Assembly: GCF_009914755.1 (NCBI RefSeq)
Contig: NC_060926.1
Length of the DNA: 64,000 bases
Reading direction: 5' to 3' (one strand)
Source of the DNA: the human T2T-CHM13v2.0 reference genome, Homo sapiens
The notes beneath the pieces were generated by a model. It searched no databases. It saw only the letters and a program-made list of their open reading frames with translations, and was not told the DNA's origin. Within the stretch, counting starts at the first letter, position 1, and each line of letters begins with the position of its first letter. Below are positions 1-64,000 of this stretch, one piece after another. Both the position numbers and the translations under genes were made by a program.

Positions 1-1143
1 TACTTACGTATGGTTGGCAATCACTGTTTCTTCTATTTACTAATGTGATTTATAGATTTAGATTGTAAAGGGTCAGAAGAGAATATACTAACATGGGAAA
101 AAGCTTTGATTCAAGGCCATGGCCTGGAATTGGTTGTATACTTAGGCTTAAAAATCTGTGTGTTAACGCTCTTGTTCTTTTCTTCCAGTGCTGCCTTTCG
201 ATTTTCTTTTCATTATTTACTCACTAGGTTTTCGTCAACATGAATCTGATAATTAGATCTGTTGGTATTTTCTTAAGGTTAACTCCAGCAAAAGAAAGCA
301 GCATTCTACCCCATTTTAGCCAGATGTGCCAAATTCTATTAAAATAATAGTTGCCTTATTCCATCAGAAGGGATAGCAAAGTCCTTACAAGGGAAAGTCT
401 TAGAATAATTCATATCACCTAATTGTAATCTGTAAGTAGCCCTGGCCTAAGTAGTGAATTGAGTGTTTGTCTGTATTCTTGTGACTGGGCATACCACATA
501 ATTTTTTTTAATTGATTTTGAACTTTTAATTAATCATAATGAATCCAAGAAAATACATCTTTAAATAAAGAACTTGAAGTTTTGTATTCTGTAGAGTAGA
601 AAAGGTGTACATTTAATTTAGTATGTACTTATGGATACCAGTTTTGTACTTGACTCCAATTAGGTACTGGGGCAGAAATGAGGAACTGTGTAAAATTTTA
701 GATGTTATTAAGCAGTTTATTCAGTCTTATTGGGGAGAAAAATTATGCTCCCAAGACATTTAAAACAATTAGAAGACAACAAGTGGTTTTGTGATTGATT
801 TAACTTGTTTGGATATGCTGTAGGGGACAGAGATTTCTGTCTTGATTTCAGGCATGTATCACTCAGGCCAGCATCATCAATTTACCAATTTAATCATTAC
901 CAATTTGCCAATTTAATTATTTTAACTATTGTATTTGTAACAGTATGTGTTTAAAAATAAGTATAAATATGCATCCTGACATCAAAAGACTTTTATAGCC
1001 TAGTTAGACTAATGGAATGTCAGTTACTAAATGCACTAAGTCTGTCTTGACTAGAATGATGTGGGAGAGAAGACTTCATGGAGTAGGTTGAAGATGGGTC
1101 TTGAATTGAGGCTTTAGATATGCCTGTATAAAGAGGAGGAGGG

Positions 1144-1458
1144 GGCCGGGCACAGTGGCTCACTGCCTGTAATCCCAGCACTTTGGGAGGCCGAGACAGG
1201 TGGATCACCTGAGGTCAGGAGTTCAAGACCACCCTTACTGACATGGTGAAATCCTGTCTCTACTAAAAATACAAGAATTAGCCGGGTGTGGTCATGCGCA
1301 CCTGTAATTCCAGCTACTCAGGAGGCTGAGGCAGAGAATCGCTTGAACCCAGGAGGCAGAAGGTTGCAGTGAGCCGAGATCGCGCCGCTGCACTCCAGCC
1401 TGGGTGACAGAGCGAGACTCCATCTCAAAAAAAATAAAAAAAATAAAAAAAAAAAAAA
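1144..1458 (+). mobile_element. Alu (AluS-like)
   Basis: GGCCGGG start, dimeric body, A tail, AAGAGGAGG TSD. Confidence 0.92.
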
Positions 1459-3401
1459 GAAGAGGAGGGTTGGCGGCAACAACATACAGAGAGGCAGAGG
1501 TCCGGAGAGAAGACTACATTTCATTGTGGTAGGAGGCAGTTGGGAAAGAGTGATGAGCGTATTAGAAATAAGTACGAAAGGCTTTGAAGAGCTAGCCTAG
1601 GAGTTTAGACTTGAGGTGAGAGGCATTAGAAAGCTAAATAAGTTTGTTGATAAGTGAAGTGACATGTTGGAAGTATATTTTAGGGAGATCTGACTGAAGT
1701 ATGCAGGGTAAATAGAAATGAGATGATGTGGAGTAGGACTTCCACTTGGAAGCTTCTTTAATTGTTCAAGTATAAGATGGTAAAAACCTGGGTTAATAGG
1801 ATAAAAGTAAAAATTTGAGAGGAAAGGAAATCATTTAGTCATCATTAGAGCTCACCTAGATAGATTGCCATTAAAAAACAGACACACCTTTTAACAGCAC
1901 AACAGAATGGGGCTCATCTAAGTAATGAATTTTTCACTACTAAGTGACCAAATGATAGGGATTTGTGAAGATGGATTTCGATGGTACACACTGCCTCTCG
2001 TTTCTGTGATATATTTTGCAGCCTCGTAAGTGTTCCTGTGTGTGTATATATGACATAAATATGAAGCCAATAAATGTAAATTACCAATTGTAAACTTTTT
2101 CCTATTGAGTAAATCTGACAATATGTATATTCCCCACCTTCGAGTCTTTGAAACTATAGCTGTGAAGATGTACTTTGAGAACGTGAAATGTATTTGCTTG
2201 TTAAATTGGGGTTCAGATTTTAAAGGAGAAACTTCCCTTGGTTTAGGAGCTGTGTCATAATGACTGAAATAATTCAGTTTGAGAAAGTACCGACAATAAA
2301 AAATTGTTGAGAATAGTGAGTGAGCCCTGATACGAGTAGTTATATATTTTCAGTTTCATTCTGAGCCTGCCTAATTCTGTGCAGTCCTTGCAGCATCTCC
2401 TGCTAGTAGGTAATTATCACTTTTTCTCTGGGGAGGCAGTGCTGCTTTTGGACTATAATGTGGAAACTATTACTAGAGAGTCTAGAAGTTGGGGTGGGAT
2501 GGGTGTGTTTACTGAGCTTAAAGCAAGTAATGTCAATTTGTGAAGCAAGCCTAAGAATGTGTGTATGTGTGTTGAACTGAGAAGAGTATATCTTAAATAG
2601 GGCAGCCATCATCTTCAGGTGATAGTTGCTGTAAGAATGATATCCTGTATTACTGTATCTTCCTATTTTTTCAAGAAAAGCTGGAAATCTGGACTTGCGG
2701 GTAAAAATCTCTGGATTATTAAATGTTGGCAACGTATTCAGATAAAACACTTTATGGTTCAAATAAATCATGCCCAACCCACTGCCTGCACCAGTGTGTC
2801 TGTTTGATGTAAACAGTGTCCAATTAATATTAAAAATATGGGTTTTAGTACTACTAGAGACTCTTCTTCTAGCTTTCTATTTGTATTATTAAACAGGATG
2901 TACAAACATTTCTTTTTTGTAGTCCACAATCAGTTCCATGGCTTAATGAAATAGTTTAGGATTTGTCATACCTTGTTGCTGAGTTTAAATTGATGCTGAG
3001 CATTGCAAATCAGTGTACCTTCTTTCAGATAGTTCTTGCCAAGGCAGAATCCAAAATTATTGTCAACCGTGGTTTTAACTGTGGAAACTTCTAATGACCT
3101 AAACTAAAATGTATTTCAAATGGAAACAAATAATAACATTTTCCTTAAGCAAAGTGTTGAAATACGAAGTTATTTAGTAAGTTTTCTGCCTTTCCAAATG
3201 CTGGAGGAACAGTAAAACATTGAGTAACATACATATTGCTTTTAACTAATTGTTTCACCTTGGAAACTGTATCTTTGTAAACTGTATTGGCTTTTTTTTT
3301 TTTTTTAACCAGATGTATCTTCCAGAGTTATTTATGGGTACACATTGTAATTTTAGGACAGATTTATTTGTAAATGAAGTAATGTATAAGAAAGCATTTT
3401 G

Positions 3402-3735
<334 letters not shown>

Positions 3736-3788
3736 TCAAAGCTCTATATGTAAGGGATATTGTATCTTTGAAATGTTGTTACTTTTAA

Positions 3789-4203
<415 letters not shown>

Positions 4204-4666
4204 GCATTTTTTGATTGTTGATGTTGTTAGCGTGAATTTTAGAGGTATTTGTCATTGAAATATTGTATTTTGAAGATGCTGTTTCACAGATACCGTTTTA
4301 CTTATAGATTTTTTGGTGTTTTCTGGTGTGTTGTTTTTATATTTGCAGTAAGTTTTTTCTGATCCATGCTTTTATTTTCTCCAAGTTTATATATTGATTT
4401 CAAAATGAGCATCCACGGGTATGATTTTGAAAATGTTTTCTGTACTAAAATATTTTCAAATGGGATCAGTGAGGTATGGTATTAAGTGCATTTGTTTCAA
4501 GGCCTTTAATTTTTGTTTGTGAAAATTTTACTGAGCAGCCAAATGCTATTTATGAGTACGTTTGTTTAATTTTTGAACAAAATATTATTTGTCTTTTTTA
4601 AAAGCCTAATTCATTAGTCAACATGAGGAATATTCTAATTTCAACACTTTTCTCCTTTTACAATAG

Positions 4667-4728
4667 GATTGGATTCAGCATCAAAATACATCTACTCATA
4701 TTGAGAGCTGTCGACAGTTACGTCAACA
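4667..4728 (+). CDS. ZNF638: ZNF638 coding exon (DWIQHQNTSTHIESCRQLRQQ; end of matrin-type Zn finger)
   Basis: tag|GAT acceptor and CA|gtaag donor; 62 nt, phase 0-2; peptide recognised as NP220/ZNF638 and continues in frame into the next exon. Confidence 0.93.
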
Positions 4729-5467
4729 GTAAGAATATATTTTTCCTTTATTATAGATAGCATATTTACAAAATAGTTAATGTTCAGATGTGACTGTTAA
4801 ATACCTTTAGTATAATACTTTGGAGAAAAATATTTTTGGAAAGCTATTGTCTTTTAAAAATATTAGTTTTCTGGAAGTATATTTAATATTTTTCCAAAAT
4901 GGTAGAATTCAGTATATCCTTTGACACTTTTCTAACTTAATTCCCAGTAGGTAAACTTTTTATGTCATTAGTTCATTCTTTGCTGGCTTACCTTCCCCAG
5001 GATCTTTTATCTATATCAGAGCAGGTATCCTTTCTTCTCCTATCTCCACCTCTTCCCATAGGACAAGTAACTGAAAATCAGTGCAAACCAAACACCAGTA
5101 TTTAATTTTGGACCTAAAGCTCTTCTCTGACTTAGAACCAGTTTTCAGAATATACCTTAAGTAAGGGATGGACAAGCTAGATGTCTTGCTTCCTTAACCT
5201 TGGCTCTTCAATTCTTCCCCCTTTTTCTTCTTAAAGACAGGGCACCTGTGAAGTTTTCCCTACTGGCCATAGAGGTGAAAAAGTGTGATTTTAACACTAT
5301 GTTCCTGTATCTCTTGGAGTAACATCAAATTAAACTCTGTCTTCCCTAGTACCATTAAACAGTTCCTAGCCACTAGACTGAGAGTAACGTGTTATTGGGC
5401 AAATGGATTTGAGATTATTATTGAGAATCCTTTTGGTTGTAAGTGGTTAAAGTTGCAGATTAGTTGC

Positions 5468-5740
5468 TGGCTCATGACTGTAATCTGAGCACTTTGGAAG
5501 GCTGAGACAGGTAGGCTTGCTTGAGCTCAGGAGTTCAGCCTGGCCAACACAGCAAGATCTTGTCTCTACCAAAATAAAAATAAAAAAATCAGCCAGGCAT
5601 GGTAGTACACATCTGTAGTTATAATATTTGGGAGGCTGAGGTGGTAGCATCACTTGAGTGCAGGAGATAGAAGCTTCAGTGAGCCATGATTGTGCCACTG
5701 CACTCTAGCCTGGGCGACAGCCTGTTTCAAAAAAAAAAAA
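5468..5740 (+). mobile_element. Alu (AluJ-like)
   Basis: Diverged dimer with A tail. Confidence 0.85.
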
Positions 5741-6760
5741 ATTTTTTTTTTTTTAAGTAAGAATTTGTAAGCTCACTTAACTGGGAAGCTTAAATGAGGT
5801 TGGTGGTTCTATTAATAAGTTTCAGGAGCAGCTGTATTGGATGCTCAAATAAAAATTGGTGTCAGAAATACTTCTTTCTTAGCTGTTGTCTTTTGCATTG
5901 GCCTTATGAAATCTTGGACACACTTCTTTCACATAGCAAAATGGACCCCACGGTTCTGGATGTAAGTGATCTGTATAGCTGGCATTTCTAGGAGTTTTTT
6001 TGTTGTTGTTTTTGTTTTTCTTATCCCACCCCTCACTCTATGACACAGCCTCGGGAGGTTCTGAGAATATATGCCTCTCCCATCTGACCTTTTTCCTTTA
6101 AAGCACTTCTTTCTCCATAACTCTGGCAGAAGTCCTTGTTTTGACTCTTTTGGTTCAATTTTGGTTAGTTGTCCATCCCTAAACACATTATAGTGGCTGT
6201 GGGAATAGGGTAGTCCATCTCGGTTTGTGTCATATGTCTGCTCCGGGTGTTGAGAGTGAGATAAGTGTCACCTGGATCTTTTGCACTAAGACTGGAAATT
6301 GGAGTTACTATCCTATATAGATGCTGTAAAGACAAACATAGGTTATCATGGGGAGATAATTTGTTACCTGAATTAGATACGCCTTACTGCCACTGTAAGG
6401 AATACAGTCGAAAATCGAAAATCTCTCCTAAGCAACATTTTCCCAGAGGTACCCAGTGGGATGTCTTAATTCTTATGAAGGTGAATTTTTAGTTGGATGG
6501 GGGTGAGTTACTTATTTTAGAGAGTCATTCATGCTAGTAAGAGGATTATAGCTACGTTAATTTACTTGAGCAAACAGCATGTATATATCTATTAAAGCCT
6601 TTAGTGTAGGTAAGCCTATTATTTTTTTCATACATGTAGGACCCTGATTTAAAGCATTTGCTTTCCATGCCTGCTACTTTAATGTTCTACTCTATTTTTT
6701 AACCATATCCAGTGTATTTTGGTTCTCCACAGAGATGAATAGGGGAGATATATATAAATA

Positions 6761-8078
6761 CAAGCGTACCTCCTTTTATTGCACTTCGATTTATTGTACT
6801 TCCCATAATTTGCCTTTTTTACAAATTGAAAGATTGTGGGAACCCTGTGTCAAGCAAGTCTACTGGTGCCATTTTTCTTTTTGTTTTTTTCTTTTTGACT
6901 TAAACTGGGAGAGAATAAATTTCTATTTAGAGTCCAGAAGTCTGAAATCATGGTGTTAGTTGGGCCACCATTCCCTTCCGAGGCTCTGGGGGAAAATCTG
7001 TTCCATGCTTCTCTCCTAGTTTCTAGTGACTGGGGACAATCATTGACATTCCTTGGCTTGTAGCCTATCATTCCTATCTCTGCTACTGTCTTCACACCAC
7101 CTTCTCTTCCCTTAAACCTCCCTATGCCCTGCTATTAGAAAGACACTGGCTATTGGATCTAGGGCCCATTGGATAATTCAGGATGATTTCATCTCAAGAA
7201 TTTTAGTTTGATTACATCTGCAAAGATCCTTTTCCAAATCGGGTAACATTCACAAGTTCCAGGGATTGGAACATATATATGTATGTATCTTTTGGGGAGC
7301 ACCATTCAAGAATCCATTTTAATCAGTTTCCCCTAATACCAAATCGCTCTCTCGTCTGGGCCTTGAGCAGTGCTTTTGCTGCCAAAAGCAATCAAGAGCT
7401 GAAGCTGAAAATGAACAGTGTGTGTATTAGCACCTGTATGCTGGTAAGAACTGCAACTGGATATATCCTTCGATCTGGCATCCTCTGGGTCAGTTTCCAC
7501 TTTTTCCTATTGTGGGGCTTAAGGGTTCTTTCGTTACACAGGTAACTGTGGTTTGAAATTTAAAATAACAGTATGTCTTTCCTAATTCTCCAGGCTGTGT
7601 CTCCTAACCAGGCCTCATGATGCCTTCACAGTTTCTTACCTTCTGCACATTTTTCTTCACCTGGCCTCACTCTGATCACAATGGCAGATCCAGGGCCTCC
7701 CTCTTCCCTTGTCTCTACTGGGTCAGTCAGGACTCTTTCCTATCGGTGCCATTTTTCTAACAGCATGTGCTCACTTTGTGTCCCTGAGTCACACTCATAG
7801 TATTTCAAATTTTTGCATTATTACTATACCTGTTAATGGCAATCTGTGATCAGTGATCTTTGATTTTGACTTGCTGAGGGCTCATGATCAGTATTTTTTA
7901 GCAATAAAGTACTTTTTAATTAATACATGTTCATTTTTAAAAACATGCTATTGTACAGTTAATAGACTGGCATAGTCTAAACATAACTTTTATTTGCACT
8001 GGGAAACCAAAAAACTTATGTGACTCGCTTAGTGTGATGTTCTAGAACTGAATCTACAGTATCTCTGAGGTATGCCTA
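6761..8078 (+). mobile_element. Internally deleted Tigger1, interrupted by an 861-bp insert
   Basis: CAAGCGTACCTC...GAGGTATGCCTA TIRs; the Tigger1 5' sequence resumes at 7740 after a duplicated target. Confidence 0.85.
6879..7739 (-). other. L1-mediated retrocopy of an RNA ending in an MLT1 LTR (MLT1 part ~6900-7285)
   Basis: 19-bp TSD (6860-78/7740-58), T-tract at 6879-97, TT/AGAA endonuclease-like site. Confidence 0.72.
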
Positions 8079-9978
8079 TGTATCGATATATGACAGGGGA
8101 TTTACTAGGGGAATTGGCTTACACAATTATGGAGGCGGAGAAGTCCCACAATATGCTGTCTGTGTGTTGAAGACTCTGGGTTTCTGGTAGTGTGGCTCAG
8201 TCCAAATTCAAAAGCTTCCAAACCAAGGAAGCTGATAGCATAATTCTCAGTCTGAGGCAAAAGGCCCTATAGCCCCAGGAGCCTGCTGATGCAAGTTGCA
8301 TAAGACTTGGAGTTCTGATGTCCAAGAACAAGGAGGAGAAGGGCATCCCGCTCTGAGGGAAGGAGGGGTGGAGAGAGGGAATTCCACCTTCTTCCATCTA
8401 TTTGTACCATCTGGGCTCCCAGCCTATGGCGTGATGCCCGCCCACATTGAGGGCAGATCTTCCTTACTCAGCCCACTGACTCACAGACTAATCTTCACTG
8501 GAAACACTCTCACAGACATGCCAAGAAACAATGCCTCACCAACCATCTAAGCATCCCTCAATCTAGTCAAGTTGACACCCAAAATTAACCATCACATTCA
8601 GGTTGTATGCACTTGAATAATTGCTTCATAACTTTCTCTCCACTGCAAAATAATTTAATAAATAGATTTGGTTAGGTGCTTGGGATCTGCATTCTTTATT
8701 CTTTTAAGCTGTGTTATAGGGATATACCTTCTTTCTACTCATTCCTCCATTGATGTATATTTAGATTTTTCTTTTCTTGTGGCTTATTCTCTCTGGCTTT
8801 ATTGGCTCTTTCTGGATTATGATACAAGAGTAGTTGAGGAAAGATAACAGTGCATCAGAATTTTAATATTAAAAATAGGTAATTATGCTGTGTTTATTGT
8901 GTGCTGGGCATTCTTAGTGCTTTACATAATTGATTTAGTCTTCAAAACCATCTACGAGGTGTTAAGTATAAGGATTATTCCAGACTTTATCAATGAGAGA
9001 AGTGAGGCACAGAGACAATTTCCCTACCATCATGCAGCACATAGTTAAATGGAACTAGTTTAGCTCATGGGCCTTTATCATCCCTTCTACTTTTTTATGG
9101 CTTAAAAAATTTTCAGAATAAAATATTGAAGAGAAAAAGGAAGAAAAACATTTATATGTTCTTCATCTATATTCACCATTTGTTAATATTTGCTTTATTA
9201 TATCTTCATACATTTTTTTCTGAACTATTTGAAAATAAATTGCAGACATTATGGGACATCATTTCTAAATTCAGCATGTATCTCCGAAGTATTAGGATGT
9301 TCTGCATAACCACAATACAACACATTTAAGGAAATTAACAATAATTCCACAGTTCCTTCTAATATATAAGCCAAATTCATATTTTCCCATTTCTTTCCAG
9401 AATGCCTTTTATAATTCTTCTTGTTTGCCCCATCCATACCCTCAATCCAGTATTCAGTTAAGATTTATGCATTACAGTCTCTTTTAATCTAGAATAGCCT
9501 ACTCTTTGTTTCGTTTGTTTTTTGTTTTGTTTGTCTTTTTTTTTTGTTTGAGAAGGATGTTTTTGTGGTGTTGATTTTTTCCTTGAAATGTCTGGGAAAC
9601 TTGTTGAATGTCCCACTTTCTATAGTTTTCTATTTGTTTCCTTAGCATTAAATTCACTGAGAACATTTTTGTTGCAAATGCTTCGTTGGTGATGTGTATT
9701 TATTGCATCACATTGGGACAAAGATAATATCAGTTAACTAGGTCCTTGCTCTTAATAGTTAATGTTATACCACCTTTGTTGGGAGCGTTATTGCTTCTGA
9801 AGCACATTTTTGACTAGTTGGGCAGTATAGAGGTGTTTCCAAATTCTGCTTGCAGAATGTATACATGCTTTATCTTTCTGCTCTGGGCAGCAGAGATGAG
9901 AACATGTGTTACCTAGTGAACAGGTCTGAACTTGGTGAACCTGAACCTAATGAAGATCAACAATATTATTTATTGCTA

Positions 9979-10200
9979 TCTCAGCTCACTGCAACCTCCA
10001 CCTCCTGGGTTCAAGTGATCCTCCCACCTCAGCCTCCTGAGTAGCTAGGACCACTGGTGAGTGCCACCACGCTCAGCTAATTTTTTGTATTTTTGGTAGA
10101 GACAGGGTTGCCAAAGCTGGTCTCAAACTCCTGAGCTCAAGCGATCTGCCTACCTCAACCTCCCGAAGTGTTGGGATTACAGGCATGAGCCACCATGCTC
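9979..10200 (-). mobile_element. Partial Alu (AluJ-like)
   Basis: Alu body lacking the tail end. Confidence 0.85.
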
Positions 10201-12103
10201 CACCATTATTACCAGCTCTTGAATATTAGTCTTCAAGCTCTTGTGAACCATAAACTAGAGACCTCCTGGAAATTTAATAACTTTGATGTGTTGTTAATCA
10301 CCTTCATTTCCAGCATATACATGTGAGAAAGCTAAGGCTTACACATTCTAAGTAACTGGCTTTAAGTTTCTTAGCCATTAAATGACAGCACCTATAGTGA
10401 AACCCAGTTTTGTTTGATGATTAAAGATTTGCTTTGAATCACTGTAAGACTAGGAATTTATCCTCCTGGGTGGTACAGAGCAATGAAAGTTTTAAAAAGT
10501 GTGGAAATAGATGAAACAAAATTATCCATATATTGGGAATTGTTGACACTAGATGATGGGTATGTTGGATTAAAGTTAACTTTTTTGTCTTCACAGTTTG
10601 TCCTCTCATAATTAAAAGATGCTCCAGACAATATATCTATTCTCAAAGTAAGAAGAATGAGGCAGACGCTTTCTCAGATGTCTGTCAGGGGTTTTGTACC
10701 TGTATCTCATTGGTTAGAACTTACCACTGGCTGTCTTCTAGAGATAGTGGGAAAGCAAATATTTAGCTTTTTTTTGCCATTGTAATAAAGGCAAACAAGG
10801 GAAAAGGGAATTGAGAATTGCTGTGGGGTTAGCTCATTAACAATGTCTGAGGCAAATAGCAACCAAGACAAACCACTTTAATAAGGTTCGACCTAACGTT
10901 ATTTTCCTGCTAGGTGATTTGTCAGAAGTTTGCTGCCTCCATTTCCTTACCTGGCTTTCATCTTGCTGCTGAAATTTTATTCTTAAATGTAGTGATTTAT
11001 TTATTTAATATAATCAGCATGTCCAGATGCCTCTTAGAGTTCAGATTTTCTAGAAGTTGAGAGTGAAGATACAGCCTTTTTCTTAGGCTTCTATGATATT
11101 ACTGTTTCTCCTACTAGTTTTTCCGTGATTGCTTCTTAATCTTTTATTATTTTTTTTCTTTGCTTTACTCTAAAGTTGTCGATGTGCCTAAGATTCTGTC
11201 CTCGGCTCTCTTTTTTCCTATAAACTTCATCTTGTGTTAGTCTCACTCTTAGGGCTATAATTGCGGCTTCTACATGCCTGATTTCTAAATATCTCAGCTC
11301 TCATCTTTTCCCCTAATTCCAGATATTCCTTTACACTTATTCTGAAAACATTCCTGTTATCTTCTCTTACAAATGTTCGTTAAGTTCCCATTGTTTTTTT
11401 CCTGTGTGTAACCTCATTACCTGATTTTAAGGCTCTTCGTAATTTGTCTCTACCTGAAACAACAGACAGCCTGTCCAAGTTTCCCCCTTTATAATTCCTT
11501 TTCATCATGTCTATGCTGTAGCCAGACCACTTCCTGGAACAAAACACCGATGTTTTGCCTCCAATCTTAGTTTACATATTGCCACTGCATGAAATCTAAC
11601 CTGATCCATTCCTATTAATAGATCTTTGTAAGGGCTACTTGAAAAGCAACCCTTTCTATGAGTTCTCTCCTGATTCCTCTCACTGGACATATCTTTATGA
11701 GGACTACTTGGGGCAAGTTAAGGGGCACCATTCGTGTTGTATTCTGTGAGTTGCCATATGGAATATGATAGGAGTGGTGTTCCCTAGAGTTCTGTAAAGT
11801 AGATGAACTGTCTTCTCTCTTTTAACCCTTAACCTAAGCTCGTATCTTGTACCTCTTAACACTTCTGTGCATATGCTGGCCGGTTTACTTAAATGAAAGT
11901 TTAGGCCTTTAAAGTATGGGGAGTGTGTTTCCCTGATACACCTATTAGCATAATACTTTGATTATTTATTGAATTAAACTCTCAAAATATTTTATTTCCA
12001 ATAAAAGTTGTGAAAAGTCCTTTTGATATATTACAGGTAAAGATTAATTGAGCCTTACAGTCTGATTTTAGCTGTTAGTTAATATTGTTTATTTTCAAAA
12101 TAG

Positions 12104-12142
12104 GTATCCTGATTGGAATCCTGAGATCCTCCCATCGAGAAG
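12104..12142 (+). CDS. ZNF638: ZNF638 coding exon (YPDWNPEILPSR)
   Basis: tag|G and AG|gtaat; 39 nt, phase 2-2; YP(D/E)WNP motif shared with matrin-3. Confidence 0.93.
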
Positions 12143-12902
12143 GTAATTTTTAAAAATAGTAATATTATTAAAACCTGATTGTCTTTTAAAAGTAAACAGT
12201 TAATTTTAAGAAAGTGATTCTTTTGAGTTCTACTTCTGCCATTTAAACAACAGGCAAATGCAAAAACCTCTATGAATCTTTAACTTATTCCAGCTTAAAG
12301 GTGACACAGCCCCTCCCCTGATCTACTTTCTTTAGCCTGTTCTGAAAATACTTTATTCTGACATTATTATTTTATGTTTATGACATCTTCTCTTGTAAGC
12401 CTTGAATGCTAGGAGTGATATTATTAAGTCCTGTATCCCCTAGGGGATTCTCCTCAGGTTATGTGTGTACACACACGTACACACACATAGAGAAATCAAA
12501 GTCATATTTATAGATGGCATAATCTTTCAGGAAAAAATTATTGAAAACATCTGTTTACGTAAATCATTTCCTAAATTCTTTACATAATTTAATACTTTAA
12601 AAACATAATTGGAATAATGTTGGTACAGGAAAAACCAGAGAAATTCATTATCGTATTCTTCTGTAAACTAGAAAACAGACATCCAAGCAATTGGAGGGCT
12701 GATAAACTGTTCTGATTGTTTCTTATTTACGTATAAGGCTGAATTACATCATAACAAACAGATTTTTGTTTTAAGTACATATGTTTTATGAGAGTTTGGT
12801 ATTGTTAACAGTCTGTTTTTAACAAGGTACTTCTGTCATTTATTATCATTTAAATTTACATTAAATTGCTGATCACTTTCTTTTCCGCCCCCCTGCTTGT
12901 AG

Positions 12903-13201
12903 AAATGAGGGCAATAGAAAAGAAAATGAAACTCCACGAAGACGTTCTCATTCCCCCAGTCCTAGGCGTTCTAGAAGATCAAGCTCAAGTCACAGATTCC
13001 GTCGGTCTCGAAGCCCAATGCATTACATGTATAGGCCGAGAAGTCGAAGTCCAAGAATTTGCCATCGTTTCATTTCTAGATACAGATCCAGATCCAGATC
13101 CCGTTCACCATATCGAATTAGAAATCCATTTAGAGGTAGTCCAAAATGCTTTCGATCAGTTAGCCCTGAGAGGATGTCAAGGAGATCAGTGAGATCATCA
13201 G
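12903..13201 (+). CDS. ZNF638: ZNF638 coding exon, Arg/Ser-rich domain
   Basis: tag|A and G|gtaca; 299 nt; [29 protein letters not shown]...[10 protein letters not shown]...RSVRSS, overlaps ORF 13018-13224. Confidence 0.95.
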
Positions 13202-14019
13202 GTACACTGATGGCCATGAAATAGTGAATGTACTTATTTTGACTAAATTTTTAAATGTCTTTCTTTTTGGATTTTGAGAAATGTTCTACTTTATTAAATT
13301 TTAGAGTTGATAAATGAAATCTGACCCACATGCCACAGAGTTATTCCCTCTGGTAACTTGGCAAAGAAATGTGTGTGAATGTATGTGTCCATCAACATCA
13401 TATTTAAAAACCAAGGATGGTAAAAATGTCTTAGTTTGCTTTAATAATTGATTATAGAATTCCATGGATTAATTTAAAATGTTTTTGAGATTATTTTTTT
13501 TAACCTGTGACTTAATGTTGATTTTATGACCCTTTCAGAACTAGCTCACACATGCATGCCCACATACACAAACACACACCTTCTTCTACAATGAAAGAAA
13601 CCATAGTTAATATCTGAGAAGTACTTTGACACTCCCACTGTTTCACTTGACTAGCCTGAAAAATTCAAAAATAGTACTTTGCACAGGTCTTATTGTGTCT
13701 AGTATAGTCTAAAATGCTGAATTCAAATGGAGATACCTTTAATTATATAAGGCATTCCTTCTTAAAGTATGGCCCAAGGATCGATTGGGGTCCTCAAGAT
13801 CTTTTAAGAGTTCTATGAGATCTCTTTTCTAATTACATGCCTCCATGAGGCTGGATTTTCTTTATCCAGAAGCAGATATAAGAATTTAGGTTCTTCTTTT
13901 AAGCTCAACATTAAAATGTGTGGAAGAAGGTACTATAGTGCTACACATTTCACTAATTTTGTTTTGGGAATTACAGTTGGTTTTTATAAAAATATTTATG
14001 TTAATATGGGAATTTACTT

Positions 14020-14073
14020 TTTTTGCCATTACTTTCAGTGGCAAAAACTGCAGTTACTTTTGCACCAACCTAA
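14020..14073. mobile_element. MADE1 (Hsmar1 MITE), one end truncated
   Basis: TTTTGCCATTACTTTCAGTGGCAAAAACTGCAGTTACTTTTGCACCAACCTAA. Confidence 0.85.
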
Positions 14074-14377
14074 CATATGAATTGATAAATATTTTTACAA
14101 TTTAATTTCTAATATGGTAAATATCAGTAAATATAACACAAATCTTTGTAGTCTTCAATAAGTGTAAAGCAATCTCAAAACCAAAAGTTTGAGGATCACT
14201 GGTATAAGGGAATAAAGGAACTTCATGTAAAAGCCTTCTGAGTGCATAAAATCTAGATTTTTTTATTGTCTGTGTGCTCCCTGTTTAGCTTGAGAATAGC
14301 ACTATGTGATTATGTCATGAGATGGCTCCTACCTTAATTTTTTTCCAATTGAAATTATATTTATATCTTTTTACTAG

Positions 14378-14655
14378 ATAGAAAAAAAGCATTAGAAGAT
14401 GTAGTACAACGATCTGGGCATGGGACAGAATTTAATAAACAGAAGCATCTTGAAGCTGCTGATAAGGGACATTCACCAGCACAAAAGCCTAAAACTAGCA
14501 GTGGAACAAAACCATCAGTTAAACCTACAAGCGCTACAAAGAGTGATTCAAATCTAGGAGGACATTCTATTCGTTGTAAATCAAAGAATCTTGAAGATGA
14601 CACTTTGTCAGAATGTAAACAGGTGTCTGATAAAGCTGTTTCTCTCCAGCGAAAG
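14378..14655 (+). CDS. ZNF638: ZNF638 coding exon ([14 protein letters not shown]...KAVSLQRK)
   Basis: tag|AT and AAG|gtaat; 278 nt, phase 1-0, open frame. Confidence 0.94.
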
Positions 14656-14672
14656 GTAATTCTTTAATTAAT

Positions 14673-14953
<281 letters not shown>

Positions 14954-15017
14954 TTCGTAATTCTTTGTTAGTGCAAATATGCGTACATTTGCTATGACAA
15001 ACAGAAAACAAAGTTGT

Positions 15018-15325
15018 TGCCAGGCATGGTGGCTTATGCCTGAATCCCAGCACTTTGGGAGGCCAAGCGGGGTGGATCGCTCGAGCTTAAGAATTTGAGG
15101 CCAGCCAGAGCTACGTGGTGGAACTCCCTCTCTACAAAAAATATAAAAATGAGCTGGGGGTAGCGGCGGGTGCCAGTAGTCCCAGCTACTTGGGAGGCCT
15201 TGGGAGGCTCAGGTGGAAGGATCACTTGAGCCCGGGAGGCAGAGGTTGCAGTGAGCTGAGGTCACACCACTGCACTCCAGCCTGAACTACAGAAGGAAGA
15301 CCCTGTCTCAAGAAAAAAAAAAAAA
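15018..15325 (+). mobile_element. Alu (AluJ-like)
   Basis: Dimer with A tail. Confidence 0.88.
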
Positions 15326-16229
15326 TGAAGTTGTCTTAACTTTTTTATTCCGTATTTCCAATAACTTTGAAATTATGAGTTTTGTTACATGATTTTAGTA
15401 TGGAATATTTTACTGGTTTTTCTTGTGAGTATAATAAAAGTCCAAGGTTCAAAATCTCGTAGCTTAGGAATTCCAGTGGTTTGGTATTTGATGTGTCAAA
15501 AGAACATTTTGATGGTTTGGCATTTTTGGCTAGCTTCACAAGCAGATCACTGTGATGAGTTTTGCTCTCTAATTGGGAAAATGAATAATCACCAGCAGCA
15601 TTATTGAGCTTTTGTAATCTTTTTTAGTAAGGTATAAGAGTGAGCCTCTCCTGAGAATTGATCATTATTCATCTGTTCTATACTTTTTGTGGTACAGTTC
15701 AGAAGTCAAATACTCTGTTGTACAGTGTAAAATTTATACTTTGGTACTGATTTATTAGTGTTATTTTGACTGTAACCTACTGGTTACGATACTAAGGTAT
15801 TGTTTTATTGTATGTGTTTATTAAATCACTATTAATATATTAAAACATCAAGAGACTATCTTCAGAGAAAATCCTAATAGGCCCAATATCAAATATTTTG
15901 TATATTTTAATATTAATAAGTCTTCAAGTATTTAGGTATGGAATGCATTGCTCTCAACAGTATTTAAATACATGAAAGACTTTCAGTAAGTGCTGTTCCC
16001 TGCCCCAAAGAACTTACATTTAGAAGGATAAACTTCTAATAATCAACCAGTAATTAACAGAATTTTGAAGAGCATTGGGAAGAAATTTTTGAGTATAGGG
16101 AAAATTTTGAAGAGGCTGAGTTAGTCTCATAATATGAAGTTCTTTTCATTTTGTTTCAAGACTTCTAGGTGGTGGCAGTGGAACTTTTTTTTTTTTAAGT
16201 TTTCTTATTTAGTAAAAAATAAGAGAAAT

Positions 16230-16821
16230 GGGGGTCTCGCTTTCTCACCCAGGCTGGAGTGTAGTGGCACAGTCATAGCTCACTGCAGCCTCAAGTTCCT
16301 GAGCTCAAGTATCCTCCTGCCTCAGGCTCCCAGGTAGAAGACTACAGGTATGTGCCAACACACCCAGCTGGGTGTTTTAATTTTTTTTTTTTTTTTTTTT
16401 TGAATCAGAGTCTCGCTCTGTCACCCAGGCTGGAGTGCAGTGGCGTGATCTTGGCTCACACAACCTCCGCCTCCCAGGTTCAAGTGATTCTCCTGCCTCC
16501 TGCCTTAGCCTCCTGAGCAGCTGGGATTATAGGCGTGTGCCACCACGCCTGGCTAATTTTTTTTATTTTTAGCAGAGACGGGGTTTCACCGTGTTGGTCA
16601 GGCTGGTCTCGAACACCTGACCTTGTGATCTATCCACCTTGGTCTCCCAAAGTGCTGGGATTACAGGCGTGAGCCACCAGGCCTGGCCTTTTTTTTTTTT
16701 TTTAAAAATATAGAGTCTTAGTATGTTACCCATCCTGGTCTTAAACTCCTGGCCTCAAGCGATCTTTCTGCCTTGGCCTCCCAAAGCAGTGGGATACAGG
16801 CATGAGCCACCATGCCTGGCT
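16230..16821 (-). mobile_element. AluJ with an AluS (16381-16688) inserted in its linker
   Basis: The two arms of an old Alu flank a complete younger Alu. Confidence 0.85.
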
Positions 16822-17333
16822 GTAATTTTTAACGTAAGCGGTAAAGTTGATACTACAGTGTATTCAAATGGTATGCATTATATATGAATTTTTAAAAATA
16901 TTATACCTGTCTAGAGATCATTTCCAATTATTAGAACAGAGGGGGTAAGCAAAGCTGTAATTTCAGCTTTACTTGTTGGTGGGCCATGTAGTTTCATAGA
17001 AAAATTCTCTCTAATGGCCTTGGAACATTCCATAGATCTTATTTGCTATAAGATGCTATAAACAGAAAAGAGCACCTGTAAACCATTTCTGGGTTAAAAA
17101 ATATAAATAACATTTCTTACCACTTTTGCATTTAAAATCTTATTAAAGTGTTAAAATCGTGATTTAAAAATGCGTAAAGGAGGTGGTGAAGGAAAAAGAA
17201 AAATGGGTAAAAAATATGGAAAAGACCCTTTAGTGTACTAATATTAGTGGTAGAAGAAATTATATAGGAAATTATTACTGTACATTGTAGCTTAATTTGG
17301 TTTATTTTAAATTTTCTTTCACTCCAAAAATAG

Positions 17334-17480
17334 CTTCGGAAAGAACAGTCATTGCATTATGGTTCGGTTCTTCTTATAACTGAATTACCAGAGGATGGTT
17401 GTACTGAAGAAGATGTGAGAAAATTATTTCAACCATTTGGGAAAGTGAATGATGTCCTAATTGTTCCATATAGAAAAGAG
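17334..17480 (+). CDS. ZNF638: ZNF638 coding exon, RRM1 N-half ([22 protein letters not shown]...PYRKE)
   Basis: tag|CTT and GAG|gtgag; 147 nt; RRM-like LLITELP...LFQPFGKV. Confidence 0.95.
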
Positions 17481-17659
17481 GTGAGTCATTTAGTCTGTGG
17501 CAAAAATTCATACAAAGTGATTGCTTTAATGATTCTATAAATTGCTGTTGTGTTCCTTAGCTGCTTGTACTGCATATATAATTGTTCTTTGAGAGTTATA
17601 TAAATGTCTGGATGTGAATAAGCAAGGCCGCAAAATAATGTTTTATATCCTTTAAAATA

Positions 17660-17852
17660 AGTGTTTGCCCACTTTTTCTGTAAAGGGCCAGCTAAATATT
17701 TTTGGTTTTATAAGCCATCTGTAGGATCTCAACTACTGTGCTCTGGCATTCTAGTACAAAAACAGCTATAAGTAATATGTAAATGCGCAAGCATGGCTGT
17801 GTCCAAAAAACTATTTACAAAAATAGGTAGTATGCCATAGTTTGCCAGTCAT
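17660..17852. mobile_element. MER58A-like hAT MITE
   Basis: TTTTCTGTAAAGGGCCAG...GCCATAGTTTGCC. Confidence 0.7.
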
Positions 17853-18003
17853 TACTTTAGAATACCAGTTAGATAATACTAAAACAAATTATTTCCTTTG
17901 TATGGTTAAGTATTTTCTGTGGGTTATATTCCTATAACTCACATGATAAAGTTAAGAACTGTGAACAGTTCTTCACATAAGCACAACATAAAATAGTTAG
18001 TTA

Positions 18004-18447
<444 letters not shown>

Positions 18448-18833
18448 TCAGGACAGGGAACATAGTGATAGTGTTGTCTTTGTTGCAAGAAGCCTTTAAA
18501 ATGTCAGACCTACCACAAGCTGGACCATATCTTCCCTTCCCTCCTGTTGTTCAGTGAGCCCTGCCTTCTCATTTCCTCTTCTTCCATGAGCCTGCCTGGA
18601 TTTTTTTTTATCTTGGTAGTGGTATAGAAATTATGTAAGGTTAAATGTCCATTTAATGTGTGAAACATCCTTAATCAAATTATACTTGACCAAAATAAAA
18701 ACAGGCAAAAGCAACCATGACTTGAGGTAGTTTCATAGTTTGATGTTACAAAAGAAAGGATTAAGCCCATTTTAAAATGCAGGAACTTTTAAAGATAGAT
18801 TTGTGACTAAAGATGGAATAAATTTCATTTTAG

Positions 18834-18956
18834 GCTTACCTAGAAATGGAATTTAAAGAGGCAATTACTGCAATTATGAAGTACATTGAAACAACACCTC
18901 TTACGATAAAAGGAAAAAGTGTGAAAATATGTGTTCCAGGAAAGAAAAAAGCACAG
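18834..18956 (+). CDS. ZNF638: ZNF638 coding exon, RRM1 C-half ([12 protein letters not shown]...PGKKKAQ)
   Basis: tag|GCT and CAG|gtaat; 123 nt; AYLEM matrin/PTB-type RNP1. Confidence 0.95.
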
Positions 18957-19629
18957 GTAATCTGGATTTAGGTCTTAAATGTTTTATCACTGTTGTTTTA
19001 GTTTAACTTTTTTGTTTAAGTATGGCACACATATAGAAATAGGCATAGAAACATAAATGTTAGCTCAACACATTATATGTGCATTAATTCAAGTATGTTG
19101 AAATTAAAACTTCCTCATACATGTATGGTGCTATATACAGTATTAAATAACGACGACTAGGAGAAAATACTTGCCATATATAACACAAAAATAGCAAACA
19201 TCTGTGAATCTGGTACCTAGGTCACAAAAGAGAACATTTGACAGTATCTGGAAGTCCCTTGCTTGCTTCTTCCCAATTCTTACACCCTCCCTTCTTCTCA
19301 CAAGTAAACACTAACTTGATTTCTAATGCCATAGTTGAGTTTTGCCTGTTTTCAACTTTACATAAACAAAATCGTATAGTGTACATTCTTTGGGCCTTTA
19401 CTTCCTTAGAAGTATCAAGTTTTGTAACTTTAATTTTTCTAGATCATTTCTGTGCTTCAGTTCATATGATCGTAGATAATATCTATAGAATTACTTTAAA
19501 TTACCCTTTAAGGATGAGCTTTCTGTTAAGTAAAAAGCTATATGTATATCTCACCTGTAAGGTTTTCTTTGTGTATGTGTGTGTTTTTTAAAATAGGGTG
19601 TTGAGAAAATATTTTTATATCTTAAAAAA

Positions 19630-21685
19630 AATTATTGTATTTTTAATTTTTGTGGGTACATAGTAGGTATATATATTTATGAGGTACATGAGATGTTTAG
19701 ATGCAGGCATGCAGTGTGTAATAATCACATTATGGAAAATGGGATATCTGTCCCCTCCAACATTTATTCTTTGTGTATCAAATAATCCAGTTATACTCTT
19801 ATAATTGTTTAAAAATGTAACATTAAATTATTTTTTACTATAGTCACTCTGTTGCGCTAGCTAATACTGGGTCTTACTCATTCTGTTTTTTTTTGGTACC
19901 CATTAATTATCCCCTCCTCTACCCCCTATTACCCTTCCCAGCCTCATAACCATCCTTCGACTTTCTGTCTCCATGAGTTCAGTTGTTTTAGAGCCCACAA
20001 ATTGTGGGATTTTTTAGATACCACAAATAAGTGGGAACATGTGATCTTTGTCTTTCTGTGCCTGGCTTATTTCACTTAATATAATGACTTCCAGTTTCAT
20101 CCATGTTATTTTAAATAACTGAATCTCATTCATTTTTATGGCTGAAGAGTACTCCATTGTGTTATGTACCACATTTTCTTTATCTATTCATGTGTTGATG
20201 GACACTTAGTTTGCTTCCAGATCTTAGCTAATGTGAACAGTGCTGCAAGAAACATGGGAGTACAGATACCTCTTCAATATACTGATTTCTTTTCTTTTGG
20301 GTATATATACCCAGCAGTGGGATTGCTGGATTGTATGGTTGATCCTATTTTTAGTTTCTTAGGACCCTTCAAAATGTTCTCCATAGTGATCGTACTAATT
20401 TACGTTCCCACCAACAATATACTGAGGGTTCCCTTTTCTCCACATCCTGGCCAGCATTTGTTTTTGCCTGTCTTTTGGATAAAAGCCATTTTAACCGGGG
20501 TAAGATGGTATCTCATTGTAGTTTTGATTTGCATTTCTGTGATGATCAGTGATGTTGAGTACCTTTTCGTGTGCCTTTTTGCCATTTATGTGTTGTCTTT
20601 TGAGAAATGTTTCTTCAGATCTTTTGCCCATTTTTTTTTTATCAGAGTATTAGTTTTTTTTTTCCTGTAAAGTGGCTTGAGTTCCTTATATATTCTGGTT
20701 ATTAATCCCTTGTCAGATTTTTTTCCTGTAAAGTGGCTTGAGTTCCTTATATATTCTGGTTATTAATCCCTTGTCAGATGGATAGTTTGCAATTATTTTC
20801 TCTCATTTTGTGGGTTGTCTGTTGTTTCCTTTGCTCTGCAGAAGCTTTTTAACTTGAAGTGGTCCCATTTGTTCATTTTTGTACAGCATTTGCCTGTGTT
20901 TGTGGGGTATTACTGAAGAAATATTTGCCCAGACTGATGTCCTGGAGAGAGAGTTCCTCCAGTGTTTTCTTGTAGTAGTTTCATAGTTAGAGATCTTAGA
21001 TAAAAGTCTTTAATCTATTTTTATTTGATTTTTGTATATGGTGAGAGATAGGGTTCAGGTTCATTAATGCATATGGATATCCAGTTTTCCCAGCTGGTAC
21101 CTCCCTAGGTTACATGCCATCCCAGCCCACTAGCTCTAATCCCAGCCCCAGCCCTAAGAGTTGCCTAGGAGTTGTTGTCCTTGTGTCCTAGACTACCTTT
21201 CAGGTTTACCTAGCACCCTGGAGCACTTTAGCCCATGGTAGTGAGACTTGCCAAGAAATTCAGATTCTTATTGCCGGGATGGATGAGTCCTCTTTGGCTA
21301 GGTCTGGTCCAAAGGCTCCTTCAGTGCATGGGTGCTGGCTGAGTACAGCATGGCTTTGCTGTCCACTGTGACAGAGCAGCACTGAGTTCAATGTAAAGTC
21401 CCCTAGTTACTGCGCTGTCCCTTCCTAAAGTGCACAGACTCTGTCCATGTTGTGGGGCCAGATTAGGGAGGTGTGCTGTCAGGGATTTAAGGCTGTCTCT
21501 GCTACCCTCGTCAATGCCTCTTTCAGTGATACAAAGTCAAAACCAGGTAGTATGAATGCTCACTTGATATTTGGTTCTTGTGATGATGCTTTTCTGTGTG
21601 CAGATAGTCGTTAAAATTTGGTGTTCCTGCTGGGGATGGGATGAACAGTGTAGGGTTCTATTCTACCATTTTGCTCCACCCAGCT
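19630..21685 (-). mobile_element. L1MA-type LINE: 3' end/ORF2 tail (19630-~21095) joined to a 5'UTR-like segment (~21096-21685)
   Basis: ORF 20400-20585 [18 protein letters not shown] is the L1 ORF2 C-terminus; 3' UTR features present; the distal part resembles an L1M 5' end. Confidence 0.75.
20657..20778. repeat. Perfect 61-bp tandem duplication
   Basis: 20657-20717 is identical to 20718-20778. Confidence 0.95.
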
Positions 21686-22386
21686 ATGTGTTCTAGTAAT
21701 TTAATTTTTCTACTAGCTGTGGAATGGCTACTTTATAGAGGTTCTATAACACACATTTCTCAATAATTTGATTTGGTAGTCTAACCATGTTAGTGCATTC
21801 CTCATTCTTTGTAACTTCTCTATAGTGTTTCTCTGTATGAATATACCACAGATGTATTACCAATTCCTTACTGATTGATATTTAGGTTGTTTCTAGAAAC
21901 AGAACTTTAGTTAACACCTTGTGTACCTTCACAGGCCATCTTTTGACATTTATGATAGTGGTTTTTTAGGTGATACCTACCCAATGGAATGGTTGGTTTA
22001 TAGGATGCACAGTAATGGATAATATAAGATTGCTCACTAAATAACTGTTATAATTTACTCCCTGGTAATTTATGAGAGTATTACCAACAACATCTTAATT
22101 TCTTCAGCTTTAAAAATTCGTTATATAGAAAATGATATCTAGTTTTAATTTGCATCTTTTTGATTATTCATTAGCTTCATCTTTTTATATAATTGTTAGC
22201 TATATCTATTAACTGTTTAAGTGAGTTGTCTGTATCTTTTCCTATTTTATTATTGTTGTCTTTTTAAAAATATTCATTTGAAGGTGCATGAATATTGTGC
22301 ATTCTAGACACTAATTTTGCATTGTATGTAAGAAGTCTTTTCTTACAGTCTGTTGCTTGTGTTATGCATACATATATCAAGTTTGA

Positions 22387-22667
<281 letters not shown>

Positions 22668-22785
22668 AAGTTTGATGTTTTTATGTACTCAAATTTATTG
22701 GTATTCTATGGCTTCTGCATTTTTTTCTTTATTATTTTTATGCTTGTGACACAGCCTCAGGAGGTTCTGAGGACATGTTCCCCTC

Positions 22786-23074
22786 TTTTTGAGACAAGGT
22801 CTCACTCTATCACCCAGGCTGGAATGCGGTGGCACAATTTCGGCTCATTGCCACCTCCGCCTCCCAGGCTCAAGTAATCCTCCCACCTCAGCCTCCTGAG
22901 TACCTGGGACTACAGGTGCAAGCCACCGCGCATAGCTAAGTTTTAATTTATTTTTTGTAGATATGAGGTTTCACTTTGTTGCCCAAGGTGATCTCACACT
23001 CCTGGGCTCAGGTGATTCTCCTGCCTCGGCCTCCCGAAGTGTTGGGATTACAGGCATGAGCCACTGTTTCTGGC
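22786..23074 (-). mobile_element. Alu (AluJ-like)
   Basis: Antisense dimer. Confidence 0.87.
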
Positions 23075-23591
23075 CTGCTTTTTTTTCTTTTGTCTTTTTA
23101 AGAACTTGCCTGTGCTAGTGCCTAAAAGGTTTTATTCCTTAATCTATTATTTGCAGCATAATATAGGATTGGAATCAGTATTATTTCCAAAATGGGAGCC
23201 AGTTAGCCTCAACACTATTTATGCCTAATTTATCCTTGTTGATTTGAAAAGCTGCTTTTATGTGTATAAATTCTGTATACATAGATGTGTTTCATACTCT
23301 TCTGTTGTGGCAATACTATGTGGTTTCTGTTACAACAATTATTATAGCTTCCTAATATTTCCCTGTCTTTCTTGTAGAGTTATTTTTCTTTGTTTATTCA
23401 TTTTGGTTAATGTTTTTCCTCTTTATTTAAATTCATTTTGTTTAATCTTGAACATTTACTCCTGCACATTAGTTTTAGAATCAGTTTAAGTTCTCTTAAA
23501 AAAAACTTACTGGAATTTAATTAATACTGTGTTGAATTCGTGATAGTATTTTTACAACACTAAGTCTTTCTATCAAAAAACATAGTTCGTT

Positions 23592-23885
23592 GGCTGGTGG
23601 CTCTTGCCTGTTATCCTAGCATTTTGAGAGGCTGAGGTAGGCAGATAACTTGAGCTCAGGAGTTTGAGACCAGCGTGGGGCAATACGATGAAACCCTGTC
23701 TCTACTAAAAATACAAAAATTAGCTGGGTGCGGTGGTGCATGCATGTAGTCCCAGCTACTCAGGAGGAGGCTGAGGCAGGAGGATTGCTTGAGCCCACAC
23801 GATGGAGAGGTAGCACTGAGCTGAGATAGCACCATGGCACCCCAGCCTGGGCAACAGAGCCAGGCTTTGTCTTAAACAAACAAAG
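23592..23885 (+). mobile_element. Alu (AluJ-like)
   Basis: Dimer. Confidence 0.85.
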
Positions 23886-25942
23886 AACATGGTTTGTCCA
23901 TTTAGATTTCCTTTTATGCCCTTTAGCAAGTTTTATTTTTTTTTCCATAAAGTTCTTGAACATTTTGTGGTGGTTAAATTTATTATTTTACTTATTTTTA
24001 CATATAGCTATTAGAGAGGATCTTTATTTTTTAGTTCTCATATGTTTTCTAGTTAGTTACTACTAGAGTAACCTATCATCCTAGTTTATACCTGCTACAT
24101 GCCATCCATTTATTCCCATTGTCCTGGTTTGGATAATAAATTAAATCGTGTGGCCTTAGTTATTAACAATTTTATCATTTAGGATTTCATTCAGTTTCAA
24201 CTAATAAAACCTCACTAGTGGATTGTTAACAAATAAGAGGTATATTTATCTCATAACAGAAATCTGCATGTAGGTGGTCCAGTGCTCGTGCAACAGCTCC
24301 ATAATATCTTCAGGAACCTCGCCTTGTCTTCCAGCACTACTGTCTGTAGAATGTGTCTTTCATCCTCATTTGTAAGATGGTTTCTGCACCTTCTGGCATC
24401 TTTTCTATCTTCGAGACATACAGGAATAAAAATGCAGAGCAAAATGAGTTTTTGTTTTCTTTTCTGGAAAGAGTGAGTTCCCCAGCAGCATTTGCCTGCA
24501 TTTGATTTACCAGAACTACCAGACACATGGCCATCTAGTTGCAGAGGCAGTTAAGGAGAAACAAGGATTAAATACATAATTTAAGAACTTAAACTTTATC
24601 CTGTAGAGAGGTATATGTTATTCAAGGTTTTTGAACCAGGGCATGACATAATAAAACGGAGATTAGAAAGATTCATTTGGAAATGGTTTGGAGAATGAGT
24701 TAGGCAAATGATTTTGAAGGCAAAGAAAGCCTAGCAGATTGATTAAAGTGGAGAAGAGCACTGAAGTCCAATTAGAAGACTTGTTTAATCAATATACTCA
24801 GCCTTTTGTGATAATGGTAATGGTTTGTGGGTAGATTAGTAACCTTGAAAACAGAAAGGAATAGTGGCTTATACTAGTGACTGTCCAGAAAGACCTAGCT
24901 GATCATTAAATTTTTGGAATTGTTGAGAAGGCCAGTTTTCTTTCATTCTAAACAGTTAACATAGTTAAGGAACATAGGTAAGGATACATTTAAGGAAATA
25001 GAATGTTTCAAATAGCTTAAAAAATTCTCTTGGCCAACTTTTTGATGAAGTTGGTAAAGTAGCAGTGTAAGTCCAAGAGCCCAGGCATATTTACTGTCAT
25101 GATTTTCATAGCAATGAATAGGTAAAGAAAATACGAGCACTAGAAGCTAGAAAACATGCCATTTTCATGGCAAATATTAATGTTCTTCAGCTAAATGTTG
25201 TTTGGATGATGCTGGAACAAGAAGGCTAACTCATGACACCTCTGTTGTGACAGAGCAACATGCCTAGGGATTGAGTGGAGGGAACTCTGAACAGAATTTG
25301 AGTTGTGCCTTCTTCATATTGGAAGTATGTGGACAATTGTTTTTGTTGTTGTTTGTTTGTTTGTTTGTTTTGTTTTGTAAATAAGTGTCTGAGGCAGGAA
25401 GGGGCAATCTTTTTGGCCTGTTACCACTTCAAGTTTTTCTACCAGTGCAAGCCAAAAATAAGCTGAAAGAACAAACTAGGAAGAAGAAGAGCTGTGCTAT
25501 AGCTTTCTTGGTCCAAATCTTGATTTTGGCATGGCATGTCAAAACCTAGAAAAAACTTACCCGCCCAACATTTGATATTTCATGTTAGGACTGCCTCTAA
25601 CTCTAGCTGTGTTTCATGTAACATCTTCTCCATTTTGCTGCTTCTATGAATCTAAATATTACAGAAAAGGTAAAAAAATCCTATATCCCTATGTTAATAT
25701 GGATTTGTACAACTCTTGTCAGAAACTAGGTAACTTAGTCTTTAATAATAACCTTGTAACCTAGTCTTTAATAATAATAATTTAATAATAACCTCGACAT
25801 CCATTCTTAGCAGTGATTCTTAAGTCTTTTTGAGCTACTCCTTGCCCCACCGTTACCAGTAATCCGATGAAAGCAAACATTCTTTTTTTCCCAGGGAAAG
25901 GGCCATATTCTCATACTTCGAAAGTTTTCTTTAAAGTATCAG

Positions 25943-26191
25943 GAGCCCAGTGCAGTGGCTCATGCCTGTAATCCCAGCACTTTGGGAGGCCGAGGCAGGA
26001 TGATTGCTTGAGCCCAGGAGTTTGAGACTAGCCCAGGCAATATAGTGAGCTCTTATCTCTACAAAAAATTAAAAAATTGACCTAGTGTGGTGGCACGCAC
26101 CCAGCTGCTGGGTAGGGTGCGGTGGGAGGATCGCTTGAGCCTGGGAGGCGGAGGTTGGCTGGGTGACGGAGTGAGACCCTCTCTCAACAAA
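25943..26191 (+). mobile_element. Alu (AluJ-like, deleted)
   Basis: Dimer with gaps. Confidence 0.85.
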
Positions 26192-27434
26192 AGGGAGCTG
26201 GGGGATGATCAGGAGCCCTTGATGTGGAAAAAAGTAGGATCAGATTTCTAATAAAACGCTTTCAGCCATGACATACTACTGCATTTCACCCTTGTGCAAA
26301 AAAAACAATTTTTAAAACTTCAATTCAGTGTTTTCAGCAAGATTCATGGGGACATTACAATTAAAACTGGAGCAAGTAGTCAACTAGGAATTGCATGGAT
26401 ATGAAAAATAATGCTGGGCGTTAGTGAATATTTGAGCATTACAGAAAATCTAATGAATTAACAAGGAGATAAAAGCGAAAATACGCAATCAGAATTTGGA
26501 TGAGAGGTTTTCATTTTAATTCTGAAACTATTTCTTATTAGTTAAGCATCTGTTATGCCTCTGTTGTGTCAGGCATTGTAATATCTACAGAAGATGCAGT
26601 GGTGAGCAAGAGAGGTGTGATCCTACTCTTGGTGTGAAAGTTAAAAGAGTGAAAAATGATTAGAGGAAAGGCATGGTAGATATATTTAGAAGACACAATC
26701 TGTACATAAGTGGAATTCCAGAAAGAGGACATCATTTAAATTCTGAGGATTTTAAATTTCATGGTTATGGTGGGGCACCTTATAGTGATCTAGGCAGAAA
26801 ACAGTTTAACTATACAAAGAAATAGTCTAGCCTTAGATTGCAAAGCAACACATTCTTAAGAGTTGGGTGGGAAAAAGATTATGATTCGTTGTAATTGAGT
26901 ACATTCATTTCAAGTGGAATCCTAAGGTGTGTGTTAAGGCAGTATTTATTCTCCGACATGCATGGACGTAGAAGATATTTCACTAATACATCTTTTTCTA
27001 AAACATTAAAATGAAGATCTTAAGAAATGGAGAAGTTATTGTATAAAATGTTGGCGGTGAACAATGAAACCAGTTAAACATAGACTAAAATCTAAATAAT
27101 CACATTTTTATAAAATAAATTTCAAAAAATATCACTTAAAATTACCAGAAAGATAATTTTCGTGTGAAATGTATAATCAAAAATTGGAATGTAGCCAAGG
27201 AGTAAAGGCTAAATGTTTCAACTTATACATCGGAACATAGTAGTTTCAAATTTCTTTTAAAATTGAAAATTACCATTAGTAGAATAGCACTAGAACTAAT
27301 TTCTTCTAAATAATTGAGTTGAAGGAACATGTGGGATAAAATCCCATATAGTGCAAAAGGAAATGACAAGAGTGCCCAAAAAGAACAGAAAGTATGAAAT
27401 TGCATGAGAACAGTTATGATGAAATTCAGATCAA

Positions 27435-28120
27435 TTAACAAATACTTGCTGAATGTTTAAGCATGACTTTATGCACTGGGAATAGAATATTGAAGAACAC
27501 AAAGTCTCTGGTATCACAGAGTTTTAACTTCAAGGGGTAGAGAGAGAAAGACCACAAATAAGTTAAAAATGCATATGTATTATGTTTGTTTTCAACAAGT
27601 GCTATGGTAAAAAAAAATTAGGAAAGGGGAATAGAAGTACTCTTGTTGGGGAATGAAGAGCTGTGCAACTTTCAGTAAGTTAGTTGGGGAAGATCTCATT
27701 GAAAAGGTGATATATGAGCAAACATTTGAAGAAGATGAGGGAACAAACCACGTCCTGGATTGAGAGCATTCCAGACAGAAGGAATAGCACCTGTCAAACC
27801 TATACCTTTGTAGCATCTTAGAGGAGTAGAAAGGATGCTTGGGGATGGAGTGAAGAAGTATAGGAAGGAAGTGTATTGTGGTTTGGGAGTTAGAAGGTAG
27901 GTAGAACATACGTTGTAAACTTTTAGAGGCCATTGTTAAGTACTGGCTTTTTTTCCTTGAGTCTAATGAGAGGTTTTGAGTTGTGGAACAGCAGGTTCAG
28001 TCTGGGTTTATGTTGTGAATAGAGAGTGAGTGAATGGCAAGGACTGAAGCAGAGACCATTACGAGGCGATTGTAGTAATCAAAGCAAAAGGTAGTAGTAG
28101 ATTAGACCAGGGTGATAGCA
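27435..28120 (-). mobile_element. L2 fragment
   Basis: AACAAATACTTGCTGAATG start and GAGCATTCCAGACAGAAGGAATAGC typical of L2 read antisense. Confidence 0.6.
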
Positions 28121-28180
28121 GTTGAACTTTAGACATTTGAGATGTCACAGTGCTATGAGAAACCATGTTTTTGAAAGTTA

Positions 28181-28965
28181 CAGTAGTTCCCGTTTATCTG
28201 AGGCTTGGCTTTGCAGTTTCAGTGGTCAGTTGTGGTTTGAAAATATTGAATAGAAAATTCCAGAAATAAACAACATGTTTTAAACTGTGCCCTGTTCTGA
28301 GTTAGCATGATGAAATTTCATGCAGTCCAACTCCAGCCCACTGGGGCTGTGAGTCATTGCTTTGTCTAGAGTATCCACATTTTATATGCTACCTGCCCAC
28401 TAGTCACTTAATAGCTGTCTTGGTTATCAGATTGACCGTCACTGTATTGCAGTGCTTGTGTTTAACCCTCATTTTACTTAATAATGGCCCTAAAGTGCAA
28501 GTATGGTGATGCTGGCAATTTGGATATGCCAAAGAGAAGGGGAAAAATGTTTCCTTTAAGTGAAAAGTTGAAAGTTCTGGACTTAATAAGGAGAGAAAAA
28601 AATTGTATGCTGAAGTCGCTAAGATCTACAGTACAGTAAGATATTTTGACAGACCGTATTCACGTAAGTTTTATTACACTATATTCTTACAACTTATTTT
28701 TTTAATTTAAAATATGGAATGCCTAACGAATATGCGTGTCATCCTTGCGCAGGGGCCATGCTAATTACCGTATCATTCCAATTTTAGTATATGTGCTGCT
28801 GAAGGGAGCGTTTTTCTATTTTATTATTGTTGATCTTTTACTATGTCTAATTTATAAATTAAACTTTCATGTATATACAGGAAAAAAAACATAGTATATA
28901 TAGGGTTCAGCACGAGCACGGTTTCAAGGCATCCACCAGGGGTCTTGGATAAGGAGAAACTGCTG
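28181..28965. mobile_element. MER44 (Tigger7-derived) DNA transposon fossil, interrupted by U6
   Basis: TA|CAGTAGTTCCCGTTTATC...GATAAGGAGAAACTGCTG|TA terminal inverted repeats with TA TSD. Confidence 0.8.
28709..28810 (-). pseudogene. RNU6: U6 snRNA retrocopy
   Basis: Reverse complement of near-full U6 (AAAATATGGAA...CAGGGGCCATGCTAAT...GTGCTGCTGAAGGGAGC); ACAGAGA box damaged; T-rich tail on the left; sits inside MER44. Confidence 0.92.
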
Positions 28966-29174
28966 TAGTTAATGATAAGAAAATGCAGATGAGTTGTGAA
29001 AGATGAGATGTAAAATTAGGCTGTGTAATCACAAATTGAAAAAAATGTCTTTATAAATAGGAAAAGGTAATAATCATGTGTCCTTTAGAATAGGAAGATT
29101 TTAGATTTTTGTTCTATATTTTCTAAATTGCTTTATACTAAATTTCTTTTGTTCAAAATATTTTTCCTACGTAG

Positions 29175-29233
29175 AACAAAGAGGTGAAGAAAAAGACTTT
29201 AGAGTCAAAGAAAGTATCTGCATCTACCTTAAA
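29175..29233 (+). CDS. ZNF638: ZNF638 coding exon (NKEVKKKTLESKKVSASTLK)
   Basis: tag|AAC and AA|gtaag; 59 nt, phase 0-2. Confidence 0.92.
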
Positions 29234-29465
29234 GTAAGTGACTTTATGATTTCATATGTGAGAATGAAATGTGCATATGACTTAAGAAATTTTAATTTTT
29301 AAAACCGCATTTTAAATATATTTTATCACTATAACTATAGTTTAAGAGGGATATCACTCCAATTGAATTATTTTAAACGTTTTTAGGTTTAAATATTACA
29401 TTTTTAGGATTTTGTAGAACTTAGAATTCCTAAGTTGCTGCTAAATTTTTTCTCCTTTTAAATAG

Positions 29466-29518
29466 AAGAGATGCAGATGCTTCAAAAGCTGTTGAAATTG
29501 TTACTTCAACTTCTGCTG
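29466..29518 (+). CDS. ZNF638: ZNF638 coding exon (RDADASKAVEIVTSTSA)
   Basis: tag|A and G|gtaag; 53 nt, phase 2-1; TAGAAG tandem acceptor. Confidence 0.92.
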
Positions 29519-31988
29519 GTAAGTTGTTACTTTTAATATTCTTTCAAATGAGTGTATCTTGTCAGTTTAGTAGAAACTTAGATGATGATGCTATGAAGAC
29601 ACTATTGTGCTTTAATGAAGGAGACCCAAATTACATTCTTTAATTGGCCCCTGTATTAAGCAGGCGGTTAATATTTAATGCTGTGTAATTACAGAATCAC
29701 TTCTGGAGTAAATACAACAAATCTGTGAGATAATGTATGTGAAATAGCTATCGTAGTTCCACAGTTAATAGCTGTTTTTTACATGTTTAGGTTAGTTATG
29801 CAATATCTCCCTCCATCCCTTCCCGATAAACCCACAAGACACAAAACATAAGAAAGGTATGTTAAGAATGCTTATCTGGTCCTCTTTGATTTTGGAGGTT
29901 GAGAGCCAAAAAGCAAGCAAAAAAGACTATCCAGAAATGGATGCTATCATACTCATGTACTAAAAGCTATTTCTTTATACTCAGGAAAATACTTGAAGCC
30001 ATCATTATGAATCTAGTTAAATAAATTTTGCATACAGTTTTATAATCCGGGTTCTCCTTTTTCTTAGTCCATTTAGGACTAGAAAGGTGGAAAGTTTTGA
30101 GACTAGTACTAGTGAGAATAAACAGCTCGATAGTGAAAGACAGGAAAGAAAAGCTAAAATAAGGCAGAGACAAATTTAGGAACTTACATTGCGTTTTGTA
30201 TGTTCTGTTTGGGGAAGGTAAAAATATAGTGTGTTGGTTTTTCTAACTGGAATGAGGTAAGAATTTAGGCACTAAGTTTTACTAGTGAGGTGAAAATTGG
30301 ATTGTGGAATATCTCATTTCCCCGTAATGTTTAGTTGTATAGAGTATTGAAGTATTGAAGGTTAGCAGAGATACTATGAATGGCTTCTGGAAGGCAGTAC
30401 ATTTTGATTAAGATTTTAAATTAGGTAACATTATGTGAAGAGATAAAATGTGGAGGCAGAAGATTACTTCATCTGGGGGGCACACAACAACAAAGGTAAC
30501 AAAGTTCAATTATTCTATTGAAGGCCTTGAAGGGTCATGCTGAGAAGTTTTCAAATTTGACCCCATTAGTAGCATTTTCAGAATGTGTCATGTTAAAGAG
30601 TAATTTCTGAAAGAAGTTTTGGGTAAAAAGGTTTGGGGTGTGTGTTATAGCTATTTTTTCTCTTTTGAAAAAATAATTCACAGAACACATTTTATGAAAT
30701 CCTTCAGGAAAGAAACCTATTTAGCTTTGTTTAGTCCACTGTTTCCTAAGCTTGGCAAAAGTACACTCCATTTTTTCTGGATAAGAGCTAGTAAAAATTG
30801 GTACAGACTCTGGGAAATTGCAGTAGAGAATATGGAGCCACTCACTAATTGTTTAGGATTCTTATATAGATTGGATAAATTGGAGAGATGTGAAAATCCC
30901 ACTGAGAAAAAACAGTTGGGCTTCACTTTGGGATGATGAGGACCTGATGTGAAAAAGGTTAATTTAAGTGATGTGAGGAGGTAAAATTTGCATTTTATTA
31001 TATGGAATTTTTCAGTAAGTGAGTTTAAAAAATTTTTTAAATAATTATAAAATTTCCAAGTTTCAGTCCTGATAGGTTTTACTAAGAGTGCGATGATATT
31101 ATTGATTACAATTGGAAAACTCACAGTGGTGCCTTTGAATTTGGGGTTAGGTCCTTAGATTTCAACATTACCAAGTTTCAGCTGTCACGAGTATCTGCTA
31201 GAGATATTCTTTAGTCAGCCAATCATATGGCATTGAAAGTGAGATACTTGGGAATTTTTTTAAGTTTAAGGTCTAAATTTTGGAAAGCTAAAATACTTCC
31301 TTGCAATATAAATGTAGAAAGAAAAAGGAGCCTATAAACAGGACTGAGAAAGTGACAGGTGAGAAAGGAAGGGTACTTGATAATTTTTTGAGATCCGCTC
31401 AGATTGAAGAGTGACAGGAAGAGTTAATTAGGGCAGTTTTAAGGATAAATTTGATTATAAGCACAGGGAGGAAGCAAGAGTGTAATTTGATCATGAATGG
31501 AAACATTCGAGCTCTTACCCAGTACTAATTAAAAAGAAAAATAGTAATTACTGAGTAGCTATTATATGCCCATGATAGGGGGCACTTTGTAGAGGCTTAG
31601 GATGTATCAGTGGACCAAATAGGCATGGCTGTCCCCAGACAGTTTACATTTTTAACTTGAGGTGACAAATATTAAATATAAAATAAACATTAAATAATAT
31701 GAGTTTTAGAAAATGAGAAGTTCTGTGACACAAAGCTAAAGCAGAACCAGGGTAAAGGTGATGCAGGATTAGTTTGTTTTAAAGTTAGAATTTAGTGTAC
31801 AAAATAAGGTAAAAATGACTTATTAAGTAGACAGGCCTACTAACATAATCTGTACCAGAAGAGAGAAAACAAGGAAAAGAAGCCTCACATTTGTGGGTAT
31901 GATATTTATGCTGGACACATGGGCACATAGTATATTTATGTTATTTTGTTTAATCTTTCAAACCGTTCTTTGAGTTGTAGTTAATGTT

Positions 31989-32281
<293 letters not shown>

Positions 32282-32510
32282 TCATTTTCTAGAAGAGATA
32301 GATTCAGAAAGGTTAAATGAGTCAGGGCCACATGGAGGAGTTAGAATTTGAACGCAAAACTTTATGATTCCAAAGCGTTGCATATACTAAATTACCTCCC
32401 TCAAGAATGAAAACTTCTTGATTTTCTTGGATCACTACTTTTCTCCAGCCTTTCTAGTTTTCCTAATAATCTTTTCCTCTTCTCATGTCATGCTTTTCTT
32501 CCTGGGTGGT

Positions 32511-32847
32511 TTGTTTTTTTTTTTTTTTCTTCTTTTATTGAGATGGAGTTTCACTCTGTTGCCTAGTTTGGAGTACAGTGGCATGATCTTGGCTCACTGC
32601 AACCCGTGCCTCCCAGGTTCAAGTGATTCTGCCTCAGCCTCCCGAGTAGCTGGGATTACGGGTATGCGACACTATGCCTGGCTAATTTTTCTTTTTTTTT
32701 TTCTTTTTCTTTTTTTTTTTTTTTTTTAGTAGAGATGGGGTTTCACCTTGTTGGCCAGGCTGGTCTCAAACTCCTAACCTTAAGTGATGCACCCACCTCG
32801 GCCTCCCAAAGTGCTGGGATTACAGGTGTGAGCCACCATGCCTGGCC
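32511..32847 (-). mobile_element. Alu (AluS-like) with expanded linker
   Basis: Antisense dimer. Confidence 0.9.
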
Positions 32848-34029
32848 CTCTTCCTGGGTGATTTCTTTCCTGTCAGTCTTTAAGGACATCTCCCTTACGT
32901 ACATAAACTCTTCTATCCCCTTGAGTATACTCTTCTCATTTTCTTATATTATTTAACAGTTACCACTAATCATCCGGTAGAGTAGTTCTTAACCCTGTCT
33001 TCTCTTTTCTTCTGTTCAACATAATTCAGATTTAGATAACATCCTTCCCCTTTTCAGCCAATCAGTGGCGGATCCATATTAGTTTTCCACTGACTCTACT
33101 TCAGCTCTCAAATTCTTTATATGTAGCTCCATCATGCCTGTAACTCCTTTTAATTCAGACCTGTCGTCTCACATTTGAACTTTGGAAGATAGCCTCCTGA
33201 CTGGTATTTTTTATTCCATACTCTGCTTTATTATACACGTTGTTGCCCAGAGGTCTCTTTAAAGCAGATCTGATCATTCTACTTCTAGCAACCAGTGGAA
33301 TAAAGTCCAAATTCTTTGGCTTTCCATAAATTATTCTTTGCCCTTTGACCCCAGATTATCTTTTGAACCTATTAACAGTCAACTGTGTATTATTTTGTAG
33401 TCACTCAGAATAGTTTATTTTCCATGTTACTTCATTCCTTGGTTCTTTATTTATGCTGTCTATTTGCATGGAATTGATGGCTGACTTCATTTAACTTCAG
33501 TAAGCACTTAATAGGTCGCAGGCAAGGTACTGAAGATAAAAAGTCAGTTAAGACTTCTTTTGGGGAGAGTTGGAGGACAGATTCTGATTTATCCTGTAAG
33601 GCTCATCTCTGATGAAACTTCCTTGATCGAATGATTTTTTTCTCTTGTTATGGCTTTTCTCTTTTTTAGAAATAATATGTCCCCTTTTCTTTTTACCTTT
33701 TCAGTTCCCAGCTGAAAATGACATTCTTTTAAATCTAATTATAAAAGTAATGAATGTTTATTGTGAAAATTTTAAAATATTTCAGAAAATGTTTAAAGAA
33801 AGTGATTTACACCATTCAGAGATCACCTCTTGTTTATTTGCTTAAGTCAGTTATTTTCCCAATAAAAGCCCTTTGCTCACCTGTGGGAACTCCCACATGT
33901 GAGTTCCACCAAATCTTTCAGAAAGCAATATCGATTTCAGCTATACCATGGCATTCAGGAGAAGGGAAAGCTTCCTGTAAAAGGGGAAATGAGAAAAGGT
34001 GGGGGAACAGGCTAATACATCAAATACTG

Positions 34030-34765
34030 ACAAAGACACTACACACCTATCAGAATGGCTAAAATAAAAAATACTGATAGCACCAAATGCTGATGAGTAT
34101 GTAGAGAAACTCATACATTGTGTGCAAGAGCAATTGTGAAATAGTACAGCCATTCTAGAAAAGAGTATGACAGTTTAACTTAACAAAACTAAACACATGC
34201 TTACCATATGACATCACTTACACTCTTGGGCACTCATCCCAGAGAAATGAAAACTTAGCTCATACAAGGGCCTATACACGAGTATTTATGGGTACTTTGT
34301 TTATAATTGCCCCAAACTGGAAACAACCCAAATGTTCTTCAGTGGATGAATGGCTATTTTAAAAAGTTTTATATTATAAAATTTCATGTATATCACATTG
34401 AAATGAAATTACAGAGAGAGAACAGATTAGTGATAGGGTTGGTGGGAGGGAGGTGGCTATTGCTATAAATGGGTTTTAGAAGAGATCATTATGAAGGAAC
34501 CATTCTGTATCTTGGCTGGTGGTAGTCACACTGATCTACACCTATGATAAAATTTCAGAGCTAAGTACACATTACATGTAAAATGAGTGAAATCTGGGTG
34601 TTGGTAGATTGTATCAATTGTGTCAGTTTTCTGTCTGTGATACTGTACTACAGTTATGCAAAGTGTTAACCATTGGAGGGAAACTGGGTGAAGGGTATAT
34701 GGGGTCTCTCCTTTTTTCATACAACTCCATGTGAATTTACAATTATCTCAAAAGTGAAAGTTAAA
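34030..34765 (+). mobile_element. Old L1 (L1MC/ME-type) 3' end
   Basis: CACCTATCAGAATGGCTAAAAT...CCAAACTGGAAACAACCCAAATG...AATTATCTCAAAA. Confidence 0.7.
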
Positions 34766-35050
34766 TATTTTTTAATTGCTGACAGCTTTCATAAAACTAT
34801 AGAATTATATGTAGGAATATTAATGTTAAATTTTAGTGTAAAATTTTAACATATAGTGTCTGCGAGCACTTTGAATAATGGACTATGCACAAGAGAGGGT
34901 CGTATTGGAAGTATAAAGATGGTTCAAAATGAGGAAATCTGTTAATTCAATACTACCATATTAAAAAAAGAACATATGATCCTTTCCATAAATACTGAAA
35001 GGGATATTAACTTCAACATCCATTTCTAGCATTTAAAAAAGAAATCTTAG

Positions 35051-35258
35051 CATGGGCATCATAGTGAGACCCAGTCTGTATCAGAAATTAAGAAGTTATC
35101 TGGGCATGTTGGCATGTGCCAGCTACTTGCAAGGCTGATCTGGGAGGATTGCTTGAGCCCAGGAGGTCGACGCTTCAGTGAACTGTGATCGTGCTACTGT
35201 ACCCCAGCCTATGCAACAGAGTGAGACCTTGTCTCAAAAAAAAAAAAAAAAAAAAAAA
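35051..35258 (+). mobile_element. 5'-truncated Alu
   Basis: Partial dimer with A tail. Confidence 0.82.
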
Positions 35259-35787
35259 GTTTCTTAAATTTATGATATGTATGTGTGTGTATATACTTTT
35301 ATTTATGCACACACATACATATACAAGTACACATATGTTAAAAGCCAGCATATGTTTAATAATGCATTAGATGCATTCCCATTAAGGTTGGGAACTAAAC
35401 TGAGAATATGCATCAACACCTCTTTCAGTTAAAATAAATATTTTTTAAAACTAATAACCATTAACCAGTACAATGTAATTCAAGAGGCATGGAAATTGGA
35501 AAGTAGGATACACCGTTATTTGCAAATATGATAGTACGAAGGAAAACCTAAGAGAATCAATTATACAGTGCTATTTAATTATAATTACCCATCTTAATTC
35601 TCTAATATGTCATGTTTAATTGCTTTTTAAAGAAGAGCTCCTTATGTAATCTAATATTAAATAGTCCATTTATAATAATAAAAATGGTAGAAGTTATAAA
35701 AAGAAAACTAAAATATTAAAAGGCGTAAAATGAGCCTTAAATGAAAAAATGGCATTCTTGGATAGAAAGCTTCACTGTTATAAGATG

Positions 35788-35966
35788 CCTTTTTTTTCTT
35801 TTTTTCTTTTCTTCTTTTTTTTCTGTTGCCCAGGCTGGAGTTCAGTTGTGGAATCTCAGTTCATTGCAGTCTCCACCTCCCAGGTTCAAGTGCTTCTTCC
35901 ACCTCATCCTCCTGAGTAGCTGGTATTACAGGCCAGAGACACCTCATCCAGCTAAACCTTTTTTTT
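35788..35966 (-). mobile_element. Alu right arm
   Basis: Antisense monomer. Confidence 0.8.
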
Positions 35967-36329
35967 CTTTATACACTAAGTATAAAGAATAATAGCAATA
36001 AAACATTTTAAATTACATAAGCTGATTCTAAGTTTATATATTATAAGAAATTAACATAGAAGAATAGGCAGGACAGTTCTTTAAAGAAAACAATGAAAAC
36101 AGACTATCCACAATAAATATTAAAATATATTACAAAGTTCGAAGATTTAGAGTAGTTTCATATAGTTACATAGACAAAAAGTAGGACAGAAGAGAGTCCA
36201 GAGATATTTCCCAAAACATACAAAACATCAGTAAATTTGTATGATAATATTTCGTTTTAGTTGGGAAAAGATCAATTATTCATTAAATTAGCTACTTTTT
36301 TTTTACTTTTGATAAAAGTAAAAGCACTT

Positions 36330-36612
<283 letters not shown>

Positions 36613-37036
36613 GTAAAAGTGCTTATATCAAACTGCAGTTGGATCAAAGATTTACTATGATACATAAGATGATAACAGTATTCTTTAAGTGTGGAGAATA
36701 TTTTTTGTAAAATTTAGGTTGAGAAGTCCTTCCCAATCAGGAAGACATTTGACTACATAAAATGTATTAATGCATAAGTATTTTGAGTGACTTTAAAAAA
36801 TTGTTAACCTATGTGTTAATTTTCTTAAGGAACTCTAATAAAAAATAAGAAGCCTCAACCCAAAAGATAAATTGGAAAATAGTATGATTAGGCAGATTAT
36901 AGAGAAAGAAGTAGAGATGACTTTTAAACATATGAAGACGGATACAACTACACTTATAATTAAAGAAAAAAAAATCCTACCAGTTTCCATTTCACATTGG
37001 GAAGGTTGATCATTTCAGTTAACCATGTTAGGTTTT

Positions 37037-37582
37037 TGTAGGAGATTGGTCAGGGTGGTGGGAAAAGTTATAAGGAGAGACGCAAACCTTCTTGGAAGTC
37101 CTGGGAGGTTTTGCAAAGCTTCGGGAGAGAATAAAGGCTGAAGGCAGCTAAATTCTCTTACCCTGAGGCTAAGGGCAAGTAGTAGGTAACAAAGGAGTGT
37201 AAAGGAATTTATCTAGATAAGTTTATTTACTTTTGCCGACCTTTGATCATCCGACCTTTGATCATCCGACCTTTGATCATCTGACCTTTGATCATCTGAC
37301 CTTTGATCATCCGACCTTTGATCATCTGACCTTTGATCATCCGCGTGCAGGACTGCTCCCTACAGGCGGGGGCAACAATTACCCACAGATTGTGTTGGCT
37401 CCAGGCCTTTGTCATTAAATCTGTACTAAATAAATACAAGCAGCTCCAGCTTATTGGGGCTGCGTTCTCTCTTCGGCGTCTCTAAGGCCGAGCAGTTTCC
37501 TAGCTGCGCTCACGCAAAATACCTGTGTCTGCGTACTTTTTTCATCCGTCGCTCGGCCAGAGTCGGTGGATCAGACTCAGCA
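37037..37582 (+). mobile_element. 5' LTR (LTR22-type)
   Basis: TGTAGGAGAT...CAGCA, 546 bp, AATAAA at 37429-34, directly followed by the PBS. Confidence 0.9.
37236..37340 (+). repeat. 7 x 15-bp tandem repeat C(C/T)GACCTTTGATCAT in the 5' LTR, each unit holding a TCF/LEF consensus
   Basis: Seven exact-period units read directly; only one copy at the homologous 3' LTR position (44494-44508). Confidence 0.97.
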
Positions 37583-37584
37583 GC

Positions 37585-37602
37585 TGGTGCCCCTCGTGAG
37601 GA
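37585..37602 (+). promoter_or_regulatory. Primer binding site, elongator tRNA-Met type
   Basis: TGGTGCCCCTCGTGAGGA matches the tRNA-Met(CAU) 3' complement TGGTGCCCCGTGTGAGGA at 16/18; a Met PBS is characteristic of HML-5. Confidence 0.85.
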
Positions 37603-37725
37603 ACACTGCAAGGGATCACGACGGAACCCCCGAAAATGAAGGCGAAGAGACTGTGCAGTCAGTAAGTCATTGGTGCCCACTCGGGATATCCAAGTTCAGG
37701 GGAATTCTCAGACTAGAGTTTCATC

Positions 37726-39282
37726 ATGAGACAACAGCTGTCCGCACAACAGAAACAGTATATAAAAGTATTGAAACAACTGCTTAAAGCTAGCAGAGCC
37801 TCGGTTTCACAGGCTCAGTTAAGGGTCCTAAGGCAAACTGTTGTTTCCCATAATCCATGGTTCCCAGCAGAAGGCATGCTGGACCTAGAGCTCTGGGAAT
37901 AAGTGGGGAGAAATCTTAAACAATACCATAAACAAGGGCAACGGGTCCCAGTAACATCTTTAACCTTATGGGCCTTAGTTAGGGCTGCTTTGGCCCTGCT
38001 GTACACAGAAGATCCCAAGAAGGGAAGGGAGAAGGAACCATCACCTACCTTACCGCCGCCTCCTCTTCCCTCAGCCCTGCCATTACTGGGTAAAGATACC
38101 AAAGAGGAAACAGAGGTTTTCCCTGAGCCCCCTCCCCCAATAAATTGGAAAAAAGACAAGGGATACACTACAGCTGTGGGACCCTGTCTTAGGCAAGTGG
38201 CATTAGAAGGGGAGCTCTTAACCTGCCCGGTAATGCAAGATCAGCAAGGTACTCAGGTATATGAACCCATTTCTTTTGACGCTTATAAAGATAAGAAAAA
38301 GCATCAGAGCAAACGGAGCTGCTAGTCCATTTATGAAAGGATTAATTGAAGCCATAGCAGACAACTTCTGTTTGGCCCCATGGGACTGGTCAGTGCTAGC
38401 TAAAACAACTTTAGAGCCCAGTCAGTACCTCCTCTGGAAGACAGAGTATGATGAGTTGTATGAACAACAAGCCAACCAGAATCAATTGGCCGGGCAAAAC
38501 ATAACAGCTGCTATGCTTCAGGGGAGGGGTTCCTATGCCAGTGTCCAACAACAATTAAGTTTTGTTCCCTAAGCCTATGCACAAGTGTCTTTGTGTGCTA
38601 TGAGGGCTTGGGACTGAATTCCCGAATTCCGAAAGCGGAAGTTCAACAAGGATCTTTATAAATGTTCGACAAGGGCCTCAGGAGCCATTTTTTGAATTTA
38701 TCAATCGGTTAACCCAGGCAATTAAGAGACAAATTAGTCATCCCCAGGCCGCTGATAATCTTATTGTTGCAGTTGGCTTATGAAAATGCTAACGTCGACT
38801 GCCAACAAGCAATGCAGGCAGTCAGAGGAAAGGCAGTTACGGCCAGGGAACTTACACGAGCACGTCAACTGGTGGGGACTGAAACACACAAAGCCAAAAT
38901 ATTGGCCATGGCAATAAAGTCTCCTGAAGTGAAAAGGGAGAAAACCCCAAATTGTTTTCTGTGTGGAGAGCCAGGTCATAAGAAGAGGCAGTGCCCCACT
39001 AGTAGAGACCAAGGTAACTCAGCAAAAGAACCCCCTTCTATATGCCCCCGACGTAGAAAGGGGAAACGTTGGGCAAATCAGTGCAAGTCCAAATTTGATA
39101 AAGATGCCAACCACCTAAGTAATCAGGTGGGAAACTTCATGAGGGGCCAGCCCCAGGCCCTGCTCCAAACTTGGGCAATGCCAGCGGCTTTCCTCGGTCA
39201 ATTGGAAAGCCCACAGTCCACTCTCTCAGAACAGCCACCTCTGGGAGCGCAGGATTGGGCTTACTCTGCCCCAACGAATTAG
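37726..39282 (+). pseudogene. gag: HML-5 gag (disrupted)
   Basis: MRQQLS...NPWFP matrix start (Gly2 lost), stop at 37900, frameshifts, QGPQEPF MHR-like segment, CFLCGEPGHKKRQC zinc knuckle. Confidence 0.88.
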
Positions 39283-39896
39283 TGCTAAAAGGAGAAGACC
39301 CTAAAAGGATTGCAACAGGGATCTGGGGCCCACTGCCTCCAGAACAGTGGGATTGGTCCTAGGATGATCAAGCCTATCCAGCAAAGGAATTAATGTGCTC
39401 ACCAGGGTAATTGATAGTGATTATCAAGATTGAGGTATTAGTTATGATGGAATGTAAAGGTCTGCATATTCTTCCCCCTAAATCTAAAATAGCTCAGTTA
39501 CTATTCTTACCGTACTGGGTCCCCAATGCCCAGGGAAAGAGGAAGGGAAGTTTTGGAAGCACGGGAGCCGTAGGAGTGTATTGGAACCAGTTAATCACTG
39601 ATCAGAGACCCATGATTACCTTAAAAATCGGAAATAAGAATTTTACTGGCTTATAGGATACAGGGGTGAATATTTCGATTATTAGTTATCAAAACTGGTC
39701 AGAAACTTGGCCTTGGGTCACTCAGAAACAAAAAATTGTCAGCACTGGCTAAGTGCACACAGCCAAGCAGAGCACACACCCCCTAACGTTGTGATTTGGA
39801 GGGAAAAAACAGTTAGCAACTCTAAACATGACTGTCCCTGTTAACCTTTGGGGACGGGACCGATTAGCCCAATGGGGGCTGCAAACCCCTTTCTAA
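39129..39896 (+). pseudogene. pro: HML-5 pro (dUTPase remnant plus protease, disrupted)
   Basis: G GGA AAC slippery heptamer at 39129 in the correct gag register; GVIDSDY, KIAQLL and GSFGSTG dUTPase motifs; L*DTG active-site remnant. Confidence 0.8.
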
Positions 39897-42516
39897 TAAT
39901 GGCCACTGTTGTTATTCTTCCCCTACCCCTGACGTGGTTCTCTCAAGATCCAATTTGGGTAGCACAGTGGCCTTTAAAGGGAGGGAAATAACAGTGAGCC
40001 CATGAGTTAGTTCAGCAATTAAAAGCCAGCCATATAGAACCATCAAGCAGCCCTTAGAATTTGCCCATTTTCATCATTCCCAAAAGGTCTGGGAAATGGG
40101 GACTTGCATGACTTACGGGCTATCAGTGGCAGTTTGCAACCTATGGGGCCCCTTCAACGGGGCTCCCTTCCCCTGTGGCAATTCTTCAAGATAGGCCTAT
40201 AGTCGATATTGACTTAAAAGACTGCTTTAATACTATTCCCCTTGCAGAACAGGGCAGAGAACAATTTACATTTACCATACTAGCTATCAGTAATGAAAGG
40301 GCAGCTTGCCAATTTCATTGGAAAGTACTTCCTCAAGGAATGCTGAACAGTCCTACCATGTGTCAGCATCATGTAAATCAGGCTTTGCTCCCCAGTAGAA
40401 AAAAATCTCCTAATTGCAAGATTATTCATTTTGTAGATGATATTTTACTAGCAGACCCAACAGAGCCAATACTTTTGAGTTTATATGCCTCTGTCGTTAA
40501 GATGTTAATCATAGCACCTGAAAAAGTACAGATGTCCTCACCTTGGAAATATCTTAGGTACATACTAACTTCCTGGTCAGTAAGACCTCAAAAGGTTAAA
40601 TTAAATACTAGCAACTTACATACCTTAAATGATTATCAAAAATTACTGGGTGATATTAACTGGCATCCCCCCACCTTGGGCATAACTACTGATAAATTAC
40701 AGAACCTGTTTTCTATCCTAAAAGGCAGTGCTGCCCTAGACTCACCCAGGTATTTAACCCCCGCAGCAAAAAGGGAAATTGAGGAAATAGACCAAGTTAT
40801 TTCTCAGAGACAACTAGATAGCATAGATCCACGATATTCAGTTCAGTTGTTTGTTTTTCCTGCTAAACACTCCTCTACAGGATTAATAGGACAGATGGCC
40901 ACAGGGCTGCGCTTCCTAGAATGTGTTTTTTGCTCACATACTGGGACTAAAACACTATTTGGCTATATCCAGCTAGTTAGTAAAGTCATCTATATGGGCC
41001 GCAGACGATGCAATCTGTGGCTGGGTTATGACCCTGAATGTCATAAGAATTTTCTTGAGTAGAAATTCGAAGTAGTCTTGCTCCATCTCTAGATTTTCAA
41101 TTAGCACTCTTTGATTATGCAGGCCATATAAAATATGCCCTTCCTGCTGGCAGACTATTTCAGTTCTTATCTCATACTCCTCTAGTTTTGCCAACAAAAG
41201 TAGTTCACTCCCTCATACCTAAAGCTTTAACGCTTTTTACTGATGGCTCTGGTAAAAATGGAAAAGCGGCTATTTGGTGGAAACCACATAATTCCCTCAC
41301 TCAATCTGGATTTACTACCGCTCAGGGAGCTGAGGTTGGAGCCCTAGTACTGGCCCTAGAAACCGAATCCGTTCAGCCCATTAACATTGTTAGTGACTCT
41401 GTTTGTTTGTTGCAAAACCTTGAGACCGCCCTCATTAAGTCCACTCTCGAGCCTACCCTGTGTACACCTTTTCTTGGACTTCAGCAATTGCTGGGTCAAC
41501 ATACACAGTTTTATCACACATATTCGAGCACACAGCTCACTGCCTTGCCCACTGGCTTATGGCAGTGATCAAGCAGACCTGCAGCTTATGACGTCACTGC
41601 TTGACCAAGCCACCCAGTCGCTTCAGTTTTTCCACCAAAATTAGAGAAACTTAACAATAGCAGCTTACCCAAAGACTGGGTAAACAAATTATCCTGCAGT
41701 GCCCAGATTGCCAGCTCACAGGCACATCTCTTCCTTGAACAGGTGTTAACCTTAGAGGACTAGAACCTTATCCATTATAGCAACAGATGTTACACACGTC
41801 CCTAAATTTGGAATACTAAGATATGTACATGTATCCATTGATACCAGTTCCTACCTAATTAGCGCACATGCTCTTCCTGGAGAGTCCACACGATACATCA
41901 TTAAACATCTTTTAACTTCTGCGTTTATGGGGTGGCCCACAAAAATTAAAACTGATAATAATCTGGCCTGTGCCAGCTCACATATTCAACAATTTTGTCA
42001 CACATGGAGCATCCAACATTCCACAGGCATCCCGTATAACTGACAGGCCATAGTAGAACGTGCCCACTCCACCCTTAAAAATATGCTCAGAAAACAAAAA
42101 GGGGAAAATGAGTAAGGACCCTGCAACACTACTAGCACAAGTGTTATTTACCCTTAATTTCTAAAATTTAAATGATAAATTTCAATCAACTATAGAAAAG
42201 CACCTTGCTAAAACCTCTCAAGACATAAAACCCGCAGTTTTATGGAAAGATGTAAATAGTAACGTATGGTGTAGTCCAAATGAATTGCTAACGTGGGGAA
42301 GATGATATGCTTGTGTTCACACCCCCCTCAGGCCCTCTTTGGATTCCAGTACGATGCATCAGACCATACCATGGCGTGGCTAGGACCCAACACAGTACCA
42401 GAAGTGAAGGAAATGATCCTGCAGGACCCGCAGCTCCAGACAACACAGCTTCCTCAGACGACACAAGCCCCGGACATTACCTGGGGGATGCTGAAGAAGA
42501 CAACTTACAAGGCTGA
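39880..42516 (+). pseudogene. pol: HML-5 pol (RT/RNase H/integrase, disrupted)
   Basis: IDLKDCF, LPQGMLNSPT, FVDD (degenerate YMDD), QKLLGDINW, FTDGS, QQDVTH; multiple frameshifts. Confidence 0.9.
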
Positions 42517-44294
42517 GCAAATCCTGCTCCAGACACAGAAACCATTCACTCCAGATAATTTGTTCCTTGCTCTGCTCTCTGGTGTAAGTTACAACTCACG
42601 TAGGATCCTTTTTATGCTCTCGCTTTCCCTGCAACCCGTACCGGCTACACTCTATTGGGCTCATCTGTTAGATCCGCCTTTCTTACGCCCTGTTACCTGG
42701 GCAGGCACCCCCTTCCCAGCCTCTAATAACGTTAACTGCTTGGCTAGGAGGGATTGACTTATCCCAGTAGGGTCCGTTATTAATGGCACACATTGGACTA
42801 AGGTGCCAGGTAACACTACATATCACTCCATTATCTTCCCACTGTGTGTAAGGTTACTATGTACCTGCCGAAACACAATTATGGCTACAAATGGCAAAGG
42901 AAATGCCTTAACATTCTTGTGCCAGTAGCCTCAAACCGGGCAAGGCAATCAGTGCCACTTTCCCCAGCATTCTTCCCTGTGCTAAAGAACAAAGCCAGGA
43001 AAGTAATGGATTCCACTTTGGTTGGGAGGTCTGTCACAGGGGACAAGCCCTTAGTCTCCAGTTAGGCAATTTAACATCTTAGACTGGAGCCCCCATGGTC
43101 ATTTACAGGGCGACCATACTGATGTTTGCATCCATTGTGGTGTCAATCTTAGTTTCATAGCCATGTCCGTTCCCCTGTGATTTGGGCCGAAGGGGGGATG
43201 GGATATCCCAGACCCCAAGTAGAGTCCTTGCCACCCCAAGACACTTAATGGCATCTGGGACATCTTAGCACCACCCTTAACACCTGGCATGGGACATAAC
43301 ATAATTCCAGTAACAATTATACTATGACCTTTATGCATAATCACACAGATCAGTGCCTGATTTGCACTACCCATCCATATGTTTTTCTTATGGGAACCAG
43401 TATTTCCATTACACCTCAAAACTCCATGTTTGTGACCTGAGTGCAAGGACAGGCTTGCTTCACCTCATGTATCATTAATTACAATATATCTAATTTAAAT
43501 ATTACTAGTATTATGGTATTAAGGAGACAATCTGAGGCATTCCTACCAGTCAGTTTGATACACGATTGGCAAGGTTCCTTTGCTCTTGCCACCTTAGAAC
43601 ATGCCCTGTCCCAGGTCAGACACCAAAGATTCATAGTTAATCTTACAGCCTTTATAGTCTCAGCCATAGTCATCCTAGCAACTGCTAGTTTTGCTGTAGC
43701 ATCTATTACTGAATCAGTACAAATAGCTGCTTTTGTAGATAACTTGGCCAGAAATGTGTCTAATGAACTTCTCTTACAGCAGGGTACAAATCAAAAGGTT
43801 CTTGCACATCTGCAAGCCCTCGAGGCTGCCTTGGAACATGTAGGGGAGTGACAAGATGCGCTGGCATTCTGACAGCAATTAAACTGTGACTGGGAGCATA
43901 AGCATATCTGTGTCACCTCTCTACCATGGAACCAATCAATACATAGTTGGGATGAGGTGAAACAACACCTCGGGGTGACCTTACATGATAATTTAACAGC
44001 AGACGTAAAGCAACTTAAAACTAAAATTCTAGAATCCCTAAACGCCATAGATCTACATGTCCAACAAACAGTTATATGGAAGGATGTGCAAGAACATCTC
44101 TCCTGGATAGACCCTCACTCCTTGATTGGAAAAAAATATTACTAATTATACTCATGTTTGTCTTATGTTATTTACTAATTCTAGGATGCAAAGCCGGAAT
44201 ACGAGCAGTAATCGCTACGCCTGACAAACCTGCTGCTGTGCACATCTGTACTCTTCAATCAACAAAACCTGATGCAAAAAACAAAAGGGGGAGA
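42413..44294 (+). pseudogene. env: HML-5 env (disrupted)
   Basis: Leader TWGMLKK...TPDNLFLALL; RHQR/FIVNL cleavage site and fusion peptide; heptad and TM segments; internal stops; PPT AAAAGGGGGAGA at 44283-94. Confidence 0.85.
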
Positions 44295-44755
44295 TGTAGG
44301 AGATCAGTCAGGGTGGTGGGAAAAGTTATAAGGAGAGACGCAAACCTTCTTGGAAGTCCAGGAGGTTTTGCAAAGCTTCGGGAGAGAATAAAGGCTGAAG
44401 GCAGCTAAATTCTCTTACCCTGACGCTAAGGGCAAGAAGTAGGTAACAAAGGAGTGTAAAGGAATTTATCTAGACGAGTTTTATTTACTTTTGCAGACCT
44501 TTGATCATCCTATTGCGCGCAGGACTGCTCCCAAGGCGGTGGGGGTGACAATTACCTACAGATTGTGTTGGCTCCAGGCCTTTGTCATTAAATCTGTACT
44601 GAATAAATACAAGCGGCTCCAGCTTATCAGGGCTGCATTCTCTCTTTGGTGTCTCTAAGGCCGAACAGTCCCCTAGCCGCACTCATGCAAAATACCTGTG
44701 TCTGTGTACTTTTTTCATCCGTCGCTCAGCCTGAGTCTGCAGGTCAGACTTGGCA
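44295..44755 (+). mobile_element. 3' LTR (LTR22-type)
   Basis: 461 bp, homologous to the 5' LTR, AATAAA at 44602-07, preceded by the PPT. Confidence 0.9.
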
Positions 44756-45078
44756 GGATTTTGACTTGATATATTGTGTGTGTTTGGAAATGGGGAATAA
44801 TTCCTATGCTTATGTACTGTTGATGGGAATATTAATTGGTTCAGCCTTTCTGAAGGTCAGTCTAATGTTACTTGTTAAAATTTAAATCTGTATGCCTTTT
44901 GATACATCAAGTCCATATCTAAGAATTTGCCCCCATAGTAATTCCATGGACATACAAAGATGAGTATAGGGCTGTTTCTTGCAGGGTTCTTTCGAAATTA
45001 TTGCTAGGTTGACTTTTAACTAAATCCAAGTGATGTTATTTGTAATGTAGTACTTAAATGTTTTTCTTGTTGTTTTAG

Positions 45079-45129
45079 CCAAAACTGGACAAGCCAAGGC
45101 ATCTGTAGCCAAAGTAAACAAATCTACAG
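45079..45129 (+). CDS. ZNF638: ZNF638 coding exon (AKTGQAKASVAKVNKST)
   Basis: ttttag|CC and G|gtatg; 51 nt, phase 1-1. Confidence 0.92.
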
Positions 45130-45600
45130 GTATGTTTTTTTAATTAGGATTCTAGACTATTAGTTAAAACTTTAATGTATTTTAAAATCGTATGGCAGTA
45201 GTAGTCTTGGATTTCACATGACATAGTCTGTATTGAATGCATGCTAATCTTTGAGATTTATAATCATCTAGCAATTTTGAGAAATGATATGTACTAGATA
45301 ATGCTTCTATAGTAATTATTGAAATAATTAACTGGAGAAATTTCTTATGATGAGTATCACATATTTTCCTCTTTCTCTTTTATTGAGGTCTCTCTTCTTC
45401 CTTACTTTTATATAATAGTTCAATAAATATGATCCTTTGTAGTTTTTGTGAGCTATAGTGGGATTTTAGGTAATTATTAAGTTTTTTCTCTTTTCCCTGG
45501 CATAATCCTTTCCAGTTTTTCTCCCAGTTCTGCTAAATCCTGATTAATTCAGGGTCATCTCTTTAAGTGGATAGAAATCAATGTATTAAATTATCTTTCA

Positions 45601-45910
<310 letters not shown>

Positions 45911-47073
45911 TCATATAATGTTAAAAAGGAAAGGAAACAGCCTGGAACTGGCAAAAATCATTATTAGTGGCAGATCCAGAATTTTCATATAGTAGTTTCA
46001 TAGAAGCAGTAATTTGAGTGGGTTATGGGTGGCTAGGAAACTTGTCTTGAAGCTGCATTTATTTTGCCAACACTTTGATGTTACTTTGATACCAAGTGTA
46101 TGGGAGTCATTGGGGATGTGGTAGACTGGGATTAAGCTGATGGCCACCCCTTTACTTGCTGGAAATTAATGCCGGCTATTTTTTATTTTTTCCTTAAGTC
46201 CCAGTACCCAGATAGAAGTGATTTGTGATAATAACATAGGGATAGTGAAAGAAATATCTTAAGGGCTCACTGAGGCTCAGTTTACTGCAGTGTGGCAAAA
46301 GTCGTGAATGACAAGTTACGTGACAAGCTATAAGGATTTGTATTGCTCTTTTTGAGCAAAGATTATGGACTGTCTTGACTATAAAGGGTGGATTTGTAAA
46401 CTTTCAGTTGATTTTTTTAGATGTCAATGAATGCTTTTTGTATGATTTTTAAAAGTATGATTGTATTCTCATAACGTTCCTGTTAGGTAATTTTGGCAAT
46501 CACCACCCTTATGTATAGGGAAATGTGTACACAAATCTGTTCGTGCCCCAAAGCTTCTCAATAAAAATTGGAATTCAATTTAGATCTATTGATTTTTTAT
46601 CTTGGGCTTTTTCCTCATCCATTCTCGCTAGTTGTTATGAATCCTAATTTCGAAGTTAAATCTTCTGTTGCTCTCTGAATGGTGGAAAGGGTTTGGGCTC
46701 TCTGATGATCTTCTGCAACACTTTCATGATCACATCTTTATAAACAGTATCATCTTGGAAAATAGGCCATAGTAATAGATAATGTAGGTACAAATAATGG
46801 TCAGAGCAATTTAAATAGTACTGTACAGCTAGGAAACTGTAGGAATGAGTCAAAACAATCTTTATATGACCTGACTATGATATAAGTATTCTTGAATGCT
46901 TTCTAATCAATTAGGAGCCGTGGAAGTGTGGGTTGGGAGGATCTAGGTTTAACTGCTTTTGGAACTGCTCAAAGTATGGGATTGTTTTTATGTCCTTGGA
47001 ATTAGTAATTTTGCTTCTAGTTGATCCACACATTCAGAAATTTATTTAACTTGCATGAATGCTATTTTAAGTA

Positions 47074-47411
47074 CAGGTTGAGTATCCCTTATCCAAAATG
47101 GTTGGGAGCAGAAGTGTTTTAGATTTTGGATTTTTTTTCAGATTTTGGAATATTTGCATATATATAATGAAATATCTGGGGGATGGGAGCCAAGTCTAAA
47201 CGTGAAATTCATTTATGTTTCATATACACCTTATATACATAGCCTGAAGGCAATTTTATACAGTGTTTTAAATAATTTTGTGCATGAAACAGTTTTTTTT
47301 AAGTACTTACATGGGAATTTCCCTCTTGTGGTGTCATGTCAGCAGCACTCGGGGTTTCAGGTTTTGGAACATTTCAGATTTTGGATTTTCAGTTTAGGGA
47401 TGTTTGACCTA
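47074..47411. mobile_element. Tigger4/MER46-type MITE
   Basis: TA|CAGGTTGAGTATCCCT...AGGGATGTTTGACCTA|TA TIRs. Confidence 0.78.
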
Positions 47412-47638
47412 TACCCCAGTAGGGAGGTAAATATCTTATTTCAGTGATTTCTTTTTTCTGAAGAAATTATCATCATTGCTAGATTTAGAAAATGGCCTAT
47501 GTCCCCAAAGATGATAGCATTTTATGTTTTGAATAAAACACAGCCTATTATTCTTACATCTTTTTCTCTGTGAGGTTCTTTGGAGATTGTTGATACTAGT
47601 TAAGTAAACCAGTTTTGACTGCATCTTTTGTGATTTAG

Positions 47639-47710
47639 GGAAATCAGCAAGTTCTGTAAAATCTGTGGTAACGGTAGCTGTTAAAGGTAATAAAGCTTCA
47701 ATCAAAACAG
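47639..47710 (+). CDS. ZNF638: ZNF638 coding exon ([24 protein letters not shown])
   Basis: tttag|GG and G|gtaag; 72 nt, phase 1-1. Confidence 0.92.
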
Positions 47711-48496
47711 GTAAGACTATTGGGGAGGAGAGATTTTATTGTTTATTCTTTATTTATGTTTTAAATTCGTATAATAATTTTTAGCATCTAATACTTGAAG
47801 AGTTTAGTAGATATTTCCTTGATATTTAAAACCTGACCCATTTTGTTGGAATTTTATCTTTGGCAGATAGGCAGATATATTTTTGTGCATGTAAACAATC
47901 ACATATATATAAAGCTATATAACTGTACATTTTTGACAGCTTTGTAATCACAGGTTGCTCTGTCGTTTCCCTCCATAAATGGTTTAATCTTTGTTTCCTT
48001 CGCTTTTTTTAGAGTTGTCAATTCATATTGCCCTCTCCAGTTTGTACAGTTTCTTAGATGCTTGTTACTTTTAAAAAGGATGTTAGGAGAATTCATTTTT
48101 TTTCATAAAGAAATGGAACACTATTTAAAATAAATTTAGCACCTTGCAACTAGAGCAATCTTTTTAGTAGTACCTTTCCTAACAGACTAATTCTAAAGAA
48201 TCTTTGCAGAAATTACACAGTATTATTTTTGCGTGTGTGTGATTACAATGTTGGTCTGCCACATGAAGGTTAAACATGTGGCTCATTTGACGGCATCACC
48301 AAAAAGTTGTATCTTGATTTAAATTTGCTTTTAATCTTACTGGGAAAGAGGTACTGAAAATAAATAGAAATAATGACTATGTGGAAAAGAGCTGCTTTTG
48401 TAATAAAGTCAAACTAATTTACTAATACATTAGTGTGAAACATGCTAAATGATTTAACAAGACCTTTAGAATAATGGCTGACTGTACTTTTACAAG

Positions 48497-48583
48497 CAAA
48501 ATCTGGTGGAAAGAAGTCTCTAGAAGCCAAAAAGACTGGGAATGTCAAAAACAAAGACTCTAACAAACCTGTGACTATACCAG
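48497..48583 (+). CDS. ZNF638: ZNF638 coding exon ([29 protein letters not shown])
   Basis: caag|CA and G|gtaag; 87 nt, phase 1-1. Confidence 0.9.
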
Positions 48584-48614
48584 GTAAGCTTGAAATGTGG
48601 TCATTCAGTGCTTT

Positions 48615-48830
48615 GTTTTCTTTTCTTTTTTTTAACTTTTTAAGTTCAGGGGTACATGTGCAGGTTTCTTACATAGGTAAACGTGTCATGGGGGTTTGTT
48701 GTACAGGTTATTTCATCACCCAGATATTAAGCCTAGGACCCATTAGTTATTTTTCCTGATCCTCTCCTTCGTCCCATCCTCCACCTTCCAATAGGCCCCA
48801 GTGTGTTGTTTCCCTCTATGGGTCCATTTA
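48615..48830 (-). mobile_element. Short L1PA 3' UTR fragment
   Basis: GGGGTACATGTGCAGGTT...TTTCATCACCCAG...AGGCCCCAGTGTGT. Confidence 0.8.
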
Positions 48831-49049
48831 TTTTCTTTAGATCATCTTTAAGGTATATTTTGAAATTTTGCCTAAAAATTATCAAAGTGGGGATTGCTGT
48901 CTTTTGTTTTTCAAAGAGAGATGTTTGGCTTATGTCAGGTCAGCCTAAGGAGACTTGAAATGTCAAACTAGCTTAAGTTCCTGTTTAGATTCATTAGTTT
49001 AATTATATTAGTGTTTTACTAGACTATTAAAGCAGACTATTTCATGCAG

Positions 49050-49118
49050 AAAACTCTGAAATAAAGACCAGTATTGAAGTCAAAGCCACTGAAAACTGTG
49101 CTAAAGAAGCTATTTCTG
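49050..49118 (+). CDS. ZNF638: ZNF638 coding exon ([23 protein letters not shown])
   Basis: gcag|AA and G|gtagg; 69 nt, phase 1-1. Confidence 0.9.
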
Positions 49119-49415
49119 GTAGGTCAATAGAAATTTTATTTTGTTCTTTACTTATTTTAATTACCAATGCCATACCTAAGTGAAATTAAGAGTATTACGA
49201 TTCATGTCTTTATCTCTTAATCTGAAATTTTGATCTCAGAATGAAATTTAAATGTATTTTTTAAAAGCCAATGTCACTTTTGTAGTCATTTTGTACTAAT
49301 TCTCTAGACTTGTTGTATTACACGTTTTCATGTAGCTACTGTTTAATCTATTGTGGAATAAAGTAGGATCTTGATAAGTATGTCTGCATTGTTTTTAATT
49401 TTATTTTGTATTAAG

Positions 49416-49456
49416 ATGCTGCTTTGGAGGCCACAGAGAATGAACCACTTAACAAG
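49416..49456 (+). CDS. ZNF638: ZNF638 coding exon (DAALEATENEPLNK)
   Basis: taag|AT and AAG|gtcag; 41 nt, phase 1-0. Confidence 0.9.
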
Positions 49457-50508
49457 GTCAGTTTTCATGTTTTATTTATTTCTTTAAAGCTCAAGACATT
49501 TTAACAAAAGATATTTTTCTTATAAACCCAGGTAAAAAATTCATGGTATTTGGCATGTGAGAAATTCCAGTCATTTGTGACTTTTAAAACATGATTTTTA
49601 GAAAGGAAAAGAGAAAAAAATGTGATTTTAGCTCAAAAACCCTGAGGTGCAGAGTAAGTCACAAAAATTAGGAACAGATCATCAACAAATGTACATGTTT
49701 TTTGAAGATTACTTTTCATTTGCCAAAATGGGTTTTGGGTAGACAGTAGTTGGTTAAATTAGAATCAGTAGAATTTTGTGAAGTCTATTTTTTTCTTAGA
49801 GGTAAATGGGAGATATGTTAATGGTTAGAATACCAGTTGTTTGCATTTATGGGGAAGCAAGTGGAGTTTGCAGTTTAAAGGACATGAAGTTCACTTAATA
49901 TATTGTTTTCTTATGTTTATATCTATTATTATTAATACATTACAATCATTAATTTACATTTTACTGGTGCAGGTTTTTAGATCCTTCAGGTGTTGAGCAT
50001 AAGTTTTTGTCTAGTAGATCCATTCTTCAAGTAGTAACTAAGTAGTAAGTCTTATTTTAGGAAGAGTATTTTATAGCACCAATTTAGTGTAAAGTCACAC
50101 TAAACTGGTTTATGAAGATTGTAACTTCCTGCCTTTTTTTCCCCCTAGATATCAAAAATTGCCAAGTTGACTATAGCACATCATCTTTAGAAATTTTCCC
50201 AGTAAGCATGAAAGGAGTAATTGGCATTGATGAGAGAGTTACCTTGAAGAATAAAATGGATCTGAGAGAAGGGATGGCAGAAAACAAAGTGCTTAATTGC
50301 ATTGAGGATTGGGTTGTGGGGTAAAGATTCTCAGGAGCTTTTTTATTATGTATTGCCTAAGTGATTATCTTATTCAGGAAGATAAAAGGATACACACTGA
50401 TTTGGAGCTTGGGGATATTATCACAAGGCACAGGGATGGCGACAGTATATGAAAGGAAGCAGTTGTAGCCAAAAACAAATGAACTTGTGTTTTAAAACAG
50501 TGGGTGAC

Positions 50509-50628
50509 AGCTGCTTGGGTGGCTGAGACACAAGAATCACTTGAACCTGGGAGACAGAGCTTGCAGTGAGCCGAGGTTGTACCACTGCACTCCAGCCTGG
50601 GCAACAGAGCAAGACTAAAAAAAAAAAA
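50509..50628 (+). mobile_element. 5'-truncated Alu right arm
   Basis: AAAACAGTGGGTGA TSD on both sides. Confidence 0.87.
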
Positions 50629-50892
50629 CAGTGGGTGAAAAAGAGTCCAGCAGACCTCGACTAGATGACAGATGGTATAACTACAATTAGTCTGTACTCT
50701 TGAAGAGTGTAAATTTGCAAGCTTTTTTGCTTTTCTTTTTAATTTGAGGTTCAGACCAGCCTCTTGAGTTTATCAGACTTTCCTCAGTATTAAATGCAAC
50801 AATATACTAATATAACATGATACACAGTATAAACTTAAGTAAATATGAAACAAAGAAATTTTAATAACAGGTTTTAAAAATTTGTTTTGAAG

Positions 50893-51024
50893 GAAACAGA
50901 AGAAATGTGTGTGATGCTTGTCTCTAATTTGCCTAATAAAGGATATTCTGTAGAAGAAGTTTATGACTTAGCAAAACCATTTGGTGGTTTAAAGGATATC
51001 TTGATTTTATCATCTCATAAAAAG
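50893..51024 (+). CDS. ZNF638: ZNF638 coding exon, RRM2 N-half ([19 protein letters not shown]...SSHKK)
   Basis: gaag|GAA and AAG|gtaag; 132 nt; LVSNLP..GYS...LAKPFG resembles matrin-3 RRM2. Confidence 0.95.
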
Positions 51025-52806
51025 GTAAGAGTTGATTAATAGCTGTTCATATCCTCTGCAAGCATGCATGCTTTGAAAAACATTAAATTTACAAAACTAA
51101 AAAGAAAAGGTTTAAAAGCAGTATCTCAAAGTAAACTTTCAAGCTAAGGGATTTTAAAATATAAAACACAGATATCCTGTATTTTAGTATTGTTGTAACG
51201 AGACATAGTTTTAATGATGGGGACAAATGGCTTTCTAATATGTCAAAGTTTTACTCAAAATTTTAGTTTAATAGGAAACGTTTTATATCTTCAATATGTT
51301 TAATAAATATATCTTTTACTATGTTATGTTAATATGTTTAATAGTAGGAAATGTTTTATATCTTTAATATGTTTAATACATAAGTATATATATGAGAAAG
51401 AACTTACACCAGCAGCCTTTATCTATTTTGGCTTTTTAGGAAGCTATATTTATAAGATTCGTAGATCATTCTTCTACTTGTATTTCATACTCTTTCTGCT
51501 CTTATCAGTGATACTCAAATGGGAAGTAACCATTTTCAGACTCAGACTAATGATGTCATCAATACTTAAAACAATCTAGGTTTATCTTTATGTTCTAAAT
51601 TTTCTATAAGCATCTGTTGGCTTTGTATTTTTAAAACAACACATTAAAATGTATGTTAATAATCAACTTGTAGAAAGTATGTTTAATTGAGCGAGATTTC
51701 AGGAAATAGTTTAAATCATGGAAATGACACCATTAGAATAGTGGGAAGAAGTGTTCTTACGTTAGAGAGGAGTTGGTAGTCACTAGAGATCTTTGAAAGT
51801 AGAATAGGATATATGTTTTGAGGCACTCCGAGCCAATGTGCTTTAGACAATGGTAGAAGAGAGTGAGTACAGGTGAGTTATGTGTAATTTCACATTATGT
51901 TAAAAGTAGATTATTTGAATGATCGCAGAGCTCAGTAAATACACTAAAACCCATTGCATTGTGTACAGTGGTTGAACTTTAAACCTAAGTTATGTGCCCA
52001 GTTTTGAGTGGAGTTGAGTAAAATTATTAAAATATTTGGAGACTTAATGAAAATACTTTAAACATTTATGAAATTAAAATTAACATAAAATGAAAATTTA
52101 AAAACTAAGAGTATTTGTTTAAAAAAGGGAACAGGATTCACATCTACATTATGCTGTAACATTAAAACTACAATAAATAGATAAACAACCTTAAGAGATA
52201 ATTCATTTCAAATAGGCTTACAACTGTAAGCAAACATACAGCTTTCTACCTCATTAACTATCAAATATATGGAAGAAGTTTCAACCTCTTTACTTACCAA
52301 GGTGTGAAAATTAAAAGCAAAATGTATGGAGCTACAGTTTTACACCTATGAAAATAACAAAATGAAAAATGACTTCACAATTGTTACACGTTTCTTTGGT
52401 TTTTTCATGTCTCATATTTCTCATATTTTATCAATTTATTTACTCAAGAAATACTAATATTGATTAGAAATATATCTGCTACATGCCAGATACTGCTCTA
52501 TGTACTAAGGATACAGTTTGAATAAGATTTTTCTTAATGTCAGTGGCTAGAATGTCTCTTCTTTTTTCTCTCTTTAGTTTGCCTTAGTATAGTAAGTTTA
52601 TTCATTCTTTATTTCTTGCTTATGGTTGTAATATTCTTAGTCTTTGGGCCTCAATTTTCTGAGGACTGCATTTTTTTATCTTTAAAATATTTACTAAGTT
52701 GTTCAATCCACTTGACGTTTGAAGTAGTTTGTTTATACTTGCAAGTCTGTTTTTGAGAAAAAGTAACATAAGATTTTTCTTGTTACCTTAATTTCTGTTT
52801 TAAAAG

Positions 52807-52935
52807 GCATATATAGAAATAAATAGAAAAGCTGCTGAGTCTATGGTAAAATTTTATACCTGCTTCCCAGTATTGATGGATGGAAATCAACTCTCAATAA
52901 GTATGGCTCCTGAAAACATGAATATAAAAGATGAG
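52807..52935 (+). CDS. ZNF638: ZNF638 coding exon, RRM2 C-half ([17 protein letters not shown]...NIKDE)
   Basis: aaag|GCA and GAG|gtaaa; 129 nt. Confidence 0.94.
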
Positions 52936-53364
52936 GTAAATCAGACCACCATTTTTACTAGCTCTTACTAAGTTTTTAAATCAGATTTGTTACAGTCTGT
53001 TATGTTTTCTAGTTTTCCACTTTGGTTCACATTTTTCTCACAGACACTGAGAAAGCTTCTTCCTGTCCCTCCAACAATCACCCAGTCACCCATCCCACTG
53101 TTTGAGAGTTACTTTCATAGTGAGGGAATCCTATTCTTCATGTATGTTGGGTTGGAAAAAAGGTTGCATTTTGTCTAAAGACAGGTTTCTCTCTTATCTT
53201 TCTGCCATTATCTGTCATCTAAACTAGAATTCTGGAAGTTATCTTTAATTTTTTTTCTCTCATTTCTTAAATTTAGTTCCTTGTAAATCTTGTTTAACTC
53301 AGTGAGCTTGTTCCCTCTTCCTCATCCCATATACCATTGCTTTATCTCTTAAAAACTCTTACTG

Positions 53365-53663
53365 GTCCAGGTATGGTGGCTCACGCTGGTGATCCCAGCA
53401 CTTTGAGAGGCTGAGGTGGGAGGACTGTGTGAGCCCAGGACTTCAGGACCCAAGACCAGCCTGGGCAACAAAGTGAGACCCCATGCCTACAAAACTTAAA
53501 ATAATTAGCTGGGCCTGAAGGCGCACACCCGTGGTCCCAGCTCCTCAGGATGCTGAGGTAGGAGGATCCCTTGAGCCTAGGAGTTTGAGGCTGCACTGAG
53601 CTGTGATTTTACCACTGAACTTCAGCCTGGGTGACAGAGGGAGACCTAGTCTCTAAAACAAAC
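53365..53663 (+). mobile_element. Alu (AluJ-like)
   Basis: Diverged dimer. Confidence 0.85.
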
Positions 53664-54537
53664 AGACCTCCTCCTGGACCTTTTGTATATACAAAAGTAA
53701 TTGTCTTTTGTACATACACGCTACCTTCAGTTTTATAAAACTCCTTTGAGTTCTCAGCTTTTATCTCATGTACACACCCTTCAGTGCCTCTATGTGACCT
53801 ATAAACATTTACTGTCAACTGCTAAGAAGCATGAGGTAGAAATATTGTATGCATCACATGAGGTAGAAATATTACATCCTTTCTAGAGGCAGGTAGAAAT
53901 GCATGTAATGTAAAAATACCTTTCATTAAGAATCACTCTAATGTGATGTAATTGGCAAGATTGTTTTATACACACCAGTAGTATCAACAAGAAAAAAAAA
54001 GTTTAGGATCCTCAGTCTTATAAAGTCCAAGTTCCTTTGCCGCACACAAAGCCTTCCATTAGTTGTCCTCTGCCTGCTTTGATATCCTTGTTCCCTGATG
54101 TTCTTGGCCTCTTCATAATTCAGTAGCATCAAATCTGCATTTATGCTCTGTGCTGTTTTATTTGCCTGCATTTCTGTTCTTTCTCATCTCCTACTTTGCT
54201 TAGTTAACTTTTCTTTTGTAATTTGAATTCTCTTCCTGTTGTCTAAATTAAATCTCTATTCCTTCTGTGAATTTGAATGTCTTTTCTAAATGGTACTATC
54301 TTATTAGTCTTTTATATTCTTAGGGGAATAAGAAGAATTAAATTGTATGGGTTAGAATGAGGCTTGTTTAGGAGAGAAAGATTTTTGGAAAGAATGTAAA
54401 TCTTGCTGCTTCTTAATTTTATAAAATACTTTGTAATGCATATTTGTATAGATTGTCATGTTATAAATCTTAACTAAGTAAGTATTTGTATGAGAAAGAG
54501 CTTATACCATCAACCTTTATCTATTTTTGCTTTTTAG

Positions 54538-54579
54538 GAAGCTATATTTATAACCTTGGTAAAAGAAAATGACCCAGAG
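54538..54579 (+). CDS. ZNF638: ZNF638 coding exon (EAIFITLVKENDPE)
   Basis: tttttag|GAA and GAG|gtaag; 42 nt, phase 0-0. Confidence 0.92.
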
Positions 54580-55064
54580 GTAAGTTTTGCATTTAAATGC
54601 TTTTGTATACTTATTTAATTGATGGAAACATTGTTTTACTTGTTTGCCTTTTAGGAATTAAAACCTTAGAACTAATTTTAAGATATTGAGGTGATGGAGA
54701 TGTCAGATGGGTCTTCTTGGTAACAATAAAAAAATAAAGGTTTCTTGTAGTACTTGATGCGAAAAAATTTTTCAGGTACTGGAGTGCATATTAAGTGGTC
54801 TAATAGGTCAATATCTTGTCTGAGGATGTTTTGGGTAAACGTTATGTTGATAGTAGAAATATTATACTTCCCATTTTAGTACGTCATTTTACTGATTACT
54901 CGTACGTAAAATTAAGACCTCACTGTCTTCCCCCATGTAGTCATTTTCTTACTCTTGGGAGAGAACATCATCTGACCTCTGTAATAGTAAGTTAATGTTA
55001 ATCTGTTTTACCGTTTGTTGCTTCAGCTGTGGTTTTTTCTGTGCTGTCTCTTAAAAAACTACAG

Positions 55065-55199
55065 GCAAACATAGATACAATCTATGATCGATTTGTACAT
55101 CTTGATAATTTACCGGAAGATGGACTTCAGTGTGTACTTTGTGTTGGACTTCAGTTTGGAAAAGTGGATCACCATGTATTCATAAGTAATAGAAATAAG
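55065..55199 (+). CDS. ZNF638: ZNF638 coding exon, RRM3 N-half ([20 protein letters not shown]...NRNK)
   Basis: acag|GCA and AAG|gtaac; 135 nt; VHLDNLP...FGKV RRM pattern. Confidence 0.94.
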
Positions 55200-55654
55200 G
55201 TAACAAGTTCCCTCATAATTTAGCTATTCATTCTGTAAAGAATGTATAATAACCCTGTATTCTGACAATCTGCAACTTCTGATCTGAAGCACCTGTAAAT
55301 ATTACTCAACCACTTCGCAGAATTATTATAAACCAGAATATTTTATTTTGGACTGGGCCGAGAAAGAAGAGATGACCTCTCTTTTTTCAGAACTCCTAGT
55401 TTTTAAGGAAAAATAAGACTTACGCAAGGGGGAAAGGTAATATAGTGTAGACAGCATTATCTTACTGGGAAGTTTAGACCTGAGTTCCTTTGGCTCTGAT
55501 TTTAACTATCTTTGTGGTCTTGGCTAAGTTGGTTTACACTTACTTGTAAAATGAAAGGGGTATTACCCAATATTTCTTTAAGTCCCTTCCAGCTATGAAA
55601 CACCTGAGTTAGGTCTATTTGTTTGTTTATATGGAAAGAGAGAGATAAAATAAT

Positions 55655-55996
<342 letters not shown>

Positions 55997-56454
55997 TTAT
56001 TTACATTTGGTATGCCTTCTGTATTTAATATGTATTTCAGCTACATGTTCATTAAAATTAAATTTTTATCAGCCATATATTACCTAGAAAGGCAGGGTTT
56101 TACATAAAAGTGGACAATATTCATAAAAAGCACTTAATTAACCAACAACTAGATAATTTCTTTGATATGCTTCTGATAAATAGAGCATAGAATGGAATAT
56201 GATAAATAGTGTGACATAGAATGGAAGGTGGGGCACAGATGGCACATAGGAATTCTGAACCTTTCTTGTAAACATTTTTAATCCTCTATTTAAAAGAATA
56301 CCTATCATTCTCTTCAGTTTTGCCTTGGCTTTACAACATTTTAAGGATTGTTTTCTCTTGTTTCCTTTAAATAAGGATTAACCTTACCTTTGTAATCATA
56401 TATCTGAAACCTGAAAGAAGAATATATTCCAAACTTTTAAAACAATTAAAAACA

Positions 56455-57040
56455 TTTTTATTGTAGTAAAATACACAAATTTTACCGTTTGTAAGACATA
56501 AATTTAACATTTTAATCATGTTTAAGTGTTTGTTCACTGATATTCAGCACCTTCACATTGTGCAACCATCACCACCATCCATTTGTGAACTTTTGTCTCC
56601 TCAAACTGAAGTTTTCTATCCTTTTGACAATAACTCGCCATTAATTCAGCCCTTATCAACCATTATTTCTGTTTTTATAAATTTAGTTACCTCATGTATG
56701 TGGAATTATATTTGCTTTTTTGTGACTGGCTCATGTCACTTAGTATAATGTCTCTAAGGTTCATCCATGTTGCAGCATGTGTCAGATTTTTCTTCATTTT
56801 TAAAGCTGAGTAATAATTCTGTTTTACGCATGTAACACATTTTTATATCCACTCATCCATTGATGGACAGTTGGGTTGCTTCTCCCTTTGTCTGTTGTGA
56901 ATAATGCTTCTGTGAACATGGGTGTACAAATACATGTTTAAGTATCGGCTTTCATTCCTTTTAGGTGTATACTAAAAAGTGGAATTGTTGGATTATGTGG
57001 TTATTCTAATTCCAATTTTTTTAAAGAACTATTCATAACT
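56455..57040 (-). mobile_element. L1MB-type 3' fragment abutting an exon acceptor
   Basis: CACATTGTGCAACCATCACCACC...GGTTCATCCATGTTGCAGCATGTGTCAGA...AAGTGGAATTG. Confidence 0.78.
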
Positions 57041-57058
57041 TTTTAATCTTCTCCAAAG

Positions 57059-57184
57059 GCAATTCTTCAGTTAGATAGTCCTGAATCTGCTCAGTCAATG
57101 TATAGCTTTCTGAAACAAAATCCACAAAATATTGGTGACCATATGTTGACCTGCTCATTATCTCCAAAGATAGACTTACCAGAG
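57059..57184 (+). CDS. ZNF638: ZNF638 coding exon, RRM3 C-half ([19 protein letters not shown]...IDLPE)
   Basis: aaag|GCA and GAG|gtaag; 126 nt. Confidence 0.94.
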
Positions 57185-59110
57185 GTAAGATTTATCTTTC
57201 TTCAGCTTTTGTGATTTTAGAAAATACAGAGAACATAAAGGTCATTCTCAGGTAGTAGTCAAACTGTTTCTGTGTTTAGAGATGATTTTTATAATTTGTG
57301 TTGCAATCAGTGTTCCAATTTTCATAGTTTATAAAGCAGTATAAATTTGTCTAAATGAGAATAAAGAAATTTTCAACAATGTAACATATATGCATTTTTG
57401 AATACTTACTGTTGACATGTAGGTATCTACATTTTTGTGTATAGTGACTCTTTGTATGTAACATGATTGTCTCCAGAATGCAGCTACTTTGAATCCATTT
57501 TGGCTTCCTCTGGGTAGAAAGAAGTTTGTTTTATTCTTCTTTTTGTTTCAGTTACATTTATTATAAACTGTTTTTGTGTTAAGAAATAAGATTTCACAGG
57601 TTCTTGGCCTACACAGTAGTACATGTAGGAAAGCTATGGATAGTCCACCTTTGAAAGCATTAAATTCAAACTCAATCTATTTTCTCCTTCTATTCCATTG
57701 TATGCTGATATCAGAGGTAAGTAATAGGACCTTATATTTGGTGTCCTTGTGTTGTCAATCTGTTAAAAATCTTGCACTATCTAAAGAAAAAGGCAATTTC
57801 ATCATCTAAATCTAAATTAGAGTATCTTTAAGTAAATGTATTGTGATAGGTACCAGTTTAAGCACAAATGAGTGGCTCATTTCACTTGATAATTTCAGAA
57901 AAAAATATATAAAAGTTTTTAGCTATTCCTCAGCAGAACATGCATTTTTAAAAAGTTGTCATTTATATTTTTCAAGCTGTTATTCAGTTGTGTTCAACTA
58001 AATTCAAAATTAAACACTGACTGTACAGAAATCCTTATCCCAGAAACATAGTCCCAAATTCTTAGAGTTAAAAGAAAATTAAAGAAGTGAAAATTTACAT
58101 AAACTTCTGCCTGAATTGGTACTTCACTTCCTAAGTGCTTACCCAGAACCTTATTCGTATAGTTTAAGTTGGATAACACATATGGCTTATTTGTAACAGT
58201 TTTTAATTGACTACTATTTAAAATGAGTTAATAATCAACTCTATATTATCTTCTCTTCAACACTTACTGTTTTTGTTAGACTGAAATGTTACTTCTTTGT
58301 GTAGTATGTGTGACCTTTATTTCAATATCTATAGTTAGCTTGTATACAAAGCATGTAGCACTCCATTCTAAATACTGAAAACTAGTAGCTGCATTTTTGG
58401 TATCATGATTATGAAGATATTTACTGCAGAATTAAGTAATAATGAGAATGGGTTTATAAAGAAGGCAATATGTGTGTCCATAACCTCTACACTCACAGGT
58501 GAGTTTCTTATATTCCCAGTCATTTCTCAAAATGGCGCCACATTTTCATTTTCATAAGTAGGTAGATTATGGTTTTCTTGTATGGTTTAGGGTTTGTATC
58601 TTGTTGAAAGGGGGAAAAATGACAGTCTTCATGTTACTGTGATCATCTGTGTAACTTAATTACTATTTGTTGAATGGAGTCTCCTTTCAGAGCTATTCTT
58701 GTGACTCTTTTCTAAATTTAGGGTCATTTGCTTTGTCGACCAATTATATACACCTTTGGTTTTCTTTCATTGTTTTTCTGAGTCATGTCTGTTTTTTCTT
58801 GGATTCTGTCACGTCACAGGTGGTTTTTCTGTTTGCTAGAGTACATTCTCAAGTATTTTTTTTACCCCAGAAAGTATGTGGAGGCAGTACATTTTCTGAA
58901 ATTCTGCATGTTTGAAACTGACTTTATTTTGCTCTTACGTATTTCATTGATTGATTGTCTAGATGTAAAATTCTGTGCTTAGGCTATTTTTCCTTTGATT
59001 GTTTTTAGCATCCAGAATCCAGTATTATTGAGGAGAAGTCTGATTTAGATCAAAACTATTTTGTTCCTCTGAAAGGTTTTAGGATTTATATTATTAATTC
59101 TTTAAACTAG

Positions 59111-59451
59111 TTTGTTTTTCTGTTTGTTTGTTTTAAAGACGAAGTCTTAACTCTGTCACCTGGGCTGGAGTGCCATGGTTCAATCATGGCCCACATGATT
59201 TAAACCTTAACTCCTGGGCTTAAGCGATCCTCTCACTTCAGCCTCCAGAGTAGACTATAGGGGCATGCCACCATGCCCGGCTAACTTTATTTTATTTGAT
59301 TTTTGATTTTTTTTGTGTGTGTGTGTGTGTGTGTGTAGATGGGGTCTCATTGTGTTGCCCAGGCTGGTCTCAAACTTCTGGCCTGAAGTGCTCCTCCACC
59401 CTGGGCCTTCCAAAGTGTTGGAGTTACAGGTGTGAACCACTGTGCTTGGCC
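59111..59451 (-). mobile_element. Alu (AluJ-like) with (TG)n in its linker
   Basis: Antisense dimer, TG repeat at ~59314-59336. Confidence 0.85.
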
Positions 59452-59624
59452 CTAAACTAATATTTATCTAATTCCTTTTCTCTATGCTAACACTATTTTA
59501 GGTATTAGAATACCATGATGAACATTGTTTCAATGTCCTAGTTCTCAAGGATTATATTTTAGTGGAGGAGATAGACTATAAACAGATATAAAAGTGGTAA
59601 AAAGACTGTGAATAAATAAATTGA

Positions 59625-60239
<615 letters not shown>

Positions 60240-60375
60240 CCAGGGAAGTTTTTCTATTATTATTTTTTGATTTATTTCCTTCAATTTTTAATATTCTGTT
60301 TTTCTGGAAATAATACCAGCACTGATTTCATAGATGCTGTATTCTCTTGAATTTTTCTGAGGATGTTCTTTTGAG

Positions 60376-64000
<3,625 letters not shown>

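What the first reader, a model, noticed from the sequence alone, without database searches (positions are those of the whole stretch)
37236..37340. Natural TOPflash-like cassette: 7 tandem TCF/LEF sites expanded only in the proviral 5' LTR
Seen: seven 15-bp units each contain CCTTTGATC, while the 3' LTR has one. LTRs are identical at integration, so the difference arose afterwards, most simply by expansion. Established: CCTTTGATC is the optimal TCF/LEF site multimerised in TOPflash Wnt reporters. Units 4, 5 and 7 carry a CpG-to-TpG change giving TGACCTTTGATCA, an exact NR4A NBRE (AAAGGTCA) and a DR1-like nuclear-receptor site. The other four units keep a methylatable CpG. Inference: a Wnt/beta-catenin and nuclear-receptor responsive enhancer or promoter, possibly a VNTR, inside ZNF638.
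Basis: partly seen in the sequence, partly recalled or inferred. Interest (0 to 1): 0.82.

Follow-up and report, generated by a model that had tools for sequence, protein, structure and literature searches.

The report
Seven-unit TCF-site minisatellite in proviral LTR
One end of an old, broken retrovirus copy inside a ZNF638 intron has grown a seven-fold repeat of a perfect Wnt-pathway (TCF/LEF) binding site, a rare curiosity whose activity as a gene switch is untested.

Summary
Window 37236-37343 holds 7.2 head-to-tail copies of a 15-bp unit. Each copy carries an exact CCTTTGATC, and the 3' LTR carries one.

The array lies in the U3 part of the 5' LTR of a 7.7-kb, broken, betaretrovirus-like provirus. 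The provirus runs in the same direction as ZNF638 and sits in one of its introns.

In a sample of 28 other LTR copies of the family, 26 have exactly one recognisable unit and none has a tandem. A two-unit pattern occurs nowhere else in any family copy in the 3.1-Gb genome. Expansion by slippage after integration is therefore the best reading.

The array has seven sites at 15-bp pitch, like a synthetic 7xTCF Wnt reporter. It is the densest same-strand cluster of this nonamer that I found.

Function is untested. CpG retention and slower change in the 5' LTR looked suggestive but failed controls. No paper links this locus to TCF.

Verdict: a real and striking minisatellite, most likely neutral. 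It could be a conditional TCF platform.

The parts
37031..37036 (+). 5' copy of the target-site duplication (GGTTTT)
   Evidence: Read. It matches GGATTT after the 3' LTR at 5 of 6 positions.
37037..37582 (+). 5' LTR (TG...CA), 546 bp, carrying the array in its U3 part
   Evidence: Direct repeats D2, D6 and D7. Alignment with the 3' LTR: 41 mismatches in 460 aligned positions (8.9%).
37236..37343 (+). 15-bp minisatellite, 7.2 units. It holds seven exact CCTTTGATC sites at 37240, 37255, 37270, 37285, 37300, 37315 and 37330.
   Evidence: (family D1).
37282..37334 (-). Three exact AAAGGTCA octamers (37282-37289, 37297-37304, 37327-37334), created by CpG-to-TpG in units 4, 5 and 7
   Evidence: NBRE definition from PMC9894219 (passage).
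37429..37434 (+). AATAAA poly(A)-signal-like hexamer of the 5' LTR, about 86 bp downstream of the array. An ATTAAAT lies just upstream of it.
   Evidence: Read. The role is inferred, not tested.
37585..37601 (+). Primer-binding-site-like TGG... 17-mer, two bases after the LTR end
   Evidence: Read. The tRNA assignment was not tested.
37583..44294 (+). Degenerate internal region gag-pol-env in many stop-bounded fragments
   Evidence: Pfam: Gag_p24 5e-27, zf-CCHC_5 3.7e-10, zf-CCHC 2.6e-5, RVT_1 1.3e-19, RVT_thumb 1.2e-25, RNase_H 1.3e-8, rve 5.3e-12, GP41 8.5e-9. Gag_p10 and HERV-K_REC matched below their cut-offs. ORF map.
44276..44294 (+). Polypurine tract directly before the 3' LTR
   Evidence: Read.
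44295..44755 (+). 3' LTR, 461 bp, with a single unit (CCTTTGATC at 44498-44506)
44756..44761 (+). 3' copy of the target-site duplication (GGATTT)
   Evidence: Read.

Best explanation
What it is. The feature is a locus-specific minisatellite. A betaretrovirus-like (HML-type, probably HERVK22/LTR22) provirus integrated in the sense direction into a ZNF638 intron. From 9.7% LTR divergence and recalled substitution rates, this was roughly 20-45 million years ago.

How it arose. Both LTRs then carried one copy of a family-typical 12-mer, ACCTTTGATCAT. In this viral lineage the 12-mer is flanked by CCG on both sides. After integration, replication slippage or unequal exchange in the 5' LTR alone duplicated the 15-bp unit stepwise up to 7 units. 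The variant order C-C-C-T-T-C-T(-C) fits one CpG-to-TpG change followed by further duplications of a T unit and a T-C pair. That last step is inference.

What it does. The result is seven same-strand, perfect TCF/LEF (HMG-box) nonamers at 15-bp pitch in the U3 enhancer position. Three of them double as NR4A-type AAAGGTCA sites.

Shown versus inferred. The structure, its uniqueness and its origin after integration are shown. Function is inferred. The array should bind TCF/LEF strongly wherever chromatin is open and would then act like a 7xTCF reporter. My estimate is about 35% that it is bound in some cell type, and about 10-15% that it measurably regulates ZNF638 or has been selected. Most likely it is a neutral by-product that is silenced in most tissues.
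For: Array and motif counts.

One integration event: LTR pair, 5/6 target-site duplication, polypurine tract and primer-binding-site-like 17-mer. Retroviral domains in order on the + strand.

Single unit is the family norm. In 28 other copies found with a query that lacks the unit, 13 are exact, 11 have one mismatch, 2 have two mismatches, 2 have the unit deleted, and 0 have a tandem.

No other tandem in a family copy. The two-unit pattern with up to 2 mismatches gives 7 hits genome-wide. Six are this array and one is an unrelated chr18 site that does not align with the LTR.

No sign of selection after controls:
- The 12-mer ranks only 50 of 255 for conservation in the unbiased sample.
- Polarised substitutions are 9 (5' LTR) against 16 (3' LTR), with 14 unpolarised, p = 0.23.
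- Other sampled LTR pairs, matched by coordinates, differ 2- to 3-fold in CpG count in either direction: 4 vs 10, 10 vs 3 and 6 vs 3. Here it is 12 vs 6.
- The reversed control pattern for triple sites gives 3 hits against 3 other real loci, so tandem repeats produce such clusters at background rate.

No paper was found that ties the locus to TCF or to a VNTR.
Against: Several observations lean towards function or a recent origin:
- The array has no non-CpG variant among 7 units. About 2.7 are expected if it is as old as the provirus, P(0) = 0.069.
- The 243 bp just downstream keep CpG o/e 0.82 at 53% GC. The 3' LTR equivalent has 0.50, the provirus interior 0.30 and the intron 0.21.
- 37301-37800 is one of only three CpG-island-like zones in the 64 kb.
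- This 5' LTR ranks 1 of 30 family copies for CpG count.
- With the first outgroup set, derived changes were 7 (5' LTR) against 21 (3' LTR), p = 0.0125.
- With 7 nonamers it is the densest same-strand cluster found in the genome. The other three loci have 3, 3 and 4.
- Pitch and number equal those of a working synthetic 7xTCF reporter.
Confidence: 0.65

Rival explanations
1. The expanded 5' LTR is an exapted Wnt/beta-catenin-responsive enhancer or alternative promoter acting on ZNF638 or a neighbour. It may vary in copy number.
For: There are seven perfect copies of the motif called the optimal LEF/TCF motif of pTOPFLASH. Their 15-bp pitch and count match a 7xTCF reporter. It is the densest such cluster found genome-wide. 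It sits in the U3 position upstream of a TATA-like and an AATAAA element. A CpG-island-like zone lies immediately downstream. A GTAAGT donor-like site lies at 37662, sense to ZNF638. The array has no non-CpG variation (P = 0.069). Ito et al. 2017 list LTR22A/B/C among LTR types with the largest share of copies carrying shared TF-bound elements (PMC5529029, passage).
Against: No binding, chromatin or expression data could be examined. RefSeq lists no functional element here (hub note). The constraint proxies failed controls. Gene-body introns and ERVK LTRs are usually methylated and silenced (general knowledge, recalled). In Ito et al. the TF behind the LTR22 elements is not named in the passages seen, and LTR22 does not occur in the 12 of 13 supplementary files that were searched.
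Confidence: 0.2
2. The infecting virus already carried a multi-unit U3 enhancer repeat, as many exogenous retroviruses do, and the 3' LTR later contracted to one unit.
For: Tandem arrays can contract in register. This provirus is a lone lineage: the best paralogue is only about 88% identical over 190 nt. It also has a private deletion just upstream of the unit. No close sister copy therefore shows what its virus looked like.
Against: 0 of 28 other family copies have more than one unit, and there is no other tandem in a family copy genome-wide. It requires loss of exactly six units, whereas expansion needs no special assumption. The T-variant pattern fits stepwise growth.
Confidence: 0.07
3. 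The relevant binders are nuclear receptors (NR4A monomers on AAAGGTCA, or HNF4/COUP-TF/RXR on the DR1-like TGATCAAAGGTCA) or SOX factors, not TCF/LEF.
For: There are three exact NBRE octamers (definition). Several paralogues natively read TGACCTTTGATCAT (L044, L049 and L052). HMG-box SOX sites overlap the TCF core (recalled).
Against: Only 3 of 7 units carry the octamer, and the octamer is not enriched in the window. The second DR1 half-site matches only 4 of 6 positions of the recalled AGGTCA half-site. There are no binding data.
Confidence: 0.05
4. The array is an assembly or collapse artefact.
For: None found.
Against: The array is 105 bp with unique flanks and interspersed C/T variants, in a telomere-to-telomere assembly (hub note).
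Confidence: 0.01

Closest known systems
Synthetic TOPflash / 7xTCF (SuperTOPflash-type) Wnt reporters
   Same: The core nonamer is the same: CCTTTGATC, or GATCAAAGG on the other strand. The 7xTCF promoter printed in PMC13129419 (Table 1 passage) has seven sites, mostly in 15-bp units. This matches the number, pitch and single orientation of the natural array. pTOPFLASH uses three copies of the same motif (PMC3762847, passage).
   Different: This array is natural and arose by slippage. The spacer is ATCCGA/ATCTGA rather than GGGTA-type. It sits in chromatin inside a transcribed intron and an ERV LTR, with CpGs between the sites. No response to Wnt has been shown.
Tandem enhancer repeats in retroviral and HERV U3 regions (for example HERV-9/LTR12 U3 repeats bound by NF-Y; MLV 72/75-bp repeats)
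   Same: A short unit carrying a TF site is multiplied in U3, upstream of the promoter. NF-Y binding to HERV-9 is listed in a table of PMC8718366. The repeat structure of LTR12 and MLV is recalled and comes from no call.
   Different: Those repeats belong to the virus or subfamily and are present in both LTRs and in many copies. Here the repeat is private to one LTR of one provirus.
Minisatellites / VNTRs arising inside transposable elements
   Same: Head-to-tail 15-bp units, high purity, and flanking microhomology (CCG...CCG) in the single-copy state.
   Different: Copy-number polymorphism, the defining property of a VNTR, could not be tested. The unit happens to be a perfect TF site.
HERV-K(HML-5) = HERVK22 with LTR22-type LTRs
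   Same: Betaretrovirus-like gag with two zinc knuckles, RT, RNase H, integrase and TM fragments. There are tens of paralogous LTRs of about 460 bp. LTR divergence of 8.9% lies within the 8-23% given for HML5/HML6 (PMC4724089, passage). The naming is from PMC5753468 (passage).
   Different: No Repbase or Dfam comparison was possible. The LTRs of this provirus are only about 80-88% identical to the best paralogues and carry a private deletion upstream of the unit.

Membership tests
Proviral LTR pair of a betaretrovirus-like (HML) ERV | Two direct long terminal repeats with TG...CA ends flanking gag-pol-env on one strand | tested here: met
   (LTRs 37037-37582 and 44295-44755). (Gag_p24, zf-CCHC, RVT_1, RVT_thumb, RNase_H, rve and GP41 in order on the + strand).
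Proviral LTR pair of a betaretrovirus-like (HML) ERV | Short target-site duplication, a primer-binding site after the 5' LTR and a polypurine tract before the 3' LTR | tested here: met
   GGTTTT / GGATTT (5 of 6 positions), a TGG... 17-mer at 37585, and a purine tract at 44276-44294, read. The tRNA specificity was not tested.
LTR22 / HERVK22 (HML-5) as named by Repbase/Dfam | Best match to the LTR22 and HERVK22 reference models | not testable with these tools
   No repeat library is on hand. Only paralogues in the same genome were compared. Lavie et al. 2004 is not held.
Virus-encoded U3 enhancer repeat | The repeat is present in both LTRs and in related copies | tested here: not met
   The 3' LTR has 1 unit. 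0 of 28 other copies have a tandem. No other family tandem exists genome-wide.
Minisatellite / VNTR | Head-to-tail array of 10-60-bp units | tested here: met
   period 15, 7.2 copies, 95% matches.
Minisatellite / VNTR | Copy number varies among individuals | not testable with these tools
   Only one human assembly is held. The ZNF638 + VNTR search gave 6 papers, of which 5 were listed and one passage was read. The titles, abstract starts and passage seen do not concern this array.
Wnt-responsive element (TCF/LEF enhancer) | High-affinity TCF/LEF core motif | tested here: met
   Seven exact CCTTTGATC. [quoted passage not shown]
Wnt-responsive element (TCF/LEF enhancer) | TCF/LEF and beta-catenin occupancy, and beta-catenin-dependent activation | not testable with these tools
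   No ChIP, accessibility or reporter data are available here. No paper was found.
NR4A response element (NBRE) | Exact AAAGGTCA octamer | tested here: met
   Three sites on the minus strand. Definition in PMC9894219 (passage). Binding was not tested.
CpG island (sequence criteria recalled: at least 200 bp, GC at least 0.5, o/e at least 0.6) | Sequence criteria met next to the array | tested here: met
   300-bp windows starting at 37301-37501 pass. 37341-37583 has o/e 0.82 and GC 0.53. Methylation state is unknown, and the LTR-pair asymmetry is not unusual.

The most novel reading that the evidence does not exclude
The array is a working natural '7xTCF reporter'. On this reading it is an expansion that arose late in primate evolution and may vary in copy number. 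It would turn the 5' LTR into a Wnt/beta-catenin-driven enhancer or alternative promoter, unmethylated in germline or early embryo. It might splice from the GTAAGT at 37662 into the ZNF638 exon at 45079. That would put ZNF638, itself a silencer of retroviral DNA, under Wnt control through a retroviral LTR.
Probability: 0.1. Interest if true: 0.75.

Novelty: new member of a known kind. Interest (0 to 1): 0.42.

Why it matters
If the array is active, it would be a clear example of a new, strong, signal-specific enhancer made in one step by slippage of a single pre-existing TF site in a transposable element. Copy number would act as a natural dial for Wnt input to ZNF638, a gene involved in silencing retroviral DNA.

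It would also be an endogenous single-locus read-out of TCF/beta-catenin activity.

If it is inactive, it is a useful negative case. Seven optimal sites at reporter spacing would then not be enough in native chromatin.

As it stands, it is a well-documented curiosity that is cheap to test against public ChIP-seq, methylation and long-read data.

Tried and rejected
1. Conservation of the 12-mer as evidence of constraint. In 16 full-length paralogues it ranked 1 of 451. That set had been retrieved with a query holding seven units. In 28 copies retrieved with a unit-free query it ranks 50 of 255. Rejected as evidence.

2. Slower evolution of the 5' LTR. The count was 7 vs 21 derived changes, p = 0.0125, with 15 outgroups found with the 5' LTR query. 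It was 9 vs 16, with 14 unpolarised, p = 0.23, with 28 outgroups retrieved using the first 196 nt of the 3' LTR. Not robust.

3. CpG retention as a proxy for germline hypomethylation. Private CpGs are 12 vs 5, binomial p = 0.14. Other LTR pairs differ as much in either direction.

4. Hairpin-driven instability. The array folded as single-stranded DNA gives only -10.4 kcal/mol, z = -2.4, and the centroid is unpaired. This is weak.

5. The chr18 two-unit hit is unrelated sequence.

6. Literature. An LTR22 search gave 40 papers, of which 25 were listed and passages of 3 were read. None of the titles, abstract starts or passages seen mentions TCF sites in LTR22. ZNF638 + HERVK22 gave 0 papers. ZNF638 + VNTR gave nothing relevant. 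A five-term ERV/TCF7L2/Wnt search gave 1 irrelevant review. For Ito 2017, 12 of 13 supplementary files were searched with no LTR22 hit, and file 13 was not searched. Lavie 2004 is not held.

8. The tRNA assignment of the primer-binding site was not attempted, because a short-pattern genome scan would be swamped by chance hits.

Full report
**1. The observation**

Tandem Repeats Finder reports one array at 37236-37343: period 15, 7.2 copies, 95% matches, no indels. The nonamer CCTTTGATC occurs nine times in the 64-kb window. Seven copies lie at exact 15-bp steps from 37240 to 37330, one lies at 44498 and one unrelated copy lies at 59771 on the other strand. Shuffles give a mean of 0.80, and none of 100 reached nine.

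Units 4, 5 and 7 carry the TpG variant. There the minus strand reads an exact AAAGGTCA, at 37282, 37297 and 37327. The octamer as such is not enriched in the window: 7 were found against 4.6 expected.

**2. What surrounds it**

Direct-repeat search and pairwise alignment show two LTRs, 37037-37582 and 44295-44755.
- Both begin TG and end CA.
- The six bases before the first (GGTTTT) and after the second (GGATTT) agree at five of six positions.
- A TGG-initiated primer-binding-site-like 17-mer starts two bases after the 5' LTR.
- A polypurine tract abuts the 3' LTR.

Between the LTRs, stop-bounded fragments on the + strand match, in order, Gag_p24, Gag zinc knuckles, RVT_1, RVT_thumb, RNase_H, the integrase core and the GP41-type transmembrane protein. 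Gag_p10 and HERV-K_REC match only below their cut-offs. This is a broken, betaretrovirus-like (HML-type) provirus of about 7.7 kb. It runs in the same direction as ZNF638, in the intron between the exons at 29466-29518 and 45079-45129 (hub table).

The name LTR22/HERVK22 (HML-5) is plausible. Repbase pairs HERVK22 with the LTR22 subfamilies (PMC5753468, passage). HML5/HML6 LTR divergences of 8-23% are reported (PMC4724089, passage). I could not test the name, because no repeat library is available and Lavie et al. 2004 is not held.

**3. LTR comparison and age**

Outside one 86-nt gap the LTRs differ at 41 of 460 aligned positions. That is 8.9%, or a Kimura two-parameter (K2P) distance of 0.097, made up of 14 CpG transitions, 19 other transitions and 8 transversions. 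With neutral primate rates of about 1-2.3 x 10^-9 per site per year (recalled), this puts integration roughly 20-45 million years ago. The gap is exactly the six extra units.

**4. Expansion or contraction?**

A genome search with the 5' LTR found 63 matching stretches; 40 of 535 first-look candidates were scored. In the 30 loci returned, only this 5' LTR had more than one unit.

That query contains seven units and could favour copies with an intact unit. I therefore repeated the search with the first 196 nt of the 3' LTR, which lack the unit. Of the 28 loci other than this provirus:
- 13 have the 12-mer ACCTTTGATCAT exactly;
- 11 have it with one mismatch;
- 2 have it with two mismatches;
- 2 have it deleted;
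- none has a second adjacent unit.

A genome-wide pattern of two adjacent units, with up to 2 mismatches, hit six times inside this array and once on chr18. The chr18 sequence does not align with the LTR.

One unit is therefore the family norm.

A residual alternative remains, which I put at about 7%. The virus may have carried a multi-unit U3 and the 3' LTR then contracted. This provirus has no close sister copy (the best paralogue is about 88% identical over 190 nt). It also carries a private deletion just upstream of the unit.

That deletion leaves the single-copy state as CCG-12mer-CCG. This is a 3-nt microhomology that could have seeded the first slippage (inference). The variant order C-C-C-T-T-C-T(-C) can be produced by one CpG-to-TpG change followed by duplication of a T unit and of a T-C pair. 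That would mean stepwise growth (inference). As single-stranded DNA the array folds weakly, at -10.4 kcal/mol with z = -2.4.

**5. Resemblance to Wnt reporters and rarity**

[quoted passage not shown] A printed 7xTCF reporter promoter consists of seven AGATCAAAGG sites, mostly in 15-bp units (PMC13129419, Table 1 passage). The natural array has the same nonamer, the same number of sites, the same pitch and a single orientation.

Genome-wide, three same-strand nonamers with gaps of up to 30 nt occur at only four loci. This one has 7 sites and the others have 3, 3 and 4. The reversed control pattern also gives three hits. Tandem repeats therefore generate such clusters at background frequency. 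The cluster is rare and the densest found, but its existence alone is not evidence of selection.

NBRE = AAAGGTCA is confirmed from PMC9894219 (passage). The DR1-like reading (a second half-site matching 4 of 6 positions) and the overlap with SOX-type HMG sites rest on recalled consensus motifs.

**6. Looking for signs of function in the sequence**

I tried three proxies.

(a) Conservation of the unit. It ranked 1 of 451 in 16 full-length paralogues, but that sample was biased by the query. In the unbiased 28 it scores 0.884 against a mean of 0.795 for that part of the LTR, and ranks 50 of 255. It is somewhat above average and nothing more.

(b) CpG retention.
- The 5' LTR has 20 CpGs against 12 in the 3' LTR. 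In aligned columns the counts are 18 vs 11, with private CpGs 12 vs 5 (p = 0.14).
- The 243 bp after the array have o/e 0.82 at 53% GC. The 3' LTR equivalent has 0.50, the interior 0.30 and the intron 0.21.
- 37301-37800 is one of three CpG-island-like zones in the window. The other two coincide with masked repeats.
- This LTR ranks first of 30 copies for CpG count.
- However, other LTRs in the same sample that pair up by coordinates differ as much in either direction: 4 vs 10, 10 vs 3 and 6 vs 3.

(c) Rate asymmetry. There were 7 vs 21 derived changes (p = 0.0125) with outgroups found using the 5' LTR. With 28 outgroups retrieved with the unit-free query from the 3' LTR's first 196 nt, the count was 9 vs 16 with 14 unpolarised (p = 0.23).

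The array itself shows no non-CpG variant, where about 2.7 are expected if it is as old as the provirus (P = 0.069). That would fit a younger age, ongoing homogenisation or constraint.

Together these are hints in one direction, and none is significant after controls.

**7. Literature**

- LTR22A/B/C are among the LTR types with the highest share of copies carrying shared TF-bound elements (PMC5529029, Table 1 passage). The TF is not named in the passages seen, and LTR22 does not occur in the 12 of 13 supplementary files searched.
- LTR22C appears in a T2T epigenomic preprint for H3K9me3 dynamics (passages).
- An HML-5 microarray study characterised only promoter-type solo LTRs in this family (PMC3386233, passage).
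- No paper holds both ZNF638 and HERVK22.
- The ZNF638 + VNTR hits concern other things. One is an antisense L1Hs promoter elsewhere in the gene.
- bioRxiv supplements are closed and might hold locus-level tables that I could not see.

**8. Verdict**

The structure is real. It is private to one LTR, it arose after integration, and it is a remarkably exact natural counterpart of a 7xTCF reporter.

The mechanism I commit to is as follows. It is a slippage-born minisatellite that multiplies an ancestral TCF/LEF-type site. It is able to recruit TCF/LEF, and in three units NR4A-type receptors, where chromatin allows. It is most likely silent and neutral in most tissues.

My odds:
- about 65% for this reading;
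- about 20% for a genuinely used Wnt-responsive enhancer or promoter;
- about 7% for the contraction scenario;
- about 5% for nuclear receptors or SOX factors rather than TCF/LEF being the relevant binders;
- about 1% for an assembly artefact.

As a kind of thing (a minisatellite in an LTR that multiplies a TF site) it is known. As an instance it is new as far as my searches reach. Public ChIP-seq and methylation tracks, ape orthologues and pangenome copy counts would settle the matter quickly.

Noticed in passing
window 37662-37667: A strong 5' splice-site-like GTAAGT (preceded by CA) lies about 80 nt after the 5' LTR, sense to ZNF638. The next ZNF638 exon starts at 45079, only 323 nt after the 3' LTR ends. 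An LTR-initiated chimeric transcript is conceivable but unsupported.
   Followed up: no
window 37301-37800: This is a CpG-island-like stretch (o/e up to 0.83, GC 0.52) covering the U5 part of the 5' LTR and the leader. It is one of three such zones in the 64 kb. The other two (about 3900-4300 and about 22400-22700) coincide with masked repeats.
   Followed up: partly
window 37223-37238 and 44482-44497 compared with loci L040-L065: Both LTRs of this provirus lack about 11-14 nt just upstream of the unit that nearly all paralogues have (…TGTCCGGAAACCA…). This marks the provirus as a separate, single-copy viral lineage and creates the CCG…CCG microhomology around the unit.
   Followed up: partly
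window 44510-44516: Compared with the 5' LTR and the paralogues, the 3' LTR carries a few extra bases right after its single unit (ATCCTATTGCGCGC against ATCCGCGTGC).
   Followed up: no
L073 (G000:C9:149701040-149701108) and L071 (G000:C6:139752799-139752849): These are two other tandem arrays (30-bp and 21-bp units) that each repeat CCTTTGATC, 4 and 3 times. L072 (C9:130790405) has three sites in non-repetitive-looking sequence.
   Followed up: partly
window 37037-44755: A near full-length provirus with AATAAA in both LTRs sits in the sense direction inside an intron of a broadly expressed gene. Such sense insertions are usually selected against (recalled).
   Followed up: no
ZNF638 gene, place not located in the window: A preprint passage (10.1101/2020.05.24.113068) reports an antisense intronic L1Hs in ZNF638 that drives an alternative ZNF638 transcript. 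I did not check whether it is the long masked stretch at 60366-64000.
   Followed up: no
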